In this document: positions 1 to 44,914 of the stretch, piece after piece
Position numbering within the stretch: position 1 is the stretch's first letter
Layout: every line of letters starts with the position of its first letter
From: a virus
Virus genome (UHGV): UHGV-0253772
Reading direction: 5' to 3' (one strand)
Length of the DNA stretch: 44,914 bases
Position numbers and translations under genes: made by a program
The notes under the pieces: model-generated
The model's database searches: none
What the model was told of the DNA's origin: nothing
Seen by the model: only the letters and a program-made list of their open reading frames with translations

Positions 1-107
1 CCTAACTTCTCAGTAAACATGGGTAACACTCTACAGACACCACTGACTGATGCTGCTGTAGAGGCAACCTATGAAGAAGCAGACGAGATGAAATTTGTGC
101 TTGCTAT

Positions 108-575
108 TTATGGTATGGAAGGGTGTAAAGAAACACTTGACGCTGGAATTGTAGAAGTGTAGTCTAGCTTCTCACAACCAAAAATCCAAGTTTTAGAGTT
201 CTGGTCACGACCAAGTTCAATCTGCGGTAATTCCTGCAACCAAGCATTAATACCAGTTGCCAGAACAGAGCCTGATGGGTCGTAGATTACGAAGTTAGAA
301 GAGATATCTTCTTCAAGTTCCATATTGTCTTGTTTAGCTTGAATTGCAGAAAGCATCTGATTAGAGAGAGAAGTCTGCATTAGCTCAATCTCAATAGTAC
401 CTGTCTTGTCTGCATTTCTTGTCAGAGCAACCTGACCACCTGCACCTACAACTGGTGTAATAAGTGGTGATGTTCTCTGTAGACGTAAGAATGAATCTGG
501 AGCAAAGCCTTCAATAGCAATGCCGTTCCAGCTACACACAACGTCTTTAGGGGAATATTGCTGATACATAGCCAT
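108..575 (-). CDS. putative tail tube protein
   Basis: 155 aa ORF immediately downstream of putative sheath gene in the structural operon; ATG start verified; assignment by synteny only. Confidence 0.4.
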   Translation of the reverse strand: MAMYQQYSPKDVVCSWNGIAIEGFAPDSFLRLQRTSPLITPVVGAGGQVALTRNADKTGTIEIELMQTSLSNQMLSAIQAKQDNMELEEDISSNFVIYDPSGSVLATGINAWLQELPQIELGRDQNSKTWIFGCEKLDYTSTIPASSVSLHPSIP

Positions 576-590
576 TCCAATTTACCTCTA

Positions 591-1943
591 TTATTCGTAA
601 GCCACTGTACCTTTCAAGTCAACATCCAAGATAGCCCCTGCTAAGATACCTGCGAAGGTAACATCTTTCAGGATACGAGCTTTCTTGTCTGCCAAAGCAA
701 CTTGAGAGGCTTTAGGAACATTAACTGTGTAAGATGACAGGAAGTTTCTGTTGACTGCTCTTTGTAGAGAGGTTTCAATGACTTGACGAATACGGGTAAT
801 ACCAGTATCATCATAAGTAATCTTACCACCCTTCTGGTTAATTAGCAAGTCTCTCAGAGAAGTTTTCAGGTCTGATTCCAACCAGTCAACGCCACGGATG
901 ATATCAATCCATTCCCCACCAGAAGTAATCCCTCTACGAACCACTGGAACACCACCATCAAGGTCAATAAAGTTACAGTGACGTGCATCTAAAGCTGACT
1001 TCTGAATACTTGTCAGAGGTCTCTTATTAGCTGGCTGTAGAGAAGCAGCTACACCAGTCAACTGAGCATTACCCCAAGCAATTGACCCTGCATCGTATGG
1101 AGCACCGTAAGCAATGTATGCCATCTCTGGATAGTCTTCTGCTGCTGTGTGATGCCACAAGCAAACTGTGCGGGTATACATACTCTTAGCAAGCTGTGCT
1201 GGAACATCGTTTGCACTGTTTAATTCTGTACCTTGTAGTGCTGATACATCAGAGTTAGCAGTGAAGAAGATTTTCTTACGAGCCTGAATCTCAGAAGCCA
1301 TTGCTAAGACAAACTGTTGAGTTCTGTCTTCTGCTGCAATGAAATACCAGTCAGTTGAATAAGCTTCAATAGCTGCTAGAGCAGTTGATGCTGTATCGGC
1401 AGTTGTGCTTGCAATAGATACAGTCTGTGCTGTAGTTGTTACTTTCACAAAGTCATTATCACCAGCTTTAGTGATAATCATTGTGGCAGAACCACCGCTA
1501 CCAGTTACGTTCACAGAAACCTTATCTTTAATTGTTGGGTCAGCTTCAATCTGTGTTTTGAACTGTTGCAAAACTTTCTCAGCAGTATCTGATTCCACTG
1601 CTGTATACTGATATGGTTGAGAAATTCCACCGCCAGCAGCTACAGTAATTGAGTAGTCTGTACTTTCGGTAACAGCATCAGGAATTGATACAGTATACTG
1701 CATAGCACGTCTACCAATATAAAGCTGAGTTACTTTAGGAGTCTGACTCCAAAGTTGTTTAGCAGCCTTATATGCAGCAGAGTTTTCATCGAAATCTTCA
1801 GCAACTTCAGTTAAGGAAGTGTAACCACGCACTCTTTCTTCAAAGTTATCTGTTGAAGCTAAGAATAGTGGCAGCCCAAAACCTTCTCTTGTAGTTCCTG
1901 CGGTGTTCAATGTAATATCTACATTAACAATTGGATTCCACAT
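591..1943 (-). CDS. putative tail sheath protein
   Basis: 450 aa, S/T/A/G-rich, positioned after head-completion genes and before the small tube-like ORF as in contractile-tail phages; family recognised by composition and synteny only. Confidence 0.45.
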   Translation of the reverse strand: MWNPIVNVDITLNTAGTTREGFGLPLFLASTDNFEERVRGYTSLTEVAEDFDENSAAYKAAKQLWSQTPKVTQLYIGRRAMQYTVSIPDAVTESTDYSITVAAGGGISQPYQYTAVESDTAEKVLQQFKTQIEADPTIKDKVSVNVTGSGGSATMIITKAGDNDFVKVTTTAQTVSIASTTADTASTALAAIEAYSTDWYFIAAEDRTQQFVLAMASEIQARKKIFFTANSDVSALQGTELNSANDVPAQLAKSMYTRTVCLWHHTAAEDYPEMAYIAYGAPYDAGSIAWGNAQLTGVAASLQPANKRPLTSIQKSALDARHCNFIDLDGGVPVVRRGITSGGEWIDIIRGVDWLESDLKTSLRDLLINQKGGKITYDDTGITRIRQVIETSLQRAVNRNFLSSYTVNVPKASQVALADKKARILKDVTFAGILAGAILDVDLKGTVAYE

Positions 1944-2543
1944 TTATTTTACCCCTTTGGAGTCTACATCTAGATGGATAGTATATTCTGGCGGCTCTTG
2001 TCCTTCTTCGTAAACTAATTCACCATCCACAATGACACGCTCAATAATACTTCCACGTTCATCTTTCAGGACTGAATTTTTTACAAGAGTTACAACAAGA
2101 GGTGCAGAATTTTCGAAATCTGTATTGAGATAAGTATAGTCATTCGGGATTGCTCCAGTATCTAGTACTGTAGCCCCTGTTTCTTCAAGGATTAAATCTC
2201 TGACTGAACTCATCTCTAATCGTTGTTTAAGCTCAAGCATGATGCTGTGAGCACCCTTACCATTTACCGTAATCAATACAGGAATCTGAAAAGCAATTCT
2301 GTAGCAAACTACATCATCTTCAACAAATTTATCAAGAACCCAACCATAAGGTGTTGCAGCATCTTGACAATATACGGTAATGAATGGCTGGTCAGGTTTT
2401 AAACCTTTGTCATTTGAGTTATCAGAAGGGTAAGCTCTAATTACATTTGGTCTATTATTTTTATCACGAGCTAGTCTGTGACCAATAACATCCACTAAGG
2501 TTCTAACTAGACCTTTTTCAAGTTCTGCTGTTTCTAACTGCAT
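1944..2543 (-). CDS. hypothetical virion protein (head-tail joining or tail completion module)
   Basis: 199 aa ORF in structural operon, ATG start, overlaps upstream gene by 26 nt. Confidence 0.5.
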   Translation of the reverse strand: MQLETAELEKGLVRTLVDVIGHRLARDKNNRPNVIRAYPSDNSNDKGLKPDQPFITVYCQDAATPYGWVLDKFVEDDVVCYRIAFQIPVLITVNGKGAHSIMLELKQRLEMSSVRDLILEETGATVLDTGAIPNDYTYLNTDFENSAPLVVTLVKNSVLKDERGSIIERVIVDGELVYEEGQEPPEYTIHLDVDSKGVK

Positions 2544-2919
2544 TCATTTTATCCCTTCTAATAATGATATATTCATAATGGGACGTATGGGCTAATTGCT
2601 GTGACCAATCCATAGTCATAAATACTTCATACTCATGACCATCAATCATAACAATATCAGACTCATTCCACTCTACATCATCTGAAGTTCTAAGTTTATA
2701 TGTGGTATACAGGATTCTTGTATCGGTAAGCCTAATACCTTCCGGTAAAGCAATCTGTGTACCATTCTTTACAGAACCTTTGATATATGGCTGGATATTA
2801 CCTTTGCAGTTAACCTCTACAATATCTTGTGAAGCTACCCAATCACCATCATCATTATAATAACCATCTTCAGAGACTTTACGCTTTACTACAAAGCTGT
2901 GTCTGTTTAAGAGTCTCAT
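2518..2919 (-). CDS. hypothetical virion protein (head-tail connector module)
   Basis: 133 aa ORF, ATG start, operon position. Confidence 0.5.
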   Translation of the reverse strand: MRLLNRHSFVVKRKVSEDGYYNDDGDWVASQDIVEVNCKGNIQPYIKGSVKNGTQIALPEGIRLTDTRILYTTYKLRTSDDVEWNESDIVMIDGHEYEVFMTMDWSQQLAHTSHYEYIIIRRDKMNAVRNSRT

Positions 2920-3398
2920 TTTTTAATACCCTTCTTAGTAGAAATTTTATAAGCAAGGTTGTCTCTTAAGTCACCTGTCTCAACAAGAGGTGCATTAAAG
3001 CCTTTTTTCTTGACTGTGGAAGGTGCGTTAGGAGGGAGGATAGCAGAATTACCAAAACCTCTTTTAATTGCCTTTTGAGCATTCTTTGCAAATGCTTCTA
3101 AGGTATTTGAAGGGTCTGTGTTGAGACTGCTAAGTTGCTTATATAGATTCTTCTTAGTCTGCTCTAACAAGGTCTGTTTGTTTAGCATCATAGTGATTTC
3201 AAACAACCTACGATATACTTTACCAGAAGCTGAGGGAACCCCAATAACTTCTTGTAAATACATTAAAGCAGGATAAGAAAAACCAGAGCTATGTTGACCT
3301 TGTTCTTGAAAATACCCAACTTGAGCATTAGCCGTTTGCAAGTTCTTCATAGCCCCGACTAATTTTGCTCTAGCGGGGTGAATAACCCTTTTAACCAT
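2916..3398 (-). CDS. hypothetical virion protein (head completion module)
   Basis: 160 aa ORF, ATG start, start overlaps stop of upstream gene. Confidence 0.5.
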   Translation of the reverse strand: MVKRVIHPARAKLVGAMKNLQTANAQVGYFQEQGQHSSGFSYPALMYLQEVIGVPSASGKVYRRLFEITMMLNKQTLLEQTKKNLYKQLSSLNTDPSNTLEAFAKNAQKAIKRGFGNSAILPPNAPSTVKKKGFNAPLVETGDLRDNLAYKISTKKGIKK

Positions 3399-3847
3399 TA
3401 TTCATCTCGCTCGATAATAAATACGCCATTAACACGGTTGCAGTAATCTCTGCCTTCGTATCTGGCAGCATCACCATATTCTGTGTATTTCTTGACAGAG
3501 CAAGGATTCTGACGACGCATATCAATGTCGCACTGATTAATACCACCTGCATAGGGTAGTCCTGAAACAGAGCTTTTAACAAGGTCGTCATAAACAGCTT
3601 TCAGAGATTTGAATCTGGAAGAGTTACGTAAATAAACACCACCAACCTTCTCATCTCCCATCTTGGCTACTTGAAAGAGTAAATATTTAAGAGCTTTGAT
3701 GGCTGCTTTCTTTTCATCCTTTCCAGATTCTAGATAGAACCACTCTAGCACAGACTGCTCAATAAGAATTTCATCATTATTAGTGTCTGTGCAGAGGATT
3801 CTTACTCTATCAAGAGGGTTATTGGCTGGGTCGCCTGTATAACACAT
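3398..3847 (-). CDS. hypothetical virion protein (head-tail adaptor candidate)
   Basis: 149 aa ORF directly downstream of major capsid gene. Confidence 0.5.
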   Translation of the reverse strand: MCYTGDPANNPLDRVRILCTDTNNDEILIEQSVLEWFYLESGKDEKKAAIKALKYLLFQVAKMGDEKVGGVYLRNSSRFKSLKAVYDDLVKSSVSGLPYAGGINQCDIDMRRQNPCSVKKYTEYGDAARYEGRDYCNRVNGVFIIERDE

Positions 3848-3868
3848 TAATAACCCTCCTTAAGAATA

Positions 3869-4972
3869 TTAGTCTTTGGCGTCAGCACGAACATCTACCA
3901 GCAACTGAGGACGAGTACAGTATGGCAGCATGTAAGAGTGAGCTTCAAAGTCAATACCTTCGTCACGGTCTTTTTCGTATTCGAATACGTACAGTTCCTG
4001 ACCAAGTGTATTTGCGTAACCCATCTTAGGACATGGACCATAAGCCACTTCGAAGATGTTGTTTGCTTCACCCAGCATAGAAACGTTAGGGAAGGCATGA
4101 CCAACACCAACAGTTGCTGCTGCACCATCAATGCTCACCAGAGTGTGAACCTTACCGCGCTTGTCTTTGAACTTACCGTTGTACTGGACAAACTTAACAC
4201 CACCGTAGTAGAAGGTGTTCATATGAGCCTGAACGCCGTCAGTACCACCAGTTCTCAGAGAACCAGTAATCTGTTGCCAAGCCAGCGGAGTCTGCTGTGC
4301 AAGATAAGCGTCACGAATCTTAGGATGTTTAGTCAGCTTGCTGAAGAACACACGGTCAACAACTACGTGAATTTCTTCACCGTTGATTACAGTGCCAGTC
4401 TTAGCTTCATCTTCCATGTGCATACGCAGTTCTTCAATAGAAGCGTCGATATCCGCATTAGGGTTGTCAAGGTCGAAGTAAACAGTCTTCTTCTCAACAT
4501 CGAACTGCTTGTACAGGTCAGCGTACAGAGTACCACGAGCATCGACAACTTTACCCTTCAGAGCTTGCATAAACAGGAACTCACGAGTAATATCGAACTT
4601 GGTACGAATCTTCATCAGCTTCTTAGCACGTACTACAGCTTCAGTAGTAAGCTCGTTTGCAGTGCCTGGCTGACGTACACCCTGAATTTCATCAGGAGTG
4701 ATGCTTTCAACTTCTTTGAAGTACATCATTGGGAAGCTGATTTGACGAACACGCTCAGGTGCGCTAGTCTCTGCTTTACGGCTATCACGGTCTACCGCAT
4801 CAAGCAAGCTAACATCCCAATCAGTCAAGTCCATAAGGAAAGTAGTTTGGGTGATTGGTGCTGAACGGAACAGACCTAAGTTGGAAATATACCCATAAGT
4901 ATTTGGGATAGACTGGACTTCACCAGTCAGGTCAGCAAGGAAAAATCTGCTTTTTTCAGAATTAGTCAACAT
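3869..4972 (-). CDS. major capsid protein (lambda gpE-like family)
   Basis: 367 aa, follows protease and decoration-like genes; sequence pattern resembles gpE-type capsid proteins; ATG start verified. Confidence 0.75.
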   Translation of the reverse strand: MLTNSEKSRFFLADLTGEVQSIPNTYGYISNLGLFRSAPITQTTFLMDLTDWDVSLLDAVDRDSRKAETSAPERVRQISFPMMYFKEVESITPDEIQGVRQPGTANELTTEAVVRAKKLMKIRTKFDITREFLFMQALKGKVVDARGTLYADLYKQFDVEKKTVYFDLDNPNADIDASIEELRMHMEDEAKTGTVINGEEIHVVVDRVFFSKLTKHPKIRDAYLAQQTPLAWQQITGSLRTGGTDGVQAHMNTFYYGGVKFVQYNGKFKDKRGKVHTLVSIDGAAATVGVGHAFPNVSMLGEANNIFEVAYGPCPKMGYANTLGQELYVFEYEKDRDEGIDFEAHSYMLPYCTRPQLLVDVRADAKD

Positions 4973-5005
4973 TGTAAAATTCTCCAGAATGTCTTATTAT
5001 TGTTA

Positions 5006-5383
5006 TTACAGGCCAGTTGGTACGAAATCAATACCTTTAGCAGCCAGAGCTTTCTTGACGTTCTCAGCATTAACACCAGACTCAAGAGTAAGCATGTCTT
5101 TCAGTTCTGCATCACGGTAAATACCAACAACTTTCAACTGACCGTGGTAAGACAGTTGCAGGTCTGCATAAAAGTTAACGATACATACAGAATCAGCCTG
5201 AGTTTCTTCCCCTGCTGCAACTTTAGTACCATCTGCTTTCAGAACTTCACCTACACGGTATTCTGTTGAAGCAACTGGAGTGTACTCTTTACGAGAGTGG
5301 CCTGTTGGGGTAATCTGTTCCCAAAGAATGATATCATTCAGAGGTTCTCTTTTACCTAGCTTAGTAAAACCTTCATATGCCAT
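5006..5383 (-). CDS. head decoration-like protein
   Basis: 125 aa ORF between prohead protease and major capsid gene, the typical decoration position in gpD/gpE-type modules. Confidence 0.45.
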   Translation of the reverse strand: MAYEGFTKLGKREPLNDIILWEQITPTGHSRKEYTPVASTEYRVGEVLKADGTKVAAGEETQADSVCIVNFYADLQLSYHGQLKVVGIYRDAELKDMLTLESGVNAENVKKALAAKGIDFVPTGL

Positions 5384-5394
5384 TATTGTGTTCC

Positions 5395-6741
5395 TTATTT
5401 AATAAGAGATTTTAGAGCATTCTGGAGAGCCAGTTTGCGTTGTTCAGCGGTGTCTTCGGAAGCATTCTTAGCTGGTTCGTTTTCTTCTTCAACCAAATCA
5501 GCTTCGCCGTCATTACCCATTTCTTCCATAGCGTTGGAATGTTCAAGAACAGCACCAGCAGTTTCTTTCAGCTTGGTAATTTCTGATTCTTTTTCTTCCA
5601 TTGCAGAAGCGTGGGACGCGATAGTTTCATTAAGTTTCTGGTTAGCACCTTCCATAGCATTCATAAACAGAACACTCAGAGGGTTATCAAGACCAGCACC
5701 TAAAATAGTTGTTGCAGCTTCTTTTGCATCAAATCCAAAAGCTTCAGCAGAAGCAGAAATCTTATTAGTCAAATCTGACAAAGCAGCTTCCTGTTCTTTG
5801 GCTTTCATTTGAGCAACCTGAAGACGCAAAGCTTCTAGTTCTTGCTTTTCTTGTTCAGTCATTTCTTCACCTGAATTGTTAACGTTTAAACTTACAGGAG
5901 CCTCTTCAGAACCTTGTAAGTAATTTAAGAAATCATCTTGAGACATGATTGAGTTAATTAAACCAAGTTCAAGAGCTTCCTGAGCAGAATAAACATTCGC
6001 CTCAGTATTCTTTACAGCTTCTTCAGAGAGATTACGAGATTCAGCTACAAAACCTGTAAAGGTTGCGTAGGTATCATTAATTCTCTTTTGAAGTCTTTCT
6101 TTGCTTTCTTCTGAAAGTGCTTGGAATGGTGAACCCATACCTTTAAACTCACCAGCTTTGATGACGTTAATTGTTACGCCATTCTTTTCAAATGCCTTAG
6201 TTAATTCCTGATGAACCATGATTACACCAATAGAACCAACATCTGCATCTGGTGATGCAATAATTTCTTCAGCAGAAGATGCAAGAGCGTATGCAGCGGA
6301 ACAAGCGAACTCATCTACATAAGCAATAATTTTCTTTTGGCCTCTTGAAGCCATAATGTGACGTGCTAATTCAAAGCAACCTGAAGCTTCACCACCACCG
6401 GAATCAATATGCAGAACAATAGTCTTAATTGACTCATCTGCTAAAGCTTCGTCAAAGCCTCTGCGTAAACCTTCATAAGAGCTTAAACCACCTGTACACA
6501 TTGCATCAATGAATGTCATACGATGAGTTAAGCCACCCATAATAGGGATAATAGCAATATCATCTTTTACTTTTAAAAGACTTCTTGCTTCACCTTTGGG
6601 TTTATCAAAGTTTACTGCTGCTTGGACATCACCCAGCAATCTGTTATTCACATAAGTTGCTGCTGAGTGAGCTAATGATTCAGTGGCTAGTAAAGGTTGG
6701 TTGAATAATCTATCAGCAAGTCTGAAGATATTCGAACTCAT
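5395..6741 (-). CDS. prohead protease (S49/ClpP-like) fused to C-terminal scaffold-like coiled coil
   Basis: N-terminal half has S49 peptidase-like motifs (HIDSGGGE, GSIGVI); C-terminal 170 aa are E/K/A-rich helical, typical of scaffold. Confidence 0.75.
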   Translation of the reverse strand: MSSNIFRLADRLFNQPLLATESLAHSAATYVNNRLLGDVQAAVNFDKPKGEARSLLKVKDDIAIIPIMGGLTHRMTFIDAMCTGGLSSYEGLRRGFDEALADESIKTIVLHIDSGGGEASGCFELARHIMASRGQKKIIAYVDEFACSAAYALASSAEEIIASPDADVGSIGVIMVHQELTKAFEKNGVTINVIKAGEFKGMGSPFQALSEESKERLQKRINDTYATFTGFVAESRNLSEEAVKNTEANVYSAQEALELGLINSIMSQDDFLNYLQGSEEAPVSLNVNNSGEEMTEQEKQELEALRLQVAQMKAKEQEAALSDLTNKISASAEAFGFDAKEAATTILGAGLDNPLSVLFMNAMEGANQKLNETIASHASAMEEKESEITKLKETAGAVLEHSNAMEEMGNDGEADLVEEENEPAKNASEDTAEQRKLALQNALKSLIK

Positions 6742-6752
6742 TTTTACTCACC

Positions 6753-7085
6753 CTATTTGTTTAAATCTACAGAGACTGAAGAGATAACATAGATACCTTC
6801 TTCAGCAAAGAATTGAGGTTTGCTAAGAGCACCAGTTGCCACGCATTTATCGTTGGCATCCCACAAGCTATAGTGTGAGACCGTTGCAGAAGCTGGGACA
6901 GTAATATTAACTGTGTCTTCTGAGGCAATTAAGCCATTATCCGGTTCAGAAAAATAAATAGCCACTGGATGAGTAACCTTATTTGCTGTAGGGTCTGCCG
7001 TTGGGTCTACATTGTGTAAAATAATAGTCGTTGGGGTTAGCGTGGCGAGGATTTTATTCTTACCATCAATAGTTAATGTTCCCAT
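6753..7085 (-). CDS. hypothetical protein
   Basis: 110 aa ORF, ATG start, between portal and protease. Confidence 0.5.
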   Translation of the reverse strand: MGTLTIDGKNKILATLTPTTIILHNVDPTADPTANKVTHPVAIYFSEPDNGLIASEDTVNITVPASATVSHYSLWDANDKCVATGALSKPQFFAEEGIYVISSVSVDLNK

Positions 7086-7585
7086 TAATTAAACCTTACT
7101 TTTTGTTTAAGGACTGTTGAATGGTTACCAGATTCATCTACCACATTTACAATCATATCATATACTTTACCTTTGACAAGTACTTTGTAATCATTTTGTG
7201 AAAAAATGTATTCAAGTCTGTTTGTTTCTTTATTAACTATCATTGGAGATTGAAATGCAGTGTCGAGGGTAATGAAAGAGGCTTCAATGCTATTAACATT
7301 GATACGTTTATTCTCGCAGTTATATAACTTTACACCCAAAAGGCATGAACTGTCAAATGGAATTTTAACAATTTCACTACAATTTCCTGAAATAAACGAT
7401 TTTCCACTCATTGGTGCATCAAGTAACCTGCAAATAGTGAAAACGTCAGAGATTCCACCATCACTAACATAACCTGAAAGGCTGACCCTTGAGCCAGCCT
7501 CTACAGATAACTTATCAGTAATGATAAGGACACCTCTATACGAATGCACTCGTGTAGCATTTGAAATAGAGATAACTTCAGCCAT
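7085..7585 (-). CDS. hypothetical protein
   Basis: 166 aa ORF, ATG start overlapping portal stop (TAATG). Confidence 0.5.
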   Translation of the reverse strand: MAEVISISNATRVHSYRGVLIITDKLSVEAGSRVSLSGYVSDGGISDVFTICRLLDAPMSGKSFISGNCSEIVKIPFDSSCLLGVKLYNCENKRINVNSIEASFITLDTAFQSPMIVNKETNRLEYIFSQNDYKVLVKGKVYDMIVNVVDESGNHSTVLKQKVRFN

Positions 7586-9051
7586 TATTTATTTGCCTTA
7601 TTTGCTGTGCTTGGGTCTTTCGCTGAAGGTGTCTTTGCAGTACCTTCTCCAGCGGTCTTATAACCATCTCCTGAACGGCTTTGGCTATTCGGAGAAAGCT
7701 TTTCAGATACTGGCTGAGACTCATCAGCAGGAGGAAGACCAATATGCTCTCTAAGTTTGTTAGATAGCTCTTTGTCAACTTCCAAAGCACCTACTGCAAC
7801 AGTCTTCTGAATATAAGAACCAATTGCTTCAAGGTCTGGAGTTTCAATATCATCATATGTGATTTGCACATGTTCTTCATCATCCCACATATTAAGAGCA
7901 TAAGTCTGTGCAACTAAGTCACGGTTAATTACGTTCTTAATTTGCTTCAGCAGAATATCTACTGACATTGCTAATAAGCTTGTCTTAGAATCTGCAAGAG
8001 AGAATGAACCGTATTTTGACTGACCCATAGCAAGAACATCTGACATAAATGCCATCATAATCTGCTTAGAATATCTGTCAATGATAGAGCCTGTGTCATA
8101 TGCTTTAGCACCCTGTCTAGAAACTAATGAGAACTCAAAAATATCCTCTTTAGTATCTGGGTCGATATATCTAGGCCAGATTAAACCTGCTCTGTCATTA
8201 GCAATCATGTCATTAACAACAGTTTTGCAGTATTGTACGAAAGCTTTCTTTTCAGGTTCTGCATTTTCATCTAGATAGTCTGGTGGTAAACCAATCTTTG
8301 GCATACCTACTAAGTCTCTTGAAACACCAACAGCCTCATACTCTTCAATCTGTACTTTATATTTCCACGGTACATAAGCATTAAGTAATGGTGAACGACC
8401 TTCTGGATTTCCATATTCATCGTCATACTTAAACAGCATAAACTTAGCTCGTGGAAGTTTTCTTGTTAGAGGTCTCTCTCCAAGATTGATTGCTCCAGCA
8501 ATATGTGAAACATTTCTCAGATTCTGTCTAACACCAGTAACTTTTCTAAAGTCTTCGTCAAAATACCACTTATCAAGTGTTGACTGGTTTCTGATTGGTA
8601 ATTTAGCCCACCCAATTAGACCATCATCAAATTTTGACTGGTACTTTCCTTTTTTACCCTGACGTTTCTTATAAACCTTTTCGTTAACACAGAACCCATA
8701 AGTGCAGAATGACATTACAGAGTTAATAAAATCTGCCCAATCATGCTCCATGTCATCCATTAAAGAATTAAAGAAGTCTGCTCTTTCAAGCATTTTAGGG
8801 TCTTGCTCTTTTCCCTTTGGAGGTACGAATCTCCAGTTGACTTTTCTGACAAACATCTTAATAATATTTACAGATGCTGCTACAGCAGGGTCACGCATCA
8901 TTAATTGGAAAGTTTTAATACTTTCAGGGAACCTTAGTGCCTGACGAGGTTCTTCATAGATTCTTCCATTCTTAACCTTCAGACCCAAAGAACCTACTTC
9001 ACCCATTCTAAATGGTGGTAAGCTTTCTTGTGTTTCTGTAATATCTGCCAT
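7585..9051 (-). CDS. portal protein
   Basis: 488 aa directly downstream of large terminase; ATG at 9051 preceded by AGGTGAG; the ORF-track start at 9060 is a GTG. Confidence 0.65.
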   Translation of the reverse strand: MADITETQESLPPFRMGEVGSLGLKVKNGRIYEEPRQALRFPESIKTFQLMMRDPAVAASVNIIKMFVRKVNWRFVPPKGKEQDPKMLERADFFNSLMDDMEHDWADFINSVMSFCTYGFCVNEKVYKKRQGKKGKYQSKFDDGLIGWAKLPIRNQSTLDKWYFDEDFRKVTGVRQNLRNVSHIAGAINLGERPLTRKLPRAKFMLFKYDDEYGNPEGRSPLLNAYVPWKYKVQIEEYEAVGVSRDLVGMPKIGLPPDYLDENAEPEKKAFVQYCKTVVNDMIANDRAGLIWPRYIDPDTKEDIFEFSLVSRQGAKAYDTGSIIDRYSKQIMMAFMSDVLAMGQSKYGSFSLADSKTSLLAMSVDILLKQIKNVINRDLVAQTYALNMWDDEEHVQITYDDIETPDLEAIGSYIQKTVAVGALEVDKELSNKLREHIGLPPADESQPVSEKLSPNSQSRSGDGYKTAGEGTAKTPSAKDPSTANKANK

Positions 9052-9067
9052 TCTTCTCACCTAGCTA

Positions 9068-10669
9068 TCAACGTCTAAGCCCCTCATATGGGTTCCCTCT
9101 CACTAAGTCTGTGTGAGCACCCATTGATGGTGGCTTGAATAATTTAACTTCGTTAAGACTGTTGAAAGCATCACTGGTAGCATCCACTTGGTCATCTTTA
9201 GTTTTACCATCACCACAAAAGCCTTCAAGCTCTTGGAAGTAAGCTTCATTCCAGCTACCTCTCAAGACTTTTACAAGTCCAGCTTCAGAAGCAGCAGAAA
9301 ATCCCGCAAAGCGGGTAACTTTATCTTTATTTGTTGGTTTAGCTCTTGCGCGATAACCTTTCTCGGCAAGTTTCCTGATGAGGGATGTTGCATAGGATTT
9401 ACCAGCAGCGCCTGGGTCTTGAGGGATAAAAATACCAGTTCGCTTACCGTCACTTTCAGCAGTCAAATTAATTTGTGTTTCGACTCCAGAGGGTCTATCT
9501 CTAAATCTTACTACATCAATGATATAATAGCAACCGTCTTTTTTAGATTTACCCATCTTAACACCCGCTGTCCAGTCTGGGTTAGGGTTAATTTCAGATG
9601 GTAAAGTCGCTGCTAAGTCCCATGCTCTGACATCAAACACATCTTCTGGTAGTGAATCAACAATCTCACACCATTGTCTTTGCCAATAGTTTGAACCTTC
9701 TGCACGAGCCTTCCAGTTACCGAAACGAAGTCTTGCAACGTTTACAGGTGTGTTGTTTTCCAACTTACCACGATACTTAGGTTCCAAGAAGTCAAGAATT
9801 GGGTTATCATCAATCGTACCAGAGATGAAGGTGTATGTCTGAGGAATCTCAAGAGGGAACATTTCAAGAATCTTGTCTCTCTCCCAATCAGAAACCATCA
9901 CACCATCATTCATAACATACCAACGAATACGACCACATTTCTCAGGGTCTGGGTAACCTTCTTCATCTAAGAATGGCTCTACCCAATCATAAATGAAGTG
10001 GTCTCTATCTGGGTTCATAGAAATCTTCATGTATGAATCCCCTTCAGCACCAGAACGTAGACGGGTCTGTAGGTATGAAATCTGTGAAGCTGAGAAGTGT
10101 GTACCTTCGTCAAAGTAAATAGCTGAGTATTCAATACCCTGATGACCTTCAGCGTGCTTTTCAAGCTCTAAGTAGGTGAACTTAATAGTTGCCCCAGAAG
10201 GGAATGTGATAGTCATTTTCTGCTCGTGAGGAATCCCACCAAACTTACCAAATAGTTTCTTTGCAGCAGGCCATAAACCACCTTGTAACTGTGTTGTATT
10301 TCGACGGAAATATACAGCATTATAGTTAGGGTCTTCAATAAATCTTAAAGAGTCCATTAACAATGCAGCAGTTTTACCAGCACCAGCAGCACCACCATAT
10401 AAAACCAAGTCAGCATTAGTATTTAAAAACACCTCTTGAGAACCCGGTTGAGGGGCTACATAATTCTTATCAGTCATCAATTTGAAGATAAGTCTAACTT
10501 GGTCTGGTGTGTATCTTAATAAAGTCAGAATTTGAGTTGGAAGGAATTTAGAGGGGTCTTTACCGAATGATTTGATAATTTCTTTTACTTCATCAGAAAG
10601 CCCCAACTCTCCAGCTAGGACTTTCCTAACGTCTTCCACTCGCTTCTGCTTAACAGCATTTAAGTCCAT
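9068..10669 (-). CDS. terL: terminase large subunit
   Basis: Walker A motif YGGAAGAGKT, C-terminal nuclease-like acidic region; ATG at 10669 preceded by GGAGGTG; the ORF-track start at 10684 is a TTG. Confidence 0.85.
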   Translation of the reverse strand: MDLNAVKQKRVEDVRKVLAGELGLSDEVKEIIKSFGKDPSKFLPTQILTLLRYTPDQVRLIFKLMTDKNYVAPQPGSQEVFLNTNADLVLYGGAAGAGKTAALLMDSLRFIEDPNYNAVYFRRNTTQLQGGLWPAAKKLFGKFGGIPHEQKMTITFPSGATIKFTYLELEKHAEGHQGIEYSAIYFDEGTHFSASQISYLQTRLRSGAEGDSYMKISMNPDRDHFIYDWVEPFLDEEGYPDPEKCGRIRWYVMNDGVMVSDWERDKILEMFPLEIPQTYTFISGTIDDNPILDFLEPKYRGKLENNTPVNVARLRFGNWKARAEGSNYWQRQWCEIVDSLPEDVFDVRAWDLAATLPSEINPNPDWTAGVKMGKSKKDGCYYIIDVVRFRDRPSGVETQINLTAESDGKRTGIFIPQDPGAAGKSYATSLIRKLAEKGYRARAKPTNKDKVTRFAGFSAASEAGLVKVLRGSWNEAYFQELEGFCGDGKTKDDQVDATSDAFNSLNEVKLFKPPSMGAHTDLVRGNPYEGLRR

Positions 10670-10690
10670 TAAGCACCTCCGCAAATAGAA

Positions 10691-10891
10691 TTATTCAGAG
10701 TCTGTAGCAGTCTCTTCTTTCTTAACTTCGAACTTTGCATCAACAGCATCAAGAAGTGCATCCATAGATGCCTCTTTAATATCAATACCTGTTGCTACAG
10801 ATAATCTGTCTGCAATTGCCATGATAGTGTTCTGCATAAATTCTAGCTTCTTATTAGCTTCATAAAGTTCTTTATAAACGGTCTCACTCAT
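10691..10891 (-). CDS. hypothetical small protein upstream of terL
   Basis: 66 aa ORF with ATG; too small to call a small terminase subunit. Confidence 0.4.
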   Translation of the reverse strand: MSETVYKELYEANKKLEFMQNTIMAIADRLSVATGIDIKEASMDALLDAVDAKFEVKKEETATDSE

Positions 10892-11016
10892 TATGTTTTC
10901 TCCAAATAATTAACCATGTTTCCCCTTAAAAAAGACGGTACAGAGACCGTCAAGGAGAAACCACAATGTACGTCAGAGACATACTGTATAAGTCTTCTTA
11001 TAAAGTATAACTCTGT

Positions 11017-11076
11017 AAAAAAGCCCTGTCTAAAAATACTCTTCGGTAGCGAAAGGAAGAATACTTATAGCAGGGC
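11017..11076 (-). terminator. putative rho-independent terminator ending the tRNA operon
   Basis: minus-strand hairpin GCCCUG...CAGGGC followed by a U6 run, just downstream of the last tRNA. Confidence 0.45.
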
Positions 11077-11113
11077 ATTATTATTATTTTAATTGAGAGA
11101 GAGTAAAATAACT

Positions 11114-11189
11114 TGGAGAATCCGAAGGGACTCGAACCCTTATAAACCTGTTTTGCAGACAGGCACATAGCCATTTCTGTCACGGATTC
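11114..11189 (-). tRNA. tRNA-Cys (anticodon GCA)
   Basis: manual cloverleaf: 7 bp acceptor, T-loop GGTTCGAGTCC, anticodon loop cuGCAaa, CCA encoded. Confidence 0.65.
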
Positions 11190-11193
11190 AAAT

Positions 11194-11286
11194 TGGAGGA
11201 AGATACCAGACTTGAACTGGTACACCGATTTCTCAGTTACTGGCAGTTTAGCAAACTGCTCCCTTACCTTTTAGGGTTAATCTTCC
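11194..11286 (-). tRNA. tRNA-Ser (anticodon GCU), long variable arm
   Basis: 93 nt, T-loop GTTCAAGTC, anticodon loop ttGCTaa, long extra arm. Confidence 0.6.
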
Positions 11287-11287
11287 A

Positions 11288-12022
11288 TTATTTCTGTAAT
11301 GCGTTCTTCATTTCTGGTGTTGCAATAGTGTCAATCACACCAGTTTTACAAGCATCGTCAAACCAGTCTGGTAAGATACCTGCTAAGAACCCATTGATAT
11401 TCGTTTTAAGGTACTCTGCAATAAGGGCAGCTTCTTCTTCAATCATCTGCACAACTTCATCTGCATAAGCTGTAATCTTCGAAATACCTTCATTAATCTT
11501 ACTAACAGCTTGGTTAGCTAAATCAGAAATAGTATCAAGACCTTTGTCAATAGCATCTTGTAAGTCACTTAATACATCATTAACACCGTCTAGTGCACTG
11601 TTAATCATATCAATAGCTTTTTGACCATACTCTGTAGCAACACCCATAATACCACTAAATGGTGTACAACCGACTTGTTCACCTGCTGCACCCATAACAT
11701 TAGAATAACCTTTTGCTACCTGCATACGTGATGAAAACTCATCAATGGACTTTTGACCGTAATCCGTCAGCGTTTTGGTAGTTGATGTAGTACTTGTCAG
11801 ACTCGTTGTAAAGCTGTTAAGCAGAACTGTTGTAAGTCCAGCAGCAACAAGTTTATCCTTTATTGTAGGGTCTGTTACAGAGCTAATAGAGCTTACAAGT
11901 GATGTAGAGGCAGCTACGGTTCCACCGAGAACTGCTGCACCAGTAATAAGGGGATTAGAAAACCCTCTACCGGTTTTTAAGAGATTAAAAATCTCCTTAC
12001 CTTGTTCTGTCATCTCTTTCAT
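11288..12022 (-). CDS. hypothetical protein with N-terminal hydrophobic segment and helical C-terminal region
   Basis: ORF-track start at 12085 would overlap a tRNA; internal ATG at 12022 taken as start (244 aa). Confidence 0.5.
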   Translation of the reverse strand: MKEMTEQGKEIFNLLKTGRGFSNPLITGAAVLGGTVAASTSLVSSISSVTDPTIKDKLVAAGLTTVLLNSFTTSLTSTTSTTKTLTDYGQKSIDEFSSRMQVAKGYSNVMGAAGEQVGCTPFSGIMGVATEYGQKAIDMINSALDGVNDVLSDLQDAIDKGLDTISDLANQAVSKINEGISKITAYADEVVQMIEEEAALIAEYLKTNINGFLAGILPDWFDDACKTGVIDTIATPEMKNALQK

Positions 12023-12038
12023 TAAGCACCTTTGAAAT

Positions 12039-12115
12039 TGGTAGTCCAGTGGGATTTGAACCCTCTTCTCATGTTTTTCAGACACGCGCTTTAACCATAT
12101 AAGCTACTTGGACTA
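12039..12115 (-). tRNA. tRNA-Phe (anticodon GAA)
   Basis: T-loop GGTTCAAATCC, anticodon loop ctGAAaa; D-arm and acceptor pairing imperfect in manual fold. Confidence 0.5.
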
Positions 12116-12120
12116 TAAAT

Positions 12121-12196
12121 TGGGGTGACCTACGGGATTTGAACCCGTATAGACCATGTTCACAGCATGGGTCATTACCATTTATGATAAGGCCAC
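12121..12196 (-). tRNA. tRNA-His (anticodon GUG)
   Basis: acceptor 7 bp with one G-U, anticodon stem ccatg/catgg, loop ctGTGaa. Confidence 0.6.
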
Positions 12197-12227
12197 ATTT
12201 AAGGACTCTCGTAAGAACCCTTAGAAG

Positions 12228-12303
12228 TGGCAGCGGCATAAGGATTTGAACCTTAATAAGACAGCTTCAGAGACTGCTGCATTGCCAGTTATGCTATACC
12301 GCT
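12228..12303 (-). tRNA. tRNA-Gln (anticodon CUG)
   Basis: anticodon stem with two G-U pairs, loop ctCTGaa, T-loop TTCAAAT. Confidence 0.5.
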
Positions 12304-12308
12304 AAATT

Positions 12309-12388
12309 TGGTACTCCATATCGGATTCGAACCGATACATAACACAGATTTTAAGTCTGGCCTCTCTGCCAATTGGAGTAATGGAGCA
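12309..12388 (-). tRNA. tRNA-Leu (anticodon UAA), atypical short variable arm
   Basis: D-loop CAATTGGCAGA of type-II style, anticodon loop ctTAAaa, discriminator A, but only about 7 nt variable region; boundaries uncertain. Confidence 0.45.
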
Positions 12389-12389
12389 T

Positions 12390-12465
12390 TGGCGGGGGAT
12401 GTTGGAATTGAACCAACTTCTTCGATTTCAAAGACCGAGGTTTTAACCTTGTAAACTAATCCCCT
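12390..12465 (-). tRNA. tRNA-Gln (anticodon UUG)
   Basis: T-arm gttgg-TTCAATT-ccaac, anticodon stem tcggt/atcga, loop ctTTGaa. Confidence 0.6.
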
Positions 12466-12473
12466 TTAAATCT

Positions 12474-13031
12474 TTACTTTCTTAGTGGATGAATAAAGAA
12501 TGCCAACATAACTCTTTCCCTTGAGAATGCTCTTTCTTCTGGGACAACACTTTTTAGCTTCCACCCAATATAAATTCTCCAGTAAAACTGTTTACCAAAG
12601 ACTTTAATTGATGGGATAAAAGCGAATAATCCCCAAGCATTGCTGTTCCACATTAGGAGATAACCTGTCTGATTATCTTCAGGGTTAGAACTTACGTTGA
12701 TATTACCTTTCCACTTAGTAACATCTTTTACATCTCTTCCTAACACATGGTAAGAGAAGTTATAAGCTTTGTTTCTCCAGAGCCAACCAACTCTCTGCAT
12801 ATAGACACCAAGCTTACCAATCTTTCTAATCTTAGCCCATCGTTCGATATGACCTTCATCACCATCAATTGGGTTGTCATAAGTTTCCATCCATCTGAAC
12901 CCGAAAGGTAAGTGTCCTTTCTTCTCACTGTAGAATGGAACTACAAAAGGTGCTAAGATAACTGCTAAGATTGCTGCAAATGGCTCTAATAAAGCTAAGA
13001 AAATCCATGAAGCATACTTCAAATATCTCAT
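12474..13031 (-). CDS. hypothetical membrane protein
   Basis: 185 aa, N-terminal hydrophobic helices, W/Y-rich; ATG start. Confidence 0.5.
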   Translation of the reverse strand: MRYLKYASWIFLALLEPFAAILAVILAPFVVPFYSEKKGHLPFGFRWMETYDNPIDGDEGHIERWAKIRKIGKLGVYMQRVGWLWRNKAYNFSYHVLGRDVKDVTKWKGNINVSSNPEDNQTGYLLMWNSNAWGLFAFIPSIKVFGKQFYWRIYIGWKLKSVVPEERAFSRERVMLAFFIHPLRK

Positions 13032-13270
13032 TGTCTAATCCTAGTAAGGAGGTAAACATTATTATCTGTTTCTGAGTTTTCTGGTAAAGCTGTCTCAAAA
13101 TTGACGCTTTTAAATTGTCTCCCACCAAAGTAATGACCAATAAATTTTTGTACTTTTATTGGGTCACATTCCCAGCCGACTTTCAAGAAAATGTGGGTAT
13201 CTATAGTGGGAACCCTTACAAACTCAATACTATTGGAATTTTCATGTTCAACGACGATTAATGTTTGCAT
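13028..13270 (-). CDS. hypothetical protein
   Basis: 80 aa ORF, ATG start, overlaps downstream gene start by 4 nt. Confidence 0.45.
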   Translation of the reverse strand: MQTLIVVEHENSNSIEFVRVPTIDTHIFLKVGWECDPIKVQKFIGHYFGGRQFKSVNFETALPENSETDNNVYLLTRIRQ

Positions 13271-13288
13271 AAATCTCTCTTATTTATC

Positions 13289-13364
13289 TGGCGCAGGATA
13301 AGGGACTTGAACCCCTATTAACAGCTTCGTAGACTGTTGCTCTATCCATTTGAACTAATCCTGC
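13289..13364 (-). tRNA. tRNA-Arg (anticodon ACG)
   Basis: clean cloverleaf: acceptor gcaggat/atcctgc, anticodon stem acagt/gctgt, loop ctACGaa. Confidence 0.65.
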
Positions 13365-13479
13365 TTACCTACGAGAACACCATACAGTTTTTCACAAACT
13401 TTGCTTTTACGTCTGTTTAGATATGACGCTCTAAACTTTTTTTGCAATTGACTTATTACTCATAGTGTTCTCCTAAAAT

Positions 13480-13557
13480 TGGTGTTCCAAGACGGATTCG
13501 AACCGTCACTAGTACAAGGTTTGAGCTTGCATCCTCTGCCAATTGGGATACTGGAAC
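13480..13557 (-). tRNA. tRNA-Leu (anticodon CAA), atypical short variable arm
   Basis: D-loop CAATTGGCAGA, anticodon stem gcaag/cttgt, loop ctCAAac, discriminator A, about 6 nt variable region. Confidence 0.5.
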
Positions 13558-13558
13558 A

Positions 13559-13633
13559 TGGTACTCACTAAAGGACTTGAACCTTTTTCTTCATCTTGTA
13601 AGGGTGATGTTTTACCATATAAACTAAGCGAGT
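13559..13633 (-). tRNA. tRNA-Val (anticodon UAC)
   Basis: T-arm aaagg-TTCAAGT-ccttt, anticodon loop ctTACaa, one mismatch in anticodon stem. Confidence 0.5.
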
Positions 13634-13729
13634 GTGAAAGAGGTCTGAAGTTGTGCCACTAACTCAACTCCGTGGAATTTGTTACGGTCTTCAGTTGACT
13701 CAAAGTGGTCTTTCACTTGACCTCTGAAT

Positions 13730-13805
13730 TGGTGCTCCCACAAGGATTCGAACCCTGATAAGTTGCTTACAAGGCAACCGTAATAGCCAATTATACGATA
13801 GGAGC
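13730..13805 (-). tRNA. tRNA-Thr (anticodon UGU)
   Basis: anticodon stem gttgc/gcaac perfect, loop ctTGTaa, T-loop TTCGAAT. Confidence 0.65.
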
Positions 13806-13812
13806 ATTAATT

Positions 13813-13887
13813 TGGAGCATCCAGAGGGAATCGAACCCTCAACCTCAGTTTGGAAGACTGTAATTTTCCCGTTTAAACTATGGATGC
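13813..13887 (-). tRNA. tRNA-Gly (anticodon UCC)
   Basis: acceptor gcatcca/tggatgc, T-arm gaggg-TTCGATT-ccctc, loop ctTCCaa. Confidence 0.6.
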
Positions 13888-13893
13888 ACTAAT

Positions 13894-13969
13894 TGGTGGA
13901 GTCACTGAGAATTGAACTCAGTTCCCAAGTTTGCAAAACTCGAATTTTAACCATATAAACTATGACCCC
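13894..13969 (-). tRNA. tRNA-Ala (anticodon UGC)
   Basis: acceptor with G3-U70 pair typical of Ala identity, anticodon loop ttTGCaa. Confidence 0.6.
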
Positions 13970-13974
13970 AATTT

Positions 13975-14050
13975 TGGTACAGGTGGAGGGAATTGAACCC
14001 ATCGTCTTACTGATTAAGAGTCAGCCGCATAACCATTTTGCTACACCTGC
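13975..14050 (-). tRNA. tRNA-Lys (anticodon CUU)
   Basis: anticodon stem gctga/tcagt, loop ctCTTaa; T-stem only 3 clean pairs. Confidence 0.5.
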
Positions 14051-14057
14051 ATTAATT

Positions 14058-14134
14058 TGGTACACCTAGAGAGATTCGAACTCACACTGAGCAGATTCTA
14101 AGTCTGCTGCCTCTACCAATTGGGCTATAGGTGC
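14058..14134 (-). tRNA. tRNA-Leu (anticodon UAG), atypical short variable arm
   Basis: D-loop CAATTGGTAGA, anticodon stem gcaga/tctgc perfect, loop ctTAGaa, discriminator A, 5 nt variable region. Confidence 0.55.
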
Positions 14135-14377
14135 ATTAAATCTTTTTAGAGAACTTCTAAGAACCTAAGCAACAAGGTTCCACAACAAGCTGTAATAACC
14201 TTAGAAGCCCTCTAAAAAGACCTAATTTGGTCTTTGCATAGTCTTGTTTAATCCGGTGACTAGAACCTTTGGAGAGCTTGATATTATCTCTTCTCCGTGA
14301 CACCTACTAGGTGCTTTACTGTGCGTGTACGACAATACACGAGGGATAAACCGAAAATGCGAGCAAGCATGGACGGA

Positions 14378-14719
14378 TTAAATCTTTAAGCTAAGTTCAG
14401 TCTTAGACTTGACATCTTTAGCTTTGTAGATGACAACTTTATCAAGTGGTTCAATGTAAACAGCTAAGTAATCAACTTGAGAGTTATCAAAATTCATTAT
14501 TCTATTTTCATTCTTGTTAGAACGAACTCTTTTCAGTTGCACTCTCCAAAGTTCACCTCTTTTGACTGATGTTGATTTTACCTCAACAGTCTCAATCAAG
14601 CCATCTTTGTGGACTAGAAAGTCATACTTTGCATTATCTGTAGCTGGTGAATACACTTCATAACCTCTTTTGAGGAAAGCTAATTGTGTAGCAATTTCAC
14701 CTACTGAACCTTTCTTCAT
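14378..14719 (-). CDS. Hjc-like PD-(D/E)xK nuclease (Holliday-junction-resolvase-like fold)
   Basis: motif order GSxGE ... YDFLV ... IETVEVKS matches the E-D-ExK signature of Hjc-type nucleases; ATG at 14719 with AAGGTGA upstream; the ORF-track start at 14728 is a GTG. Confidence 0.45.
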   Translation of the reverse strand: MKKGSVGEIATQLAFLKRGYEVYSPATDNAKYDFLVHKDGLIETVEVKSTSVKRGELWRVQLKRVRSNKNENRIMNFDNSQVDYLAVYIEPLDKVVIYKAKDVKSKTELSLKI

Positions 14720-14740
14720 AATCATCACCTTAAATTATTT

Positions 14741-14827
14741 TGGCAGAGAGTGCAGGAGTTGAACCCGTACCGTTTCCAGCAGCACCAGTTTTCAAGGCTG
14801 GTTGGTCTCCGTTGACCGCCACTCTCT
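14741..14827 (-). tRNA. tRNA-Ser (anticodon UGA), long variable arm
   Basis: 87 nt, perfect 7 bp acceptor agagagt/actctct, loop ctTGAaa, extra arm present. Confidence 0.6.
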
Positions 14828-14831
14828 CCGA

Positions 14832-14902
14832 AACAATCTTTGGCAGGGGTGTAGAGATTCGAACTCTAATCAAGAATTTTGGAGACTCTATTGCTGCCAT
14901 AG
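14832..14902 (-). tRNA. tRNA-Trp (anticodon CCA)
   Basis: acceptor aggggtg/cacccct, T-arm tagag-TTCGAAT-ctcta, loop ctCCAaa. Confidence 0.6.
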
Positions 14903-15050
14903 CTCACCCCTATTAAAACTACAATTCGAAGCTTACCGTATTATCTCAACACTGTAAAGCCCCTTCTCAGATTATTTACATGTTCTGGAAAACATGAGAT
15001 ACAGACCACCTCCCTACAGGAAGACCCGCTTAGGTCGTCTAAGTAATCTG

Positions 15051-15127
15051 CTAACTAATTGGCACACCCTACAGGATTCGAACCTGTAACTAACGATTTA
15101 GAAGACCGTTGCTCTATCCAATTGAAC
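15051..15127 (-). tRNA. tRNA-Arg (anticodon UCU)
   Basis: T-arm acagg-TTCGAAT-cctgt perfect, anticodon loop ctTCTaa. Confidence 0.6.
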
Positions 15128-15473
15128 TAAGGGTGCATTAATCTTTAAAGACTCTCTTAGAAAGCCCTTAAAGATGCCCACCTTATTAATCATACCGTGG
15201 GCTAGTACGCCAAATTCTTTGATGAGGGATTGGAATACCTCACTGGTGTTTAGCCTATCAAGCTACTGCCAGAAAAACATTGTCGTTTGCATTTATTTTA
15301 AATTTGCAAAATAGACGCTACGCAACGAAAACTATTCAGAATATGTACAACAAATTTCCCCACATTGTGTTACGTCTAACGCTCATGTATTGGTGTTTGA
15401 ATTATACATATTATGAATTATTTTTAGTTACTATAAAGTAGTCACATCTTAATGTCAACAACTTTATTGAAAT

Positions 15474-15549
15474 TGGTACTGGTAGGTGGAATCGAACCAC
15501 CGATGTTCCCTTATCAGGGGAGTGTTATAACCTTCTTAACTATACCAGC
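15474..15549 (-). tRNA. tRNA-Ile (anticodon GAU)
   Basis: T-arm ggtgg-TTCGATT-ccacc, anticodon loop ctGATaa. Confidence 0.6.
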
Positions 15550-15550
15550 T

Positions 15551-15627
15551 TGGAGGTTCAGATGGGAATCGAACCCACATTCATAGGGCTTATGAAACCC
15601 CTGCATTACCTTATCTGCGACTGAACC
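15551..15627 (-). tRNA. tRNA-Met (anticodon CAU)
   Basis: anticodon stem with three consecutive G-C pairs, loop ttCATaa; cannot distinguish initiator, elongator or Ile2 by eye. Confidence 0.55.
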
Positions 15628-15705
15628 ATAATAAGTACCCTAGTTAGAGAAACTGTTGAGTGGGTGTTTCCAGCCGCGCAGGTGTTTCTCAGTTAAGGGT
15701 GAATT

Positions 15706-15781
15706 TGGTAGAAGTGGAGGGATTCGAACCCATCGCCTGTCAGATTAAAAGTCTGCCGCATCACCATTCTGCTACACTTCC
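15706..15781 (-). tRNA. tRNA-Lys (anticodon UUU)
   Basis: T-arm similar to the Lys(CUU) gene, anticodon loop ctTTTaa. Confidence 0.55.
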
Positions 15782-16239
15782 ATTAAATTATCTTTGTAGA
15801 TAAGCTACCCAGACTTGCTTAAGGTCTGTAGCGATGTGCCTTTTTGGGTTTAAATCTAGAATTTACCCTTTCACCCTTTGTGGTCGCATACTCACAGGTA
15901 AGCTTAATAACTTATCTACAAAGATAATTACCAGACCGTTGTTTATCATCTTAAGTGCTACCATTACACCAACTCGACATCTGCCGAGTGAAGGAATCGA
16001 ACCTTCGCCTTTTCTTTACCGGAGAAATAGATTGTTTAAGTTTTGCTGTAAACGGTCTTCTGTAAATTTGTTGAGCCAGACCAAGTTTTAAATTTTTTCA
16101 AAATTAAATTGGCTTGAAAATATCATACGTACTTGCTGAATTTGGTCTTCTGCTCCTTTAAAGAATACTCGTAAGAACTCTTTAAGGGAGGGGCTAAATA
16201 GCCCTCTCAAAACATCATTTTGAAATACTTATTATAATT

Positions 16240-16316
16240 TGGCGGCTACGATGAGACTTGAACTCACATCATCTCCCGTGACAGGGGAGTATTTTCTCCA
16301 GTTAAACTACATAGCC
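16240..16316 (-). tRNA. tRNA-Asp (anticodon GUC)
   Basis: anticodon stem ctccc/gggag perfect, loop ctGTCac. Confidence 0.6.
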
Positions 16317-16321
16317 TCTAT

Positions 16322-16409
16322 TGGTGTGCCGTGTAGGAGTCGAACCTACCGAGTCTCAATGACAAGGGATTTACAGTCCCCACCGCTACCATCTACGGGA
16401 TAACGACAC
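16322..16409 (-). tRNA. tRNA-Tyr (anticodon GUA), long variable arm
   Basis: 88 nt, T-arm gtagg-TTCGACT-cctac, loop ctGTAaa, extra arm. Confidence 0.6.
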
Positions 16410-16418
16410 ATTTTAATT

Positions 16419-16495
16419 TGGCGGTTAGTCAGGGATTCGAACCCTGTGCCATTCGCTTAACAGGCGACCGCACATACCTTATGTGCTTCCTAACC
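16419..16495 (-). tRNA. tRNA-Asn (anticodon GUU)
   Basis: T-arm caggg-TTCGAAT-ccctg, D-stem gcac/gtgc, loop ctGTTaa. Confidence 0.6.
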
Positions 16496-16571
16496 TTAAT
16501 ACATTACCAGACCGTGTTTTTCTTTTATCCGCAAAAAGTAGTTTGTTGCTGAATACGGTCTTCTGTAAAAT

Positions 16572-16648
16572 TGGAGGCGGGTGCAGGAGTCGAACCTGCC
16601 GATACCATGCTAATGAGACATGTGAGACGCCCTTTCTCTATACCCGCA
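16572..16648 (-). tRNA. tRNA-Met (anticodon CAU), second copy
   Basis: T-arm gcagg-TTCGACT-cctgc, anticodon stem catgt/gcatg, loop ctCATta; acceptor boundaries uncertain. Confidence 0.45.
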
Positions 16649-16739
16649 ATTCTTAATGACCAGACCAAATCTCTTCTTTGTCCGATTTACCTTCAGATGA
16701 ATAAGATTAAGTTTGCTGTAATTGGTCTTCTGTCAAAAC

Positions 16740-16817
16740 TGGCGTTCCAGAAGGGATTTGAACCCTCAGATATCCACTTTGAAAGAGTGGTGACTTTACC
16801 ATTTTGTCTACTGGAAC
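16740..16817 (-). tRNA. tRNA-Glu (anticodon UUC)
   Basis: acceptor gttccag/ctggaac, anticodon stem ccact/agtgg perfect, loop ctTTCaa. Confidence 0.6.
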
Positions 16818-16824
16818 ATTAATT

Positions 16825-16901
16825 TGGTCTCTGTTGGAGGACTTGAACCTCCGGCCTTACCGCCCCAAACGGAACGCTCTACCAAGCTGAGCTAAACAGA
16901 G
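16825..16901 (-). tRNA. tRNA-Pro (anticodon UGG)
   Basis: acceptor ctctgtt/aacagag, T-arm ggagg-TTCAAGT-cctcc, loop ttTGGgg. Confidence 0.55.
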
Positions 16902-16927
16902 ATAAACTTTTCAAACTCTATGTAAAC

Positions 16928-16957
16928 ACTTTAACATTATTTTTTAGTGGTTGTCAA
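16928..16957 (-). promoter_or_regulatory. sigma70-like promoter for the tRNA operon
   Basis: minus strand reads TTGACA, 18 nt spacer, TAAAGT, about 25 nt upstream of the first tRNA 5' end. Confidence 0.45.
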
Positions 16958-17027
16958 GAACTTTTTTAAAATATTTTTCAGTATCTTAGAAAAGCTCTCA
17001 TTTCGTTTCTATGTAGAACATATTAAA

Positions 17028-17053
17028 GGGTATCAAACACATTGTCAATACCC
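17028..17053 (-). terminator. hairpin downstream of the vWA-protein gene (possible terminator)
   Basis: perfect inverted repeat GGGTAT...ATACCC with U/A-rich flanks on both strands. Confidence 0.35.
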
Positions 17054-17066
17054 TTTTAAAACTTTT

Positions 17067-18482
17067 TTACCAGATGTAACGGTCAAGCATTACTGCTTTG
17101 AGCATTACGCTGATTGGGTCAAACTTCTCACCACCAAGCAGAGCTTTTAAAGTGGCTGGAGAGAACCCTGATACCATTGCTACACCATTATCCTTAACAG
17201 ATACTTCGCAAGTACCATTACGGTTTGCTAAGTACCAGAATACTAGTTGTGGCATTTCGTATCCAGCTTTTTTGTACTTACTCTGAATTGCTTCAAAGTT
17301 TGTACGACCATTTGCACCATCAACCTGATTAAACTCCATATCAGAGAAGATAATAAGCTTACTTGGCATATCTTTCTGAGTCAAGTTGTTTCTCTTACCT
17401 GTTTCAAGAATGCGGTCAAAAGCTGCTTGTAAGTTAGTTGAGCCATATTCAACGTGTCGCATCACCTGACGATGACGGTTTCGTAAATCACCACTCAGTT
17501 CGATGAAGTGAGGGTTTGTTGAATAAACCATTAACTCATTCTTAAAGCAACCTGTATTGCGTTCTGCTACATACAAGGCAAGTGATACACCAATATCCAG
17601 AGCAGTAATGGAGCCAAAATTCACCCAAGACATTGAACTTGATACATCAGACATACACAAGATGTTTTCACCTTCTGCCATCCAGTTTGGTAGTGCTTTC
17701 CACTGCTCATTAGCAACATCTGCATTACCATACTTGACAGATTTAATCACATCGTATGGGTAAACAGCACCAGCGTTAATCTTAGTCTCACCTTTTGATA
17801 AGGACTCGATGTAAGCTTTGTAACGCTCTCCATCTTTACGGTTAAACAGTTTTTGGTAACGTGCAGCAGCAAGTGAAGGAATCTTACTGTAGTCAATCTT
17901 ACCAAACTCATTAGCAGAGATTTTTTGCTCAACTGTATCAGATAGTGCAGACAACAGTGTGCGGTACTCTTTCTCACTCAAGTTGGCAAACTTGCAGAAA
18001 CGTTTTACAAACTGCTTATGACGTGGTTTGACTCGTGGCAACCACTTAGCCGCCAAACCTGCTGTTGCAGGGTCTAGTAATGCTGCTTCTAAATGTTTGA
18101 AGGCATCTGTCTCGAAACGAGTACCTACGAAGATTTTGAAGTCATCAAAACGACCAAGTTCTGCAATCTTATCCATAATGCGAAGAACCTGCGTAGACTC
18201 TAAAACTTTGTCTTCAATTGCTTGAAGCAAAACAGTTCTGAAGGCTTTACGCTCACCCATACCTTCTCGTACATCTCGCATATGAAGCAAAATACGAACT
18301 GCAACATCAACATCCTCACGCAAAGCTTTGTAGAACAGGTCTGGTAAGATTTCTACGTTGCTACGGCTTGAACCAGCAGCTTTGTAAAAGTCTACAAGAG
18401 CAGACATTGATGAAGTATGGTTTACAGCACCATTTTCAGTTCGACCTGCATGAAGGTGCGCATGTTTAAATAATTCGCTCAT
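17067..18482 (-). CDS. vWA-domain protein with N-terminal helical TROVE/DUF2828-like domain (Ro60-like architecture)
   Basis: 471 aa; MIDAS-type DxSxS motif (SDVSSSMS) at the start of a C-terminal vWA-like region; N-terminal 270 aa helical; family assignment from memory of domain architecture, not from a search. Confidence 0.4.
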   Translation of the reverse strand: MSELFKHAHLHAGRTENGAVNHTSSMSALVDFYKAAGSSRSNVEILPDLFYKALREDVDVAVRILLHMRDVREGMGERKAFRTVLLQAIEDKVLESTQVLRIMDKIAELGRFDDFKIFVGTRFETDAFKHLEAALLDPATAGLAAKWLPRVKPRHKQFVKRFCKFANLSEKEYRTLLSALSDTVEQKISANEFGKIDYSKIPSLAAARYQKLFNRKDGERYKAYIESLSKGETKINAGAVYPYDVIKSVKYGNADVANEQWKALPNWMAEGENILCMSDVSSSMSWVNFGSITALDIGVSLALYVAERNTGCFKNELMVYSTNPHFIELSGDLRNRHRQVMRHVEYGSTNLQAAFDRILETGKRNNLTQKDMPSKLIIFSDMEFNQVDGANGRTNFEAIQSKYKKAGYEMPQLVFWYLANRNGTCEVSVKDNGVAMVSGFSPATLKALLGGEKFDPISVMLKAVMLDRYIW

Positions 18483-18563
18483 ATTTTACTCTCTTCTCTC
18501 ATTTGTTTGTTGATGTGACAGACTTTAGAGCAACTTTGTAGAGTCTGTCAACACCTTTTAAGA

Positions 18564-18935
18564 TTATTTTTTGAGAGTCGCTACAGCAGAGAACGTTGGT
18601 TTGTTATCTGTCTGTTGTTGACCACCATTATCAGGAGTCTTCTTAGTGTCTGCTGCAAGTGCTTTCATCTCACCTGCTGAGTGAGTAAAGATAGTTTTAC
18701 CGACCTCAATCATACTCTTGATGGTTACGTCATCTGTGTTTAACCCGAACTCTGCAAGCTTAGCCGCGTCCCTTGTAACAATCGCCTCAAACAGCTTTGC
18801 AGCGAACTCAGCAGAATTATCAATGGTCAGTTGAGCTTTTACGAGCGAGCTTTTGTTACGAGAGCCTTTTGGTCTTCCAGATGGGTTTCCAGACTGGCCT
18901 TTTTTAAACTGGCCTTTGTTTGTTCTGTTTTTCAT
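18564..18935 (-). CDS. hypothetical basic protein with N-terminal GNPSGRPKG motif
   Basis: 123 aa, ATG start; function not assigned. Confidence 0.5.
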   Translation of the reverse strand: MKNRTNKGQFKKGQSGNPSGRPKGSRNKSSLVKAQLTIDNSAEFAAKLFEAIVTRDAAKLAEFGLNTDDVTIKSMIEVGKTIFTHSAGEMKALAADTKKTPDNGGQQQTDNKPTFSAVATLKK

Positions 18936-19184
18936 TGGTATGCCTCTTATAAGACCTCTTAAAAGGCTTTTAAGATAAAAGATAGATATCCAGAAAGATA
19001 TCTGTTTAAATAGCCTTTTTAGAGGAACCTTTTAAGTTATCTTCTAAGTATTTATAAGCCTACACCTTGTCAAGTACTTTGTCAACAACTTTTTTAACTT
19101 GTAATAGTTCTTGACTTGTTGTATGGATTACTGTACCATCTTACTTAAAGCTGTAGGTCTGCCTTGTTCTACAAAGGAGACTTA

Positions 19185-19346
19185 ATGAGAAAATCAAATA
19201 AACCGAAGAAAGGTAAGAATACCAATCACTGTAAGGAATCAAAAAGGGTAGAGTTACTCTACTATTCATCCTCTGAAATTGGTCTGTACCTGTTCTTTCA
19301 AAATTACAGAAGACAAGAGGATTATCTATGTGTAGTTCCCAATTAG
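19185..19346 (+). CDS. hypothetical small basic protein
   Basis: ATG at 19185 with AAAGGAGA 7 nt upstream; first gene of the plus-strand block. Confidence 0.4.
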   Translation: MRKSNKPKKGKNTNHCKESKRVELLYYSSSEIGLYLFFQNYRRQEDYLCVVPN

Positions 19347-19561
19347 AAATCGCAGATATTATAGATTTATATCAAACTGCAAAGAGTCATGGTTATATAA
19401 CCTCAATTGGAAAGAATAGTCACTATGATGCTTTGACTGGAATGTATTTCAGGGCAATGGCTCAATCTAGTGAACAACACTTAATGGTTTCTTCCAGTGA
19501 GTTTACTTCGTTTCTCTATTGCAGCAAAATCATAAATCGCAGGAGAACTGAAAAATGTTAA
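19328..19561 (+). CDS. hypothetical protein
   Basis: 77 aa ORF, AAGAGGA upstream. Confidence 0.45.
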   Translation: MCSSQLEIADIIDLYQTAKSHGYITSIGKNSHYDALTGMYFRAMAQSSEQHLMVSSSEFTSFLYCSKIINRRRTEKC

Positions 19562-20145
19562 CAGTAACTTTTAATTACAATAGTGACGGCTCTGTATCAA
19601 TTAATTCACCGTATGCTAATGACCTCTTGAAAGAGTTAGTTAACCAGTGTGACAGAGGTCTTTTCTATGTTCAAAACTCTTTTAAACAAAAGACCATTGC
19701 TAATAATTTGATGCGCGTAACAGTGACTGCATCTAATCCAAACTATGACTTTGATAGTGAAAGTCCATATTCATTAGTTGCTCTTGGAGAGTCTAGTCAA
19801 TTTAAACTTGTATGCCATGACTCAGAAACATTTCTTAAGGTATTTTCCAACCTTATTCACAATAATAAGTATAGTTACGTTGATGGGAGTGTGAACTTCT
19901 ATCCAGCAAACTATACCTGTTTATTGGTTGATAATATGAGAAAGAGTAAGCAAGAGCCTACAGAAATTTCATTTGATGTGAACTCTAGTCCAGATGCAGA
20001 AACAAGTAACAGCTTTGATATGGATTATGCGCTATCGCTTAGTAAAAAATCCGAGTTCATTGATTATGTCAATGGATTTGGTTTTAAGTTTGATGAGAGT
20101 ATGAATCTCAAAAAACTTAAGAACCTACTTAAGACTAAAGCTTAA
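19555..20145 (+). CDS. hypothetical protein
   Basis: 196 aa ORF, CAGGAGA RBS. Confidence 0.55.
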   Translation: MLTVTFNYNSDGSVSINSPYANDLLKELVNQCDRGLFYVQNSFKQKTIANNLMRVTVTASNPNYDFDSESPYSLVALGESSQFKLVCHDSETFLKVFSNLIHNNKYSYVDGSVNFYPANYTCLLVDNMRKSKQEPTEISFDVNSSPDAETSNSFDMDYALSLSKKSEFIDYVNGFGFKFDESMNLKKLKNLLKTKA

Positions 20146-20192
20146 GTGTAGATAGGGGTTATTACCCCTTTTACTATTTATAAGGATATTTA

Positions 20193-20564
20193 ATGAAGGC
20201 TAAGAGTGCAAAAGACTTTTACTGCTTCCTACAATCCTACATCAATTCTGTGAAAAATGGTGAGCGATATAATCTTAATGATGTTATCCCAACACCTTTG
20301 ACATGGAGACTAAGTAAATGGCCTGAAGAAGATATCACATCGACGAGTGAACAACCTGCCTACAACCCTGAAATGCACATCCCAGATTCTGAAAACCTAT
20401 TATATCCAATGTTTCATATTGTTGGTCTTGGTAGATTTCTTATGGATATTCAATATGTGATTGGTAAGGGTTATGAGATTAAAGGTATTGTTGTTGGTGA
20501 TGTATCTTCACATCATAAAGGTTATTTTAGATTAAACGCACATTTAGAGGCTAAAAAGAAATGA
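20193..20564 (+). CDS. hypothetical protein, paralog of the N-terminal domain of the downstream Ig-like protein
   Basis: 123 aa; alignable by eye with residues 1-125 of the next ORF (shared YxxF..F..NVKxGxRY ... FxMDxQYxI motifs). Confidence 0.55.
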   Translation: MKAKSAKDFYCFLQSYINSVKNGERYNLNDVIPTPLTWRLSKWPEEDITSTSEQPAYNPEMHIPDSENLLYPMFHIVGLGRFLMDIQYVIGKGYEIKGIVVGDVSSHHKGYFRLNAHLEAKKK

Positions 20565-21694
20565 TTAAAGCAAAAACTTACCCAGACTTCAAAGAGTTTG
20601 TGAAGGGCTTCATTGCAAACGTAAAGGCTGGTAAGAGATATGATTTTAGAACATATCAAGAAGCTATTTTACCGCTTACCTATAGTTCATATTGGCCTGA
20701 AGCTGATATCGCAGAAGTTGAGAAGTTTGACTACAAGCCAGACTACAAAGTTCCTTTTAGTGATGAATTGCTTTACAGTGTTGGTGCACAGATGAGAACT
20801 GCTGATTTCTTCATGGATTTGCAGTATGCAATCATCAATGGTAAAGATGTTGACACAATTTACTGTGAATGGTTGGCAAGAGTTAAGCCGTTCTCAATGT
20901 TGAATGCTAAGTTGAAGGATGCTATCAAGCCACCATCAATTACTCAGCAACCAACCAATCAAACAGTAAATGAAGGTGGTACACTTACCCTAAGTATTAT
21001 TGCAACTAATGCCACTGGATATCAATGGAAGAAGGATGGTGAGGACATCTCCAGTGCCACTTCTGCAACTTACACAAAACAATCTGTAGTACCTGCCGAT
21101 GCTGGTTCATATACTTGTGTTGTATCTGGAGAGGCTGGGACAAGTGTTACTTCAGACGCAGCAACAGTTACCGTTAACGCACTACCTGTTATTACCAAGC
21201 AACCTTCTAGCCAGACCATCAATGAGGGTGGAAACATTAGCTTGGAAGTGACTGCCACAGGTGCAACGGGCTATCAGTGGAAGAAAGATGGCTCTAATAT
21301 TCCTTCAGCTACAAATGCTACTTATAGCAAGTCTGGTGCACTACCAGCAGATGCAGGTTCATATACTTGCGTTGTAACGGGTGCAGGTGGTTCCGTTACT
21401 TCTAGCCCTGCAACAGTAACTGTTAAAGCACTTCCGGTAATCACTCAACAGCCAACTAATCAAGAAATCACTGAAGGTGAGGTATTGACACTCAACGTTG
21501 TGGCAACAGGTGCAACGGGTTATCAGTGGAAGAAGGGTGAGGAAAACATCCCAGACGCAACGACTGCAACTTACACCAAAGAAGGTGCAACTGCTGCTGA
21601 TGCAGGAAGCTACACTTGCGTAGTGACTGGTGCAGGTGGCTCTGTAACATCTAATGCGGCAACAGTTACAGTTAACCCAACAGGGGAGGCATAA
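20561..21694 (+). CDS. protein with three tandem Ig-like domains and a unique N-terminal domain
   Basis: three about 80 aa repeats each with TGYQWKKDG ... ADAGSYTCVV ... ATVTV pattern; stop overlaps endolysin start (TAATG). Confidence 0.65.
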   Translation: MIKAKTYPDFKEFVKGFIANVKAGKRYDFRTYQEAILPLTYSSYWPEADIAEVEKFDYKPDYKVPFSDELLYSVGAQMRTADFFMDLQYAIINGKDVDTIYCEWLARVKPFSMLNAKLKDAIKPPSITQQPTNQTVNEGGTLTLSIIATNATGYQWKKDGEDISSATSATYTKQSVVPADAGSYTCVVSGEAGTSVTSDAATVTVNALPVITKQPSSQTINEGGNISLEVTATGATGYQWKKDGSNIPSATNATYSKSGALPADAGSYTCVVTGAGGSVTSSPATVTVKALPVITQQPTNQEITEGEVLTLNVVATGATGYQWKKGEENIPDATTATYTKEGATAADAGSYTCVVTGAGGSVTSNAATVTVNPTGEA

Positions 21695-22158
21695 TGCAAC
21701 TCTCAAGAAAAGGTTTAGATGCCATTAAGTTCTTTGAAGGTCTGAAGTTAGAGGCTTACAAAGACTCTGCCGGAATCCCAACAATCGGGTACGGTACAAT
21801 CCGTATTGACGGAAAACCTGTTAAGATGGGTATGAAAATTACTGCTGAACAAGCTGAACAGTATCTTCTCGCAGATGTTGAAAAGTTTGTTGCAGCAGTG
21901 AACAAAGCTATCAAGGTTCCAACTTCTCAGAATGAGTTCGATGCACTTGTAAGTGAAACATACAACATCGGTATCACAGCTATGCAGGACTCTACATTTA
22001 TCAAGCGCCACAATGCTGGTAATAAAGTAGGTTGTGCAGAAGCTATGCAGTGGTGGAACAAGATTACAGTCAAAGGTGAGAAGGTCACTTCAAACGGTCT
22101 GAAAAATAGACGAAGAATGGAAGCTGACATTTATCTTGACAGTGTATATCCAAAGTAA
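21694..22158 (+). CDS. endolysin, GH24 phage lysozyme family
   Basis: N-terminal GLDAIKFFEGLKLEAYKDSAGIPTIGYGT signature of phage lysozyme/muramidase with catalytic Glu. Confidence 0.85.
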   Translation: MQLSRKGLDAIKFFEGLKLEAYKDSAGIPTIGYGTIRIDGKPVKMGMKITAEQAEQYLLADVEKFVAAVNKAIKVPTSQNEFDALVSETYNIGITAMQDSTFIKRHNAGNKVGCAEAMQWWNKITVKGEKVTSNGLKNRRRMEADIYLDSVYPK

Positions 22159-22168
22159 TATCTTCATA

Positions 22169-22195
22169 GGCTCCTTCGGGAGCCTTTTTTATTTT
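22169..22195 (+). terminator. rho-independent terminator
   Basis: GGCTCC-TTCG-GGAGCC hairpin followed by T6ATTTT. Confidence 0.7.
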
Positions 22196-22209
22196 CTAAG
22201 GAGAAAGCT

Positions 22210-22608
22210 ATGAAACTTTGGGCTAGTGACTTTGGGACTTTTAAGTACACCCGTAATGGCTCGCTTGTACGCATTGTTGGAAATAATGTAGTTTCAAGAG
22301 GTGACAAGGTGTATACACGGTTTACTGTAGAGCTTGTTGAACTGTCACCTATTGAGTCTGTTAACAATGGTCTATTCAAGTTTGAGACTTACAATGTCAA
22401 TGAGCATGGACAATTCAACCCTCTTGGCGAAAGTGGACTTGATATTATTTCAGAGCACCCATTGACAAAAGAGCAACTTGCAGGTTACTATAAAACTGTT
22501 CTGGAAAGGCAGTTAGCAACACATGAACAAGAAGCTAACTACCATCTACAGCATTGCGAAAATTTAAGAGCAAAAATTGAACAAGCAGAGAGAGGTTTTT
22601 ATGAATAA
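22210..22608 (+). CDS. hypothetical protein
   Basis: 132 aa, AAGGAGA RBS. Confidence 0.55.
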   Translation: MKLWASDFGTFKYTRNGSLVRIVGNNVVSRGDKVYTRFTVELVELSPIESVNNGLFKFETYNVNEHGQFNPLGESGLDIISEHPLTKEQLAGYYKTVLERQLATHEQEANYHLQHCENLRAKIEQAERGFYE

Positions 22609-22990
22609 AGAGATTCAAGTAAAAGTTGACACGTTTGGGCATGATGGTCGTGAAGACGCTGGTCTTGCTGATGCAGTAATTTTTGAGTGTAATGGTAATA
22701 TCAGCCTTCGTTTTACAGGCTCAGGTAGCACACTACGTAGGATGCGAGATGATGCAGATGGATGCCCTGTATTTGGTTGGTATGACATGGAGTTCCCACT
22801 TTATGCAATCCATTATCCAGATGGTGGGGAAGACTGGACAACTCAATCAATCCGTGATGAGCTTAACGGCATTCCGGTTGAGCCAGAAGAGAAAGAGCCT
22901 GTTGAACTGACCTTTACATTCATCAAAGAGGAGAAGGTAGGTGATTTGTCAGTAACTGAAGCAATTCAAGTCTCACAGGTTATCCGTTAA
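22601..22990 (+). CDS. hypothetical protein
   Basis: ATG at 22601 with AGAGAGG upstream; the ORF-track start at 22577 is a TTG. Confidence 0.5.
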   Translation: MNKEIQVKVDTFGHDGREDAGLADAVIFECNGNISLRFTGSGSTLRRMRDDADGCPVFGWYDMEFPLYAIHYPDGGEDWTTQSIRDELNGIPVEPEEKEPVELTFTFIKEEKVGDLSVTEAIQVSQVIR

Positions 22991-23283
22991 TGAGCAAAGT
23001 ACAGGTTATTTTCCCTATTTGTGACTTCTCACTAGAGCGTGAACTTGACCTGTACGAAGAAATTACTGACGAAATCATCTGGTCTGTTGTAGAAGAGGCT
23101 ATCAAGAAACTGTATGGTGGCCTCTTAAACCCATCAAGTAAAAAGCTCACTACTAAGCAAGTAGCTGATACGTACACTTCATACGATGCCTACAACAAGC
23201 CTTTTGAAAATACCTGCTTTGACCTTATGGTAGGCAATAATAAAGTCAACTATTTCTTCGTCAGAGAGTTTAACGATGAGTAA
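22990..23283 (+). CDS. hypothetical protein
   Basis: 97 aa, coupled start TAATG. Confidence 0.5.
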   Translation: MSKVQVIFPICDFSLERELDLYEEITDEIIWSVVEEAIKKLYGGLLNPSSKKLTTKQVADTYTSYDAYNKPFENTCFDLMVGNNKVNYFFVREFNDE

Positions 23284-23620
23284 GCTCCATGTCGTAGTCT
23301 ACAAAAACTTCTCAGATATCAAAGAGTCTTTAACCAATAAGCTTGACATGCAACGGAAAAGACTCTTTTTAATGTACGATATTGACAACTACAACCATCC
23401 TAAAGAGTTCAACTACAAAGATGGTACAAAGGTTGTAGAATTTGAAGATTCTGTAACAGTGTATGTCAAACATGACTTACCAGCAAAGTACATAGGGATG
23501 TTAGAATACTATATATTCAAACATACAGGTATGCGTGGTGAATCTGTAAAGATATCTTCTGTAGAAGTTTTTGAGAAACCTAACACACAACTTAAAAAGT
23601 ATTTAATGAGGAAACTGTAA
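23276..23620 (+). CDS. hypothetical protein
   Basis: 114 aa ORF. Confidence 0.5.
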   Translation: MSKLHVVVYKNFSDIKESLTNKLDMQRKRLFLMYDIDNYNHPKEFNYKDGTKVVEFEDSVTVYVKHDLPAKYIGMLEYYIFKHTGMRGESVKISSVEVFEKPNTQLKKYLMRKL

Positions 23621-24210
23621 TGTCCGAAGAGCAACAGAATATTACCCCACAAGTAACACTAGTCCAACATTTTGGGAACATTGAAGGTTGTGTTGCACTT
23701 TTTCAACCAAGTATCAATTCTCCTGCAAAAGTCTGTAAGTTGACTATGAATGTCAACAATATCAGTGTTTGCCTTGTTGATGAAGTACAATACTTCAAAT
23801 TCAATGACAGAGAGGTTGATGCTGCACTATTGAAGTATCGAGCGAGCCTCGAAAAAGACATTGACCACAAAGAACTTGTAACACTGTTTGGTGACCTTCA
23901 CAAGCTTCTTGAAAAGGTTATTAAGCGTACATACTACATGAACAATGGTTCAATTGTCACAACTTTGATTTCTCCATGTATCTCAGAGCCAATTCTGACT
24001 GATGAAGGTGGATTCTACGTAGTGGCATCAGCAGATTCTGATTGGTGGATGAAAAATACAGCACTTAAGACGGTTATTGAGGCTATTCGTGAGCATATCC
24101 CTTCATTCAGCCCGTGGAAAGGTAAAGGTGATGACTTTATCGCATTGTTGAGCGAAGAAAGTAGCAAACGTAGTGCATTAATGCCTAAGAAATACTCTTG
24201 CCGAGTATAA
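23620..24210 (+). CDS. hypothetical protein
   Basis: 196 aa, GAGGAAA RBS, coupled start. Confidence 0.55.
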   Translation: MSEEQQNITPQVTLVQHFGNIEGCVALFQPSINSPAKVCKLTMNVNNISVCLVDEVQYFKFNDREVDAALLKYRASLEKDIDHKELVTLFGDLHKLLEKVIKRTYYMNNGSIVTTLISPCISEPILTDEGGFYVVASADSDWWMKNTALKTVIEAIREHIPSFSPWKGKGDDFIALLSEESSKRSALMPKKYSCRV

Positions 24211-24272
24211 AATATTGACTATAATGGGAGCTATCGAGAGGTAGTTCCCTTTTTAGTTTCTGGAGAATAGAT

Positions 24273-24818
24273 ATGCCTAAAGTAAAAGAACACGATAAAA
24301 TTATTCTGTATGTTAAACAAAACCCTTTGAAGAGTGTTGAGGCTGTTGTGACATATGTCTCACACAATGGTACAGTCTATTTTCGACCACTGAAGAACTT
24401 AGACTTTGATACTACACCAAACCACACATTTAGTACTTCTGCAAGACTGTGTGCAGGAACTGTATACTCAACCGCTGAGATTGAGTCCTTAGCTTTCACA
24501 GGTGCTTACAAGAACTTTATAGGGATTGCTTTAAAGGACTCTGAAGAAACTTTTAAGTTTTTCATGGAAACTAATAAGGGCTGTTATGCACATACTATGC
24601 CAGTTTTTAAGAGGGTTGGTACAGAGCTTGCTAGTAAGTGCGAAGAAATTAGCAGTGACCTGAAGGAACTTAAAGCATCGGTGCAGAATGCTGTTTACAT
24701 CATTGAAAGGAACCACTTAGAAGCTCTTTTCAGAGATATGTTGAAAGCAGGGTTTACTCCAAATGAAATCACAAGAGAGACTCAACGTCAGTTCAGAAAC
24801 GCTATGGTGAAAGAATGA
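24273..24818 (+). CDS. hypothetical protein
   Basis: 181 aa ORF, TGGAGAA RBS. Confidence 0.55.
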   Translation: MPKVKEHDKIILYVKQNPLKSVEAVVTYVSHNGTVYFRPLKNLDFDTTPNHTFSTSARLCAGTVYSTAEIESLAFTGAYKNFIGIALKDSEETFKFFMETNKGCYAHTMPVFKRVGTELASKCEEISSDLKELKASVQNAVYIIERNHLEALFRDMLKAGFTPNEITRETQRQFRNAMVKE

Positions 24819-25033
24819 AAAAACTAACTACAGTTGAAGATTACTACAAGCTGTCCCTATTAGAACAATATCGTAGGAGTCAGAATATCAGAAAATGCTA
24901 TGGTAAACACGCTGAAGGTGACTTTTACCGTTGCTACGATGCAGATTTAAAAGGTGTAACACCTAGAGGGAAAGTCCTGCAAAGACTTGTTGACCTTGAG
25001 TGGAACAAACGATTGAGAGGGGTTGGAAAATGA
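24815..25033 (+). CDS. hypothetical protein
   Basis: 72 aa ORF. Confidence 0.45.
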   Translation: MKKLTTVEDYYKLSLLEQYRRSQNIRKCYGKHAEGDFYRCYDADLKGVTPRGKVLQRLVDLEWNKRLRGVGK

Positions 25034-25533
25034 TTTACGAAGAAAGATATAAAATAGATTATCAGGATACTCGTCATCATACTTCTTTGAGAGTAACCAA
25101 ACCAAATGGAGATACCGGTATCATAGCACATTTCGGTGGTGATTATTGGTACGGTACAGGTTGTTTTGAAGGCTACACTCAAGAATACTTGAAAGCTTTC
25201 TACAGAGATTTTACAAACGACTACAACAGAGTTGTTGACGAAAAGAATAAGTGCATTAAGCATGAACACCATGCCAGAGGTTGTCTGAATATTGCTATGA
25301 TACTGGTTTTCTTCTTAGCAACATTACTAGCCGTATCAGCAATCAGCTACATAGCTCAAGACTTGACTATCACACAGATTACTGCAAAGGTATATGATGT
25401 TTGGTACTTGTATGCTGTTCCTTTAGCTGGTATCATCATCTCACTACTAAGATTCAGAGTTCATAAGAAACGACTTAAGGACTCGGAGATTAAACTTGAA
25501 GAGGTAAGTAAAGAATGCAACCTACAATTATAG
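25030..25533 (+). CDS. hypothetical membrane protein (two C-terminal transmembrane helices)
   Basis: ATG at 25030; hydrophobic segments LNIAMILVFFLATLLAVSAISYI and VWYLYAVPLAGIIISLL. Confidence 0.5.
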   Translation: MIYEERYKIDYQDTRHHTSLRVTKPNGDTGIIAHFGGDYWYGTGCFEGYTQEYLKAFYRDFTNDYNRVVDEKNKCIKHEHHARGCLNIAMILVFFLATLLAVSAISYIAQDLTITQITAKVYDVWYLYAVPLAGIIISLLRFRVHKKRLKDSEIKLEEVSKECNLQL

Positions 25534-25609
25534 CTGTATGTGTTCGTTTTGCAATCGCTGAAATGATTAACAAGGCAATCTTGAAAGATGCCTATGGAGA
25601 AACTAAGTA

Positions 25610-25834
25610 ATGATTAAGACACCTGTACCAATTTTTGGATTTCCTTCTATAGAAGAGTTTAAAGTTTATCTTGACAAAAACTTCTACAATGAGCAGCCTG
25701 TTACTTTGCTGAAGAGTGACTTATCAGAGCTTCTTGATATGGTTATCAAGGCAACTTCTGAGAAGGAGCCTGAGCAGAAAGCTGAGAAGAAGACTAGTAA
25801 GAAATCCGATAAAAAGGCTGAAAAGTCTGAGTAG
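25610..25834 (+). CDS. hypothetical protein with lysine-rich C-terminus
   Basis: 74 aa, GGAGA RBS. Confidence 0.5.
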   Translation: MIKTPVPIFGFPSIEEFKVYLDKNFYNEQPVTLLKSDLSELLDMVIKATSEKEPEQKAEKKTSKKSDKKAEKSE

Positions 25835-25887
25835 TAACTTGAGGGGTTACTTGATAGCCCCTTCGTAGAAACTTAGAAGGTAGCGAA

Positions 25888-26310
25888 ATGAAAGAGCTTA
25901 TTGGTAAAAGATTGACAGTTTACTGCTCTAAAACAAAGAAACCACTCACTTCTGTGAAGGTTTTTGATGTTGACACCACTGGTGTAGAGTACCCAATCCA
26001 ATGCACAATAATTACTCCATTCAATGCAGATGATATGGATTTTAAAGAGTGTGAAGTGATATCTTTTAATGCTGATGGGTATTGGAGAGGTAAGTTAAAC
26101 AAGCAATCAAAAGATTTTGATATGAAAATCCTTATCAATGAGGGCTATATCAGTGTAAAAGATATCCTCGTAGAAGCCTATGAAGAGGGTATAATAGATG
26201 TTGTGCAAGATGTTGAAAAAGCTTTAAAGCTTGTTATTCCACATTTAGAATCTGGAAAGCTGACTTTAGAGATGCTTAATAGGGTTATTCGGAGAGCTTA
26301 TGAAAATTAA
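25888..26310 (+). CDS. hypothetical protein
   Basis: 140 aa ORF. Confidence 0.5.
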   Translation: MKELIGKRLTVYCSKTKKPLTSVKVFDVDTTGVEYPIQCTIITPFNADDMDFKECEVISFNADGYWRGKLNKQSKDFDMKILINEGYISVKDILVEAYEEGIIDVVQDVEKALKLVIPHLESGKLTLEMLNRVIRRAYEN

Positions 26311-26764
26311 AGTAGTAGTTCAAAAAGCAATGCTTAACAATTCAACTAAAGATAAAATGTACAAAGAGATTTGTGATAAGTTGAATTGTTCAAGACATGC
26401 TGCTAAGGCTCTTGTGCATTGCTTTATCTTGGAATGCTCAGAAGCTTATATGAAACATATAGCTTTTGAAAGTTCTAACTTACTAGGTGATGTAGAAGTT
26501 GGTGAGAAGCTAAAAGAACCTGAGATGAAAACAGTTCCTAAAGTTGGTAATGTATACCCTCTTAAAGATTTCAAGACTGGAAAGATTGTTGCAAAAGGTG
26601 TAGTAGAATCTGTTTATCACGATGGTAAATACTTACTTAAAATATTTGAGTATGATAGCCACTACACACACTTATGTGGGATTACATTCTTAGTAACAGA
26701 AGAAGACCTCATTAAGAACAATGGCAACAAGTTTGCAGTTCCAGCTTACCAAGTTTTACGATAA
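26300..26764 (+). CDS. hypothetical protein
   Basis: 154 aa, GGAGAG RBS. Confidence 0.5.
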   Translation: MKIKVVVQKAMLNNSTKDKMYKEICDKLNCSRHAAKALVHCFILECSEAYMKHIAFESSNLLGDVEVGEKLKEPEMKTVPKVGNVYPLKDFKTGKIVAKGVVESVYHDGKYLLKIFEYDSHYTHLCGITFLVTEEDLIKNNGNKFAVPAYQVLR

Positions 26765-26777
26765 TGGTGTGATAGAT

Positions 26778-27326
26778 ATGGAAAAAGATAACTTAAAAGA
26801 TGTTGAAGGTAACTACCTAGTACTTGACTGGAGTGATATCCGAGAAGCACTCTCCGAAGAAAGCCTTGACCTGCTAGAGCAACTTATCTTCTCAGTACGC
26901 CATACCAGAGGTATTGTAAATGGTAAAGAACCATTAGAAGGAATCTTTGTAGAGAAGTCTTATCCGTTCTATGAAGACACTTTACAGAAAGTTAAAATCT
27001 ACTTTAGACAGAAGAACCGTAAAGTGGTCACTATGGTATCTCTTGGTGGACAGAGTATGTCTGTGATGGAAGATATCAACCCTAAGAGACCGAGTAAAGG
27101 TGTTTGTATAAAAATCACAGGTCATGAAGAGTATATCTCAGTGGATGACTTTAGCTCATTCTGTAGTGGTTCTTGTGTCTTTAATGGTTTTCACTATGAT
27201 ATCCGAGTGTACCCAATCAAGGGAGATGATATCATGATGCAGGTATTCGATAATAACAATGGATTTACTCATTTTTATCAGACAACCAAGTCATCATTAA
27301 AAACAGTTCTTGAAACACTGATTTAA
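26778..27326 (+). CDS. hypothetical protein
   Basis: ATG at 26778 chosen to avoid a 43 nt overlap with the upstream gene; start uncertain. Confidence 0.45.
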   Translation: MEKDNLKDVEGNYLVLDWSDIREALSEESLDLLEQLIFSVRHTRGIVNGKEPLEGIFVEKSYPFYEDTLQKVKIYFRQKNRKVVTMVSLGGQSMSVMEDINPKRPSKGVCIKITGHEEYISVDDFSSFCSGSCVFNGFHYDIRVYPIKGDDIMMQVFDNNNGFTHFYQTTKSSLKTVLETLI

Positions 27327-27337
27327 AATATCTTAAG

Positions 27338-27370
27338 AGCCTCCTTAATCGGGGGCTTTTTAATTTTTAT
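27338..27370 (+). terminator. rho-independent terminator ending the plus-strand block
   Basis: hairpin AGCCTCC-ttaatc-GGGGGCT followed by a T-rich run. Confidence 0.55.
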
Positions 27371-27399
27371 AAAATTTTATCGGTTGTCCCAACCTCTGG

Positions 27400-28900
27400 G
27401 TCACCATCATATGTGAATAAGATATCTACCCTTCTTAATAGCCTTCTTAATCTTACTCTCTATATAGTTATATAGTACTATACAGTATCTTAGTAACTAT
27501 CTAGTGGTCTTAATAGCCCTCTGTATAGCCCTTCTAAACACTCTTCTAACAAGCCTTCTTAACAGCCTATACAATCACCTTAACCGTACCTCTACACCCT
27601 CTTAGAAGCCCCTATACACCTCTTAATCTCTATGTCAGCTATGATACCCTCTATATGTGTTCACTAGGGAATACTAAGCCTCTATATAGACTGTTTTAAC
27701 AAACTTAACAGGAATATCTTCACAGACCTTATCTCACAAGGTCTAACACGGTACTAACAAGGTATCTTATAAGCCTGTTTATGCCTGTATTTTTAAAAGA
27801 CTGTATAGGTAATTATTCAGAATTTTAAAATTTTTATAAAATAGGACTATCAAGTCATTTTTTAGGGTCTTTGAAGGAACTGAAAAATATCTGTAGAAGA
27901 TGTATATCTGCTTGGTAGCCCTTAACATCCCTGTAACATCCCCTTTGCAGAATTTTAAAATATCATTAACAATCTCTTAACAGCTATTACATTCTCTTAA
28001 CATCTCTTCAGAGGTCTTAACAGATTCTTAACAGAACTAACAAGGGTGTAACAAGTTCTTAACAGTCAATACATGGTCTTTATAGTTTCTTAACAGATGA
28101 CTAACAATAGCTAACAAGTTAATTTTTAAGAGTTATTTTGTAGGGATTGGTAACAATACCAATTAAGATAATTAACAAGTTTCTAACAAGTGTTTAATCT
28201 TTTTAACAAGCTATTAACATGGTCACTATCTCTTTTCTTATCATTCCCTTTCCCTCTTAGTGATTCTCTAAATAGCCCTCTTAAAAGCTCTCTATAGCTC
28301 CTTGTAAGCTCTTTTAAGCCTCTTCCTAGTAGTTACACCCCAACTGTACAGACACCTTTTTATAGGGCTTTACAGGGGCTTTAAAGGCTATGTCAAAGGT
28401 TCTTACAAGGCTTTTACGTGGTCTTAACAGAGATTTAACAAGGGGCTAACAAGTTGCTAACAAGTGCCTTAAAAGCATAACTATGTAGGGATTGTTAAGA
28501 AATTGTTAAGGGGGCTAGCATTTACGTAACTTTTAAGCTATCTATCACGTAACTTTGAAGTAACTTTATAGCCCCTATAACATACTTTTTAGTGACTATC
28601 AAGGGGATTGTTTAGTTATTCACAAGATACTAACGAGATAATAAAGCTCACACCCTTATAAGATTCTTTTAAGCCTCTATAAAGCCCTGTAAAGAGCTTT
28701 TAAGGGTGAGTTAATGCAATCCCTTAAGTTAGATTGATAAGGCTGTTATAGCGCTTTATAGAGCGTTTAAGTGGGCCATCCCCTTTCTGGGGTTATTGGC
28801 TTATATTTAAGTTGATTTGATAAAAGGCTATAGAGTAGACTATAGAGTTATTGCTTTTAAGGTCTGATAAGATTCTGAAAAGGTGAGGAAAGGGATTGTA
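27400..28900. repeat. ORF-free region dense in short TAACA(A/G)-type motifs and other short direct repeats
   Basis: no ORF of 60 aa or more on either strand; roughly 30 copies of cTTAACAG / cTAACAAG-like motifs, clustered at 27960-28230 and 28420-28465. Confidence 0.6.
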
Positions 28901-28918
28901 TAAGGATTGGATAGACGT

Positions 28919-28940
28919 AAAAAAGCCCCTGTGAGGGGCT
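28919..28940 (-). terminator. rho-independent terminator ending the minus-strand small-gene array
   Basis: minus-strand hairpin AGCCCCUCACAGGGGCU followed by U6. Confidence 0.6.
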
Positions 28941-28980
28941 GTATAAAGGTATCTGGGGCTATTTAGCCCCGTTGCGTCGA

Positions 28981-29229
28981 TTAGTTGTAACCTTGTTTAT
29001 TGTAGTACAGTGAGACAATCAAGTCACCCCAGTAATGATAGTGATGCTCATCGTTTAATGCCTCTTTTACAGCGTCTTTCCAGAAGTCATCAGTAGGGTT
29101 ATAATCTGGGATAACTTGCTTGATAACTGTCTTCACTAATGAAAAGCATTCATCAGTTCCACCGATATCAAATTTAACGTCCAGAGTATAACAGCCATAA
29201 GCATTGACAGTTGCGCGGATAGTTGCCAT
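28981..29229 (-). CDS. hypothetical small protein
   Basis: 82 aa; ATG preceded by the conserved type A cassette with GGAGA RBS. Confidence 0.55.
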   Translation of the reverse strand: MATIRATVNAYGCYTLDVKFDIGGTDECFSLVKTVIKQVIPDYNPTDDFWKDAVKEALNDEHHYHYWGDLIVSLYYNKQGYN

Positions 29230-29303
29230 TTTCAGAATCTCCTAGTTTAAGGACTTTATTTAGTGGGGAAGGTCATTCCCTCCCCGTTGATTAGTAATTT
29301 ACT
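29230..29303 (-). repeat. intergenic cassette repeat, type A (copy 1)
   Basis: conserved gaatctccagtttaggac...tttagtggggaaggtcattccctccccgttgatt core with hairpin. Confidence 0.7.
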
Positions 29304-29562
29304 GCATGTTGGCGTATGTTGCAAGCCTTTTTTCGTTGTATTTTGTCAGAATCTCACAAGATAAAACATCATATTTTGTAACCGCTTTGCCTTTGTCGAG
29401 GTCAAAGAATCCGAACGCTTTACCGTCTTTGAATCCGACAACTTCGTAAGATTCTTTAACGATTTCACCATTGAACAAATCGCTTTCGATGCGGTGAAAC
29501 AGTGCTACGTCTTCTTTGTCAGTTGCAATTTGTAAAAGTGTGGTCAGCTCGACGTGTTCCAT
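29299..29562 (-). CDS. hypothetical small protein
   Basis: 87 aa; start defined by type A cassette. Confidence 0.55.
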   Translation of the reverse strand: MEHVELTTLLQIATDKEDVALFHRIESDLFNGEIVKESYEVVGFKDGKAFGFFDLDKGKAVTKYDVLSCEILTKYNEKRLATYANMQ

Positions 29563-29632
29563 TTCGAATCTCCAGTTTAGGATTTTATTTAGTGGGGAAG
29601 GTCATTCCCTCCCCGTTGATTGACAATTTACA
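29563..29632 (-). repeat. intergenic cassette repeat, type A (copy 2)
   Basis: same conserved core; spans stop of upstream gene to ATG of downstream gene. Confidence 0.7.
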
Positions 29633-30158
29633 GATTTTTGATTGTCTCGTCAATGTCTTTTTCAATATCTTTTAAAGTTTTTTCTAAGTTCTTGATATTG
29701 AACGTTAAACCTTCTCCCAGTGTCTTAGAGTAACCGCTAGGACGTAAATCATAAAGCTCGATTTCTTCCACTAGAGAAAGGTTAACAGCCCAGCCACCTA
29801 TGCCGTAGGCCATTGAAACGGTATTTACAGGGGCTTTATAGAACTTGTTCAAGGACTTGATAGAACGTTCATAAGCCATTTTATAACCATTTAAAAGGTT
29901 TTTAACGTGGTTGTGAACGTTTTTACAATCATCTAAGTAAAGACCTAAAAACATCGGGAGAAGTTCCGCGACAGCTTGCATAAAGTGAGAGACTACAACG
30001 GTGGAAACATTGCGACGATGGACGTAATAAGCCCCGTTTTCTGATTTGGTAATGGTTGCAAAGTGTACACCATTGCAACGAAATTCATAGGTATCTTTAA
30101 CAGGCTTTGACATTACAGCATTTGAACGAATGAAGTTGATAGCTTGAAATTTGTTCAT
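29628..30158 (-). CDS. hypothetical protein
   Basis: 176 aa ORF, start defined by cassette. Confidence 0.55.
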   Translation of the reverse strand: MNKFQAINFIRSNAVMSKPVKDTYEFRCNGVHFATITKSENGAYYVHRRNVSTVVVSHFMQAVAELLPMFLGLYLDDCKNVHNHVKNLLNGYKMAYERSIKSLNKFYKAPVNTVSMAYGIGGWAVNLSLVEEIELYDLRPSGYSKTLGEGLTFNIKNLEKTLKDIEKDIDETIKNL

Positions 30159-30228
30159 TTTAGAATCTCCAGTTTAGGACTTTATTTAGTGGGGAGGTTA
30201 TTGCCTTCCCGTTGATTAGTAATTTACT
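30159..30228 (-). repeat. intergenic cassette repeat, type A variant (copy 3)
   Basis: variant hairpin ggggaggttattgccttccc. Confidence 0.65.
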
Positions 30229-30377
30229 TGTTTTGATAGCTGATTGCAAGCAATTTTTTAAGTTTATCTATAAAGAATCTTTTAAGTGAATCCCTTTTAG
30301 ATAAACCCCCTCGAACAAATGTACTATTGTCAAGGGGTATCGTCAAGTAATTTTTTAAAGTTTTTATAAGTTATTGA

Positions 30378-30719
30378 TTAACTGATGAATATTTTTTCAG
30401 GCTTTACATAGCTGATACGCTGACTTTTTAGCAGGTCATCCCAGATTAGCGCGGCAATATGAGAATAGCCGGATTCACGTAAAAGTTTCATTGTTTTACT
30501 TCTCGTCTCAAAGCGGCTTGCGTAGTATTCACTGTTCAAGGTTGTTTTATTCCCTTCGTTGTCTGTATGGATGATTTGCATCACTTGAAAGGGGCTTACA
30601 TCCTCACCTTTGTTCCACTGCTCAAAGTATTTTAGGCACTGCATAGGTGATATCTTATCACTTACTTGAGTTGACCAAGATGAACCCTCTTTATCAGTAA
30701 TTACAGTTACATAAGCCAT
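30378..30719 (-). CDS. hypothetical protein
   Basis: 113 aa ORF. Confidence 0.55.
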   Translation of the reverse strand: MAYVTVITDKEGSSWSTQVSDKISPMQCLKYFEQWNKGEDVSPFQVMQIIHTDNEGNKTTLNSEYYASRFETRSKTMKLLRESGYSHIAALIWDDLLKSQRISYVKPEKIFIS

Positions 30720-30792
30720 TTTAGAATCTCCAGTTTAGGACTTTATTTAGTGGGGAAGGTCATTCCCTCCCCGTTGATTGACAATTTACAGA
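30720..30792 (-). repeat. intergenic cassette repeat, type A (copy 4)
   Basis: conserved core. Confidence 0.7.
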
Positions 30793-30808
30793 TTTTTATC
30801 AGGCTTGT

Positions 30809-31042
30809 CTAGTCTTTTTCAATGATAATTTCATACTGACCATCTACGCTGTCAAAATAGACACCATCTTCATCTTCTGTCTTAAAGTAGCATTGAATAT
30901 CATCACTGGCGGGATAGTCTTGTCTTGCTATCTGGCAAACTTGAATAGCATTTTCTTTACTCCCTGTAAACTCCTCAAGCCCTTTAAAATCACATGAATG
31001 ACCATTACAAATAGAAAGGATAAGATAAACGGTTGTAAGCAT
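30809..31042 (-). CDS. hypothetical small protein with N-terminal hydrophobic/signal-like segment
   Basis: 77 aa; the only array gene without a cassette immediately upstream. Confidence 0.45.
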   Translation of the reverse strand: MLTTVYLILSICNGHSCDFKGLEEFTGSKENAIQVCQIARQDYPASDDIQCYFKTEDEDGVYFDSVDGQYEIIIEKD

Positions 31043-31105
31043 GATTTAAGCCCTTTAAATGGCCCTGTATGGGCCTTAAGTTGGAAGTTGGTGTCTTTGT
31101 ACTGA

Positions 31106-31669
31106 TTAACCTAAAAAGTCTTTTAAATTGCGCTCTGTGATGTTTGCCGTGATTTTATCCAACAAGTCACAAAACACGGAACTATCACCGCTATTCTGTA
31201 CAATTTTCGCCATACTTAACAAATCATCGTCAACATAGCCTAAATTGCGGTTAGTTGCATCTGGTACAAAGAAAGGTGCATACATCGCACTAAATTTCGT
31301 CGAGTGAAGGCCAATAATCCAACCTTTATCAAAGTGTCCGGTAAAGCTGGCGATATCACTCATGTTGTCACAAGAATAATCATCCTCTAGCTCTTCCTCT
31401 GGGATATCCATCTCAATGACAATTACGTCCTGCGTTTCCATTTGGAAAGCTGCCGTAATAAGCCCAGATTCTAAAGCGTTTTGAATGCAGCGTTCACGAA
31501 TGTAAGAATCTTCCTCATCTTCCAGACATTCCGTTTTGATAATCTTGTTCATTGGGTAAACGTAGAAACAATCATCCATGTATGAGCAGTTCCAGATTCC
31601 TTCCGGCTTGTCGCCACCATTCAGCAGGTTTACAAAGTTTTTGATGGTAGTTCCGTGATAGCATTTCAT
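31106..31669 (-). CDS. hypothetical acidic protein
   Basis: 187 aa, D/E-rich. Confidence 0.55.
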   Translation of the reverse strand: MKCYHGTTIKNFVNLLNGGDKPEGIWNCSYMDDCFYVYPMNKIIKTECLEDEEDSYIRERCIQNALESGLITAAFQMETQDVIVIEMDIPEEELEDDYSCDNMSDIASFTGHFDKGWIIGLHSTKFSAMYAPFFVPDATNRNLGYVDDDLLSMAKIVQNSGDSSVFCDLLDKITANITERNLKDFLG

Positions 31670-31762
31670 TTTTGAATCTCCAGTTTAGGATTTAGTGGTA
31701 AAGCTCTTTATCTGGGGCTTAAGATACCAACTTTTTAAGCCCCTTGTAAAGTACTTTATTAC
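31670..31762 (-). repeat. intergenic cassette repeat, type B (copy 1)
   Basis: shares RBS-proximal core with type A but carries GGGGCTTAAG...CTTAAGCCCC hairpin plus ttgtaaagtactttat. Confidence 0.7.
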
Positions 31763-31960
31763 TTAATTTTTGACAACTTTTAAAACTGCAAGATAACCTA
31801 AGCAATAAGAATCACCGAAGAGAGTTCTACCCATGAAAGAATCCTCTTTGATATCCTTTGCAGTGACAGTTTTTTCTACGCCGTGGGAAAGGACTACATC
31901 ACCAACTTTGATATCTTTGATGTGTGTTGTTTCAATGGTTAAGCCGTTAATAATAGCCAT
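31763..31960 (-). CDS. hypothetical small protein
   Basis: 65 aa ORF. Confidence 0.45.
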   Translation of the reverse strand: MAIINGLTIETTHIKDIKVGDVVLSHGVEKTVTAKDIKEDSFMGRTLFGDSYCLGYLAVLKVVKN

Positions 31961-32030
31961 TTTAGAATCTCCTAGTTTAAGGACTTTATTTAGTAGGGAG
32001 GTTATTGCCTCCCCGTTGATGAGTAATTTA
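31961..32030 (-). repeat. intergenic cassette repeat, type A variant (copy 5)
   Basis: conserved core with variant hairpin. Confidence 0.65.
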
Positions 32031-32060
32031 ATCTATCTAAAAATCAGTGTCAACATCTTT

Positions 32061-32465
32061 TTAAAGTTCTGCGTAGATTGCATCACAGACATCACGGAAA
32101 TCATGATTTGTTAAGTTACGTTGTAACCAAGTGGCAAAGAAATCAGCGATTGCAAAATTAGCGTCATACTCGACGGATAGCCACACTTTAACAGCAAATC
32201 GGAACATCTTTAAATCAAGCTCTTTATTCATTACCTTTGATTTGCCTAACATGTCGGCCATCTCATGTTGTGCACCGTCTAGCGTGATACCGGCTGCAAC
32301 GTCAGCCAATGAGTTTTTTACGCTTTCAACGTCTAAGATAATACTTTGAATCTTCCCAATAATGTTTTGCAGTGTTTCATCTGGTGCTGATGATGTGATA
32401 ACATTAATCCGGTTGACGGTCAAACGTGCTTTTAAGATAGATAACTCACGATTATTAATAGCCAT
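32061..32465 (-). CDS. hypothetical protein
   Basis: 134 aa ORF. Confidence 0.55.
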   Translation of the reverse strand: MAINNRELSILKARLTVNRINVITSSAPDETLQNIIGKIQSIILDVESVKNSLADVAAGITLDGAQHEMADMLGKSKVMNKELDLKMFRFAVKVWLSVEYDANFAIADFFATWLQRNLTNHDFRDVCDAIYAEL

Positions 32466-32553
32466 TTTTGAATCTCCAATTTAGGATTTAGTGGTAAAGC
32501 TCTTTATCTGGGGCTTACTTTATCGAACTATAAGCCCCTTGTAAAGTACTTTA
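32466..32553 (-). repeat. intergenic cassette repeat, type B (copy 2)
   Basis: GGGGCTTA...TAAGCCCC hairpin variant. Confidence 0.7.
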
Positions 32554-32823
32554 TGCTAAATGCAGCTTTTTGCCTTTTACTATGATGTAACTTGATGCGC
32601 TATTGCCGCATACATCTTGATAAATTCTACGCAAACGGCCTTCGTAGTATACTTTCCAGCTAGTTGGAATCTTTTTCCCGTATCCGGTAGCAGTTTTTTG
32701 GAATCCTGCAAGTTGCCAATCCAAAATGTGCTGTTCAGCTTGTAAATCCTCGAAGTGCATTACACCGTTTACATAGTGGCGTAGGGTTACGTTTAAGGTG
32801 CGACCGTTGTTAGTAGTGTACAT
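32551..32823 (-). CDS. hypothetical protein
   Basis: 90 aa ORF. Confidence 0.5.
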   Translation of the reverse strand: MYTTNNGRTLNVTLRHYVNGVMHFEDLQAEQHILDWQLAGFQKTATGYGKKIPTSWKVYYEGRLRRIYQDVCGNSASSYIIVKGKKLHLA

Positions 32824-32897
32824 TTTTGAATCTCCTAGTTTAAGGACTTTACTTAGTGGGGAAGGTCATTCCCTCCCCGTTGATTAGTAATTTACTT
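32824..32897 (-). repeat. intergenic cassette repeat, type A (copy 6)
   Basis: conserved core. Confidence 0.7.
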
Positions 32898-32913
32898 GTT
32901 TTTAAAACTAAAA

Positions 32914-33246
32914 TCAAGAGAAATTTTTTCGTTTGTTCAGTTCTTGGACAATTACAGTGTAATAGTCTTTTAAGTCACTGATATTTAAAGCATTTATCAG
33001 AGAGTTATAATCATCGACAAGCTGAAAATTATCTTTGAAAATGTCGCTGATTTGATAAGTTTTTGATTGAAATCTGAAGCTCATTTCTAACCGTTTTATT
33101 TGTTCATCACTTAAACGCTCCAGAAAGCTCATTACAAGGCTATTATTAACCTGTTGCGTGATTGCCTTACTTGCCAAATTATATGCGCTATAAGCCTTGT
33201 ACAGTGCTATAATGGCAATGATTGCAGTGATACCCATCATTAACAT
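32914..33246 (-). CDS. hypothetical membrane-anchored protein
   Basis: 110 aa, N-terminal TM helix, start overlaps upstream gene end. Confidence 0.5.
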   Translation of the reverse strand: MLMMGITAIIAIIALYKAYSAYNLASKAITQQVNNSLVMSFLERLSDEQIKRLEMSFRFQSKTYQISDIFKDNFQLVDDYNSLINALNISDLKDYYTVIVQELNKRKNFS

Positions 33247-33536
33247 GGTGCTTCCTCTTTACGTGATACTTTGCCATTTAAAGTTATCTCATAAGACTCT
33301 AGTAAATCACTTTCAGACTTAACAGGACTTTTACAAGTATCATCATAAACATTAATTTGCAATACAGGCTTTTTATACTCCCTGCAACTATTCCATAAGC
33401 AAATCACTACACGACGGCCTTTTATTTTGCCGTGTAACCATTCCATAACCTCATGAGTATTTCTTGAGGTCTCGATAAAATCGATTTTGTTGAGTAACTT
33501 GCTTAGATTTTCCCTAACTTTATTTGATAATTTCAT
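33240..33536 (-). CDS. hypothetical protein
   Basis: 98 aa ORF. Confidence 0.5.
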   Translation of the reverse strand: MKLSNKVRENLSKLLNKIDFIETSRNTHEVMEWLHGKIKGRRVVICLWNSCREYKKPVLQINVYDDTCKSPVKSESDLLESYEITLNGKVSRKEEAPC

Positions 33537-33627
33537 TTTTGAATCTCCAGTTTAGGATTTAGTGGTAAAGCTCTTTATCTGGGGCTTAAGATATCAGCTT
33601 TTAAGCCCCTTGTAAAGTACTTTATCA
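33537..33627 (-). repeat. intergenic cassette repeat, type B (copy 3)
   Basis: conserved core with GGGGCTTAAG hairpin. Confidence 0.7.
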
Positions 33628-33882
33628 GATTAAATTGCCAGTTAATGATAAGTGCATTTTATAGCCTTTTTTGGTAAAAACGTTCACTTTACCCAGTGTT
33701 TTTACACCTTTAAAAAGGTTGTTTGAACTGCGTTTTAAAGTTAACTGCTTATCAACCTTCACGCCCCACCTTACAGCAGATTGTTTCCCGTTGTCAATCA
33801 CTTTCCCGCATAACTTTTTAGCCATGTTGCGAGCGTCATCACGAGTCTTTGTAGTAATTACAACGTTTTTGATAATAGCCAT
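33625..33882 (-). CDS. hypothetical basic protein
   Basis: start moved to the ATG at 33882 that follows the cassette RBS; 85 aa. Confidence 0.5.
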   Translation of the reverse strand: MAIIKNVVITTKTRDDARNMAKKLCGKVIDNGKQSAVRWGVKVDKQLTLKRSSNNLFKGVKTLGKVNVFTKKGYKMHLSLTGNLI

Positions 33883-33972
33883 TTTTAAGTTCTCCAATTT
33901 AGGATTGAGTGGTAAAGCTCTTTATCTGGGGCTTACTTTATCGAACTATAAGCCCCTTGTAAAGTACTTTAT
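33883..33972 (-). repeat. intergenic cassette repeat, type B (copy 4)
   Basis: conserved core. Confidence 0.7.
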
Positions 33973-34352
33973 TTGTTAATTTTGAAGATAGTTACATAAC
34001 CATCGCTGCCGATGATTTGTGATGCTCCAGCTTTTTCTACTTGATAGCCCATATTTTCAAGATGATAAACAGCATCATCATAACCATATGCGCCGCCTTG
34101 ATAACGTCTCTTATCACATCTTACTAATACCTTTCCACGTCCAGCAAGTGCATTTAGTACAGCTTTTTCACTTGAAAGTGTACCATCTAACATGGTTGCC
34201 GTGTAATGGTTGATTCTATTCCCGTTTACATCATACTTAAAATTGAATGCGTGAACAACGATAATGTTACCTTTAAAATTTTCATCAAGTGACTTCTCCA
34301 GTGCGTTGCGAAAGTTGTCTTTGTTGATGAATTTAGGTGCACGGTATTTCAT
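33969..34352 (-). CDS. hypothetical protein
   Basis: 127 aa ORF. Confidence 0.55.
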   Translation of the reverse strand: MKYRAPKFINKDNFRNALEKSLDENFKGNIIVVHAFNFKYDVNGNRINHYTATMLDGTLSSEKAVLNALAGRGKVLVRCDKRRYQGGAYGYDDAVYHLENMGYQVEKAGASQIIGSDGYVTIFKINK

Positions 34353-34412
34353 TTTTGAATCTCCAGTTTAGGACTTTATTTAGTGGGGAAGGTTATTCCC
34401 TCCCCGTTGATG
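34353..34412 (-). repeat. intergenic cassette repeat, type A (copy 7, most upstream)
   Basis: conserved core; truncated upstream part. Confidence 0.65.
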
Positions 34413-34599
34413 CAAATACTAGGTAACCACGTTCAAAGAGTCAAGAAAAATTTTAAAAATATTTTTAGCAAAACTGTAATGAAACGGGCGCACACGACTA
34501 CCACAAAACAGAACTATAATCAAGAATTATTTTTCAATCCGCTACAAATTTTTCTGTTGACTTTTATTTCCAGATGTGGTAGCCTTGTGAGAAATGGCG

Positions 34600-34810
34600 A
34601 CATCCCCACCTGCACCCACCTACCTGCACAATTCTAAAATGATTTTTCTTGCCCGACCTGAGCGGGGTCTGCACGTTTTGAAAATGAAAAAGCTCTTTGG
34701 AGATTACCTGCACAGTTTGAAAATGAATTTTCTCTTTGGAGTTCAAAATTTTCTCTACAGATTTCTGTCCAGAACTCTACCTGCACAATCCTGAAATGAA
34801 AAAGCCCTCC
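34600..34810. repeat. four direct repeats CTGCAC(A/G)..(T/C)TGAAAATGA in a 450 bp noncoding stretch
   Basis: copies near 34632, 34668, 34708 and 34775; candidate promoter/operator region upstream of the minus-strand array. Confidence 0.5.
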
Positions 34811-34871
34811 TTACCTGAAAATTTACCAGATAAGAAAGGCTTAACCTATTGTGAATATTCTACAGAGTTTC

Positions 34872-35657
34872 TTAGTTCTTTGCGTCTAAGAAGGTTACTT
34901 CCGGTGAAGAGAAAATTTCCTCAACATCCTCATCAGTTCTTGCATAGATATATGTATCTGCATCACTGCCAAATGTTACTGCAATTCTGTGATTGCTCTT
35001 CGACAGGTGGGTAACTAGAGCGTTACTTAGAGACATCTTTTCAACCGGAGGGTTACTTTGATGTATCTTGCCTTTTCTTCGTCTGAAGAGGGTAACTGTA
35101 TCATCAGTGAACACTACTACACCTGCAAAGTATTCTGGTTCACAGTAGTTCTTCCAACCTGAGCGTAACTTGTGGTACATCTCACCTTCGTAGACATACA
35201 GATACACATCTACATTCTTCATCACCTGATTAATGATAACAGTGACGGCTTGAGGGTCTAGTCCACCGATACCTGCACCAATCATAGGTAACCCAACTTT
35301 CTTCAACTGATTGACTTCACAGTATCTGTTAAGCTGTTTCAAAGATGACTCTAAAGCACTGTATCGGGCATCTTTACCAGTCTTAAGCTGGGTGTAAAGG
35401 TTAGCTATACATCCTTGTCTTAAACGTGCTACAGAGAAATTGCCTAGTAAATTCTCACAGGGCTTGTGGCCTATGCCACCTGCATACAGATAAACTTCTG
35501 TATCAGTCTCGTATGCTTTTGGGTAAAATTTAGAAATCTTGTCAGCGATACCTGCACCCATTAAGTTCATACAGTTGCAACCGTGACCGATGACATCAAA
35601 CTTACCTTTATCAAATGCTGCAAAGATATCACCGTTGATGATTTTTACAATACCCAT
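34872..35657 (-). CDS. macrodomain protein, TARG1/DarG-like, with unassigned C-terminal domain
   Basis: N-terminal motifs INGDIF...FDVIGHGCNCMNLMGAGIA and later KVGLPMIGAGIGGLD resemble the TARG1-type macrodomain signature (recognised from memory, not searched). Confidence 0.55.
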   Translation of the reverse strand: MGIVKIINGDIFAAFDKGKFDVIGHGCNCMNLMGAGIADKISKFYPKAYETDTEVYLYAGGIGHKPCENLLGNFSVARLRQGCIANLYTQLKTGKDARYSALESSLKQLNRYCEVNQLKKVGLPMIGAGIGGLDPQAVTVIINQVMKNVDVYLYVYEGEMYHKLRSGWKNYCEPEYFAGVVVFTDDTVTLFRRRKGKIHQSNPPVEKMSLSNALVTHLSKSNHRIAVTFGSDADTYIYARTDEDVEEIFSSPEVTFLDAKN

Positions 35658-35858
35658 TTAACATCTCTCCCAAGTTTCTTTATCTTCTGAAGGTTTTACA
35701 CGTTGCCCTTCGTGGTCTACCCAGATACATCCACAACCTTCACAGATTACTGGCATTGCATAGCCAGCTTTAAAGTCGTCTTCAGTGATAAGACCTTTTA
35801 AGTCACCTGTATCACGTCCAAACATTTCAATAGAACAATCTTTGCAGAAATCAGCCAT
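35658..35858 (-). CDS. small Cys-rich (zinc-ribbon-like) protein
   Basis: ATG at 35858 with AAGAGG upstream; CKDC ... CEGCGC. Confidence 0.45.
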   Translation of the reverse strand: MADFCKDCSIEMFGRDTGDLKGLITEDDFKAGYAMPVICEGCGCIWVDHEGQRVKPSEDKETWERC

Positions 35859-36078
35859 GAATAATTGCCTCTTGAATGATGATACCTTTACCACAACGAC
35901 TTTTAAAGTGTTCTAATGGTTCAGAGATGAAGCCACGTAAACAGTCAGTGAATACTAAGTTCTTCCGGTAAGCTATCACATCATTTGCTGTAAATGGTAT
36001 GACCTCATTTCGTCCAATGAACACCGCTGACCTGATAAGTCTCCGTGTCTTTTTATCTCTGGCTAGTATTACTTTCAT
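35851..36078 (-). CDS. hypothetical protein
   Basis: 75 aa ORF in operon. Confidence 0.45.
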   Translation of the reverse strand: MKVILARDKKTRRLIRSAVFIGRNEVIPFTANDVIAYRKNLVFTDCLRGFISEPLEHFKSRCGKGIIIQEAIIHG

Positions 36079-36379
36079 AGTTTACCTTCTCAGTTAGCTC
36101 ATACAAATCAACATGTTCAATGCTATCAATGTTGATACCAATCTTTTTGAAGCGTTCTATCACTTCGTTGTCAGTCATCCATATCAGACACCAATGATTG
36201 TGGATGGATTCTTCAAGGAGGTCAACACAATCTTTAAAAGTTTTTGTATCACTTCTTGTTCCGACTACTGCGATTGTTCCATATAGCCACTTACCATTGC
36301 CATAAGATACTTGTGCTACGCCAACTTCTTTATCTTTCTCATAGTAAACGGCTACAAAGTCTCTTCCATTAATCTGCAT
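36053..36379 (-). CDS. hypothetical protein
   Basis: ATG at 36379 with AGAGGA upstream (108 aa). Confidence 0.5.
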   Translation of the reverse strand: MQINGRDFVAVYYEKDKEVGVAQVSYGNGKWLYGTIAVVGTRSDTKTFKDCVDLLEESIHNHWCLIWMTDNEVIERFKKIGINIDSIEHVDLYELTEKVNYESNTSQR

Positions 36380-36683
36380 TTGTAAGTTCCTCTGTTGGTA
36401 ACTCACCATTTTCAGCAAAGTATTGAAGGTACGGCAACAACTCTTTTACCTGTTCTTGATTGAGCTTCATTCTTTGATTACCTACAAAATCTTTACCTAC
36501 TAATGCTGGGATATCAAGTGTTTTCCAGCCATTATCTAGGTACTGAACAGAGACCTCTTTAGCACCTAACCATATACATGGTTCATATGATGAACTCTCT
36601 TGTAAAGTACAAATTTCCCCTTTAGCATCTTTAAATTCTGCATAAGAAAATCCACGATTTGTTGGCTGGAATTGCATAATCAT
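36369..36683 (-). CDS. hypothetical protein
   Basis: 104 aa ORF. Confidence 0.5.
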   Translation of the reverse strand: MIMQFQPTNRGFSYAEFKDAKGEICTLQESSSYEPCIWLGAKEVSVQYLDNGWKTLDIPALVGKDFVGNQRMKLNQEQVKELLPYLQYFAENGELPTEELTNAD

Positions 36684-36949
36684 TTCCTCGTTTTAAGAAC
36701 TGCTAAGATTTCTTTAGAATCTGGTAAGAACCATGTGTAGTGATTCTCTTTGATTTCTGGATGAGTGTCAACCTTTATTTTGCAATCTTTACCAACATGC
36801 TTAAGCTGTGCTGTGACACCTTGCATAAAAATATGACACATCACATTATCCATAATGGTAGGTATGAAGTCAATTCGCATATAAGTTTCTTTTGGTCGTG
36901 GTAACAGTAAGTATCCTTCTACGTAAAAAGTATCTTCATTCTCTGTCAT
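36680..36949 (-). CDS. hypothetical protein
   Basis: 89 aa ORF, coupled to upstream stop. Confidence 0.5.
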   Translation of the reverse strand: MTENEDTFYVEGYLLLPRPKETYMRIDFIPTIMDNVMCHIFMQGVTAQLKHVGKDCKIKVDTHPEIKENHYTWFLPDSKEILAVLKTRK

Positions 36950-37215
36950 TGCTGTTTATTTCCTAATAAAATCATATCAATAAGGTTATTAGCTTTGATT
37001 GTACACTGGTAGAATTCATCACGATAAAACTCAAGGGCTGCTGCCACATCACTACCGGTATTACCTTTGATAGTGAATCTTGAATCTTCTTGAGTGTACT
37101 TGTCACTCTCACTTACTTGGGAGTTTTTGAATGTACTGCTCACTTTGTTCGTTGAACACCCTGACATAATTATCAGTAACACAAACATTATAAAACTCTG
37201 GCTTAGTTTTTTCAT
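36946..37215 (-). CDS. putative o-spanin (outer-membrane lipoprotein, Rz1-like)
   Basis: signal peptide ending in lipobox-like IMSGC; starts inside the 3' part of the i-spanin gene in another frame; AAGAGGT RBS. Confidence 0.5.
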   Translation of the reverse strand: MKKLSQSFIMFVLLIIMSGCSTNKVSSTFKNSQVSESDKYTQEDSRFTIKGNTGSDVAAALEFYRDEFYQCTIKANNLIDMILLGNKQQ

Positions 37216-37456
37216 ATGTTAGTACCTCTTTTGTATGCTTATTCTTAGCAAGCACGTCTTTCAAATCATTTTTGTAATTGGTGCTCAGTGTAACTAATCC
37301 TTCCTGATAAGCATCTTTAGCAACACTTATCAGCTTCTCATTGTTTAACTCAGCTTCAGCAACTTGGTAGTCTCTGTAAGAGTATCCTCCCCAGACACCC
37401 GCCCCAACTAAGAAAACAATTATGAAAGTAGCTTGACAGAACTCTTTAAATGTCAT
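37109..37456 (-). CDS. putative i-spanin (Rz-like)
   Basis: N-terminal TM helix, helical periplasmic part, overlapped by o-spanin gene; AGGAGA RBS. Confidence 0.5.
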   Translation of the reverse strand: MTFKEFCQATFIIVFLVGAGVWGGYSYRDYQVAEAELNNEKLISVAKDAYQEGLVTLSTNYKNDLKDVLAKNKHTKEVLTYEKTKPEFYNVCVTDNYVRVFNEQSEQYIQKLPSK

Positions 37457-37471
37457 TTAACAATCTCCTGA

Positions 37472-37496
37472 AATGAAAAAGGCTCCCGAAGGAGCC
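37472..37496 (-). terminator. rho-independent terminator
   Basis: minus-strand GGCUCC-UUCG-GGAGCC hairpin followed by U5. Confidence 0.65.
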
Positions 37497-37508
37497 TGTA
37501 TCTTAACC

Positions 37509-37973
37509 TTAACCGAGGACTTTAGCAAGGATATTCGCAGCCATCGAAGAAGCTTTTGCAGCAGCAACTACGCCAGCTTTGACAGTGCTATCCTTAATAG
37601 CAGATACCGTTGCAGCATCAGTAAAGAGATAAGTGATTGTTTTAGAACCACTTGTAAAGGAAAGCATAAGAGTAGTTTCCAGATTGAAAGAGCGATACGG
37701 AGCACCTTCTTTAACGATACCTTCAGCACCTAACTCTGAAGCCTTACCCATATCATAGATAGTCATCAGGTTTTCTTTGTGTGCAGTCGTTGAACCAGCA
37801 CCTTTTACGTGCTTTTTAACATTCAACAATGCACGATATTCACGAATGCTGCCATCAGCTTTTACATTAACAGCACGAAAAATTTTACCTTCAAAGTTAC
37901 CTTGAATCATTTTACGAACTACTTCAGATTTGTTTGCCGTAACGTCCAGTGCTACCGTGATGATATTGTTCAT
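37509..37973 (-). CDS. hypothetical protein
   Basis: ATG at 37973; the ORF-track start at 37988 is a TTG. Confidence 0.5.
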   Translation of the reverse strand: MNNIITVALDVTANKSEVVRKMIQGNFEGKIFRAVNVKADGSIREYRALLNVKKHVKGAGSTTAHKENLMTIYDMGKASELGAEGIVKEGAPYRSFNLETTLMLSFTSGSKTITYLFTDAATVSAIKDSTVKAGVVAAAKASSMAANILAKVLG

Positions 37974-37984
37974 AAGTTTTTCTC

Positions 37985-38680
37985 TCAATGTTTAACTAAC
38001 ATGGTTTTAATGTGTGGAAGGATTCTGTTTACCTTCTGAACATTCTTCTCTGTATCTTCTATAAAACATACTATATTAAAGTAAGGCAGAATGCAAGACT
38101 GAATCATCCTCACTTTCAAACTTTCTGCACTTATAGAATTATTCCCAAAACCACGCATAAAAAGCATGTAGTCATGCTCTGTGTTATGCCTTAAAAACAT
38201 CTCAGTAGGTATTCTCTGAGATTCACCTCTGGCTGTCAAGAGTCCAATGGCAGCATGATTAGCAATTGCATCAATAATATTGAAAACATACGTTGGTTTT
38301 GCTCTTACAGAGTCAAGAAGATTAGTGTACTGTGAAAATGACCCATCAATCAATTCTGTTGAGCAATCTTCGTGATTAAAATTTGTAAGAACACCATCAA
38401 TATCTGCTAAGATGAGGTTACCTTTTTCTACAAGGTCTTTATTGACTATGACTAAACTGTCACGTCTTACACCTATAGATTGTCCAGTCTCTTTGTCCAC
38501 AACGTTCACAATTGATTCTGAAGTGTGGAACTCTTCAAGTGAACATACAACTTCTCTTGCAGTATCTTCAAAATCCCTGCACTGTTCTGAAGTCCATACA
38601 CAGGAATCAAGACCTAACTCATGAGGGTGCAAGTCGTAAGCATGACACAGGACTTCATCAGACTTTCTTAATTTTTTCAT
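37985..38680 (-). CDS. HAD-superfamily hydrolase, 5'(3')-deoxyribonucleotidase-like
   Basis: motif I LADIDGVLTNF (DxDGV) in the C-terminal half. Confidence 0.5.
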   Translation of the reverse strand: MKKLRKSDEVLCHAYDLHPHELGLDSCVWTSEQCRDFEDTAREVVCSLEEFHTSESIVNVVDKETGQSIGVRRDSLVIVNKDLVEKGNLILADIDGVLTNFNHEDCSTELIDGSFSQYTNLLDSVRAKPTYVFNIIDAIANHAAIGLLTARGESQRIPTEMFLRHNTEHDYMLFMRGFGNNSISAESLKVRMIQSCILPYFNIVCFIEDTEKNVQKVNRILPHIKTMLVKH

Positions 38681-39206
38681 GGTTTACCTTAGAAATGTTT
38701 GTTGCAAATTCACATTGAGCAATAACTTTCATGTTGTTATAGACATCTTGAGAATATTTCTTAGCTTTAGGAATTTTGTATGAATACCCAGCATTATAAG
38801 ATGCTAAAACTTTTTGTAAAGTCTTCTTTGACTTTGGCTGACCATGTACCTTTGTCCAAAACTCAAGCTCTTTATGCGTTTCTTTTGCGGCATAATCAAA
38901 ATCTTTTAAAAGTTTCTTTTTAGCCACATTAGGACTAATTTTGTTACGCTTTACAACAGTCTTCAAGTGATTCTGGAAAATACCATAGTCATGTGTCTTT
39001 TTATTCTCTACCTTCAGACCTAACTCTGACTCTTGTAAGGCTATAGCAGCTAGAGTGATACCCCAACCTTTACCCATATTATTCTCACCATACTGGTAAG
39101 CTTTTAACATGTTTACTTTTTGGCTAATTGATAGCTCTGGGCAGTCAACTGCATAAGATAAGTGTGCTGTAAACATTAAGCACAAACCTAGAATCAATTT
39201 CTTCAT
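38658..39206 (-). CDS. secreted lytic transglycosylase (SLT domain)
   Basis: signal peptide MKKLILGLCLMFTAHLSYA; catalytic-region motifs AIALQESELG and SYNAG. Confidence 0.65.
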   Translation of the reverse strand: MKKLILGLCLMFTAHLSYAVDCPELSISQKVNMLKAYQYGENNMGKGWGITLAAIALQESELGLKVENKKTHDYGIFQNHLKTVVKRNKISPNVAKKKLLKDFDYAAKETHKELEFWTKVHGQPKSKKTLQKVLASYNAGYSYKIPKAKKYSQDVYNNMKVIAQCEFATNISKVNHEKIKKV

Positions 39207-39265
39207 TGGTTCTCCTGTTTAGTTTATCGTGACAACAATTATACAGTACTCTGCACAAAATACAA

Positions 39266-39290
39266 ATAAAAAAGGACCGCCGAAGCAGCC
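39266..39290 (-). terminator. rho-independent terminator
   Basis: minus-strand GGCUGC-UUCG-GCGGUC hairpin (two G-U pairs) followed by U6. Confidence 0.5.
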
Positions 39291-39307
39291 TTTTAAGAAA
39301 TTACTTA

Positions 39308-40417
39308 TTAGATTTCACGTTTACGTTGAGAGATGAGTTCACCAGCAGTGCCAACGATGACATGCAAAGCTTCGGCCTTACCATCCCATGCTTTCAGCAC
39401 TTTACGTTGATTATCAACGATTGCTGTAACTTCATAACGAGAGGAACGCATCTTCATATCGTTGTAATCAGTTGGGACAGACACAACATCTCGTGGATGG
39501 ACACGAACCTTCAGGATTGTATCGCCTGAGAAGCAACGAACATAATCCCAAGCACCAACATGAAGACCTTGAGAGCAAGTCACGTTACGGTTATTATCAA
39601 CCATCCAACGTGGCATTTCTACAATGTTACCCAAATCATTAGGTACTTTGTATGTGCGGGAGTCAACCAGCTTGCCTTCATGAGTAGAGACTTTCTTCCA
39701 ACCAATGATGTAACCTTCTTCATCAATTTCAACATCAAGGTGAGATACGAAGCCCCAAAGTTGTTCTACAGAGTCTTTAGATGGGTTTTCCATCAGTTTT
39801 TCGAAGAACATTACAAGTCGTTCAAAGCCTTTATCACCAGTCTTCATCATGTGAAGAATACGGTCAACCAGAGTAGAACGCATCTCAACAGCACCGTAGA
39901 ATAACTTGTCACCTTTGATTGTGATAGCACCCTGAGTGAAGTTTTCGATAGACTTACGAATGTTCATCAGTTCAAAGGCTTTCTTGAACTCACCTTTCAC
40001 AACATGAACTACAATCTCTTGATAGTTCGGATGAGTAGACTCAACAATTTCAGATTCTGAACCGTAAGTCATAATTACAGAGTCACCAGTAATCATGTAC
40101 TCAATCTTGTCATCTTTCTGCATAGCTTCATGCAGTTTATTTACCGGAGCTTTCTGTACAGAATCTTTAACAACCTTTTCAACTGGCTTGTCAGCTTTCT
40201 TTTTAAAGGTCTTAGCAACTTGTTTCAAAGTCTTTGTAGCTGGTGTAGAAGTTGCCTTCTTCTTCCCTTTTAAGGTTGCTTCATGACGCTCTACAGCACG
40301 ACCGACTGAACGGGTTGAAGTATTGAATTTCTGTGCAATAGCTGTTTTGGTCAGCTTACCTTCTTTAACCAGTTTGTAAATTTCTGCGTCAATCTGTGCT
40401 TTAGTTTTAGTAGTCAT
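39308..40417 (-). CDS. rIIB-like protein (tentative)
   Basis: 369 aa ORF immediately downstream of the rIIA-like gene; assignment by synteny and size only. Confidence 0.35.
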   Translation of the reverse strand: MTTKTKAQIDAEIYKLVKEGKLTKTAIAQKFNTSTRSVGRAVERHEATLKGKKKATSTPATKTLKQVAKTFKKKADKPVEKVVKDSVQKAPVNKLHEAMQKDDKIEYMITGDSVIMTYGSESEIVESTHPNYQEIVVHVVKGEFKKAFELMNIRKSIENFTQGAITIKGDKLFYGAVEMRSTLVDRILHMMKTGDKGFERLVMFFEKLMENPSKDSVEQLWGFVSHLDVEIDEEGYIIGWKKVSTHEGKLVDSRTYKVPNDLGNIVEMPRWMVDNNRNVTCSQGLHVGAWDYVRCFSGDTILKVRVHPRDVVSVPTDYNDMKMRSSRYEVTAIVDNQRKVLKAWDGKAEALHVIVGTAGELISQRKREI

Positions 40418-40496
40418 CTTATTACTCTCTCTTGTTAGTTAATAAATCATTTTGTGAGGTTATTCTAAGGGGCTTTGAAGCCCCTTGTCAAACATT

Positions 40497-42863
40497 TTAA
40501 TCGTAAATTGTAGTCCCTTCTGGAACACACTTCACATCAAAGCCTAAGAACTTACTCACTTCGATAGGTGACACTTTATTCCAATCTAAATGAGAAAGCA
40601 AGAAGTTTTCTTGTTTTCTTTTTGAAAGATAGTTTGTCACCTTAATAACCATACGGTCACCAGCTTTCTTAATTTTATTGTACAGCTTTGTATCGTTGTC
40701 AAGGCATTCTTTCAAAGTTTGCAATCTACTAACAGTGTAAGTGTATGCAAACGGTGCAGCAACGTATTGGATTTTACCAAACATTGCCTCTACAGCCTCT
40801 TCATTACCTTCTAGGAAGATAGTTTTGTTTGTATCCCGTGAATAGCAATAACCACGAGAAATCTTCCTGTTATTGAATGTAAAGTTTCTGGCAATAATCC
40901 AGCTACTTGTAAGGTCAAGAACACCATTCATATAGATACGTGTCATATACCTGTTATGATTAATCCAATGAACATCAGTTAAGCTGTCGTTCAAGAGCTT
41001 CTCATCTACTTCAATCCAGTCTTCTGGTATCTTTTTCCAATTTGCTTTTCGGAAAACATATACTGTCTTTCCAATGACATTGGCAACTGACTTAGCTACA
41101 TCTTCTGGAGATGAGCAAAAACATTCGCCATCAACTGTGTCGCCTACTGCCTTAATATAAAGCTGAGGCTCTTCAATCGTATCTAAGTCTTCTGACACCT
41201 CTTTGTATGAAGCTACACCTTCTGCTGGAACAGCTTTCCAGAGTTTTACAACACCTCTTACAGCTTCTTTACGCTGATAATGGTGTTCCTTATCAGACAT
41301 CTTCACAATCTTTAACAAGCTTTTATCAAGTTTGTGTAGATTGATTAAGTCATCTAACTCTTTTTCAGTAGAGAATACAAAGACAATACCATTGTATCTG
41401 TGAAACAGACTTGACTCACTGGCATAGTCTCGACATGCACCACGCAAGATTTGGTTGCGTCCTACAGTCTTCTCAGTACCGTTTTTATTGCGACGGTCAT
41501 TTATAACAAACAAAAACTGTTCAATTTGGCTTTTACGCATTGCGCCAAAGATATTGAACATGCTTGCCTCTTGAGTGTAGGAAAGTGCTGTTGCACGAAT
41601 CTTACTCTCTAAAGAGTTGAACTTGACATAAGCAACTGGTTCATAAAGGTAATCTACTTTAGGTATGTTGTTCCCTTTGCTGTCAACCTTAATATTACCT
41701 TTACCATCACGTTCATAAATGACTGAACCGTCTTCTGCGTAGATAATTCCACGACGAATGTTTAGTAATTCTTCTTCCAGAGAATCAAGCTTAACACCAC
41801 CCCACTCTAGCTTTGGACACACAGCATTAAACATCTCTCGTGAGTTCAAACGTAACTCAGCATAAGCCTGTGCAGCATCCATGAGTGTAGGTTGGTTATT
41901 AACACCCTTAATAACGTCCCTTGTGATTGCTTCAGTTATCTTTTTAGTAGCCTCGATGATAACATTTTTTGTCGTGTCATTCATCTGCAATGCTTCACGA
42001 GAAGCTGCAATAGCAACTGAACCAATAGGCATGTAGATGTTTACAAGGTCTACGCTCCTACGGAAAAATTCTGGCAAGACTTTGAAGAAATCATCGCCAA
42101 GTAACGCTTCCATGTTAACTGGATAGGCAATATTACCCATCACCACATTAAACTCTGTCCTGTTATCGCTAGAGCGCCAACTTAGCTTATGAATCATGGC
42201 ATCATAAACACCCTCTTCACGAGCAATGACGTTCATATCTGCTAATACATCGTCGTACACAATATTACTTTCTGGTTTTACAGCAAAGTATGAGTATACA
42301 TTACCAGCTTCTTCAAAGAACTTTGAGATACGATGGTCAGCAACTGCTACACGTACAGCTAAACCATTAGGTTCTTTTGTTGGGTTAGTGGTCAGCTTGG
42401 TTACTTGAGGGATACCATTCTCAAGATAAACAGAGTATTTATTAACAACACCATCAACGTAGCTAGATACTGTGAATGACTGAGCAATCGCAAACGGTGA
42501 CTTTGAACCGATACCCATTGCACCAATGTAGTCATTAGAGTCATTCTTTGTAGAAGCCCCGTAGTTTAGGTACAAACTCATAACTTTATCATGAGTTAAT
42601 CCAGTTCCAAAATCACGAACTTCAAAGTAAGGCTCAAAACGAGTAGGTAAATGCACATGGAACGGGATGTTCTCTTTTCCAGCTTCTTTCTGAGCATCTA
42701 CTGCGTTACATGACAGTTCACGAATAACTGCCCTTTCTTTAAATGTGTATACACCAGAACTCAAAAGGCTGAACATTTCAGGTGTCATTGTAATCTGTGC
42801 TTGAGACGTCTCTAAAGAAGTTGAACTCTTAATCACTTCTGCGTGGTCGTTTACCATGCGCAT
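40497..42863 (-). CDS. rIIA-like protein with N-terminal GHKL-type ATPase fold
   Basis: N-box ELSCNAVDA, G1 box RDFGTGL, G2 box GAMGIGSKS near the N-terminus; 788 aa. Confidence 0.55.
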   Translation of the reverse strand: MRMVNDHAEVIKSSTSLETSQAQITMTPEMFSLLSSGVYTFKERAVIRELSCNAVDAQKEAGKENIPFHVHLPTRFEPYFEVRDFGTGLTHDKVMSLYLNYGASTKNDSNDYIGAMGIGSKSPFAIAQSFTVSSYVDGVVNKYSVYLENGIPQVTKLTTNPTKEPNGLAVRVAVADHRISKFFEEAGNVYSYFAVKPESNIVYDDVLADMNVIAREEGVYDAMIHKLSWRSSDNRTEFNVVMGNIAYPVNMEALLGDDFFKVLPEFFRRSVDLVNIYMPIGSVAIAASREALQMNDTTKNVIIEATKKITEAITRDVIKGVNNQPTLMDAAQAYAELRLNSREMFNAVCPKLEWGGVKLDSLEEELLNIRRGIIYAEDGSVIYERDGKGNIKVDSKGNNIPKVDYLYEPVAYVKFNSLESKIRATALSYTQEASMFNIFGAMRKSQIEQFLFVINDRRNKNGTEKTVGRNQILRGACRDYASESSLFHRYNGIVFVFSTEKELDDLINLHKLDKSLLKIVKMSDKEHHYQRKEAVRGVVKLWKAVPAEGVASYKEVSEDLDTIEEPQLYIKAVGDTVDGECFCSSPEDVAKSVANVIGKTVYVFRKANWKKIPEDWIEVDEKLLNDSLTDVHWINHNRYMTRIYMNGVLDLTSSWIIARNFTFNNRKISRGYCYSRDTNKTIFLEGNEEAVEAMFGKIQYVAAPFAYTYTVSRLQTLKECLDNDTKLYNKIKKAGDRMVIKVTNYLSKRKQENFLLSHLDWNKVSPIEVSKFLGFDVKCVPEGTTIYD

Positions 42864-42891
42864 AATACTTTCCTCTTAGTTTACTGTTAAA

Positions 42892-43068
42892 TTACTTATT
42901 AAACATTTTACCAGAACCACCACACATAGGGCAACAACCTGCTCTTGTATAACCTTCTCCATTACAGAAGTCACATTTTTTGTGCTCTGCATAGTACTTG
43001 CAAAGAAGGTAAACAAACACTGCTACACTACCAAGTGACAGTAAGATTTCTATCCAATATGCTTGCAT
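42892..43068 (-). CDS. small membrane-anchored Cys-rich protein (not in ORF track)
   Basis: 58 aa, MQAYWIEILLSLGSVAVFVYLL then CDFCNGEGYTRAGCCPMCGGSG; GAGGTGA RBS. Confidence 0.4.
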   Translation of the reverse strand: MQAYWIEILLSLGSVAVFVYLLCKYYAEHKKCDFCNGEGYTRAGCCPMCGGSGKMFNK

Positions 43069-43385
43069 GACTCACCTCTCATATTCTTGTAAAGGATAAA
43101 GCTTCTATCATGGACGATACTTGTAGATACTGCAAAGTTACTTTCAAGCATCTGTTTGTTTGGATTGTAGAAGCTTTCTTTAAACTCGTCAAGAGCAAAC
43201 TGGTGATGTTGTGGAAGACCTTTTACACAAACCTTTATTGTGATTGCTGCTGCAACCTTTCCAGTCAGTTCTTCTTTAGCTGCTACTAAAATTTTGTTGA
43301 GGAACTTATGACCATCTTCAGGCTTCTTGATGTTCTCCCAACGTTCTTCTAAGACAATGTTGATGTTCATTTCTTTGATTTTCAT
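43050..43385 (-). CDS. hypothetical protein
   Basis: ATG at 43385 with GGTGA upstream; the ORF-track start at 43397 is a TTG. Confidence 0.5.
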   Translation of the reverse strand: MKIKEMNINIVLEERWENIKKPEDGHKFLNKILVAAKEELTGKVAAAITIKVCVKGLPQHHQFALDEFKESFYNPNKQMLESNFAVSTSIVHDRSFILYKNMRGESCKHIG

Positions 43386-43390
43386 AATTT

Positions 43391-43735
43391 TCACCAAGTC
43401 CAGTTAACGAGTATACCATCAAAACCTTTTGCTAAAGGTACACCCTCATGCTCATAAAATTCAGGATTAACTTCGAATCCACGATTTTCAATATACTCTA
43501 TCATGTATTTCATTACAAAGCTAATCTCTTCGTAGTCCTCTGGGTCTCTGCCAAAGAACTGTTCTATGACAAACATACCTTCTTTTGTAGCAAATTGGCA
43601 GTGGTGATTGTAGATACCTTCACAAAACTTTTCAAACTTTTCTTTACCGAGAACTTCAAGGATGTCTGTATAGGCAACTTGTAAGTATTTCGGTTGTACA
43701 GGTTTCTTGTTAAACCATATGGAAAGGTTGTCCAT
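43391..43735 (-). CDS. hypothetical protein
   Basis: 114 aa ORF. Confidence 0.5.
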   Translation of the reverse strand: MDNLSIWFNKKPVQPKYLQVAYTDILEVLGKEKFEKFCEGIYNHHCQFATKEGMFVIEQFFGRDPEDYEEISFVMKYMIEYIENRGFEVNPEFYEHEGVPLAKGFDGILVNWTW

Positions 43736-43752
43736 AGCATTCTCCAGAAATT

Positions 43753-43773
43753 AAAAAGGCTCCCGTAGGAGCC
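43753..43773 (-). terminator. rho-independent terminator
   Basis: minus-strand GGCUCC-UACG-GGAGCC hairpin followed by U5. Confidence 0.6.
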
Positions 43774-43788
43774 TCTTATCATATACTT

Positions 43789-44914
43789 TTAAAGCTGCTT
43801 GTCAATATTATTTCGAATATCACCAAGAGATGTGTAACCATACTGCTCAGAATCACTAAAGACTAAGCGTAGAGCACAAGCTGGATGTTCAAGTGCATCT
43901 GCAAAGCTTTTGAATCCATAGCCATCTACAGCTTTCAGTTTATCACCATCCCACATAGGTGCTACACCACCAAAAGCAGACTTCTTAACACCACTATCTG
44001 TTTTAGGGTCTTTTGCAAGCATAATCTCTTTACCACCAATGCTTGCAAGAGTTGCTTTAACAGCAAATGCAAAGGTGTCACGAGTCATGTACTGGTAAGT
44101 GTAGGAGCCTACGCCAAACACTACGTTAGAGCTTGCAAAACCCATTTCATACATACGCTTCAGGATTTCGTTTGCACGTTCCAGTGTGATAGAGTCACCA
44201 TAGATAAGGCCAATGTGCTCATCCAGTACCTTAAAACCTTTGGAGTTGATAGTCCCTCCGAAGATGTTATACAGAGTCTTAATAGCTCCATCAATCTCTG
44301 CTACAGGGCGTGTTACAACGTTTGCAGAACCAACCATATAAGCATTTTTCAACATCACTGTATCAGCAACTTCAAAATCTTCTCTGTCAACAACCATTTC
44401 GTAGCCTTCTGACAGTAGCCATCCAGCAATACCATAGCTGATGTTTTCAAGCTTCATATTCATAACAGCATTCAACATTGTGTCGCTGGCTTCAAGCTTA
44501 CTAAGGTGCTCATAATAAGCCTTTTTAGCGCACTCTAAGTGGATTGCTTTATAACCTGTGACAATATGTACAGGGTCTCCAGAGTCAGGACGAATTACCA
44601 GTTTACCGTCACGTTCCATAATCTCTTTGCGAAGTGCTGGTAAGATTTCTGACACAGTTCTCCAGAAGTTATAAGTATCTGAAACAACACTTGCAATACC
44701 AGTCGGGTAAGTCTCTGTTAAGAAACGACGGAAGGTCTGCAACTCACCTTTAAAGCGTCTTTCCTCTTCAATCAATTCATTACCACCTTCCCAAGCAATG
44801 TTTGCACACATTACAGAGTGTTCAGTGGCTGGTACAGAACCACCAATATCAGAGACTTGGTAAGACTGTCCGTAGATGCGTTTAGCTGTATATACAGCAG
44901 GGAAGCTATCAGTC
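43789..44914 (-). CDS. nicotinamide phosphoribosyltransferase (NAMPT), 5'-truncated by window edge
   Basis: RPDSGDP signature of the NAPRTase family; reading frame stays open upstream of the annotated Met to the window end (SVPATEHSV... resembles the NAMPT active-site region). Confidence 0.75.
   Translation of the reverse strand, partial: TDSFPAVYTAKRIYGQSYQVSDIGGSVPATEHSVMCANIAWEGGNELIEEERRFKGELQTFRRFLTETYPTGIASVVSDTYNFWRTVSEILPALRKEIMERDGKLVIRPDSGDPVHIVTGYKAIHLECAKKAYYEHLSKLEASDTMLNAVMNMKLENISYGIAGWLLSEGYEMVVDREDFEVADTVMLKNAYMVGSANVVTRPVAEIDGAIKTLYNIFGGTINSKGFKVLDEHIGLIYGDSITLERANEILKRMYEMGFASSNVVFGVGSYTYQYMTRDTFAFAVKATLASIGGKEIMLAKDPKTDSGVKKSAFGGVAPMWDGDKLKAVDGYGFKSFADALEHPACALRLVFSDSEQYGYTSLGDIRNNIDKQL

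What the first reader, a model, noticed from the sequence alone, without database searches (positions are those of the whole stretch)
34872..35657. Phage-encoded TARG1/DarG-like macrodomain protein: candidate reversal of DNA ADP-ribosylation
Seen: the N-terminal 160 aa carry GDIF, DVIGHGCNCxxxMGAGIA and a later GLPMIGAGIGGLD motif, followed by an unassigned 100 aa C-terminal domain. Established: TARG1-type macrodomains, including the DarG antitoxin, remove ADP-ribose from thymidine on ssDNA written by DarT, and DarTG acts as an anti-phage abortive-infection system. Inference: a lytic phage carrying its own DarG-like eraser would be a direct counter-defence. It sits at the head of a small-gene operon and in the same region as an NAD-salvage enzyme.
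Basis: partly seen in the sequence, partly recalled or inferred. Interest (0 to 1): 0.8.

Follow-up and report, generated by a model that had tools for sequence, protein, structure and literature searches.

The report
Felix O1-type phage AdfM-like macrodomain
This Felix O1-like phage gene encodes an ADP-ribose-removing macrodomain related to phage T4 Tk.4/AdfM, a known counter to the bacterial DarTG2 DNA-ADP-ribosylation defence, so it is a plausible but untested new member of a known anti-defence family that carries an extra C-terminal domain of unknown role.

Summary
The ORF is real: minus strand, 34872-35657, 261 aa, with all the quoted motifs. The window is a Felixounavirus. About 245 relatives annotate this gene as phosphatase, macro domain protein or ymdB.

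The TARG1 Lys84/Asp125 dyad is absent; the aligned residues are an invariant Gln90 and Gly131. This does not refute the idea. SCO6735 uses an essential Gln at that position to cleave thymidine-ADP-ribose. T4 Tk.4/AdfM is 34% identical (E 5e-24) and has the same HGCNC, NLYTQ and IGAGIG motifs. Its knockout sensitises T4 to DarTG2.

Corrections: the gene is the last gene of its operon, not the first, and NAMPT lies 8 kb upstream.

The 100-aa C-terminal domain is confined to this family, is under purifying selection, and has no assigned function.

Verdict: a new member of a known kind, of modest interest.

The parts
34872..35657 (-). Complete CDS (261 aa plus stop codon) of the two-domain macrodomain protein
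   Evidence: ORF listing and translation. phrog_335 at 1e-113. Relatives 93-98% identical are annotated phosphatase, macro domain protein or ymdB.
35187..35657 (-). N-terminal macrodomain (res 1-157), ALC1-like/TARG1-DarG-Poa1p class, T4 Tk.4/AdfM-type active site (HGCNC, NLYTQ, PMIGAGIGG)
34875..35186 (-). C-terminal domain (res 158-261): linker helix, six beta-strands and a helix. Family-restricted, function unassigned.
   Evidence: AF2 full-length model with pLDDT 86-94 in this part. No Pfam or PDB sequence hit. An hmmsearch of 1.84 billion representatives finds only this protein family. dN/dS 0.19. Semi-conserved basic loop at 193-197.
35658..35894 (-). Upstream small gene (phrog_2210, Cys-rich) whose TAA stop abuts the macro ATG. 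It shows that the macro gene is co-transcribed as the distal gene of the run.
34802..34842 (-). Intrinsic-terminator-like hairpin (17-bp stem) followed by UUUUUCAUUU, 30 nt after the macro stop codon
   Evidence: Terminator scan. RNA fold of -25.1 kcal/mol, z -4.29, 0 of 200 shuffles as stable.

Best explanation
The gene encodes an early-expressed, two-domain ADP-ribosylglycohydrolase of the phage AdfM (T4 Tk.4) family. The N-terminal macrodomain binds the ADP-ribose moiety through its two glycine-rich loops (HGCNCxxxMGAGIA and PMIGAGIGG). It hydrolyses the ribose-C1'' to thymine-N3 bond that the host DarT2 toxin places on single-stranded phage DNA. That restores replication and packaging, and so neutralises the DarTG2 abortive-infection system. 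Catalysis is probably of the SCO6735/T4-AdfM type. An invariant Gln (Q90, in NLYTQ) and an invariant Asn (N28) position the distal ribose and a water molecule. This replaces the Lys-Schiff-base chemistry of TARG1. The roughly 100-aa C-terminal domain is an accessory module specific to this phage lineage, and its role (substrate or partner targeting) is unknown. What is shown: the fold class, motif conservation, homology to T4 AdfM and PhiKZ AdfM, operon position, and purifying selection. What is inferred: the substrate (dT-ADPr on ssDNA), the catalytic roles of Q90 and N28, early expression, and the anti-DarTG2 phenotype in this phage.
Against: No experiment exists on any Felix O1-type protein, and no paper links Felixounavirus macrodomains to DarTG. 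At 34% identity, substrate specificity can differ. Macrodomains of this class also act on Glu/Asp-linked protein ADPr, O-acetyl-ADPr, ADPr-1''-phosphate and nucleic-acid phosphate-linked ADPr. The T4 evidence is genetic only; enzymology exists for the Lys-type PhiKZ AdfM and for SCO6735, not for the Gln-type phage enzymes. The HxCNC motif, including H25, resembles Poa1p, an ADPr-1''-phosphatase: the Poa1p H23A variant scores 6.7 bits lower against the family profile than wild type. The protein scores 47 bits against the NCBIfam DarG equivalog cut-off of 250. A published comparative-genomic survey argued that phage macrodomains mostly target soluble ADPr derivatives (PMC9503650). The validated AdfMs lack the extra C-terminal domain.
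Confidence: 0.6

Rival explanations
1. The protein is a Poa1p-like hydrolase of soluble ADP-ribose derivatives, such as ADPr-1''-phosphate, O-acetyl-ADPr or NAD-derived immune signals and toxins. It would detoxify or recycle these molecules, feeding the phage's NAD+ salvage (NAMPT) pathway rather than repairing DNA.
For: The HGCNC motif and invariant H25 match the Poa1p motif; the Poa1p H23A structure variant scores 38.6 bits against 45.3 for wild type. Poa1p is the top Foldseek hit. The PHROG and GenBank annotations read 'phosphatase', and T4 Tk.4 is annotated 'A1pp phosphatase motif'. NAMPT is conserved on the same strand upstream. [quoted passage not shown]
Confidence: 0.2
2. The protein erases ADP-ribose from proteins or RNA. 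Targets could be host-ART modifications of phage proteins, mRNA ADP-ribosylation by CmdT-like toxins, or the phage's own ADP-ribosylation marks.
For: TARG1 is the best profile hit. By established knowledge it removes Glu/Asp-linked and nucleic-acid phosphate-linked ADPr, and SCO6735 acts on both protein and DNA substrates. mRNA-ADP-ribosylating defences against coliphages are known (PMC11618068, listed).
Against: There is no ART gene or other contextual link in the operon. There is no experimental precedent for a phage Tk.4-type macrodomain on these substrates. The T4 homolog's phenotype is DarTG2-specific.
Confidence: 0.15
3. The protein is a non-catalytic ADP-ribose reader or sponge, or a stoichiometric DarT inhibitor acting mainly through the C-terminal domain rather than through hydrolysis.
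For: The TARG1 Lys/Asp dyad is absent. Catalytically dead SCO6735, DarG and TARG1 still inhibit DarT by interaction. An extra conserved domain is present.
Against: Both catalytic-loop residues known to matter in relatives are invariant: N28, equivalent to AdfM N23, and Q90, equivalent to SCO6735 Q85. The C-terminal domain shows no similarity to the DarG DarT-binding region, since only positions 12-153 of the 338-position DarG model match.
Confidence: 0.05

Closest known systems
T4 Tk.4 / AdfM (anti-DarT factor macrodomain; bioRxiv 10.1101/2025.11.20.689424)
   Same: Same PHROG (phrog_335). 34% identity over the whole macrodomain, E 5e-24. Identical active-site motifs GD, HGCNC, MGxGxA, NLYTQ (Gln, not Lys) and PxIGAGIG. 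Both are genes of large lytic enterobacterial myoviruses, in early or non-structural regions.
   Different: T4 Tk.4 is a 155-aa single domain, whereas this protein has an extra roughly 100-aa C-terminal domain. The genomic neighbourhoods differ (tk-vs in T4; rII, PNKP-like and spanin run here). The DarTG2 phenotype is shown for T4 only.
PhiKZ gp104 AdfM (chimallivirus DarG2-like antitoxin; PMC13309987)
   Same: Phage-encoded orphan macrodomain, also in phrog_335. It aligns with the family profile at hhalign probability 95.6, with its catalytic Asn N23 opposite N28.
   Different: About 24% identity. PhiKZ AdfM keeps the DarG/TARG1-type Lys (PTK) where this protein has Gln. It is imported into the phage nucleus and has no C-terminal domain.
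Bacterial DarG (DarTG2 antitoxin) macrodomain
   Different: Not an equivalog: 47 bits against a cut-off of 250. It lacks DarG Lys80 and the DarG C-terminal DarT-binding domain, and no darT gene is adjacent.
Streptomyces coelicolor SCO6735 (PMC9411070)
   Same: ALC1-like macrodomain (profile E 1e-13). It has Gln at the TARG1-K84 position, and that Gln is essential for cleaving thymidine-linked ADPr.
   Different: A cellular actinobacterial protein of about 180 aa with a single domain. Equivalents of its DNA-binding Lys89 and Lys94 could not be checked here.
Human TARG1 (OARD1) and yeast Poa1p
   Same: TARG1 is the best profile hit (3e-17) and Poa1p the best Foldseek hit. Poa1p shares the HxCNC motif.
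   Different: TARG1 K84 and D125 are replaced by Q90 and G131. Poa1p's characterised activity is on a soluble substrate (ADPr-1''-P).

Membership tests
Macrodomain superfamily (Pfam PF01661) | Sequence match above the Pfam gathering score | tested here: met
   33.5 bits against a cut-off of 22, E 4.4e-8, residues 25-141 covering profile positions 2-117 of 118.
Macrodomain superfamily (Pfam PF01661) | Three-layer alpha/beta/alpha macro fold with two Gly-rich ADPr-binding loops | tested here: met
ALC1-like class (TARG1 / DarG / Poa1p / SCO6735) | Closer by profile and structure to TARG1, DarG, SCO6735 and Poa1p than to MacroD, viral, PARG or macroH2A types | tested here: met
TARG1-type catalytic mechanism | Catalytic Lys84 / Asp125 dyad | tested here: not met
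   The HMM alignment places invariant Q90 at K84 and G131 at D125.
DarG antitoxin (NCBIfam NF048014 equivalog) | Full-length match above the curated cut-off (macrodomain plus C-terminal DarT-binding domain) | tested here: not met
   47.3 bits against a cut-off of 250. Only model positions 12-153 of 338 match.
DarG antitoxin (NCBIfam NF048014 equivalog) | Catalytic Lys (Taq DarG K80) after the conserved Thr | tested here: not met
   Gln90 occupies this position. The equivalence K80 = TARG1 K84 = SCO6735 Q85 comes from PMC9411070, and the alignment to TARG1.
DarG antitoxin (NCBIfam NF048014 equivalog) | Encoded next to a darT toxin gene | tested here: not met
   Neighbours are phage small genes, spanins and a PNKP-like gene, with no ART. 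It is an orphan, as expected for a phage counter-defence.
Phage AdfM (T4 Tk.4 type) | Significant full-domain homology to T4 Tk.4, in the same protein family | tested here: met
   BLASTP E 5e-24, 34% identity over residues 3-157. Both are in phrog_335.
Phage AdfM (T4 Tk.4 type) | Shared active-site motifs (HGCNC, NLYTQ, PxIGAGIG) | tested here: met
   Alignment A3 and the family invariants.
Phage AdfM (T4 Tk.4 type) | Protects the phage from DarTG2, and removes DarT2-installed ADP-ribose from DNA | not testable with these tools
   Requires plaque assays on a DarTG2-expressing host and an in vitro de-ADP-ribosylation assay. It is shown only for T4 (genetics) and PhiKZ (biochemistry).
Poa1p-like ADPr-1''-phosphatase | HxCN motif with the His that was mutated in the Poa1p structural study (H23) | tested here: inconclusive
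   H25 is invariant. The Poa1p H23A chain scores 6.7 bits below wild type against the family profile, which implies that H23 aligns with H25. No residue-level alignment was printed, and the activity itself cannot be tested here.

The most novel reading that the evidence does not exclude
The family-restricted C-terminal domain may turn this AdfM into a functional analogue of full-length DarG. In that case it would add a second, non-enzymatic activity to the eraser. Candidates are direct binding and inhibition of DarT2, or tethering to ssDNA or the replisome so that repair happens at the fork. A further possibility is that it broadens the enzyme to another ADP-ribosylated substrate. Either would be an independently evolved eraser-plus-targeting architecture in phages, possibly recurring in other 245-260-aa phage macro proteins.
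Probability: 0.2. Interest if true: 0.55.

Novelty: new member of a known kind. Interest (0 to 1): 0.3.

Why it matters
If the Felix O1-type protein is an active AdfM, then a whole subfamily of therapeutically used Salmonella and E. coli phages (Felixounavirus, hundreds of isolates) carries built-in resistance to DarTG2. That matters for predicting host range and choosing phages. It would also extend the Gln-type (SCO6735-like) mechanism of thymidine de-ADP-ribosylation to a second phage lineage. The conserved extra domain offers a way to ask how orphan antitoxin mimics are targeted. The concept itself, that phages carry DarG-like macrodomains to reverse DarT2, is already established for T4 and PhiKZ. 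The finding therefore extends that knowledge and does not open a new question.

Tried and rejected

3. DarG equivalog membership. Rejected.

4. An operon-level link to NAD salvage. Rejected as direct evidence, because NAMPT is 8 kb upstream with unrelated genes between.

5. Literature searches for Felixounavirus or Ounavirinae together with DarTG or macrodomain gave no relevant paper. One broad search was uninformative.

6. A generic DNA-binding role for the C-terminal domain based on charge. Not supported: pI varies from 4.6 to 9.5 across homologs, and only a short basic loop is semi-conserved.

Full report
**Observation**

The coordinates 34872-35657 hold an uninterrupted 261-aa ORF on the minus strand. 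The plus-strand frame is full of stops. The quoted motifs are present:
- GDIF at residues 9-12
- DVIGHGCNCMNLMGAGIA at residues 21-38
- GLPMIGAGIGGLD at residues 122-134

The window belongs to a Felixounavirus. A 3-kb segment around the gene matches 245 phage records, mostly at 90-95% identity. In those records the gene is annotated 'phosphatase', 'putative macro domain protein' or 'ymdB O-acetyl-ADP-ribose deacetylase'. The gene is therefore already recognised as a macrodomain gene in public annotation.

**Context and a correction**

All neighbouring genes are on the minus strand. Reading in the direction of transcription, the order is:
- NAMPT, 43789 to the window end (phrog 'nicotinamide phosphoribosyl transferase')
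- two small genes
- rIIA and rIIB
- a 182-aa gene
- a 231-aa PNKP-like/HAD gene
- an i-spanin/o-spanin pair
- five small genes of unknown function
- the macro gene

The macro ATG directly follows the TAA of the preceding gene. Thirty nucleotides after its stop codon lies a 17-bp hairpin followed by a U-run (ΔG -25 kcal/mol for the 86-nt stretch that includes it, z = -4.3). A 520-nt gap comes next. NAMPT is 8 kb upstream.

The same order (NAMPT, rIIA, rIIB, PNKP-like, small genes, macro) holds on metagenomic contigs whose macro proteins are only 33-42% identical. This is an old, vertically kept gene of the Ounavirinae-like lineage. One pairwise comparison gives dN/dS of 0.10 for the macrodomain and 0.19 for the C-terminal part.

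**What the N-terminal domain is**

Several independent searches agree:
- Pfam Macro matches above its gathering score.
- A profile of 31 homologs hits TARG1 (3e-17), M. tuberculosis DarG (1.6e-14), SCO6735 (1e-13), T. aquaticus DarG (3e-13), two Bacteroides structural-genomics macrodomains, and Poa1p (5e-12). Alphavirus nsP3 macrodomains score 5e-3 or worse and MacroD types 0.1 or worse.
- The PADLOC DarG model matches at 1.9e-13.
- The full-length AF2 model is confident (pLDDT 92.6, pTM 0.89).
- Foldseek ranks Poa1p, TARG1 and DarG first, with target-normalised TM of 0.77-0.87.

The class-level assignment 'TARG1/DarG-like' is correct. The protein is not a DarG equivalog: it scores 47 bits against the NCBIfam cut-off of 250, and only the macro part of the model matches.

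**Catalytic residues**

In the HMM alignment, TARG1 K84 aligns with Q90 and D125 with G131. Q90 is invariant within the motif NLYTQ across the family. The TARG1 dyad is therefore absent.
- DarG itself lacks the Asp.
- SCO6735 lacks both residues. It has Gln85 at the Lys position, loses all activity when Gln85 is mutated, and cleaves thymidine-linked ADP-ribose on DNA (PMC9411070).
- N28 aligns with N23 of PhiKZ AdfM, the residue mutated to reduce that enzyme's activity.
- H25 probably corresponds to Poa1p H23, because the H23A chain scores 6.7 bits below wild type against the family profile. This last point is an inference.

**The decisive homology**

A tblastn search of cultured phages finds macrodomain relatives in 2,846 records. 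These include T-even phages at the tk.4 locus, rV5-like, Vi1-like and Pakpunavirus phages, and jumbo phages. Only 257 records cover at least 80% of the query, meaning they have the two-domain form.

T4 Tk.4 (NP_049723, 155 aa) is 34% identical to residues 3-157, E 5e-24. It shares GD, HGCNC, MGxGxA, NLYTQ and PxIGAGIG. T4 Tk.4, PhiKZ gp104 and this protein all fall in phrog_335.

A 2025 preprint found tk.4 as the single significant hit when a T4 transposon library was challenged with DarTG2. It showed that a clean knockout is sensitised, and named the gene adfM. A 2026 Cell Reports paper independently named PhiKZ gp104 AdfM. It showed removal of DarT2-installed ADP-ribose from DNA in vitro and rescue of DarT2 toxicity.

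PhiKZ AdfM has the DarG-type Lys (PTK). T4 AdfM and the present protein have Gln. Two active-site types therefore share the name AdfM, and this protein belongs to the T4 type.

**The C-terminal domain**

In the confident full-length model, residues 158-261 form a linker helix, six β-strands and a helix. Searches for its identity gave the following:
- No Pfam or PDB sequence hit. One member gave a sub-threshold PH match, E 0.08.
- A profile search of 1.84 billion representative proteins found only this protein family, fragments of it, and a few spurious repetitive proteins.
- Only P174, G179 and Y236 are conserved at 90% or more across the aligned C-terminal regions. A short basic loop (193-197, RRKGK) is semi-conserved, but overall charge is not.
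- It is not the DarG DarT-binding domain by sequence.
- Foldseek against viral models gave full-length alignments to other 245-260-aa phage macro proteins: Erwinia phage M7, Acinetobacter phage 133 'tk.4', and Vibrio phages YC and VP-1. The rmsd values are large, so this is a hint that a macrodomain plus a small C-terminal module recurs, not a demonstration.

My attempt to model the domain alone failed because I submitted it without an alignment.

**Mechanism**

The best-supported reading is an orphan antitoxin mimic. The protein is probably made early with the rII-region genes. It binds ADP-ribose on thymidines of single-stranded phage DNA modified by DarT2 and hydrolyses the N-glycosidic link. 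N28 and Q90 would position the distal ribose and a water molecule. This would allow replication and packaging in DarTG2-bearing hosts. My confidence is about 0.9 that it is an active ADPr hydrolase of the AdfM/Tk.4 family, and about 0.6 that DarT2-modified DNA is its physiological substrate.

The rivals are not mutually exclusive:
- Poa1p-like processing of soluble ADPr derivatives linked to NAD salvage. This is the view of phage macrodomains favoured by PMC9503650.
- Erasure of protein or RNA ADP-ribosylation.
- A non-catalytic binder or inhibitor.

**Comparison and novelty**

The protein works like T4 AdfM, and on sequence criteria it is a member of that family. It is DarG-like in fold but fails the DarG equivalog, catalytic-Lys and toxin-adjacency tests. 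It lacks the TARG1 dyad. It shares the Gln-type site with SCO6735.

The concept is already published for two phage lineages, and the gene is already annotated as a macrodomain in hundreds of genomes. No paper links it to DarTG in Felixounaviruses. The finding is therefore a new, untested member of a known kind. The family-restricted C-terminal domain is its only unexplained feature. Interest is 0.3.

Noticed in passing
window 34624-34799 (minus strand), within the gap 34353-34871: Four direct copies of TCATTT-N7-GTGCAG(GTA) lie immediately after the terminator hairpin downstream of the macro gene (5 matches in the window at up to one mismatch, against 0.36 expected). The same motif occurs 3-4 times just downstream of the macro gene in relatives L001 and L002, and in L003, whose macro protein is only 42% identical. 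This could be a conserved regulatory or promoter array. The gap is also an indel hotspot, since some relatives have extra small genes there.
   Followed up: partly
window 34416-34444 (minus strand) and about 34375-34412: A sigma-70-like promoter (TTGACT, 17 nt, TAGTAT) is followed by a GGGGAGGG...CCTTCCCC hairpin in the leader of the next gene (33969-34352, phrog_4495, unknown function). This suggests a separate transcription unit starts after the macro gene.
   Followed up: no
window 37985-38680 (minus strand): A 231-aa protein in phrog_3970 'polynucleotide kinase', with only a weak Pfam HAD_PNKP (phosphatase domain) match. It is conserved in the same syntenic slot in distant relatives. It may be a phosphatase-only PNKP relative, and an RNA or DNA end-repair role is possible.
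   Followed up: partly
window 36946-37456 (minus strand): An overlapping i-spanin/o-spanin pair (Rz-like, with a lipobox in the 89-aa ORF) is embedded in the run of small early-region genes between the PNKP-like gene and the macro gene. This is an unusual place for lysis genes.
   Followed up: no
window 35658-35894 (minus strand): The small protein immediately upstream of the macro gene, with no intergenic gap, has two Cys pairs (CKDC...CEGCGC), suggesting a zinc ribbon. It is in phrog_2210 with unknown function. A 63-66-aa gene occupies the same slot directly upstream of the macro gene on the distant contigs L003 and L004; I did not compare their sequences.
   Followed up: no
T4 NC_000866 60922-61389 (L008) versus PhiKZ gp104: Two proteins independently named AdfM have different residues at the key catalytic position: Gln in T4 Tk.4 (NLYTQ) and Lys in PhiKZ gp104 (PTK). 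The Felix O1-type protein is of the Gln type. Enzymology exists only for the Lys type and for SCO6735.
   Followed up: partly
BFVD hits: Acinetobacter phage 133 tk.4 (245 aa), Erwinia phage vB_Eam-MM7 Gp101 (260 aa), Vibrio phages YC and VP-1 (about 245 aa): Other phage macro proteins of 245-260 aa align over their full length with the two-domain model, although sequence searches find the C-terminal domain only within the Ounavirinae-type family. A C-terminal accessory module may be a recurrent feature of phage AdfM-like proteins.
   Followed up: no

Follow-up and report, generated by a model that had tools for sequence, protein, structure and literature searches.

The 44,914-nt stretch of viral DNA analysed here (UHGV virus genome UHGV-0253772, hereafter the window) raised the question of whether two small minus-strand genes, which overlap in different frames and code for a 115-aa putative membrane protein and an 89-aa putative lipoprotein, constitute a two-component spanin, and of how such a pair would relate to the other lysis functions of the phage. 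The original prediction, made from the nucleotide sequence alone, had proposed a spanin pair encoded at a distance from the endolysin gene. The features relevant to this question are collected in Table 1.

Table 1 Positions of the features discussed in the text, numbered from the first nucleotide of the window
Feature	Position	Strand	Description
Soluble endolysin gene	21694-22158	+	154 aa, GH24 T4-lysozyme type; separate transcription unit
Small membrane ORF	25030-25533		two transmembrane helices, both in the C-terminal half
Small membrane ORF	32914-33246	-	110 aa, one N-terminal transmembrane helix
Further small membrane ORF	12474-13031		
Further small membrane ORF	42892-43068		
Predicted o-spanin gene	36946-37215	-	ATG start, 89-aa precursor, 70-aa mature lipoprotein (predicted)
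o-spanin lipobox IMSG/C, residues 16-20	~37156-37167 (MSGC)	-	Ser at +2
Dual-coding stretch, 107 nt	37109-37215	-	i-spanin residues 81-115 and o-spanin residues 1-36
Predicted i-spanin gene	37109-37456	-	ATG start, 115 aa; from the ORF listing
i-spanin N-terminal transmembrane helix, residues ~6-24	~37385-37441	-	hydrophobic-segment scan
i-spanin remainder, periplasmic domain of ~90 aa (predicted topology)		-	carries the invariant Cys92
Shine-Dalgarno-like AGGAG of the i-spanin gene	37465-37469	-	8-nt spacer to the start codon
Intrinsic-terminator-like hairpin	37480-37497	-	AGGCTCC-TTCG-GGAGCCT, then TTTTT; terminator scan
Polynucleotide kinase (PNK) gene	37985-38680	-	one gene from the spanin pair
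Vs.1-like protein gene	38658-39206	-	182 aa; three genes upstream of the spanins, between rIIB and PNK

Judged by its sequence, the window is Felixounavirus (Felix O1-like myovirus) DNA and covers about half of a genome of ~88 kb. The spanin region showed 95-96% nucleotide identity to Felixounavirus genomes, with 258 matching records, and its close matches included Escherichia phages Pr103Blw, EcoM2 and dune as well as Salmonella phages and others. The window also carries 27 tRNA genes arranged in two blocks (11114-16901, minus strand), which is typical of Felix O1-like phages. Felixounavirus-like sequence was further found in two records labelled ‘Campylobacter’ and one labelled ‘Staphylococcus’, and the i-spanin encoded by the 43-kb ‘Campylobacter phage A126’ (MG065668.1) is 100% identical to that of the window; the labels of these records suggest mislabelled or contaminated deposits.

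Both overlapping ORFs of the original prediction were recovered where it had placed them. Since their starts are 241 nt apart, the o-spanin ORF lies in the +1 frame, and according to the ORF listing it extends 163 nt beyond the i-spanin stop codon. Shine-Dalgarno-like sequences precede the i-spanin start (Table 1) and Met1 of the o-spanin, the latter being a GAGG with a 9-nt spacer. The strong terminator-like hairpin, also listed as a terminator in the annotation of phage Mijalis, precedes the i-spanin start by 23 nt and stands just before the AGGAG site; the sigma-70-like matches in its vicinity were all weak.

The pair was then compared with the definition of two-component spanins given by Summer 2007 and Kongari 2018, in which a small protein with one N-terminal transmembrane domain and a lipoprotein are encoded by adjacent genes, in association with lysis genes and with periplasmic cysteines, the i-spanin having a helical or coiled-coil domain in the periplasm. 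The 115-aa protein possesses a single hydrophobic segment (residues 6-24; Kyte-Doolittle value of 1.75 in a 19-residue window), retained in all homologues compared, which bears out its earlier description as a membrane protein; the type-II orientation given with that description is a prediction. An AlphaFold2 model of this protein was all-helical (helices 39-59, 65-79 and 85-111), but with a mean pLDDT of 59.5 from a shallow 12-sequence alignment it was too low in confidence to be suitable for a fold search. The 89-aa protein begins with MKKLSQSFIMFVLLIIMSG-C20-S and thereby displays a basic N-region (MKK), a hydrophobic core, a lipobox and a residue other than Asp at +2, i.e. a signal for signal peptidase II. 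The IMSGC motif recognised earlier as lipobox-like held up under a PROSITE PS51257-type rule (K/R within the first 7 residues, 6 uncharged residues, I-M-S-G-C): among the 231 ORFs of at least 40 aa in a six-frame translation of the whole window, this one alone satisfied the rule. The mature part of the o-spanin is proline-free and contains an invariant second cysteine, Cys71; together with the invariant Cys92 of the i-spanin it provides the periplasmic cysteines from which disulfides are predicted. The two genes are adjacent in the form of an overlapped arrangement in the +1 frame.

Comparison of the two proteins with family profiles assigned the i-spanin to PHROG phrog_1152, ‘Rz-like spanin’ (E = 1.1e-41, residues 1-115 aligned to positions 2-124 of the 127-position profile), and the o-spanin to the unnamed phrog_4180 (E = 3.4e-49) and, more weakly, to phrog_456, ‘Rz-like spanin’ (E = 1.1e-5). 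In a search of Pfam and NCBIfam neither spanin protein matched any family above threshold; the sub-threshold NCBIfam matches of the o-spanin were confined to lipoprotein signal regions, and a sub-threshold NCBIfam match of the i-spanin to a phosphatase family, far below the cutoff of that family, was discarded as irrelevant. A sequence search of solved structures returned no meaningful relative of the i-spanin, the o-spanin or the Vs.1-like protein discussed below.

Close Ounavirinae relatives alone were recovered by a large protein search, whereas tblastn against 50,697 phage records revealed distant homologues outside the Ounavirinae with 25-35% identity. Salmonella phage SI7, which is P2-like, has the order holin, endolysin and i-spanin homologue, the last with an overlapping lipobox ORF. 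In Klebsiella phage Carvaje a holin, a lysozyme and a holin/antiholin are followed by an i-spanin homologue and an overlapping, unannotated o-spanin homologue, while in Proteus phage 2207-N35 an overlapping spanin pair, its o-spanin unannotated, comes after the endolysin. The association with lysis genes is seen through these homologues, the endolysin gene of the window being 14.8 kb away. At 25-32% identity, the i-spanin homologues of these phages retain the N-terminal transmembrane helix and the motif KPxFxNxCxxDxYxRxFNE around the conserved cysteine, while the o-spanin homologues retain the lipobox as well as CAxxxNxL, a C-terminal motif. These conserved signals and the lysis-cassette contexts indicate that the family of each component occupies the position of spanins in ordinary lysis cassettes. 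Both motifs are common to Ounavirinae, Kuravirus, the P2-like phage SI7, Klebsiella phage Carvaje and a Proteus Gorganvirus. By their shared motifs, the pairs make up one widespread spanin family for which Pfam has no model.

The counterparts of the pair in Felix O1 are ORF6 (RefSeq ‘Rz-like spanin’) for the i-spanin and ORF7 for the o-spanin. Many relatives have the 115-aa gene annotated as i-spanin or Rz-like spanin, and the 270-nt ORF is annotated as o-spanin in Mijalis, SUSP1, Moogle and others. In Felixounavirus, Mooglevirus and Suspvirus the gene order is conserved as rIIA, rIIB, a 182-aa protein, PNK, a 159-aa hypothetical protein, i-spanin and o-spanin; a Hafnia phage and Erwinia phage phiEa21-4 have the same order with extra genes between PNK and the spanins. 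RT-PCR on Felix O1 has placed the peaks of ORF6 (the i-spanin), ORF3 (the Vs.1-like protein) and ORF35 (the lysin) all at 25 min, and this shared peak implies that the i-spanin is co-timed with the endolysin despite their separate transcription units.

The 182-aa product of the gene between rIIB and PNK has 32% identity (E = 2e-16) to T4 Vs.1 and a predicted Sec signal peptide, MKKLILGLCLMFTAHLSYA, with an A-x-A cleavage site before VD. Its invariant residues E59, Q78, Y137, N138 and G140 belong to the SLT lytic transglycosylase motifs E-S, G-x-x-Q and Y-N-A-G, and its distant homologues carry PF01464. An AlphaFold2 model (pLDDT 84) was compared with the PDB using Foldseek, and all of the top 25 matches were GH23-type lysozyme-fold enzymes, including goose-type lysozyme, a GH23 chitinase, EtgA, Slt/Cj0843, MltD, MltE and MltF; the best probability was ~1 and the TM-score ~0.5, with weak E-values. 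From its motifs and modelled fold, the Vs.1-like protein could be a second, exported muralytic enzyme. It had been pointed out in 2006 that Vs.1 marginally resembles SLT enzymes and might take part in lysis, so this GH23-like reading is not new. The position of the gene is conserved across Ounavirinae, and with the Vs.1-like gene three genes upstream the spanins do have a candidate muralytic function nearby. The original account of dispersed lysis functions was right about the distance to the endolysin and overlooked this secreted GH23-fold candidate.

This arrangement would also allow the Vs.1-like enzyme, PNK, the hypothetical protein and the two spanins to be regarded as a partial lysis module, in which a Sec-exported, holin-independent enzyme would cooperate with the spanins. 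Linkage across Ounavirinae, an intact SLT catalytic motif and the signal peptide speak for such a module, which, if real, would help explain the lack of a convincing holin in Ounavirinae; in T4, however, Vs.1 is unlinked to the spanin genes, and we regard the module as improbable.

Against a spanin function counts the location of the two genes, in a rIIA-rIIB-PNK block behind a terminator and not in a lysis cassette. Other points on this side are that neither protein reaches the threshold of a Pfam or NCBIfam family or resembles a solved structure, that the i-spanin model is too uncertain to establish a coiled coil, and that the mature o-spanin, unlike lambda Rz1, is free of proline. The pair could instead be an early envelope module, made of a lipoprotein for superinfection exclusion or receptor masking (like T5 Llp or Cor) and an inner-membrane partner, or the 115-aa protein could be an RI-like antiholin. 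The rIIA-rIIB-Vs.1-PNK block resembles the early and middle regions of T4, which fits these proposals, as does the distance between the spanin genes and the endolysin gene, and in size and N-terminal anchor the 115-aa protein resembles T4 RI (97 aa, 294-nt rI CDS). RI of T4 has the property of a signal anchor. Homologues of the pair are nevertheless found directly after the endolysin, and after the holin where one is annotated, in three unrelated phage groups, and the location itself has a parallel in T4, whose spanins are likewise beside the PNK gene and away from e and t. Furthermore, the Felix O1 ORF6 transcript peaks together with that of the lysin and not at 5 min, and the obligate combination of a membrane-anchored protein with a +1-frame lipoprotein is the defining signature of spanins (Kongari 2018). 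An envelope module or an antiholin is thus very unlikely.

Selection on the two reading frames was examined in a set of 33 copies of the 511-nt unit (29 distinct sequences), which came from public phage genomes, IMG/VR and the window itself. All copies keep 115 and 89 codons, both ATG starts and the 107-nt overlap, and the same lengths and overlap were seen in 31 related loci of Felixounavirus, Mooglevirus and Suspvirus. Among the 29 distinct sequences, the proportion of variable columns at codon positions 1, 2 and 3 was 27%, 17% and 74% in the i-spanin-only region and 28%, 17% and 84% in the o-spanin-only region, the latter being a normal coding pattern. In the overlap the three phases gave 26%, 19% and 28%; the freedom of third positions is lost there because each of them is a first or second position of the other frame. 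The SG/C lipobox, Cys71 and the C-terminal KANNLIDMILLGNKQQ of the o-spanin, as well as Cys92 of the i-spanin, are invariant across the variants. Residue 67 of the o-spanin (37015-37017, minus strand) is Glu in the window (RDEFY) and Gly in all 21 of the 21 other variants (RDGFY or RDGYY). The substitution pattern indicates that both frames of the pair are translated and under selection, and it rules out a chance ORF.

Wrong o-spanin starts have been reported in 64 cases (Kongari 2018). The reading in which the 89-aa ORF is a chance frame and the 115-aa protein alone is made, or in which the true product comprises 73 aa from Met17, draws on the frequency of artefacts among short overlapping ORFs and on the many GenBank records and automatic calls that give a 73-aa MSGC... 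product (one cluster has 303 members), but it was rejected as having a negligible probability in view of the dual-frame constraint and of a conserved signal peptide: Met1, the K/R-rich N-region, the hydrophobic core, SG/C and Cys71 are all kept at 24-32% identity in other phages, the GAGG ribosome-binding site stands before Met1, and a protein translated from Met17 would lack the signal peptide, while the conservation of the residues before it (37165-37215, minus strand) would have no explanation.

The two ORFs, the selection on both of them, their membrane and lipoprotein signals and the occurrence of their homologues in lysis cassettes are shown by the analysis, and we conclude with high confidence that the pair is the two-component spanin of a Felixounavirus, of the overlapped class, working in lysis as originally proposed. 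The topology, complex formation, disulfides and membrane fusion outlined here are inferred. The N-terminal helix of the 115-aa i-spanin would fix the protein in the inner membrane, and a mainly helical domain would project into the periplasm. The 89-aa o-spanin would be exported, lipid-modified at Cys20 and cleaved by signal peptidase II, and we propose that it is sorted to the outer membrane because its +2 residue is Ser and not Asp. On the model of lambda Rz/Rz1 and T4 PseT.3/PseT.2, the periplasmic domains may bind each other, probably as homodimers that are disulfide-linked via Cys92 and Cys71, and the resulting periplasm-spanning bridge would be restrained by the peptidoglycan mesh. Once a holin lets the soluble GH24 endolysin through and the wall is degraded, the spanin complexes would fuse the inner and outer membranes, leading to the burst of the cell. 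This sequence of events follows the lambda and T4 work summarised by Kongari 2018, in which a peptidoglycan-restrained complex fuses the membranes after endolysin action.

The endolysin corresponds to Felix O1 gp35, matches PF00959, Phage_lysozyme (E = 8.9e-41), and phrog_7, endolysin (E = 2.1e-58), and contains no hydrophobic segment. Both its identification and its location, on the strand opposite to the spanins, were thus as originally predicted, and the dispersal of the lysis functions agrees with published descriptions of Felix O1-like phages: scattered lysis genes are reported in the Moogle and Meda genome notes, and the Felix O1 genome paper (2010) found no holin beside lysin gp35 and named gp79, gp116, gp118, gp119 and gp131 as candidates.

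The restriction of holin candidates to the ORFs at 32914-33246 and 25030-25533, by contrast, proved unfounded, as the putative holin of the relatives lies outside this half-genome window. None of 60 relatives, sampled from ~250 matching records, has a holin annotation for either ORF, and these 60 name both merely ‘hypothetical’ or ‘membrane protein’. We therefore rejected the two as a closed list of holins while keeping them as candidates, the window containing further small membrane ORFs (Table 1). Transmembrane residues 1-21 of the 110-aa ORF fall outside its Suspvirus and Mooglevirus matches, which start at residue 23-24, and the membrane anchor of this protein may accordingly not be conserved. 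The putative holin of the relatives (Moogle gp54; Pr103Blw_00076) is a protein of 123-124 aa that carries a single transmembrane helix at its N-terminus and ends in a tail resembling a coiled coil. In Pr103Blw and Moogle its gene is located directly after the tail fibre genes and beside thymidylate synthase, a region absent from the window, and tblastn found no homologue of Moogle gp54 in the window (best E = 0.023, at chance level). When compared with family profiles, this putative holin matched no holin family, the matches being to phrog_4038 (unknown function) and, weakly, to coiled-coil Pfam families. The pair touches upon the long-recognised question of which protein is the holin in Felix O1-like phages, the usual candidate for which lies outside the window.

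Kongari et al. 2018 list Felix01/FO1a/UAB_phi87 and phiEa104/PhiEa21-4 as overlapped two-component spanins. Their 528 systems comprise 182 embedded, 228 overlapped and 118 separated pairs, the overlapped class being the commonest, and 507 of the 528 have a periplasmic cysteine for intermolecular disulfides. Taken together with the Moogle and Meda notes and the 2010 Felix O1 paper, this means that both the spanin pair and the scattered lysis genes were already known. No published complementation, lipidation or interaction work on this spanin family was found in the literature searched. The pair confirms the standard last-step lysis device in a Felix O1-like phage and has little significance beyond correct annotation; in the many records that call a 73-aa o-spanin, the methionine chosen as the start is the wrong one and the signal peptide is lost.

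Four known spanin systems come closest to the pair. Felix O1 ORF6/ORF7 (‘Felix01’ in SpaninDB, overlapped) and the pairs of Moogle, Mijalis, SUSP1 and Sf14 are orthologous to it, with the same lengths (115 and 89 aa), the same 107-nt overlap and the same neighbourhood; the i-spanins are 76-100% and the o-spanins 76-98% identical, and point substitutions alone distinguish them.

LysB/LysC of P2, the overlapped prototype, have the same arrangement, the o-spanin gene beginning within the i-spanin gene and ending past it, and are predicted to be proteins of the same types, but unlike the pair studied here they are encoded in a lysis cassette. Homology to the P2 proteins was tested and found no support. 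The o-spanin scored 13.2 bits against the LysC family PF23793, whose cutoff is 27; three of 8 family members gave a hit (best E = 0.016), and hhalign gave probabilities of 12.9% for LysC and 2.2% for LysB; the architecture alone is in common.

Lambda Rz/Rz1 belong to the same functional class, also have the o-spanin in the +1 frame and have periplasmic cysteines available. The Rz1 gene, however, lies completely within Rz as part of the S-R-Rz cassette, and its product is rich in proline (10 of 40 residues), whereas the genes in the window merely overlap, the mature o-spanin contains no proline and the pair is unlinked to the endolysin gene. No Pfam Rz or Rz1 match to the window pair was obtained at E-values up to 0.1. 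Of the ‘classic Rz/Rz1 overlapped architecture’ in the original prediction the term overlapped stands, while Rz/Rz1 does not, lambda being embedded and P2 lysB/lysC being the overlapped prototype.

T4 PseT.3/PseT.2 are similar in size (117 and 99 aa) and are likewise unlinked to the endolysin (e) and holin (t) genes. In the T4 order alc, pseT.3, pseT.2, pseT.1, pseT the spanin genes are one gene from PNK and upstream of it, whereas those of the window are downstream of PNK; the T4 pair is of the ‘separated’ class, its annotated CDSs sharing only 4 nt, and that of the window is overlapped. Homology to the T4 proteins was likewise unsupported, the i-spanins giving a BLASTP E-value of 27 and the o-spanins one of 0.035 that reflected the signal peptide alone. 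Overall, the pair works like the lambda, P2 and T4 spanins but is a separate sequence family.

Follow-up and report, generated by a model that had tools for sequence, protein, structure and literature searches.

The NARP1 counter-defence (NAD+ reconstitution pathway 1) was discovered in Bas63, that is, Escherichia phage JohannRWettstein (MZ501086.1), whose genes 79 and 80, annotated as Prs and Nampt, correspond to Adps and Namat (nicotinamide ADP-ribose transferase) and overcome the SIR2-HerA defence (Osterman et al., bioRxiv 10.1101/2024.02.11.579819). Deletion of genes 79-80 lowered plating on SIR2-HerA cells by ~20-fold and abolished NAD+ recovery, and the counter-defence was independent of the host enzymes NadR and PncC. 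The intermediate of the pathway is ADPR-pyrophosphate (ADPR-PP), which Namat joins to nicotinamide to give NAD+ directly, and no phage has been reported to carry both NARP1 and NARP2 (bioRxiv 10.1101/2024.02.11.579819). The conversion of ADPR-PP and nicotinamide to NAD+ has been demonstrated for the SPbetaL1, DyoEdafos, and Paenibacillus homologues (literature including bioRxiv 10.1101/2024.02.11.579819 and PMC12774641). The in vitro biochemistry refers to the short-form SPbetaL1 enzymes, while the long-form Bas63 type is represented by operon deletion and metabolomics only (bioRxiv 10.1101/2024.02.11.579819). Structurally, Namat combines the catalytic core of Nampt with a "selectivity clamp", which holds the adenine of ADPR-PP or NAD+ by stacking. 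The two halves of the clamp are an N-terminal loop (SCL, beta1-beta2), which in an AlphaFold3 model of Bas63 Namat supplies the adenine-stacking residue, and a helix (SCH) whose consensus reads GS-X-phi-X-phi-X-phi-TRD with aromatic residues at X (PMC12774641). Some NARP1 operons also include Adpp, a Macro-domain ADPR-1''-phosphate phosphatase, which enables this variant, NARP1-AP, to overcome aRES, something ordinary NARP1 cannot do; the survey of Adpp covered only genes at most two positions from the NARP1 operon (bioRxiv 10.64898/2026.01.28.702374).

Extent, family, and genomic setting of the namat fragment

The DNA analyzed here is a 44,914-nt stretch of a viral genome (UHGV-0253772), referred to as the window. 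Its last 1.1 kb were initially annotated as a NAMPT gene, based on an RPDSGDP signature and an open frame continuing to the window edge. Both features are present: the minus strand holds one unbroken frame of 374 sense codons up to the edge (window:43792-44913:-), closed by a TAA stop codon at 43789-43791, and RPDSGDP occupies residues 108-114 of the encoded fragment (Table 1). The ORF list places the start of namat at the ATG at 44811. Homology, including the ATEHS motif, extends upstream of this codon as far as the edge, and the true start is therefore located outside the window. As the Bas63 and warpig proteins have a full length of 593 aa, the window encodes the C-terminal 63% of Namat (374/593 residues).

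Profile searches placed the fragment securely among the NAMPT-like type II phosphoribosyltransferases (PF04095/PRK09198). The Pfam NAPRTase family PF04095 matched with E=1.4e-29 and 103.9 bits (cut-off 20.8), and two PHROG families named "nicotinamide phosphoribosyl transferase" matched with E=4.8e-144 and 1.2e-108. NCBIfam PRK09198, a profile of 465 positions, matched at positions 203-462 with E=5.5e-78 and a score of 262.7 bits that lies below the curated whole-protein cut-off of 405, the fragment covering only the last ~56% of the profile.

Matches to the window DNA came from 251 phage records, almost exclusively of Felixounavirus (Ounavirinae) with Escherichia, Salmonella, Shigella, and Citrobacter as hosts, the top match being Escherichia phage warpig (96.5% nucleotide identity). 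On these sequence matches the window is assigned to Felixounavirus. The namat fragment itself is 93.6-96.5% identical in nucleotides to the Felixounavirus genes, and the order rIIB, rIIA, three small ORFs, and namat is the same in warpig, wV8, and Bas63. At the protein level, 360 of the 374 residues (96%) are identical to residues 220-593 of Bas63_0080 (QXV81771.1) with zero gaps, and the gene is thus an orthologue of the founding Namat. The closest protein overall, at 98% identity, is metagenomic (P0001, encoded on contig L011). Over the fragment, the Bas63 gene differs at 72 nucleotides (6.4% divergence), of which 58 are at third codon positions, and 55 synonymous codon changes stand against 14 non-synonymous ones; this pattern shows that namat is under purifying selection.

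In warpig, wV8, Bas63, and L011, a gene for a 293-aa "ribose-phosphate pyrophosphokinase" carrying Pribosyltran and Pribosyl_synth domains is located 46 nt upstream of namat, and the protein encoded by L011 shares 95% identity with Bas63_0079 (Adps). None of the four has an NMN adenylyltransferase at this position. The initial annotation had expected a partner adenylyltransferase just beyond coordinate 44914; in these relatives a partner gene is indeed located there, but it encodes the Prs-like Adps and not an NMNAT/NadM-like protein. Judging from relatives with 93-98% identity, Adps most likely lies beyond 44914 in the genome of the window as well, together with the N-terminal 219 residues of Namat. 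The SCL half of the clamp belongs to the N-terminal ~50 residues of the protein and hence lies beyond the window edge.

It is thus highly probable that the fragment represents two-thirds of namat, from its 3' end, and that namat is the downstream member of a two-gene NARP1 operon in a Felixounavirus. Its allele is presumably active by analogy, the chemistry and the anti-defence phenotype being those described in the literature. The suggestion that the locus serves phage NAD+ reconstitution as a counter-defence agrees with the published NARP1 role of the orthologous Bas63 Namat (bioRxiv 10.1101/2024.02.11.579819). Being the same gene in the same genus as the Bas63 gene characterized in 2024, the feature is already known, and its value as a discovery is small. 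The value for annotation is larger, since databases label the gene NAMPT or NadV, a label that predicts the wrong chemistry (NMN instead of direct NAD+ synthesis), the wrong partner (NMNAT versus Adps), and the wrong substrate (PRPP versus defence-generated ADP-ribose).

With regard to annotation, PHROGs divides the Namat protein between an N-terminal family (phrog_16547, 315 aa) and a C-terminal family (phrog_15800, 322 aa), and Klebsiella phage TTM-TASP117 and Escherichia phage 19-1-2 are among the records in which the gene appears as two "hypothetical proteins" or as partial. From the separate families and the two-part or partial records, namat may be split or interrupted in some phages.

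Table 1. Positions of the features in the window.
Feature	Position	Strand	Remarks
namat, 3' part (374 codons and stop)	43789-44914	-	Bas63_0080 residues 220-593; first ~219 codons beyond the edge
ATEHS, conserved catalytic His	44815-44829	-	Fragment H32 = Bas63 H251; invariant in alignments A1 and A3
Insertion 1, WEGGNELIEEERRFKGELQ	44743-44799	-	~Fragment aa 39-57; alignment A1, per-sequence counts, AF2 model
RPDSGDP	44572-44592	-	Fragment R108 and D110 = SPbetaL1 Arg306 and Asp308; invariant in A1 and A3
Insertion 2	44290-44553	-	Residues ~121-208 of the fragment, ~340-427 of the full protein; appears as a gap in A1 and PDB alignments
IYGDS	44191-44205	-	GDS = SPbetaL1 Gly360-Asp361-Ala362; G239 and D240 invariant
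SCH clamp motif, GSYTYQYMTRD	44077-44109	-	Fits the published consensus
Promoter-like site, TTGACA-16-TATGAT	43778-43805	-	Sigma-70-like, near consensus (11/12)
Intrinsic terminator, hairpin AAGAGGCTCC-TACG-GGAGCCTTTT, then TAATTT	43754-43777	-	Terminator scan
Small ORF, 58 aa	42892-43068	-	Flanked by rIIA and the small ORFs that follow namat
rIIA	40497-42863		
rIIB	39308-40417		
Macro-domain ORF, 261 aa	34872-35657	-	Macro E=4.4e-8, aa 25-141
Repeat-rich gene junction, 1.65 kb	27327-28980		Convergent genes
tRNA gene cluster	11114-16901	-	ARAGORN

Namat and Nampt signatures

The catalytic core is fully conserved in the window protein. The ATEHS histidine corresponds to the histidine whose phosphorylation activates Nampt, and in SPbetaL1 Namat, Arg306 and Asp308 of the RPDSGDP motif bind ribose, with R306A/G abolishing activity, while Gly360-Asp361-Ala362 touch the NMN ribose as well as the AMP phosphate and ribose of NAD+ (PMC12774641). 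The SCH motif has tyrosine at 3/3 X positions and methionine at phi-3, where asparagine or valine is commoner. Alignment A1 combined the window protein with the Prs-linked proteins of Bas63, warpig, Erwinia phage Coenus, and Bacillus phage FADO, and with Straboviridae proteins lacking a Prs neighbour, namely KVP40-like PVA23 and Klebsiella phage Miro. In this alignment the Prs-linked group reads GS[FY]TYQ[YM]xTRD, whereas the Straboviridae group reads GGGLLQxxxRD (GGGLLQQLDRD in PVA23 and GGGLLQEVTRD in Miro). A Namat-type SCH was found in 40/40 sampled close homologues, and the window protein, with GSYTYQYMTRD, does not have the NARP2-type helix that lacks adenine-stacking aromatics. The SCH motif thus provides a simple sequence test for Namat that is usable even on a truncated gene.

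By sequence, SPbetaL1 Namat (E=8.8e-66) was the closest solved relative, followed by Haemophilus NadV (1.2e-48) and mammalian NAMPT (~1e-13). For the full-length protein with 98% identity, an AlphaFold2 model (pLDDT 91.7, pTM 0.89) matched the Namat crystal structures 9w5x/9w5w best, with a TM-score of 0.95 on the target and E=3e-52. Bas63_0080 shares with the window protein genus, synteny, SCH motif, both insertions described below, and the downstream terminator, and differs by 14 amino acid substitutions. SPbetaL1 Namat, crystallized with nicotinamide (9w5x) and with NAD+ (9w5w), shares the fold, the catalytic residues, and the type of SCH motif (GSFTYQYNTRD), but it is a short form of ~490 aa. 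The long form, to which the window protein belongs, has 593 aa and two extra insertions, one of ~88 residues after the RPDSGDP strand and one of ~15-20 residues after the catalytic histidine. More distant are the NadV-type Nampt of KVP40 (NARP2), HdNadV (9ke8), and the human enzyme (2gvg), which have superfamily, fold, and nicotinamide/ribose-phosphate core in common with the window protein. However, the NARP2, bacterial, and mammalian Nampts, at 24-34% identity to it, have no aromatic adenine clamp, use PRPP and not ADPR-PP, and need an NMNAT. Of the original NAMPT assignment, the family therefore holds by Pfam, NCBIfam, and PHROG, but the enzyme is Namat by its Bas63 orthology and SCH motif.

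The pathway first proposed, in which a genuine Nampt converts PRPP and nicotinamide to NMN and a phage NMN adenylyltransferase completes NAD+ as in the NARP2 (NadV/NatV) pair of KVP40, draws on the NAMPT or NadV label that Pfam, NCBIfam, PHROG, and GenBank all give the protein, on its fully conserved catalytic core, and on the PRPP-dependent NMN synthesis that Namat partly keeps, the in vitro PRPP-to-NMN activity of SPbetaL1 Namat being roughly half that of human Nampt (PMC12774641). Some NMN synthesis by the window Namat is, by analogy with that enzyme, possible. Against this pathway, the SCH is of the Namat type and not the GGGLLQ of the Straboviridae Nampts, and identity amounts to 30-32% with the KVP40-like and Miro proteins versus 52% with the Prs-linked Bacillus phage Namat and 96% with Bas63 Namat. 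Nor was an adenylyltransferase found in the window or the Bas63 genome, and the neighbour in the relatives is Prs-like. In the ADENYLYLTRANSFERASE search of 48 window ORFs, the Pfam families listed (25 of 30 matched) included none of the cytidylyltransferase fold, and the complete Bas63 annotation contains no NMNAT. A crude motif search for the NMNAT signatures GxFxPxHxGH and ISSTxxR returned 0 matches in six frames of the window and the whole Bas63 genome. The motif result agrees with the published absence of phages having both NARP1 and NARP2 which, like the NadR- and PncC-independence of the Bas63 counter-defence, speaks against this pathway (bioRxiv 10.1101/2024.02.11.579819). The combination of NAMPT with NMNAT thus appears largely refuted on the evidence from the window and Bas63, and we regard it as very improbable. 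Weaker still is a housekeeping module in which Prs would supply PRPP and the NAMPT-like enzyme NMN, raising NAD+ and nucleotide pools for replication with no counter-defence; it was the standard annotation before 2024 and fits the location of the operon in a nucleotide-metabolism block by nrdA/B/D/G, glutaredoxin, thymidylate synthase, and DHFR, but it is most improbable given that in Bas63 ADPR-PP appears only under active NADase defence, that infection in the absence of a defence system brings no NAD+ over-production, and that the operon-deletion phenotype is specific to SIR2-HerA cells (bioRxiv 10.1101/2024.02.11.579819).

With NARP1 as the preferred reading, the pathway starts from the ADP-ribose and nicotinamide to which NAD+ is cleaved by SIR2-HerA/Nezha, Thoeris type I, DSR, SEFIR, Kongming, SPARSA, and similar defences. 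The Prs-like Adps, encoded outside the window, would move pyrophosphate from ATP onto ADP-ribose to form ADPR-PP. Namat would then displace the pyrophosphate of ADPR-PP with nicotinamide, relying on the core histidine of ATEHS, the arginine and aspartate of RPDSGDP, and the adenine clamp formed by SCH and the N-terminal loop. In this way NAD+ would be rebuilt with neither an NMN intermediate nor an adenylyltransferase.

Long-form insertions and an unlinked Macro-domain protein

The two insertions that distinguish the long form are both located in the window. Insertion 1 adds ~15-27 residues relative to short forms after the sequence CANIA, which follows the catalytic histidine, and is helical in the AF2 model; the site is 20-34 residues long in Ounavirinae-like proteins and 5-10 residues in other long and short forms. 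Insertion 2 forms an ordered alpha/beta subdomain of ~88 residues after the RPDSGDP strand and is absent from the crystallized SPbetaL1 Namat and from Nampts. It is predicted with a pLDDT of 92-96 within the full-length protein and of 91.3 as an isolated subdomain, and with 14 synonymous versus 2 non-synonymous codon changes relative to Bas63 it is under purifying selection. Structure comparison of the model found no structural relative of insertion 2, and the subdomain is not discussed in the NARP1 and Namat papers cited here (bioRxiv 10.1101/2024.02.11.579819, PMC12774641, bioRxiv 10.64898/2026.01.28.702374).

Among long-form Namats (alignment A3, proteins P0060-P0113), two sequence-unrelated inserts of ~75-94 residues were observed at this same structural site. 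Type A is found in Ounavirinae-like phages, and type B (ETPHGExG...NRYDKQYYFID) in Bacillus phage vB_BauM_KLEB27-3 and many metagenomic proteins. Two unrelated inserts at one site suggest repeated insertion events there.

A 261-aa Macro-domain protein is encoded in the window 8.1 kb downstream of namat, outside the operon. It carries a C-terminal extension of ~105 aa that occurs mainly in Felixounavirus-like phages, and its gene is an orthologue of the warpig and Bas63 genes annotated as "putative phosphatase". No Macro domain was found closer to the operon, whether in the three window ORFs that follow namat or in the two upstream of Adps in warpig. The protein shares 29% identity (E=3e-15) with the in-operon phosphatase of Vibrio phage Bennett, where the layout is Adps-phosphatase-Namat. 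A specific link to NARP1 is opposed by the wide occurrence of homologues: they were present in 2,793 phage records, among them T4-like phages, whose proteins are 34-36% identical; to our knowledge, T4-like phages have no NARP1. Of solved relatives, TARG1 and coronavirus Mac1 matched best, and Poa1p gave a weak partial match (E~0.03). Compared with NARP1-AP of the Vibrio phage Gary/Bennett type (Adps-Adpp-Namat), the Adps and Namat core is shared with the NARP1 of the window, but the Macro gene is here unlinked and encodes the C-terminal extension, and its product resembles the Macro proteins from T4-like phages just as closely.

Judged from sequence, the Macro protein may be an unlinked Adpp feeding NARP1, which we note as a lead; since the published survey was limited to two genes from the operon, an unlinked Adpp would have been missed. 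If so, it would give Felixounavirus a resistance to aRES like that of NARP1-AP. Insertion 2, in turn, if functional, may add regulation, substrate gating, or hand-over from Adps that is missing from the crystallized short form. The joint reading, in which Felixounavirus NARP1 exceeds the two-enzyme core both through a function of insertion 2 and through an unlinked Macro-domain Adpp, is tentative, and we consider it rather unlikely.

End of the operon and other features of the window

The hairpin of the intrinsic terminator begins 12 nt past the namat stop codon. The intergenic region containing it is 100% identical in the window, Bas63, warpig, and wV8, whereas coding DNA differs by 4-7%. The hairpin marks where the Adps-Namat transcription unit ends. 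A promoter-like site is found within the last namat codons, in a region that four Felixounaviruses likewise share at 100% identity. With its -10 element ending one base ahead of the terminator hairpin, this putative promoter would place the transcript start within the hairpin stem, and the transcript might evade termination.

Further downstream, the 58-aa ORF next to rIIA has a hydrophobic N-terminus and a CxxC...CxxC pair; it gave a weak match to DUF5351 (E=0.0024) and is annotated as a "putative membrane protein" in Bas63. The convergent gene junction at 27327-28980 is free of Rfam matches and of ORFs exceeding 49 aa, and its 1.66-kb counterpart in Bas63 (70493-72154) is likewise unannotated. 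The junction is dense in short (T/C)TAACA(A/G) repeats, which are often spaced at 11 nt. Of the 67 YTAACAR sites in the window, 23 fall within 27546-28509, at ~20x the background density, and 21 of these are on one strand. This arrangement resembles an iteron or protein-binding array, and the junction is possibly an origin or a regulatory region. Finally, 27 tRNA genes are clustered in the window, of which 23 were confirmed by Rfam, with small ORFs interspersed among them, and a similar tRNA cluster is present in the Bas63 annotation.
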